Below, in pieces: positions 1 to 7,292 of a DNA stretch of 7,292 bases. The position numbers were made by a program, and so were the translations under genes. Positions within the stretch are counted from its first letter, which is position 1. Each line of letters starts with the position of its first letter. Below the pieces are notes generated by a model. It ran no database searches, was not told where the DNA came from, and saw only the letters and a list, made by a program, of their open reading frames with translations. This stretch comes from a virus: IMG/VR virus record IMGVR_UViG_3300029650_000039, positions 298 to 7,589 of that record, one strand, 5' to 3'.

Positions 1-1658
1 AACATAGCATTAAATCTGTTTCGTAAAATATATATGTATCCGTCTTTAATAATTCCCCAACACTCATTGCCATTTGATGTGAAATTATCGTGATTTGAAA
101 TGATTTCTTCACGCAGGTAATCATATGCACGTCTATTAACGTTCAGCATATCCTTGGTCTGCAAATACGGTTTAATATCATCTATACTGATTCGTACACC
201 GTCATTAAATATCCAACGTTCAGACAGCTCATCAGCCGTTAATAATGCCGCCGCTGACGCAATTTGTTTGTCCGTTGCCTCTGTGTTATCTTCCAACAGT
301 TTAATGTATTTTTCGTGCAATGCTCGTGCCTCGGCGATATTTCCGGTTAAATTATCAATAAATTCTTTACCGGCATGACCGTAATTCGCTTGTATCGTTC
401 TGCAAAATTCTCTCGGATTTTTGAAAAACTTACCGCCGTTACATTCGATTTCAATAACACGGTTGACTGCACCGCCACCCGATGACATTGATGTTATCGG
501 GCGTTCGCCTGTGGTTATAATACAATTTCGCCACGTCTTAATATTTTGTATACCACCGTCTTTTTTACCGCGTAAACGTCCTGTACCCTCGCACAGACGA
601 TATATTATATCATCAAAATCCGAACGTTTATTCAGTATCTGCAATTCGTCCATACATAACGGCAGTGAATTTAAACACGCCGCATATAATTCATTACCTA
701 CATCAGTAGAATTGAATGTATAGGCATATTTACCGATAACCGGCTCAGCCCATACAGACACTGCCGCAAGTAGCGCAACCGATTTACCCGTTTCTGTATC
801 GCCCCATAGGTGAACGAAGAACGGCAATGCTCCAAGCGGTTTTAACAGTACACTCGCAAAACTCGCCGCCATAACCATGCGAACAACTATATTACCGTTT
901 TTGCGGTAATCTCTGATTGTTTTAAGCCATTTTTCATAACTGCCGACCTCTCTTACCGAATTAAATAACTGTCTGAAACTGTCCTGTCCCTCAAACTCCA
1001 AATCTGATATATACGGTGCAAATTCTTTAAATCCTCTGCCTACCCAACCCATATGATCGCACGATTTCTTTTCGATTATTTTGTCGTAATTTATACTTTC
1101 AAAATCACTTAAAAACTGTACAAGTGCCTTTGCATTTTCTGATGTTACACCGACACCGTATTCAGCTAATTTTACGATTTTGTTCGCACTTGCAAGGTCA
1201 GAACGTGGGACGATTTTAGTTTTGTAATTTCGTCCCGGTCTGCCGTAAACAAGTTGCACACTTTCAACATCAGTATCTACATTTGAATATCTTGTTATCA
1301 TAAATATCGGGTGTGGACACGCCGTCACTTTTTCGTTGAACTGTCCTTTAAACCTATACACTCCGTCATCAGTTGCTATCCATTCGCCTGTGTCCCACAT
1401 TATTGCAGTGCCACTGAACTCCATTACGTTGCCGTAAACAATGTTTTGACCCTTTTGCGCTCTGACGTAGTTTTTGAATTGCGTCCGAAAGTTTGATACA
1501 TCAAGTTCTTTCGCTTTATCCGCCATTTGCGCCACAAGCTGACCTTTGATGAACTCGTTGCCGTCAGCTTGGTCTATTATCCATTGAAACGGTTTTGATG
1601 ATATTAAAAAATCGTCCTTACTGAAATCGGGTATCGTTATTCTGTTTTCATTCTCCAT
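1..1658 (-). CDS. DUF927-type P-loop replicative helicase / replication initiator (Cch / SaPI-Rep-like); N-terminal 552 codons, C-terminus off window
   Basis: The minus frame is open from ATG 1658..1656 to the window edge (last full codon 5..3). It is absent from the ORF track because no stop lies in the window. SD AAGGA (1672..1668) sits 9 nt upstream of the ATG. I verified by hand translation that 839..780 encodes PLGALPFFVHLWGDTETGKS, so Walker A GDTETGKS is at 803..780. A Walker-B-like LPLCMDEL and an IITTGERP motif lie downstream. The family name is from motif recall, not a search. Confidence 0.8.
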   Translation of the reverse strand, partial: MENENRITIPDFSKDDFLISSKPFQWIIDQADGNEFIKGQLVAQMADKAKELDVSNFRTQFKNYVRAQKGQNIVYGNVMEFSGTAIMWDTGEWIATDDGVYRFKGQFNEKVTACPHPIFMITRYSNVDTDVESVQLVYGRPGRNYKTKIVPRSDLASANKIVKLAEYGVGVTSENAKALVQFLSDFESINYDKIIEKKSCDHMGWVGRGFKEFAPYISDLEFEGQDSFRQLFNSVREVGSYEKWLKTIRDYRKNGNIVVRMVMAASFASVLLKPLGALPFFVHLWGDTETGKSVALLAAVSVWAEPVIGKYAYTFNSTDVGNELYAACLNSLPLCMDELQILNKRSDFDDIIYRLCEGTGRLRGKKDGGIQNIKTWRNCIITTGERPITSMSSGGGAVNRVIEIECNGGKFFKNPREFCRTIQANYGHAGKEFIDNLTGNIAEARALHEKYIKLLEDNTEATDKQIASAAALLTADELSERWIFNDGVRISIDDIKPYLQTKDMLNVNRRAYDYLREEIISNHDNFTSNGNECWGIIKDGYIYILRNRFNAM

Positions 1659-1680
1659 AGCACCCATTCCTTAACCTATA

Positions 1681-2244
1681 TTAAAACGGCAAATCTTCTT
1701 CCGATTCGTTCTCATCATCAAATCCGCTTGTATCAAATCCCGATGCACTTCCGTCAAGCAGTTTATCCTGTGGAATTTCGGACATTTCCAATCCTTTGAT
1801 ACTTCTTACCGCTCTTGCCTTAGTCGCCCATTTTTTTTGATCGTTCATCATGTATTGTTCACGTCCGAACAATACACCGATTTTCTTACCCTTAAGCGTT
1901 TTTTCGTCCCAATTCCATGTATATCCCACATTGCTTTCTTCAATACAGGTAATCATACCTTTGAAAAACGGTAACTGCTTACCCTCAAAACCTTGTCTAA
2001 ACAGTCCGCCGTTGTTCCACTTTGCGTCCGTTCCGTTTCTTTCAATGTTCGCCGCATATAGATTACCGTAATGGTCTTTATATTCGCCCTCTGCAATATC
2101 CAGTTGCAATACCAATTGTTCCTTACCGGTGCTTGCTTTAACAACTTTCGCGCCTTTAATTTCACAGATATATTTACCTGCCGGCAATGTTCTGCTCTCT
2201 CCTGTGTATGCTTGTGCTTCATCATATCCCTGTATCTTCTTCAT
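1681..2244 (-). CDS. DUF669-like phage ssDNA-binding protein (cognate SSB of the Sak4-like ATPase)
   Basis: 187-aa ORF with ATG at 2244. Strong SD AAGGAGGAAA (2260..2251) with a 6-nt spacer. The N-terminal LPAGKY-type motif is as I recall for DUF669. The C-terminus DDENESEEDLPF mimics the acidic DDD(I/L)PF tip of bacterial SSB. It lies directly after the Sak4-like gene, which is the usual synteny. Confidence 0.75.
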   Translation of the reverse strand: MKKIQGYDEAQAYTGESRTLPAGKYICEIKGAKVVKASTGKEQLVLQLDIAEGEYKDHYGNLYAANIERNGTDAKWNNGGLFRQGFEGKQLPFFKGMITCIEESNVGYTWNWDEKTLKGKKIGVLFGREQYMMNDQKKWATKARAVRSIKGLEMSEIPQDKLLDGSASGFDTSGFDDENESEEDLPF

Positions 2245-2866
2245 TAATTGTTTCCTCCTTATTCATTCCATAGTATTCTCTTATTCTTTCGTCAACTGCT
2301 TTCAAATCGTTATCAATCTCTAAATCAAACATATCCATAGGCGACTTGCACGTTGTATGTCCGTCTGATTGCGTTATGAAACTATGACTTTGACCGTCAG
2401 CTTGACATAGTAAAACGATTGAAAACAGTCCCTCAACTGTCAACTGATTGTCCAACATTTTACCGATTGTTTTAGCCTTGATTTTACCGTTTTCGGTCTG
2501 CTCGCAATGGTGCAGAAAATACACGATTGTATCATCAGGCAATCCCTCGATGATGAATGTAATCATCTTTTGAAAACGTACCGCCATATCGGTAAACTTC
2601 GCATAGCCTGTTTCTTTTGCACGATTGAACGAATCGAACGCCAACAGATATTGACTGTCGTCTATAACGTATCGCTTATACTGCTTTTTACTTAATTCTT
2701 TGGCAATAACATTGTATGTAGCCTTTTTGATTGAATTTAACTTTTTGCGGAACGGAAGTGGTTTACTTGCCACATTAAATATTACCAAATCATCTGCGTC
2801 AAAATTTCTCATACTTGCGCTTTTTCCGCTACCGCTTTCACCCATAATTAAAACAGGTATTCCCAT
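2222..2866 (-). CDS. Sak4-like AAA_24 / RecA-fold ATPase (single-strand annealing accessory)
   Basis: The track start at 2875 is a GTG lying inside the SD. ATG 2866..2864 is preceded by AAGGAG (2880..2875) with an 8-nt spacer, giving MGIPVLIMGESGSGKS... with Walker A GESGSGKS and a Walker-B-like RYVIDD. The TGA stop at 2224..2222 overlaps the next gene by 23 nt. Confidence 0.8.
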   Translation of the reverse strand: MGIPVLIMGESGSGKSASMRNFDADDLVIFNVASKPLPFRKKLNSIKKATYNVIAKELSKKQYKRYVIDDSQYLLAFDSFNRAKETGYAKFTDMAVRFQKMITFIIEGLPDDTIVYFLHHCEQTENGKIKAKTIGKMLDNQLTVEGLFSIVLLCQADGQSHSFITQSDGHTTCKSPMDMFDLEIDNDLKAVDERIREYYGMNKEETINEEDTGI

Positions 2867-2878
2867 ATGTATCACTCC

Positions 2879-3355
2879 TTATTTTATGCTCATATTATTT
2901 CTTTCGACTAACTCTGCATGCGGAATATCAAAACCGCCCTGCAACATTCCCTTGATGACCGTTTTGTTTGGCTCCGGTCTTTTGAACGTCAACAGGTCGT
3001 TATTGTTCTTCATTGCATAATCAATAAATTCGTCATCAACTTCCACTGCTGTTGATTTTCTGTAACTTATCGCCACTTTTGAAGTAGCGAATTTATTACC
3101 TTGCAATGTTCGATTTACGAAATTCTTCAAACTTTCCGCTCTATGCTCCAACGTCTTGCGACGTTCCGCAAGCGATTTTTCTTCTTCACGGATAGCCTTA
3201 CTCTCAGCTACAAGATTTTTATACCATAGTGCTACGTTTTCAATTTTTTCTTCCTTTTGCATTTGCAGTTCTTCAAACGCTTCGTAATCCTTTATTTCGC
3301 CTGTTTCTTCATCTATCAGTGACAACATTTCGTTGTCTATTTCATATACGTTCAT
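2879..3355 (-). CDS. Siphovirus Gp157-family protein (Sipho_Gp157)
   Basis: 158-aa ORF with ATG at 3355 and an AAAGGAAAAA SD. It has an acidic N-terminus and a coiled-coil core, ...EEKSLAERRKTLEHRAESLKNF.... The C-terminal ...KRPEPNKTVIKGMLQGG... pattern matches my recollection of PF05565. Its TAA stop (2881..2879) overlaps the SD of the next gene. Confidence 0.75.
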   Translation of the reverse strand: MNVYEIDNEMLSLIDEETGEIKDYEAFEELQMQKEEKIENVALWYKNLVAESKAIREEEKSLAERRKTLEHRAESLKNFVNRTLQGNKFATSKVAISYRKSTAVEVDDEFIDYAMKNNNDLLTFKRPEPNKTVIKGMLQGGFDIPHAELVERNNMSIK

Positions 3356-3384
3356 TTGACTTTTTCCTTTCTGTATGTTAAAAT
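3356..3384 (+). promoter_or_regulatory. Sigma-A-type promoter with extended -10, antisense to the operon
   Basis: TTGACT (3356-3361), a 17-nt spacer, then TGt-TAAAAT (3376-3384). A second TTGTGT-TTTAAT motif lies at 3389-3400. The promoter sits over the gp157 SD and start codon on the opposite strand. Confidence 0.6.
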
Positions 3385-3390
3385 ATCATT

Positions 3391-3450
3391 GTGTTTTAAT
3401 ATATGCCGTTAAACGGTATTACGGGGGAATTTAATTCCCCCGCTTTTTTA
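3391..3450 (+). ncRNA. Candidate ~60-nt antisense sRNA (as-1)
   Basis: Predicted TSS is about 3391. There is a small hairpin ATGCCG-TTAAA-CGGTAT, followed by a strong intrinsic terminator. The RNA would be complementary to the intercistronic mRNA between the 233-aa gene and gp157. Confidence 0.45.
3423..3449 (+). terminator. Intrinsic terminator, plus-strand specific
   Basis: The 19-nt near-palindrome GGGGGAATTTAATTCCCCC (3423-3441) can form an 8-bp stem with a 3-nt loop. It is followed by GC and then T6 (3444-3449). On the minus strand the hairpin is followed by GTAATACC with no U-tract, so it should not terminate the operon efficiently. Confidence 0.75.
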
Positions 3451-4152
3451 TTATTCAATTATATGTACGTTTTGTACGTCTGCAAGTAATTCTCTTAGCT
3501 TGTCCGCAACATTTTTTACTGCCTCACATTTCCAAGCTCCGCCGTCCGCCTCGAACAGTGCTGCTCTGCCGTCTTTAAGTCTGATTAAGAAATCACTTTC
3601 CGGTTGTTCAACCTCTAAAAATGTTCTGTATGGTTTCAACGTAACAATCGGCTTAATTCTCTGTTCACCTACCAACTGAATACCACTCTTGACGGTTGCC
3701 GATTGCGTTATACCGTCATCTTTCGTCTGAACCGATTGTTGGTCTGTTATGTTACCAAGCAATTGTACAAGATAATCTCTGTCCTCTGTCGGTGCAAAAC
3801 GTGATTTTAGACAGATAATCATATCTTCGATACTTATATAATCGTTGAAATCGAAACTGATGAATTTTGCATATGTAACATATGGTCTTTCACGTTGCAT
3901 ATCACATCTGACCGTACCCAATACATCAACCTGCTCCGGTGATACCACTCTCACGAATAATGGATTGTCATAATTGTTCATTTCTTGTTTCATCATAGTG
4001 ACTAAACCGCTTAGACTTGATAACTTAGTTGTATCAACCAATCTGTCCTCAATTCTGCGCAGTTGAAAGTCCGAAAACATGCCATAGTCGGTCTTAATCA
4101 CCTTTGGTCCTGTCATTTCTTCAATTTTTTCAATAAAACTTCTATCAATCAT
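3451..4152 (-). CDS. Phage protein of unknown function (possibly DUF2303/YfdQ-like; unverified)
   Basis: 233-aa ORF with ATG at 4152. Strong SD AAGGAGGA has a 7-nt spacer and lies 18 nt after the upstream stop. Composition is protein-like. The ...LKPYRTFLEVEQPESDFLIRL...FEADGGAW... segment reminds me of DUF2303, but I cannot verify that. Confidence 0.85.
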   Translation of the reverse strand: MIDRSFIEKIEEMTGPKVIKTDYGMFSDFQLRRIEDRLVDTTKLSSLSGLVTMMKQEMNNYDNPLFVRVVSPEQVDVLGTVRCDMQRERPYVTYAKFISFDFNDYISIEDMIICLKSRFAPTEDRDYLVQLLGNITDQQSVQTKDDGITQSATVKSGIQLVGEQRIKPIVTLKPYRTFLEVEQPESDFLIRLKDGRAALFEADGGAWKCEAVKNVADKLRELLADVQNVHIIE

Positions 4153-4170
4153 TTCTTTATCCTCCTTAAA

Positions 4171-4527
4171 TTACATTGCTTTCTTAATTGCTATAATCTT
4201 TGGCTCGTCTTGCTCCGAGCCGTCTAATGCCATTTGTCCCGGTACTTGTGGCAACATTTCGACTAATGCTTTGCCCTCATCCGATTCCGTCAAATACAAC
4301 GCACTTTCAATGTTGTTCGTTGGTGTCAATGTTGACTTAACCTGTGTTGACATTTTGATGTTCTGTCTTTCGCTGTCCGGCTTTAGTGACAACGTCAATG
4401 TTATCTTTCTTACTGCGTCCGCTTTGGTGTTTAGGTCGGCGATATTATCAACGACCTTGCTTAGCTCATAGTCCAATCTTTCACCGATTGCGCCACGAGC
4501 GACCTCTAATAAATTTGCATTACCCAC
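4171..4527 (-). CDS. Hypothetical phage protein (118 aa), GTG start
   Basis: An in-frame TAA at 4533..4531 caps the ORF, and the only start near its 5' end is GTG 4527. The SD is only purine-rich and weak (AAGAAAGAAA), unlike the GGAGG-type SDs of its neighbours. A TTG codon 17 codons downstream is an alternative start. Function is unknown. Confidence 0.7.
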   Translation of the reverse strand: MGNANLLEVARGAIGERLDYELSKVVDNIADLNTKADAVRKITLTLSLKPDSERQNIKMSTQVKSTLTPTNNIESALYLTESDEGKALVEMLPQVPGQMALDGSEQDEPKIIAIKKAM

Positions 4528-4544
4528 TTTTTATCATTTCTTTC

Positions 4545-4572
4545 TTGATTTTTTATTTTTTTGTGGTATAAT
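4545..4572 (+). promoter_or_regulatory. Sigma-A-type promoter with extended -10, antisense to the operon
   Basis: TTGATT (4545-4550), a 16-nt spacer, then TGg-TATAAT (4564-4572). It lies over the 5'UTR of the 118-aa gene on the opposite strand. Confidence 0.6.
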
Positions 4573-4581
4573 ATATGTAAA

Positions 4582-4599
4582 ACATAGATTAATCTATGT
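4582..4599. repeat. 18-bp perfect palindrome ACATAGATTAATCTATGT
   Basis: Read directly from the sequence. It lies at about +3 to +20 of the 4545-4572 promoter. Confidence 0.9.
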
Positions 4600-4609
4600 A
4601 ATTACCTTT

Positions 4610-4647
4610 GACCGTTTCGAGTTGCACCTCATACGGTCTCTTTTTTT
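4610..4647 (+). terminator. Intrinsic terminator, plus-strand specific
   Basis: GACCGT (4610-4615) pairs with ACGGTC (4633-4638). An inner GAG/CTC pairing closes a hexaloop. TC and then T7 (4641-4647) follow. On the minus strand there is no U-tract after the hairpin. Confidence 0.65.
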
Positions 4648-4889
4648 ATGCTGATTTTGCAATGGCAGCCTGCTCCAAGATTATCATTGCTTTTGTACAT
4701 TTCTGTTTGCTTAAAGGTTTCTTCTGCGTATATCGAACAGAATTTTAATAGTGTATCGCCAGTTTCCTTGTATTGATACATTGCTCTGAAAATCTTGCAC
4801 GCTTGCTCTATTGTTTCCGCCTCGATGATTATCCAGCCACCCTTAAATGGCTGTCCCTCACTGCCGAATGTAATGTAATAGTTATTCAT
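4629..4889 (-). CDS. Small hypothetical phage protein (86 aa)
   Basis: ATG at 4889 with SD GGGAGGTGA about 7-8 nt upstream. The N-terminus YITFGSEGQPFKGGW... resembles a common small phage protein family of unknown function (recall only). Confidence 0.8.
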   Translation of the reverse strand: MNNYYITFGSEGQPFKGGWIIIEAETIEQACKIFRAMYQYKETGDTLLKFCSIYAEETFKQTEMYKSNDNLGAGCHCKISIKKETV

Positions 4890-4895
4890 TCTCTT

Positions 4896-4991
4896 TCACC
4901 TCCCAATCATATTCATCATTATAAATTCTGTCATAATCAGTATCGCACTAAATGCAACAACCGATATAGCATACTTAATTTTTTCAGACAT
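4896..4991 (-). CDS. 31-aa hydrophobic membrane peptide (not in ORF track)
   Basis: Hand translation gives MSEKIKYAISVVAFSAILIMTEFIMMNMIGR*. SD GAGG lies 6 nt upstream. The start overlaps the upstream stop (ATGTCTGA, stop at 4986..4984). Its own TGA lies inside the SD GGGAGGTGA of the next gene. It exactly fills an otherwise empty gap. Confidence 0.6.
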   Translation of the reverse strand: MSEKIKYAISVVAFSAILIMTEFIMMNMIGR

Positions 4992-5187
4992 TGCACACCT
5001 CGTTTCTTTTTACGATGTCCAAAACTTGCTTAACCTGTCTGTCGAACTGCTCCGGTGTTAATTCACCATCCGCCTTACGATATTTTTTATTACATACAAT
5101 ATCTCTTGCCACTTCTGCTAAAATTCTTATACCATCTATGTTCATAACTGACATATTTCGGCGAATTTCTCTTATTAACTTAAACAT
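4984..5187 (-). CDS. Small hypothetical protein (67 aa from ATG 5187; 71 aa if GTG 5199)
   Basis: The track ORF is 4984..5199, starting at a GTG. ATG 5187..5185 overlaps the stop of the 36-aa ORF (ATGTTTAA), suggesting termination-reinitiation. Neither start has a strong SD. Confidence 0.7.
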   Translation of the reverse strand: MFKLIREIRRNMSVMNIDGIRILAEVARDIVCNKKYRKADGELTPEQFDRQVKQVLDIVKRNEVCNV

Positions 5188-5290
5188 CTTTTTTACCACG
5201 CTTTCGTTTCTTCTCGTCCTCTTTCATCAGCTTTAAACTGATGATTAATCCCACACCGAAACTAATCAGCGCAATTCCTATTGTGTTCAT
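5180..5290 (-). CDS. 36-aa membrane peptide with a basic tail (not in ORF track)
   Basis: Hand translation gives MNTIGIALISFGVGLIISLKLMKEDEKKRKRGKKDV*. SD GAGGA (5301..5297) has a 6-nt spacer. The peptide has one transmembrane-like helix followed by a highly charged C-terminus. Confidence 0.6.
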   Translation of the reverse strand: MNTIGIALISFGVGLIISLKLMKEDEKKRKRGKKDV

Positions 5291-5312
5291 TTGTTTTCCT
5301 CATTTCTCTTAC

Positions 5313-5420
5313 CTCACAGGCACACAGGAGCCGTCCGCACCTACAGATTTCATTAAAATTTTTTAGGTTTGGTCTACTATTTTACGGATAATATGCGAGC
5401 GGCTCGTATCTGCCTGTGAG
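5313..5420. repeat. Long imperfect inverted repeat (GC-rich arms, AT-rich core)
   Basis: CTCACAGGCA (5313-5322) pairs perfectly with TGCCTGTGAG (5411-5420). After a 5x5 internal loop, GAGCCGTCCGCA (5328-5339) pairs with TGCGAGCGGCTC (5394-5405) with one wobble and one mismatch. The core 5340-5393 is AT-rich (ATTTCATTAAAATTTTTTAGGTTT...). Confidence 0.85.
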
Positions 5421-5429
5421 ATTTAATTG

Positions 5430-5711
5430 TTATGCCGATAAACCTAATTTTTTAAGTTTATCTCTGCGTTTTTCAAGTTCTGCAACATCAATGCCCCACA
5501 CTTCATATGCAACTTCGGTATTGATTGTGTGCAACTGCGATGTTTTGACATCTTGCTTTATCTGTTCTTCCTGTACGGCTTTCTTGTACTTTGTCAGTGC
5601 CGCAGAACCCAAACCACCGAACAGCTCCTTGATTTCCTTGTTGCCGATTTCGGGGTATCGGTAATATATGTACAATGCCGTATCAATGTCAACTATTCTC
5701 TTTACTTTCAT
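5430..5711 (-). CDS. Putative HTH DNA-binding early regulator (93 aa), first gene of the minus operon
   Basis: ATG at 5711 with SD AGGTGA (5723..5718) and a 6-nt spacer. The segment IGNKEIKELFGGLGSAALTKYKK reads as helix-turn-helix. The gene lies immediately downstream of the divergent promoter region. The functional call is inference. Confidence 0.8.
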   Translation of the reverse strand: MKVKRIVDIDTALYIYYRYPEIGNKEIKELFGGLGSAALTKYKKAVQEEQIKQDVKTSQLHTINTEVAYEVWGIDVAELEKRRDKLKKLGLSA

Positions 5712-5745
5712 TGTATTTCACCTACTTTCTTCTATTACCTATGTG

Positions 5746-7292: not shown

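Follow-up and report, generated by a model that had tools for sequence, protein, structure and literature searches.

The IMG/VR virus record IMGVR_UViG_3300029650_000039 is a 7.6-kb viral fragment, and the stretch of DNA analyzed here (the window, 7,292 nt) covers most of it. A minus-strand operon runs from ~5.7 kb down to window position 3 and, in addition to the genes listed in Table 1, encodes an AAA_24/Sak4-like ATPase, a DUF669 protein, and a DUF927 primase-helicase. The phage group is known from metagenomes only and its host is uncultured. Its closest genomic relatives are prophage-like regions of gut Clostridia MAGs, and a SigA-type promoter model with a TG/TRTG extension therefore suits the window. 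Voskuil and Chambliss are said to have noted in 1998 that such extensions are common among Gram-positive promoters.

Table 1. Genes and sequence features at and around the gap between the 233-aa gene and gp157 (window coordinates).
Feature	Position	Strand	Detail
Gp157/Gam-like gene, 158 aa	2879-3355	minus	PF05565, E=1.4e-29
gp157 start codon ATG	3353-3355	minus	antisense -35 starts at the next base
P1a -35 hexamer TTGACT	3356-3361	+	TTGACA in most relatives
P1a spacer, 17 nt	3362-3378	+	TATG at 3374-3377 (TRTG/-16 motif) plus n at 3378; TG at 3376-3377
gp157 Shine-Dalgarno (SD) GAAAGG	3366-3371	minus	reverse complement of the + strand; inside the P1a spacer
P1a -10 hexamer TAAAAT	3379-3384	+	
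P1b, second extended -10 TGTGT-TTTAAT, without -35	3390-3400	+	TGTGT-TATAAT in relatives
Predicted antisense RNA as-1	3391-3450	+	inferred from promoter and terminator positions
5' hairpin, 7-bp stem, UAA loop, core CCGTTAAACGG	3403-3419	+	fold
Terminator hairpin CGGGGGAAT-TTA-ATTCCCCCG	3422-3442	+	9 bp counting the outer C-G pair; GC-rich
T6 tract of terminator	3444-3449	+	overlaps the second stop codon of the 233-aa gene
233-aa gene stop codons, tandem (TAA TAA)	3448-3453	minus	
233-aa gene	3451-4152	minus	phrog_1029, function unknown
Optional two-gene cassette, 118 aa + 233 aa	3451-4527	minus	bracketed by two antisense units
118-aa gene	4171-4527	minus	phrog_997, 'replication terminator'
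Sister antisense unit 2	4545-4648	+	TTGATT-16-TGTGG-TATAAT, palindrome, terminator GACCGT..ACGGTC plus T7
Unit 2 5' palindrome, perfect, 18 nt	4582-4599	+	
86-aa gene	4629-4889	minus	member of the minus-strand operon

Within the 95-nt gap between the 233-aa gene and gp157 lies a compact set of elements, which we call unit 1, all of them on the plus strand, opposite to the operon. A preliminary description of this DNA had placed a plus-strand promoter, TTGACT-17-TGtTAAAAT, in the gap, and each of its elements lies where it was reported to lie. The unit has two tandem promoters, this one (P1a) and a second (P1b) placed 16 nt beyond it. The promoter had also been said to overlap both the SD and the start codon of gp157; its spacer does contain the SD, but the -35 hexamer abuts the start codon without overlapping it. 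The terminator hairpin is present as well, with eight of its base pairs falling within the GGGGGAATTTAATTCCCCC palindrome (3423-3441; the end point 4441 given earlier was a typographical error), although the stem reaches 9 bp when its outer pair is counted. The assignment of a U-tract to the plus strand alone was correct: after the hairpin the minus strand reads UAAUACCG, without a U-run, so the hairpin can be read as a terminator on the plus strand only. The window copy is slightly off the family consensus, with TTTAAT in place of TATAAT in P1b and with A.C at the outer stem pair that is G-C in relatives.

Transcription from these promoters would yield an RNA, as-1, of ~59 nt from P1a (start ~3391) or ~43 nt from P1b (start ~3407), with its 3' end in the U-run adjoining the stop codon of the 233-aa gene. 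Every base of the intercistronic mRNA between the stop codon and a point ~20 nt before the gp157 SD has its complement in the predicted RNA. The RNA would cover no coding sequence and no ribosome-binding site: its U-run end (3449-3450) touches only the stop codons, and the SD and ATG of gp157 lie beneath the promoter, upstream of the predicted start at ~3391. The computed fold of as-1 has an energy of -21.8 kcal/mol (z -3.8); the minus-strand RNA of the gap folds equally well (-20.2 kcal/mol), so the strand cannot be told from the fold. No ORF lies wholly within 3391-3450, where the sole plus-strand frame (3403-3489) crosses the terminator and lacks an SD, and the predicted RNA contains no tRNA or tmRNA. 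An Rfam search at a permissive E-value returned only hits far below threshold, the best being SR6_antitoxin (21 bits against a gathering score of 55, E=0.24). A type I toxin-antitoxin system was considered and rejected, as the RNA overlaps no ORF and its neighbors are the 233-aa gene and the 158-aa Gp157 gene. Two sense-strand candidates were discarded as well. Reading the minus strand of the gap by eye in three versions revealed no -35/-10 pair conserved across versions that could form a sense-strand promoter, and no version has the minus-strand U-run after the hairpin that a sense-direction terminator would show.

We compared the promoter content of the window with chance expectation. With a strict criterion (at least 10/12 plus TG), three promoters were found, all on the plus strand, compared with 0.24 expected from 300 dinucleotide shuffles, and a promoter-then-terminator unit arose in 0 of the 300 shuffles. 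The extended -10 motif TGTGNTWWAAT occurs four times (0.21 expected), every site being on the plus strand and in a gap. Two of these sites (5765 and 6751) precede real plus-strand genes, indicating that the phage uses this promoter type, and the other two (3390 and 4562) lie in antisense gaps; the same promoter type also precedes plus-strand genes in a related locus, L015. A looser promoter scan of the window showed no enrichment (20 versus 25.7 expected), so a loose promoter match alone means little. The reverse complement of ribosome-binding regions (A/U-rich sequence, SD, and A-rich spacer) is biased toward -10-like and TTG-like words, and another translation initiation region (TIR) in the window begins CATTTG. 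The half-site CTATGT, considered as a possible operator, was dropped: it is not enriched, with seven occurrences against 3.6 expected, a count that 9 of 200 shuffles reached.

The two neighboring proteins retrieved 158 viral loci, and in the 77 loci that carry the unit 1 cassette it is present in a single copy. An earlier suggested check on the unit was whether its hexamers and hairpin are conserved compared with the coding sequence around them, and in a diversity profile of 33 distinct sequences, gathered by BLAST rather than by motif, these elements were constrained while the spacer was free. Diversity (π) among the 33 sequences was 0.082 for the -35 hexamer, 0.047 and 0.030 for the -10 elements of P1a and P1b, 0.052 for the terminator stems, and 0.030 for the T-run, and it rose to 0.25 in the spacer and 0.33 at 3385-3389; codon positions 1+2 gave 0.03-0.07 and codon position 3 gave 0.13-0.155. 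By this measure, diversity at the promoter and terminator positions is as low as at non-synonymous sites, indicating purifying selection, whereas the spacer exceeds synonymous sites. Variation in the -35 hexamer of the BLAST-collected relatives is limited to position 6 (A/T), and the variants of the P1a -10 hexamer (TAAGAT, TACAAT, TATAAT, and TATTTT) retain T1, A2, and T6. The spacer is 17 nt long in every motif-collected copy, despite at least seven different spacer sequences, and TG is found at -15/-14 in all versions but L084, which lies near a contig end, although the loci behind both the spacing and the TG figures were chosen by the motif. In L037, L043, and L044 the SD has moved by 2 nt, with spacer length preserved. 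P1a overlaps the TIR, and part of its conservation could be translational.

Stem changes and gene context add to this picture. A terminator pair has changed from G-C to A-T by compensation in L034 and L091, and one-sided intermediates are seen in L009 and L041. In a formal covariation analysis few compensatory pairs were scored, from a MAFFT alignment that included divergent cores and misaligned them. Unit 1 precedes three different downstream genes, namely gp157, a small Zn-ribbon gene, and a third gene, and it thus belongs to the module junction and not to gp157.

The same arrangement recurs in diverged lineages, in loci found by synteny alone downstream of diverged 233-aa homologues. Where the neighboring proteins are only 36-65% identical, a -35, a -10, a hairpin, and a T-run occupy the same junction in unrelated sequence. 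L160 (65%) has CAT-TTGACA-17-TGA-TAAAAT followed by a 5' hairpin and a terminator, both new, and by T5, and L161 (64%) has a full consensus promoter, TTGACA-17-TGG-TATAAT, followed by an 8-bp 5' hairpin, a terminator, and T5. In L073 (36%) and L168 (38%), TTGACA lies at or overlaps the start codon, with TAnnnT 17 nt on and a terminator plus T-run; TTGACA stands beside the start codon in L160, L161, and L073. Replacement is also seen at closer range in L026 and L082. Here the 300 nt of flanking sequence share 86-88% identity with the window and the transcribed core shares 54%, compared with 46 +/- 3% for shuffled cores; in this core neither the 5' hairpin (GCATTTAC/GTAAATGC) nor the terminator stem is that of the window. 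In L026/L082, L160, and L161 the 5' hairpin has been swapped for unrelated hairpins at the same place, and terminator stems differ in these loci and in L073. In all versions the fold nonetheless consists of a 5' hairpin and a terminator (z -3.6 to -5.2), and in every version the T-run is on the plus (antisense) strand, never on the sense side. The putatively transcribed core is, on these comparisons, a hypervariable island framed by a conserved promoter and terminator, and we consider the replacement of hairpins by unrelated hairpins a stronger argument than formal covariation. One further locus, L080, has an antisense-oriented terminator without a recognizable promoter.

A scan of the 40- to 220-nt gaps between co-directional ORFs in all fetched loci (358 distinct gaps) provided a base rate for both orientations. 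Of the promoter-to-terminator units, 14 were antisense and 1 was sense; unit 1 variants account for many of the 14, and counted as independent sequences the ratio is ~6 antisense (the window type, the L026 type, L168, L177, L195, and L138/L151) versus 1 sense, with L165 a further antisense case. Terminators alone were found 33 times in antisense and 15 times in sense orientation. The asymmetry fits the predicted direction and shows this putative design recurring in early operons of gut Bacillota phages, both related and more distant.

A sister unit in the window has the same plan. The promoter of unit 2 is 88% identical to P1b over 17 nt, and unit 2, with a fold z of -4.6, is conserved and shows compensatory changes within its terminator. 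A group of relatives (class C) lacks the 118-aa and 233-aa gene pair and has one hybrid unit, in which the sequence after the unit 1 cassette is a homologue of the unit 2 core and terminator, indicating that the two antisense units bracket an optional cassette. Mosaic break-points lie in the -10 block (~3385) and where the unit 2 T-run ends (4647). The gene pair is conserved in cultured Bacillota phages (phiCD38-2 gp42-43, MM1 ORF16-17, Hayley 63-64, and phiCT19406B 18-19), and the 233-aa family is present in 127 phage records, each with <60% protein identity; a megablast search of 2800-4300 against cultured phages gave no match. In the five cultured phages that we read, hairpins follow the 233-aa homologue, with an antisense T-run in two of them (phiCD38-2 and phiCT19406B) and no clear antisense promoter in any, so that none of the five offers a cultured model of unit 1 as such. 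Given these cultured relatives, the terminator-like element may have a role of its own.

The antisense unit is very probably transcribed, and we propose, as a likely overall reading, that it is a selected cis-antisense regulator at the entry to the Gp157/Sak4/SSB/primase module. The self-contained antisense unit of ~60 nt envisaged in the preliminary description finds support in the constrained hexamers, stems, and T-run, and in the recurrence of these elements in distant relatives. These same features bear on two explanations that dispense with a regulatory antisense RNA. The gap might hold elements of the sense mRNA only, a TIR with stabilizing or processing hairpins, in which case the promoter match would be fortuitous and there would be no functional antisense RNA. 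The nearly equal folding of the two strands (-20.2 vs -21.8 kcal/mol) would fit this account, as would the position of P1a, over the SD and against the ATG, the sharing of GTTCATTTG with another TIR in the window, and the hairpins without a clear promoter in cultured relatives. We regard it as unlikely, since the SD-containing spacer is the most variable part of the region, whereas the hexamers on either side of it, which have no known translational role, are constrained. Also against this account are the exact 17-nt spacing with TG at -15/-14 across at least seven spacer versions (L084 lacks the TG) and the reappearance of TTGACA-17-TAnnnT in lineages with no other nucleotide similarity, and P1b lies outside any ribosome footprint and yet has a π of 0.03. 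The T-run is always on the antisense side, even in non-homologous terminators, and units number 14 antisense to 1 sense. It also seems improbable that the RNA is made but plays no regulatory role, the terminator having been selected only to stop spurious antisense transcription. It is true that the AT-rich reverse complement of a ribosome-binding region readily gives rise to strong promoters, that operon gaps hold twice as many antisense as sense terminators (33 vs 15), that some terminators (L080, phiCD38-2, and phiCT19406B) have no recognizable promoter, and that the transcribed core is freely replaceable. However, decay would be expected of spurious promoters. In unit 1 the -35 matches the full consensus or nearly so, purifying selection acts on the -10, the TG, and the spacing, which have been re-created in distant lineages, and both tandem promoters are retained. 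The presence of a 5' hairpin in every version, despite the change in sequence, suggests selection on the RNA itself.

Two other explanations concern the target or the nature of the unit. The RNA could act in trans, in conflict with superinfecting relatives, host mRNAs, or host defence, and not on the message of its own operon. A hypervariable core of several discrete types between a conserved promoter and terminator would suit such a role, for which there is precedent in STnc6030, a prophage antisense RNA that excludes superinfecting BTP1 (PMC7067206). We found no conserved seed common to the core types and no Rfam relative, and the unit keeps a fixed position, its promoter on the TIR and its terminator at the stop codon, which speaks for a function linked to the junction; trans action thus appears quite improbable, and exclusion of incoming identical junctions would still be pairing of the cis type, falling partly within the regulator that we propose. 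Finally, the palindromes could be DNA-level elements: sites bound by a protein, whether as operators or in replication or recombination, or else conserved boundaries of mosaic recombination. In favor are the perfect or near-perfect dyad symmetry of the hairpins, the location of the region within the replication/recombination module, and mosaic junctions exactly at the -10 block (~3385) and the unit 2 T-run end (4647). We consider this highly improbable: the compensatory changes and the unrelated replacement dyads, one of them with a 17-nt loop, fit RNA structure better, the CTATGT half-site is not enriched, and use of the unit as a junction leaves the promoter geometry unexplained.

The functionally closest systems to the proposed cis-antisense regulator appear to be P22 sar and lambda OOP, and the target geometry of neither is matched. 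P22 sar covers the ant ribosome-binding site, whereas here the promoter covers the ribosome-binding site and the predicted RNA stops ~20 nt short of the SD. As with sar in immI (arc-sar-ant), unit 1 would encode a short untranslated RNA that has its own promoter, lies on the opposite strand between co-transcribed genes, ends at an intrinsic terminator, and serves, as proposed here, as a secondary brake on the downstream gene. Work by Liao et al. in 1987 and by Schaefer & McClure in 1997 reportedly established sar as an RNA of ~69 nt with a two-stem structure. Differences from sar include the absence of any sequence or Rfam relation, the Gram-positive host, the tandem promoters, and the presence of two units per operon. 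P22 sar is listed as an antisense regulator of ant (PMC2629481, PMC5415839). Lambda OOP is a 77-nt cis-antisense RNA of the early rightward operon, whose pairing leads to RNase III cleavage and message decay (PMC5415839), and an OOP equivalent has been detected in prophage BTP1 (PMC7067206). The earlier comparison with OOP is apt at the level of function, both being antisense RNAs (here predicted) in an early operon adjoining replication genes, but not in target geometry: OOP overlaps the 3' coding end of cII, whereas the non-homologous unit 1 RNA would end at the stop codon and cover no coding sequence. STnc6030 of Salmonella prophage BTP1, an experimentally shown RNA of >700 nt antisense to late structural genes, confers superinfection exclusion of its own phage, with specificity arising from a short complementary stretch (PMC7067206); the likeness lies in a prophage antisense RNA acting, as we propose for unit 1, on incoming copies of its own phage, whereas the unit 1 RNA is ~60 nt long, belongs to an early operon, and is predicted only. 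Since the geometry of sar and OOP is not matched and no sequence relation exists, we would place unit 1 in the general class of phage cis-antisense sRNA genes, as a separate member. It has an opposite-strand housekeeping-sigma promoter, an intrinsic terminator in the same orientation tens of nt downstream, and a transcript predicted to be non-coding.

In the mechanism that we propose, two tandem SigA-type promoters, P1a over the ribosome-binding site of the next gene and P1b with an extended -10, would be the sources of as-1. Polymerase bound at or firing from P1a and P1b would oppose sense polymerases by convergent-promoter interference, and strong sense transcription would in turn occlude the antisense promoters. 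Pairing of as-1 with the intercistronic mRNA could form a duplex that is a substrate for a double-strand RNase (RNase III-type), uncoupling and destabilizing the downstream part of the message; we suggest this because of the precedent of OOP, cII, and RNase III (PMC5415839). Judging from the geometry, the combined effects would brake the downstream Gp157/Sak4-like/SSB/primase module. As the promoters show no evident operator, the RNA may also be made in the lysogen, and there it would dampen leaky copies of this junction as well as incoming ones.

We also entertain the broader idea that such units form a modular, specificity-diversifying layer of RNA immunity, with a conserved frame around a hypervariable two-hairpin core, although we hold it to be doubtful. 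If it were true, a prophage would constitutively make short RNAs whose pairing is confined to early messages, incoming or leaky, of the same junction type. This would drive core replacement (at least five unrelated types are found at one junction), and the -10 and T-run blocks would become mosaic break-points that move optional cassettes such as the 118-aa and 233-aa pair.

Our literature search found no description of such units in Gram-positive gut phages and no paper reporting transcripts of this phage group, and post-transcriptional control in the phages of gut Clostridia is essentially unexplored. Unit 1 marks the entry to the replication/recombination module, coincides with mosaic break-points, and seems to exemplify a design that recurs in the early operons of Bacillota phages. 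Such units merit annotation as genes, not as empty gaps, and if they act as brakes or confer junction-specific immunity, they would affect models of prophage induction, superinfection, and module exchange in the gut virome.

Gut Bacillota phages and prophages that are more distantly related carry further antisense promoter-plus-terminator units at other gene boundaries (table below). In three of these entries (L165, L177 and L138/L151), the antisense -35 element meets or overlaps a start codon.

Coordinates and locations of features in the window and in related loci
Feature	Sequence	Position	Strand	Promoter
Antisense unit	L165	start 3516		
Antisense unit	L177	5433-5521		
Antisense unit	L138/L151	2456-2662		
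Antisense unit	L195	1390-1524		
Zn-ribbon gene after unit 1 cassette	L006-L046, L087-L092, L160, L161, L073			
118-aa + 233-aa gene pair	phiCD38-2	gp42-43		
118-aa + 233-aa gene pair	MM1	ORF16-17		
118-aa + 233-aa gene pair	Hayley	63-64		
118-aa + 233-aa gene pair	phiCT19406B	18-19		
Strict promoter match no. 3	window	4170-4197	+	ATTACA-16-TGC-TATAAT
Best minus-strand promoter	window	5663-5692	-	TTGACA-18-TATATT

In many relatives, the antisense unit is separated from gp157 by a small Zn-ribbon gene of 62–71 aa (CxxC...CxxC), whose product begins MFGY.., MIYGN.. or MPELH.. The window is without this gene, and gp157 therefore directly adjoins the cassette of unit 1, the antisense unit at the junction with the 233-aa gene. 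The gene for the 233-aa protein (phrog_1029) and that for the 118-aa protein (phrog_997, 'replication terminator'), together at 3451–4527 on the minus strand, also stand next to each other, as a conserved pair, in cultured Bacillota phages, as seen among loci L223–L227. Within the phage group of the window this pair is optional, being missing from class C relatives, which carry a single hybrid antisense unit.

The stretch 4548–4572, promoter of unit 2 (the sister antisense unit), matches 5751–5775, promoter of the divergent 260-aa gene, with 80% identity across 25 nt, and TAATATATGTA(A/C)AA is common to the unit 2 start region (4569–4582) and the early-promoter region (5662–5675). When called from its first ATG, a 93-aa ORF (5430–5711) encloses the best minus-strand promoter of the window; probably its real start is further downstream, or the operon begins with a different gene.

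A third strict plus-strand promoter match (at least 10 of 12 hexamer bases plus TG) covers the 118-aa gene stop codon and the translation initiation region of the 233-aa gene. Downstream of it in the window lies a hairpin, GGCTCG..CGAGCC (~4203–4222), after which a T-run is absent. This match may represent either chance or a third antisense promoter.

The points where homology to different sets of relatives ends are precisely the -10 block of unit 1 (~3385) and the end of the unit 2 T-run (4647), and mosaic recombination junctions thus coincide with conserved promoter/terminator blocks.

Follow-up and report, generated by a model that had tools for sequence, protein, structure and literature searches.

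At one gene junction in the early operon of a temperate Clostridia phage, the strand opposite to the genes carries a compact promoter–hairpin–terminator unit that is probably a real regulatory RNA gene of the lambda OOP kind. The explanation that we favor, with moderate confidence, is a cis-antisense small RNA (sRNA) gene, OOP-like in design, that probably acts in cis on the early operon. Lambda and P22 provide the textbook examples of antisense sRNAs that adjust the expression of early genes in a temperate phage; the temperate phages that infect Clostridia in the gut are abundant but uncultured, and to our knowledge very few such RNAs have been described in them.

The window, by which we mean the whole 7,292-nt stretch of DNA analyzed here, is a fragment of a temperate Clostridia phage from IMG/VR and covers most of a 7.6-kb viral contig fragment. 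The early operon lies on the minus strand and runs through small genes of 93, 71, 31 and 86 amino acids (aa) and then the 118-aa and 233-aa genes; its other products include Gp157/Gam-like, Sak4-like and DUF669/SSB-like proteins and a primase–helicase. We take these phages to be temperate because relatives carry, upstream, genes for CI-like (a helix–turn–helix (HTH) plus an S24 or M78 peptidase) and Cro-like proteins. Strong GGAGG-type Shine–Dalgarno (SD) sequences, together with a Clostridia metagenome-assembled genome bearing the same block, point to Clostridia as the likely hosts. The antisense unit occurs in dozens of gut viral contigs. In the window it spans the 101-bp intergenic gap between the 86-aa and 118-aa genes and the very end of the former; its parts and its neighbors are as follows.

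4545–4550, plus strand: −35 hexamer TTGATT, adjoining the SD region of the 118-aa gene on the opposite strand
4562–4572, plus strand: extended −10 element TGTGgTATAAT, comprising a TRTG "−16" motif and TATAAT at 4567–4572
4579–4647, plus strand: predicted antisense RNA of about 69 nt, starting 7 nt after the −10 and ending with the U-tract
4582–4599, plus strand: 18-bp perfect palindrome ACATAGATTAATCTATGT, the predicted 5′ stem-loop of the RNA (7 bp, loop UUAA)
4610–4638, plus strand: terminator hairpin GACCGT-ttc-GAG-ttgcac-CTC-at-ACGGTC, which includes the stop codon of the 86-aa gene
4639–4647, plus strand: U-tract TCTTTTTTT (TCT7), antisense of the (I)KKE codons of the 86-aa gene
4629–4889, minus strand: 86-aa gene (phrog_28990), stop codon at 4629–4631, its final ~20 nt lying under the antisense terminator
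4171–4527, minus strand: 118-aa gene, GTG start, phrog_997 "replication terminator", Pfam PF27127 YfdP (from a precomputed table)
3451–4152, minus strand: 233-aa gene (phrog_1029), partner of the 118-aa gene
3356–3450, plus strand: sister antisense unit, with TTGACT-17-TGtTAAAAT, a small hairpin and a strong terminator CGGGGGAATTTAATTCCCCCG followed by T6

The antisense promoter and its predicted RNA

The hexamers TTGATT and TATAAT are separated by 16 nt, and the site scores 10/12 with the TG in our promoter scan. The predicted promoter has the features by which we recognized a Firmicutes sigma-A (sigma-70 type) promoter with a −16 TRTG motif, namely a TTGACA-like −35, a spacer of 16–18 nt, TATAAT and TRTG one base upstream of the −10. 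Transcription would be expected to start about 7 nt past the −10, at ~4579, in agreement with the start that a sequence-only reading of this DNA had proposed. That reading had also described the promoter with its 16-nt spacing, a hairpin formed by the palindrome and a GACCGT/ACGGTC stem followed by T7, and we find all of these elements where it had placed them.

The predicted RNA folds into two hairpins with a free energy of −17 kcal/mol (z = −4.6 for a 72-nt fold). It contains no open reading frame (ORF), and a conserved small ORF was found neither in the RNA nor in the sense spacer. The first hairpin is the palindrome, which lies at +4 to +21 relative to the predicted start and arose in 0 of 200 shuffles even when 3 mismatches were allowed; stem-loops at the 5′ end are common stabilizers of Gram-positive transcripts. 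The palindrome is single-copy in all 161 loci that have it, and a search for further ACATAG..CTATGT copies in all of the loci, including fetched immunity regions, found none. Exact matches to it in two unrelated contigs (L120 and L121) we attribute to chance.

In the second hairpin GACCGT (4610–4615) pairs with ACGGTC (4633–4638) around an inner GAG/CTC helix. This is the arrangement of an intrinsic terminator, in which a GC-containing stem-loop has a U-tract behind it on the transcribed strand and not on the other; here the minus strand shows no such tract after the hairpin. The sequence-only reading had described a terminator of the plus strand only, and in relatives the T-run is always on the antisense side. 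Also borne out are its statements that the terminator takes in the stop codon and last ~20 nt of the 86-aa gene and that its T-run is antisense to the KKE codons. The terminator of the window is weak: it has an outer stem of 6 bp, a dG of −9.6 kcal/mol and a U-tract set 2 nt off the stem, and it is the weakest among all versions of the unit, those of relatives ranging from −11 to −25 kcal/mol. A simple terminator scan omits it because the loop is too long for the stricter rule of that scan.

Conservation of the unit in relatives

Promoter-like sites are not enriched across the window (20 found versus 25.7 expected), and our case therefore rests on conservation rather than on motif counts. Viral contigs, genomes and public assemblies supplied the relatives of the 118-aa gene that we compared; among genome contigs a scan with the single protein gave no relatives, whereas an alignment query did. 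The gap is nearly identical in 45 close loci, one of which encodes a 118-aa protein that is only 84% identical. More distant relatives (L211–L217 and L220, 68–80% aa identity) have the same layout in a different sequence, and further divergent ones are L204 and L215 (both 72% identical in the 118-aa protein), L218 and L221 (56–57%) and L205 (53%). On the strand opposite to the genes, the divergent relatives have TTGATT or TTGACT, 16–17 nt, and TATAAT or TATACT, usually with TRTG; the promoter is often followed by an inverted repeat and then by a GC hairpin with a T-run.

In a uniform scan of 76 distinct upstream regions, the antisense promoter and terminator were present in the right order in 40/40 distinct low- and mid-GC relatives (those with a GC content below 49%), down to 53% identity. 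The scan gave only the best terminator, and for 3 of these loci it listed a hairpin farther out, within the upstream gene, although the sequence of all three shows the conserved hairpin and T-run beside the promoter. What counts as independent evidence is not the dozens of lineages but five versions of the unit that are unrelated in sequence, represented by the GACCGT clade, L204, L205, L215 and L218/L221. The structure and position of the hairpin are retained in all five, and the predicted RNA is 52–69 nt long in relatives.

The pattern of conservation within the unit is informative. Among 11 distinct versions, mean pairwise identity is 0.97 in the −35 and 0.95 in the −10, compared with 0.54 in the spacer and 0.41 in the 7 nt that follow. 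The −35 is TTGATT in 10 of these 11 versions (it is TTGACT in L205), and in all low- and mid-GC relatives the −10 is TATAAT or TATACT at a spacing of 16–17 nt. High identity in the hexamers and low identity between and after them, at a fixed spacer length, is what is expected of a promoter. The plus-strand site at 4170–4197, whose score equals that of the unit's promoter, serves as an internal control: it lies in coding DNA and is unconserved. We considered this site as the source of a longer antisense RNA that would end at the unit's terminator and rejected it, as it lies inside coding DNA and decays in relatives. A promoter in the sense direction (TTTACA-17-TATAAA) was likewise rejected: it occurs in few relatives, lacks the invariant final T and is absent elsewhere, and the uniform scan identified no sense promoter in any of the 40 low- and mid-GC relatives.

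These data bear on whether the motifs simply coincide by chance in AT-rich intergenic DNA. The window-wide count of promoter-like sites would allow for this, as would the site at 4170–4197, which matches the unit's promoter in score and is evidently fortuitous. However, in 300 dinucleotide shuffles per intergenic region a promoter followed by a terminator arose only 0–1 times; five diverged versions have kept the unit, and within it conservation singles out the hexamers. A coincidence of motifs is very unlikely on these grounds, and the comparative data effectively refute it. The sequence-only reading had implied that the −10 and the terminator would persist in homologs that keep the flanking gene, and both are indeed retained in close and distant ones, which accords with its view of the unit as a self-contained antisense promoter and terminator; the comparative sequence data argue that the unit is kept by selection.

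Within the close clade the gap has a mean pairwise identity of 0.78–0.89 versus 0.62–0.83 for the neighboring coding DNA. The stretch from the −10 to the terminator is the most conserved part of the gap (0.84–0.89), and the segment with the SD and start codon is the least conserved (0.63). Classical covariation was not found in this clade, where the stems are invariant, and support comes instead from the wholesale replacement of the sequence in other lineages.

Strand-specific signals point in the antisense direction. Across the terminator hairpins, 21 G·U pairs would form in the antisense RNA as against 4 in the sense RNA. In 12 of 15 variants the antisense strand has the more stable hairpin, the margin being 3.4–9.7 kcal/mol for L205, L215, L218 and L221, which are independent versions; the other three variants include that of the window, whose hairpin is slightly more stable on the sense strand. 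Read in the direction of the genes, every version has an A-run 5′ of the hairpin, and a U-tract adjoining the hairpin on its 3′ side was never found.

The 5′ hairpin varies more than the terminator does. Its arms, ACATAG and CTATGT, are retained in relatives, and the loop differs in sequence and in length (5, 6 or 7 nt, the arm gap thus being 5–7 nt). L204 and L215 have unrelated inverted repeats at the position of the palindrome; in both, the inferred start falls inside the repeat, so that this hairpin would be shortened. The 5′ hairpin is absent in L205, and in L218 and L221 the repeat overlaps the −10.

Such placements raise the question of whether the elements act in the direction of the genes or through a protein. 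A dimeric phage regulator could bind the palindrome as its operator, the GC hairpin could stabilize or process the mRNA at the end of the upstream cistron, and the palindrome followed by UUUU could be a weak sense terminator. A perfect 18-mer at +4 to +21 of a promoter is consistent with an operator, as are the inverted repeats that overlap the −10 or the start in L204, L215, L218 and L221. A role in the sense direction would fit the slightly greater sense-strand stability of the window's GC hairpin, a sense hairpin of −6 to −7 kcal/mol with TTTT after it in some members of the close clade, and the very stable structure of the high-GC relatives, which is often more stable in the sense direction. 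An operator, however, is hard to reconcile with one palindrome per locus and no second copy in the fetched immunity regions, and an arm spacing that varies by 1–2 nt is poor for a dimer site; this variation favors a 5′ stem-loop of an RNA, although the inferred start inside the repeat in L204 and L215 leaves an operator as a lesser possibility. The sense T-run of the palindrome is lost in L220, L204 and L215, and neither an operator nor a sense element would explain the conserved A-run and the hexamers on the opposite strand. We consider these possibilities quite improbable.

Relatives with a GC content of ≥50% lack the unit; they have in its place a very stable GC-rich structure or overlapping genes. 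No similar DNA was found among 50,697 phage records, and no Rfam family reached its gathering score in the window or in 7 relatives. Weak Rfam matches (snoRNA and miRNA families, the SR6 antitoxin at E 5.6, and ctRNA_pGA1 at 28 bits in L218) were dismissed as noise or loose resemblance. The candidate family is new and unannotated, and has no Rfam match.

One claim of the sequence-only reading did not survive comparison. It had tied the unit to the weakly initiated 118-aa gene that it faces, with its GTG start and missing SD. Only the closest clade combines a GTG start with a weak SD, and the missing SD of the window reflects a single G-to-A change (AAAGAAA in the window versus AAAGGAA in 45 close relatives). 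The link to weak initiation fails because relatives with an ATG start and a GGAGG-type SD (AAGGAGG) retain the unit.

The mosaic junction and the sister unit

At least seven unrelated ORFs, of 41–105 aa and mostly hydrophilic, occupy the position upstream of the unit in different relatives. Each runs into the A-run and the left stem and stops in or just past the hairpin, with the result that unrelated proteins share the tails KKETV, KKKTV or KEKDR directly before the stop codon. The A-run is present in all relatives irrespective of the upstream gene. Because at least seven unrelated ORFs end in it, the constraint must lie on a nucleic-acid element, the terminator, and not on the proteins. The antisense unit travels with the 118-aa gene, and it marks the exact point at which unrelated genes have been spliced into the operon; this gives a concrete entry point for studying the coincidence of regulatory RNA genes with joints of mosaic recombination.

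The sister unit at 3356–3450, which the sequence-only reading had recognized as a twin of the same architecture, is conserved in the same manner. Its −35 is placed between the next gene's SD and ATG. In relatives it consists of TTGAC(T/A), exactly 17 nt that include the complement of the next gene's SD, and a TRTG-extended −10. Its terminator, also kept in relatives, is strong and antisense-only and lies directly against the 233-aa gene's stop codon. The gene that begins directly past the sister −35 (GTCAAATG) is of at least five different kinds. Since the sister unit is conserved likewise, an antisense unit flanks the 118-aa and 233-aa genes on either side, with a mosaic joint on the outer edge of both units.

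These joints could mean that the block is mainly a DNA linker for mosaic recombination at a module boundary, its likeness to a promoter and terminator being secondary. The exact joining of at least seven unrelated upstream genes at the A-run, and of at least five different genes directly after GTCAAATG in the sister unit, is what a linker would produce, and the near-identity of the block in 45 loci, the one with the 84% identical 118-aa protein included, points the same way. A linker requires sequence identity, yet the five unrelated versions have kept the hexamers, the 16–17-nt spacing, the hairpin and the one-sided T-run, and the strand-specific G·U pairs are a signal at the level of RNA. 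We regard a mainly linking function as distinctly unlikely; a linking role is in any case compatible with an RNA gene, and the two are not mutually exclusive.

Cultured Firmicutes phages that have a homolog of the 233-aa protein (~37% identity) provide a further comparison. In these phages (Paenibacillus Hayley, Bacillus phiS58, C. tetani phiCT19406B and C. perfringens CpeS-1181), only 0–32 nt lie upstream of the homolog of the 118-aa gene, so that they have the same gene pair but no room for the upstream unit, and lack it. Given its absence both there and in the relatives with a GC content of ≥50%, the unit is inessential to the cassette. Some of the cultured phages have antisense-oriented elements, each a hairpin plus a T-run, after the gene pair. 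In Bacillus phage phiS58 a comparable mini-unit lies two genes farther along.

A joint reading of the two units we put forward as speculative, a possibility rather than a probability: the two units would be the ends of a mobile cassette, in the order terminator–promoter, 118-aa gene, 233-aa gene, terminator–promoter, and also prophage-expressed sRNAs that confer superinfection immunity. If this were so, the units would be joints for the swapping of neighbors, with foreign ORFs fused in frame and gaining a KKETV tail; the sRNAs would pair with the early mRNA of an incoming phage that shares the block; and the five sequence versions would be specificity types.

A proposed mechanism and known antisense systems

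The promoter, the hairpins, the terminator, the strand on which they lie and their conservation are established in silico; that the RNA is made, where its ends lie, that it is cleaved upon pairing and in which direction it regulates, we infer from them. In the mechanism that we propose for a cis-antisense sRNA, a near-consensus sigma-A promoter would initiate plus-strand transcription near 4579, and the palindrome would form a stem-loop at the start of the RNA, where it probably has a stabilizing role. Transcription would end at the intrinsic terminator over the upstream stop codon, yielding an untranslated RNA of ~69 nt that would be perfectly complementary to the polycistronic early mRNA at the cistron junction, the ribosome-binding site excluded. 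Pairing with the early transcript would probably begin where the hairpin loops are complementary, and the resulting duplex would be a target for RNase III. The outcome would be altered stability of the message, or altered read-through of it into the 118/233-aa cassette and into the genes for recombination and replication that follow, with the twin unit at 3356–3450 closing the cassette on the other side. RNA polymerase at, or firing from, the antisense promoter may add interference with sense transcription. Particular genes may gain or lose expression as a consequence, and the lysogen might be where the RNA acts, for instance against an incoming phage with the same block. One further idea, that the linker UACCUUU pairs in trans with AAAGG-type SDs, was discarded, the match being too short and unconserved outside the close clade.

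Polymerase interference could conceivably be the whole of the effect. The promoter would then act as DNA only: polymerase bound to it or firing from it would block, or be dislodged by, the polymerases transcribing the early operon, leaky early transcription would be dampened in the lysogen, the terminator would merely shorten the transcript, and the RNA would have no function. In both units it is the promoter and not the RNA that overlaps the ribosome-binding or start region of the next gene; in addition, the hexamers are the most conserved part and the 5′ hairpin is missing in L205, L218 and L221, all of which is in keeping with a DNA-level role. Conservation of the transcribed parts nevertheless extends beyond the needs of termination, to the linker TACC(T)TTGACCG and the arms of the 5′ hairpin; an apical U-UGCN-G loop recurs across different stems; and the region from the −10 to the terminator has the top identity of the gap, 0.84–0.89. 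We judge an effect of the promoter alone to be rather unlikely, and the preferred reading remains that of a cis-antisense sRNA.

The geometry of the unit also constrains how such an RNA could work. With its start predicted at 4579, the RNA would begin ~35 nt away from the SD region (about 4537–4544) and therefore could not mask the ribosome-binding site, which it leaves uncovered in all versions. In P22, the sar RNA (68/69 nt) covers the ribosome-binding site of ant and blocks its translation (PMC12197685). The predicted RNA is like sar in being an intercistronic antisense RNA of the same size, with a promoter that sits where the downstream gene starts and a terminator that sits where the upstream gene ends; it differs in that only the promoter DNA overlaps the ribosome-binding region. 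A direct, sar-like translational block is excluded because promoter DNA fills that space in every version, and in none of them is the predicted RNA complementary to the downstream ribosome-binding site.

Two other classes of small antisense RNA share features with the unit. The type I antitoxin RNAs of Bacillus prophages (RatA, SR4 and SR6) are small antisense RNAs that overlap the 3′ end of a small gene, and RNase III is known to act on such sense/antisense pairs of Bacillus prophage genes (PMC3531473). A type I toxin–antitoxin system was rejected, since the overlapped ORFs are of at least seven unrelated kinds and are mostly hydrophilic, not small hydrophobic toxins; the sole Rfam resemblance to type I antitoxins is that of the sister unit to SR6 (E 5.6), which is noise. 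The plasmid ctRNAs (pGA1, RF00236; pT181, pIP501 and pMV158 types) are likewise antisense RNAs of 50–80 nt with stem-loops capable of kissing. They come from the leader of a replication-related gene of Gram-positive elements, whereas the unit sits at an operon junction of a phage and not in a rep leader. L218 weakly matches RF00236 (28.1 bits, E 0.09, against a gathering threshold of 45), and the window does not match it. We rejected a ctRNA or attenuation type in view of this subthreshold score and of a marginal, unconserved sense hairpin plus TTTT; neither a sense-strand attenuator nor an alternative leader fold was found to be conserved.

The closest parallel is with the OOP RNA of phage lambda, a 77-nt RNA that is transcribed from the promoter pO and acts in an RNase III-dependent manner (PMC12197685, PMC5869508). 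Both are short untranslated RNAs of similar size, that of the unit being predicted, with a housekeeping-sigma promoter and an intrinsic terminator of their own. Both are transcribed against the early operon of a temperate phage, just ahead of the replication/recombination block, from a promoter at the start of the next gene, with the RNA ending over the 3′ end of the upstream gene. Indeed, the unit has the structural attributes by which an OOP-type RNA was defined here, a predicted promoter-to-terminator RNA of ~50–80 nt that is antisense to the early operon and lies over an upstream 3′ end. It differs from OOP in having no sequence or Rfam relationship to it and in its host, Clostridia rather than an enterobacterium. 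As the overlapped upstream gene is variable and not a regulator of the cII type, the RNA is more likely to target the junction, or the genes downstream of it, than the upstream gene. Unlike OOP, moreover, the unit comes as one of a pair that brackets a two-gene cassette, an unusual layout in which two units surround a widespread YfdP-like/partner gene pair and each promoter lies within the translation-start region of the next gene. The unit represents a clear, testable candidate RNA family in the uncultured phages of gut Clostridia, and if its RNAs are expressed in lysogens, they could affect prophage stability or cross-immunity in the gut.

Upstream reading frames and the terminator apex

Upstream ORFs of seven or more unrelated kinds are joined to one A-run and stem (4610-4647 in the window, and its counterparts in the relatives' loci L003, L110, L211, L214, L216 and L220). 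From this A-run and stem the ORFs gain the C-terminal tails KKETV*, KKKTV* or KEKDR*, and at some loci the stop is displaced, so that translation would continue deeper into the hairpin or past it (…KEKTVIAATQ*, …KENDRQSWHS*). A similar apex, consisting of a U·G closing pair and a UGCA, UGCC or UGGC tetraloop (…GUUGCAGC…, …GGUUGCCGCC…), sits on differing outer stems in the window and in L110, L211, L215, L218, L221 and L205. In the sense direction these bases code for an Ala-Ala-Thr motif, which lies at the C-terminus of several of the upstream ORFs, themselves unrelated. The conserved entity at the apex may be either the loop or the encoded peptide.

Translation start region of the 118-aa gene

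4537-4544, minus strand: Shine-Dalgarno (SD) sequence in front of the 118-aa gene, GAAAGAAA in the window

This SD reads GAAAGAAA in the window, whereas it is GAAAGGAA in all 45 of 45 close relatives; a single G-to-A change, at about plus-strand position 4539, removes the sole GG of the SD, and represents either a mutation private to the contig or a fault in the assembly. High-GC relatives of the Oscillospiraceae or Dysosmobacter type (L206, L171, L172, L174, L181, L182, L184, L188 and L209) carry a very stable GC-rich, long-stemmed structure (-52 to -66 kcal/mol) in the roughly 70-105 nt that immediately precede the SD of their 118-aa homologue. Compensatory differences are seen in its outer helix (CCAGCC/GGCTGG, CCTGTCC/GGCAGG, CCGACC/GGCCGG), and the sense direction is the more stable in four of six cases. 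A search of this structure against Rfam gave no match.

Other candidate elements in the window

4893-4991, minus strand: previously unlisted hydrophobic 31-aa ORF, reading MSEKIKYAISVVAFSAILIMTEFIMMNMIGR
4170-4197, plus strand: promoter-like site ATTACA-16-TGcTATAAT, overlapping the final codons of the 118-aa gene

The apparent gap at 4893-4991 is coding rather than a third non-coding unit: the stretch is occupied by the 31-aa ORF, which starts with an ATG overlapping the 71-aa gene's stop (ATGTCTGA) and includes, at its end, the SD for the 86-aa gene. The promoter-like site at 4170-4197 is, judging from sequence comparison, probably fortuitous, because its TATAAT is not kept in several relatives, which have TATAAC or TATTAT instead.

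Resemblance to known RNAs and phages

1889-1960 of L218 (a relative at 56% identity), minus strand: antisense unit

The L218 unit resembles ctRNA_pGA1 (RF00236) at 28.1 bits (E 0.09), short of the gathering score of 45; no other Rfam resemblance came this near to being meaningful. A comparable opposite-strand mini-unit is present in phiS58 (L224, KT970646.1, locus 2661-2807), a cultured phage of the Bacillus cereus group, where it lies two genes further on from the 233-aa homologue, on its downstream side, and comprises, in order, TGTGtTATAAT, about 40 nt, TACCCATCTCGCAAATGGGTA and T6.

Follow-up and report, generated by a model that had tools for sequence, protein, structure and literature searches.

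The Intercistronic Gap and Its Inverted Repeat

The window, by which we mean the whole stretch of viral DNA that was analyzed, is a 7,292-nt fragment of an IMG/VR virus record, and its operon genes lie on the minus strand. Read along that strand, a 93-aa early gene is followed by a 139-nt gap, a 36-aa peptide gene, genes for 71-aa and 86-aa proteins, phrog_997 and phrog_1029. The operon continues with Gp157/Gam-like, Sak4-like, DUF669 SSB-like, and DUF927 primase-helicase genes, the last of which is cut by the window end. According to the ORF list, no other intercistronic gap of the minus-strand operon is as large as this one (5291–5429), as the initial annotation of this DNA had stated. The gap and its two bordering genes comprise the following features, listed in the direction of the minus strand:

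5430..5711, minus strand: 93-aa early gene, upstream of the gap (ORF list and relatives)
5421..5429, minus strand: AT-rich 9-nt spacer from the stop of the 93-aa gene to the hairpin
5312..5420, minus (sense) strand: whole hairpin element, 109 nt (covariance model R1 and fold)
5394..5420, minus strand: 5' arm of the RNA stem, CUCACAGGCAGAUACGAGCCGCUCGCA (repeat search and alignment)
5340..5393, minus strand: variable AT-rich apical region, with two small local hairpins in the window copy (fold)
5313..5339, minus strand: 3' arm of the RNA stem, UGCGGACGGCUCCUGUGUGCCUGUGAG, with almost no variation across the family
5291..5311, minus strand: polypurine spacer with the SD (UAAGAGAAAUGAGGAAAACAA), unpaired, ahead of the AUG at 5290 (fold)
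5180..5290, minus strand: 36-aa single-TM peptide gene with a basic tail, downstream of the gap

A repeat search placed the two arms at 5313–5339 and 5394–5420; each is 27 nt long, they are 81% complementary, and a 54-nt AT-rich core separates them. The outer 10 bp pair perfectly (CTCACAGGCA and TGCCTGTGAG), which confirms the earlier description of an inverted repeat with perfect 10-bp outer arms around an AT-rich core of about 54 nt. That the arms stand out as GC-rich against an AT-rich genome is likewise borne out, with a GC content of ~67% in the arms and ~28% in the core (both counted from the sequence) and of ~35–40% in the window. At a minimum length of 16 nt and within 200 nt, the whole window holds just two inverted repeats, and the repeat at 5313–5420 is the better paired of them. 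When the gap was folded as RNA, the minus strand reached −46.4 kcal/mol (z = −6.4) and the plus strand −41.8 kcal/mol (z = −5.1), and on either strand 0 of 200 shuffles was as stable. Based on these values, the inverted repeat exceeds what chance would produce. The polypurine/SD spacer at 5291–5311 is single-stranded in both the MFE and the centroid structure. Another operon gap, at 4880–4995, was considered as a further processing site and is unstructured (z = 0.16).

The inverted repeat is an un-annotated RNA motif that corresponds to no Rfam 15 family at or above the gathering threshold. In the window, no Rfam 15 family overlaps the gap at E ≤ 10, and two relatives gave only weak matches to generic long hairpins (miRNA precursors) far below threshold. 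ARAGORN found no tRNA or tmRNA in the window, and a blastn search of the INPHARED phages returned one irrelevant partial match only. A small ORF within the hairpin was considered and rejected, given that ATG-led frames, on our reading of the alignment, vary among the variants and are absent from the commonest type. A role as a sense-strand terminator was rejected as well, the stem having no U-tract after it. We note separately a promoter-like site, TTGACA-18-TATATT (11 of 12 consensus positions), at window positions 5692–5663 of the minus strand within the 93-aa ORF; it may be due to chance, or it may be an internal start for the downstream message.

A Family of Copies at a Constant Site

The element is present in about 70 related IMG/VR phage loci, with one copy per genome. 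These loci were retrieved in three ways, that is, through the flanking proteins, through a 15-nt word of the 3' arm, and through the start of the peptide gene. The 3'-arm word gave 92 matching stretches, 70 of which also have the 5' arm by regular expression and are nearly all true copies; the rest are mostly chance matches. There are 31 distinct copies, 102–122 nt in length, and the covariance model R1 was built on these 31, the window copy among them. On the window element the model scores 101.3 bits on the minus strand versus 43 bits on the plus strand. The near-invariance of the 3' arm is partly a matter of ascertainment, because the search pattern sat in that arm: the DNA-pattern search fixed the outer 3' arm and thus censored variation there. 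The protein-based retrievals are free of this bias and returned the same variants. The family is shallow, with an effective sequence number of 1.34, and conservation therefore partly reflects plain relatedness.

Both the slot and the orientation of the element are constant. The stop of a small early gene lies upstream of it and the RBS of the following gene downstream, with small HTH regulator genes on one side and replication/recombination genes on the other, and across the family loci the hairpin lies 9–17 nt past the upstream stop and 5–12 nt ahead of the SD. Both flanking genes vary. In relatives, the upstream slot is occupied by at least four unrelated small proteins, of 93 aa, 62–64 aa ("MALEKPSYRDNLERIK...AREMS"), 66–67 aa, and 80 aa. 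Several of these read as HTH or excisionase-like, with XRE-like (cro/cI-like) genes farther upstream, all such calls being our reading of the sequences and not the outcome of a family search. The downstream slot holds either the TM peptide, in two variants, or a 218-aa GNAxV-repeat protein, followed by the replication/recombination genes. Given the constant slot amid differing neighbors, the element marks the boundary between regulatory genes and the replication module.

Two observations concern the downstream side. In L150, L162, L177, and other loci, a 217–218-aa protein that consists mostly of GNAxV-type short repeats (MKKYELTDE...) lies between the hairpin and the peptide. A second, small conserved hairpin, GA(C/G)TCCCTAAAACAGGGA(C)TC, is found after the 218-aa gene and, in L215 and L165, before the peptide RBS; in L165-type phages the 218-aa gene is gone and the small hairpin is kept directly after the big one.

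The apical 50–70 nt exist in three to four unrelated versions (alignment A1) that replace one another wholesale between lineages. Thus, the apical region is not a conserved functional core, and the constant feature is the ~26-bp duplex with its small mismatches. A motif within the apex, UUAUCCGUAAAAUAG, is conserved in most copies. No promoter conserved across contexts was found in the apex or just upstream of it. As for the arms, the 5'-arm variant CTTGC tracks certain upstream genes, and the 3'-arm variant GGTCTATG occurs mostly with the downstream 218-aa gene. Nearly all combinations of arm variants exist, which indicates that crossovers take place inside the element and that it also acts as a module joint.

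Outside this family, two arm patterns gave 0 matches in 185,579 species genomes, and searches with the helicase and the HTH protein found matches only in prophages of uncultured Clostridia MAGs. Ten distinct sampled relatives of the 93-aa protein (53% identical; L010–L081) are without the hairpin, as are the 59–68% identical relatives of the 62-aa HTH protein (L229, L231–L235). In these distant relatives of the two upstream genes, the gene that comes next adjoins directly, and such homologs consequently add no covariation.

Covariation and the Selected Strand

The stem comprises 24–25 pairs over 26–27 positions. Over the 24 pairs of the basal stem in the 31 distinct copies, 99.3% of the cells are paired on the sense (window minus) strand, a level that was matched in 0 of 500 column shuffles, and pairing drops to 28–56% when the 3' partner is slid by one to three columns. 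RNAalifold on its own predicts essentially the same stem. Simple arithmetic on the alignment puts pairing on the opposite (antisense) strand at ~86%. G.U or U.G variants occur at 13 stem positions, where they are often the majority allele (e.g., in 19, 18, 25, and 18 of the 31 copies), whereas A.C variants, which are the wobbles of the other strand, occur at three positions and in no more than 3 of the 31 sequences. A two-sided sign test on positions, by our own arithmetic, gives p ~0.02 for G.U versus A.C. Relative to the commonest pair, both sides have changed at positions 16, 18, and 26. Stepwise series are seen as well, running A-U, G.U, G-C at positions 4, 16, 17, and 18 and U-A, U.G, C-G at positions 20 and 26. 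The sense strand folds better by a mean of 11 kcal/mol, and it does so in 31 of 32 copies. Within the IMG/VR family, pairing is never seen at two positions, namely position 11, an invariant G.G, and position 15, which is A.C, C.C, A.A, C.A, or C.U.

The window copy illustrates how the pairing is maintained. Its 5' arm carries six changes from the family consensus, five of them at paired positions, and four of these five still pair with the unchanged 3' arm. It had been noted initially that the sequence does not discriminate between the strands; this holds for the inner 12-bp arm of the window copy, where position 22 is C.A/G.U and position 23 is U.G/A.C, but the family alignment does discriminate. 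A covariation analysis of homologs, which the initial annotation had named as a check, has now yielded both compensatory changes and an excess of G.U over A.C on the sense strand. Together, this bias and the covariation indicate a selected structure on the sense strand. Judging from the alignment, selection on the sense strand, as RNA or at least as one strand, keeps the pairing, and we consider it highly probable that the structure is an RNA-level feature of that strand.

Model R1 also finds a diverged copy at L227:1118–1223 (31 bits, E ~5e-5), in a prophage of an uncultured Clostridia MAG whose helicase is 73% identical. The context is the same: a 15-nt spacer separates the hairpin from the gene of the homologous 62-aa protein upstream, and a GNSSV-repeat protein is encoded downstream. 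Most positions of the 25-bp stem of L227 differ from the consensus with pairing kept, and we count about eight compensatory changes involving both sides plus three G.U pairs on the sense strand. Position 15 is still mismatched, and the G.G at position 11 has become U-A.

Empty Sites and the Location of the Origin

In 23 loci the flanks match those of occupied loci and the hairpin is missing. The junction common to 22 of them reads ...CAAGCTCACAGG joined to ATAAAGAGAGG... (in short form, CTCACAGG joined to ATAAAGAGAGG), and that of the remaining locus, L214, reads ...CCTTGCAGGCA joined to CAAGTGAAAG.... Both junctions retain 8–11 nt of the left arm, and from their sequences they look like two independent imprecise deletions. 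Among the relatives without the element is L217, from a provirus record of 36.9 kb with 91% completeness. Its proteins are nearly those of the window, with amino acid identities of 98% for the helicase, 97% for the SSB-like protein, 99% for Sak4, and 100% for both the 71-aa protein and the 36-aa peptide. When five "empty" records were searched for the element, including that of L217 and one that is 100% complete, no copy was found; as a positive control, the same search in five occupied records found exactly one copy in each. Because 23 relatives have an empty site, including one with a 97–100% identical replication module, the element is dispensable. The repeat exists, is conserved at one position in a phage family, and is accessory.

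These findings bear directly on the suggestion that the repeat is a replication origin, and more generally on a function at the DNA level, whether as an origin or cruciform or as a single-strand priming hairpin for the DUF927 primase-helicase. GC-rich dyad arms around an AT-rich core in a replication operon do resemble such an element. Moreover, G.T pairing in single-stranded DNA could give a similar strand bias, and the strand asymmetry would equally fit a single-stranded DNA hairpin, although a function in double-stranded DNA predicts no strand bias at all. We nevertheless consider a DNA-level function very improbable. The element is neither indispensable nor co-inherited with the presumed initiator, in that L217 keeps the helicase, SSB, and Sak4 (97–99% amino acid identity) with no copy, and conversely many occupied loci have no DUF927 module in the 8–15 kb fetched. 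Genomes with an empty site argue against any essential replication role. The gap contains no iterons, short two-copy direct repeats being all that was found at 5200–5550, and in relatives a candidate with iterons and an AT-rich core adjoins the helicase gene instead. In L160, whose helicase is 98% identical to that of the window, the stretch directly after the helicase gene (L160:9240–9475) has GTCCCCA twice and the inverted TGGGGAC opposite, with an ~85-nt AT-rich core between them. The same arrangement, with GGGGCAGT three times, follows the helicase gene in a goat-gut prophage (L228:8432–8537). Going by these sequences, the replication origin lies more probably in the gap after the DUF927 helicase gene, and the origin reading of the inverted repeat is not supported. 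In the window's own record, a candidate origin after the helicase gene would fall just beyond the left end.

The empty sites also speak to a further reading from the initial annotation, in which the repeat serves as a structured 5' leader and controls the 36-aa membrane peptide, with a layout as in type I toxin mRNAs. The hairpin does end 22 nt before the start codon of the peptide ORF (5290) in the window, and the peptide consists of a TM helix and a basic tail. However, linkage is not obligate: 22 empty loci keep the peptide gene and its SD without the hairpin, and in other loci the 218-aa gene splits the hairpin from the peptide. The SD is also not occluded, since in the predicted fold the final 20 nt, among them the GAGGA SD, remain unpaired. 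With regard to an antisense RNA, no promoter-like site that could drive one was found within the gap or directed toward it. A leader of the type I toxin kind is thus disfavored, and we regard control of the peptide by the hairpin as most unlikely.

Presence and absence of the element at one site, together with two different empty junctions, could also be explained by a mobile or recombination-joint palindrome, either MITE/Correia-like or a PeSL-like module boundary, that is kept by spread or by module exchange. The 27-nt arms are TIR-like and the size of 102–122 bp is suitable; in addition, genes vary on both sides, and the arm variants re-assort, which implies internal crossovers. Yet there is one copy per genome in a constant slot and orientation, and the two arm patterns are absent from the 185,579 species genomes. 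On our own reading the flanks show no target-site duplication, and the 8–11 nt of left arm left at both empty junctions look like the product of deletion. The element therefore lacks the multiple copies, unrelated sites, and target duplications of MITE or Correia-like elements. Furthermore, compensatory and strand-biased evolution speaks for selection on an RNA fold, and we find maintenance by mobility or module exchange improbable.

A Candidate Processing Site in the Early Message

We favor, with moderate confidence, the hypothesis that the element is an RNase III-type intercistronic processing and stability signal of the early mRNA, a reading that rests on our analysis of structure and position. 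What stays constant in the element is at least 22 bp of duplex interrupted by small mismatches, and RNase III sites are expected to offer a duplex of some two helical turns or more (at least 20–22 bp) in which small internal mismatches are tolerated. The classic sites of Bacillus subtilis RNase III are stable stem-loops with small internal bulges (PMC4838370), and transcriptome-wide mapping has revealed stereotyped RNase III cleavage in duplexes, including those that close more than 100 nt (PMC11780869). In the early mRNA of phage SP82, Bs-RNase III sites have been described (Panganiban and Whiteley 1983, as related in PMC4838370), and the stability of SP82 mRNA depends on an RBS-like sequence (Hue et al. 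1995, as related in PMC7509114). The G.U/A.C bias, the covariation, and the energies of the predicted structure place the duplex on the sense strand, as an mRNA processing site would require. A host RNase III is encoded in the MAG with the diverged copy L227 (TIGR02191, 260 bits vs. a cut-off of 166), this MAG being the host of L227. The dispensability of the element, given the 23 empty-site loci, fits an accessory expression signal.

In the mechanism that we propose, the minus strand of the gap would specify a structured RNA that acts in cis as part of the polycistronic early mRNA. This RNA would form a rod of ~26 bp with a G.G at position 11 and an unpaired position 15, topped by a variable AT-rich cap and followed by the polypurine/SD sequence. 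The host's double-strand-specific RNase III would cut the long duplex and thereby split the upstream message, which encodes small regulators, from the downstream message for the peptide and the replication/recombination proteins. The two halves would then be free to differ in lifetime and translation, and the downstream product would begin with a remnant of the stem and a strong ribosome-binding site. Here we infer transcription through the element, RNase III cleavage, and an effect on expression. The initial annotation had offered, as one of its readings, a large structured RNA of the early transcript, such as a processing signal or an antitermination signal of the put or nut type. Its structural part is upheld on the sense strand by covariation and the G.U bias, and processing is what we would predict from that structure, whereas the put or nut flavor has found no support: a simple scan showed no sense-strand terminators downstream, and the sole constant part is a plain duplex.

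The same selection on a sense-strand RNA is also compatible with a passive decay barrier, that is, an uncut hairpin that blocks exonucleases, either 3'-to-5' for the benefit of the upstream message or, in the case of RNase J1, 5'-to-3' for that of the downstream message. If a promoter lies just upstream, the hairpin may act as a 5'-terminal stem-loop stabilizer. Its position 9–17 nt after the upstream stop and 5–12 nt before the SD would suit a barrier, and in several upstream spacers a −10-like hexamer stands 8 nt ahead of the stem (e.g., GTATAATCAAATAC). Against this, any rnc+ host would be expected to cut a duplex this long with RNase III, the differing upstream contexts have no conserved promoter in common, and the covariation of the outermost pairs implies that transcripts must start upstream of the stem. 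On balance we judge a purely passive barrier fairly unlikely.

Another class of candidates comprises cis-acting RNAs that control transcription, such as a processive antiterminator of the put, EAR, or conAn2 kind or an attenuator, at the immediate-early/delayed-early boundary. The location of the element, after cro-like/HTH genes and before replication genes, resembles the cro-nutR-tR1-cII arrangement of lambda. The invariant non-Watson-Crick positions and the conserved apical motif could be accounted for in this way, and conAn2 too has 20-bp inverted repeats around a central region (PMC8191782). Nonetheless, a simple scan of positions 1–5290 found no convincing intrinsic terminator on the sense strand downstream, the apex is swapped wholesale in some lineages while the duplex is kept, and relatives with the same downstream genes manage without the element. 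The architecture differs as well: put has two short stem-loops, and conAn2 spans 260–600 bp and acts with a partner protein (PMC8191782). We consider transcription control of this kind unlikely. In a separate comparison of layouts, the two adjacent stem-loops of put and the boxA plus 15-nt boxB hairpin of nut were looked for, and what was found is a single long rod with a variable apex.

One objection to processing by RNase III is that the G.G, position 15, and the UUAUCCGUAAAAUAG motif might mark a contact with a specific protein or with RNA polymerase. The rod would then serve as the recognition site for a new kind of cis-acting control device located at the immediate-early/delayed-early boundary of Clostridia phages, and it would so belong to an undescribed RNA class, which seems to us quite unlikely. 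Possibilities under that reading include a processive antitermination or RNA-polymerase-modifying RNA and a hairpin that is processed to a small regulatory or anti-defense RNA.

Whatever its exact role, the element is a covariation-supported RNA motif of a common family of human- and animal-gut Clostridia phages, and it marks a probable split point of the early message in these phages. To our knowledge, hardly any work has dealt with post-transcriptional control in phages of anaerobic Firmicutes. The natural pairs of hairpin-bearing and empty-site genomes with identical replication modules offer a ready comparison for the role of the signal. The analysis also corrects a tempting mis-annotation, in which a dyad with an AT-rich core is taken as an origin when the likelier origin lies after the helicase gene.

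Comparison with Known Systems

Several known elements share features with the one described here. The Correia elements of Neisseria are ~100–150 bp long with inverted ends of ~26 bp, they are co-transcribed with genes, and their hairpin is a target of RNase III. Our element is similar in size, in the length of its inverted ends, and in its placement among presumably co-transcribed genes. In contrast, Correia elements are multi-copy and have target duplications, whereas this element is single-copy with a fixed slot and orientation, and it is absent from the bacterial genomes searched outside the homologous prophage slot. The promoter-early stem-loops (PeSLs) of T4-type phages are conserved intergenic stem-loop cassettes found where neighboring genes shuffle. 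PeSLs, however, are multi-copy and bear promoters, whereas the element is single-copy and no conserved promoter was found in it.

Like the put sites of HK022 and the conAn2 RNA of Gram-positive conjugative plasmids, which has 20-bp inverted repeats (PMC8191782), the element would be cis-acting near the start of a long operon of a mobile element. The differences are that put is made of two short stem-loops, that conAn2 is 260–600 bp long and needs ConAn1 (PMC8191782), and that no sense terminators were found downstream here.

The closer parallels are with phage RNase III sites. The early precursor RNA of T7 is cut by RNase III at five intercistronic sites, and RNase III is helpful to T7 but non-essential (PMC4858673). 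Similar to the T7 early-mRNA sites (R0.3–R1.3, e.g., R1.1), the element is an intercistronic hairpin of a presumed early message that has small internal mismatches and is accessory. The T7 sites are ~60 nt long, have a defined internal loop, and occur several times in one operon, in contrast to the single element of ~105 nt seen here, in which a 26-bp rod bears a large variable apex. There is no sequence similarity between the two, and cleavage of our element is a prediction.

SP82 is an unrelated phage of a different host class (Clostridia here), and its sequence is unrelated too. The SP82 stabilizer is reportedly a polypurine stretch on the downstream cleavage product, which it protects. Despite these differences, the arrangement in SP82 resembles that proposed here, with the early transcript of a Firmicutes phage in which a stem-loop is followed by an SD-like polypurine sequence, which after our hairpin is UAAGAGAAAUGAGGAAAAC.
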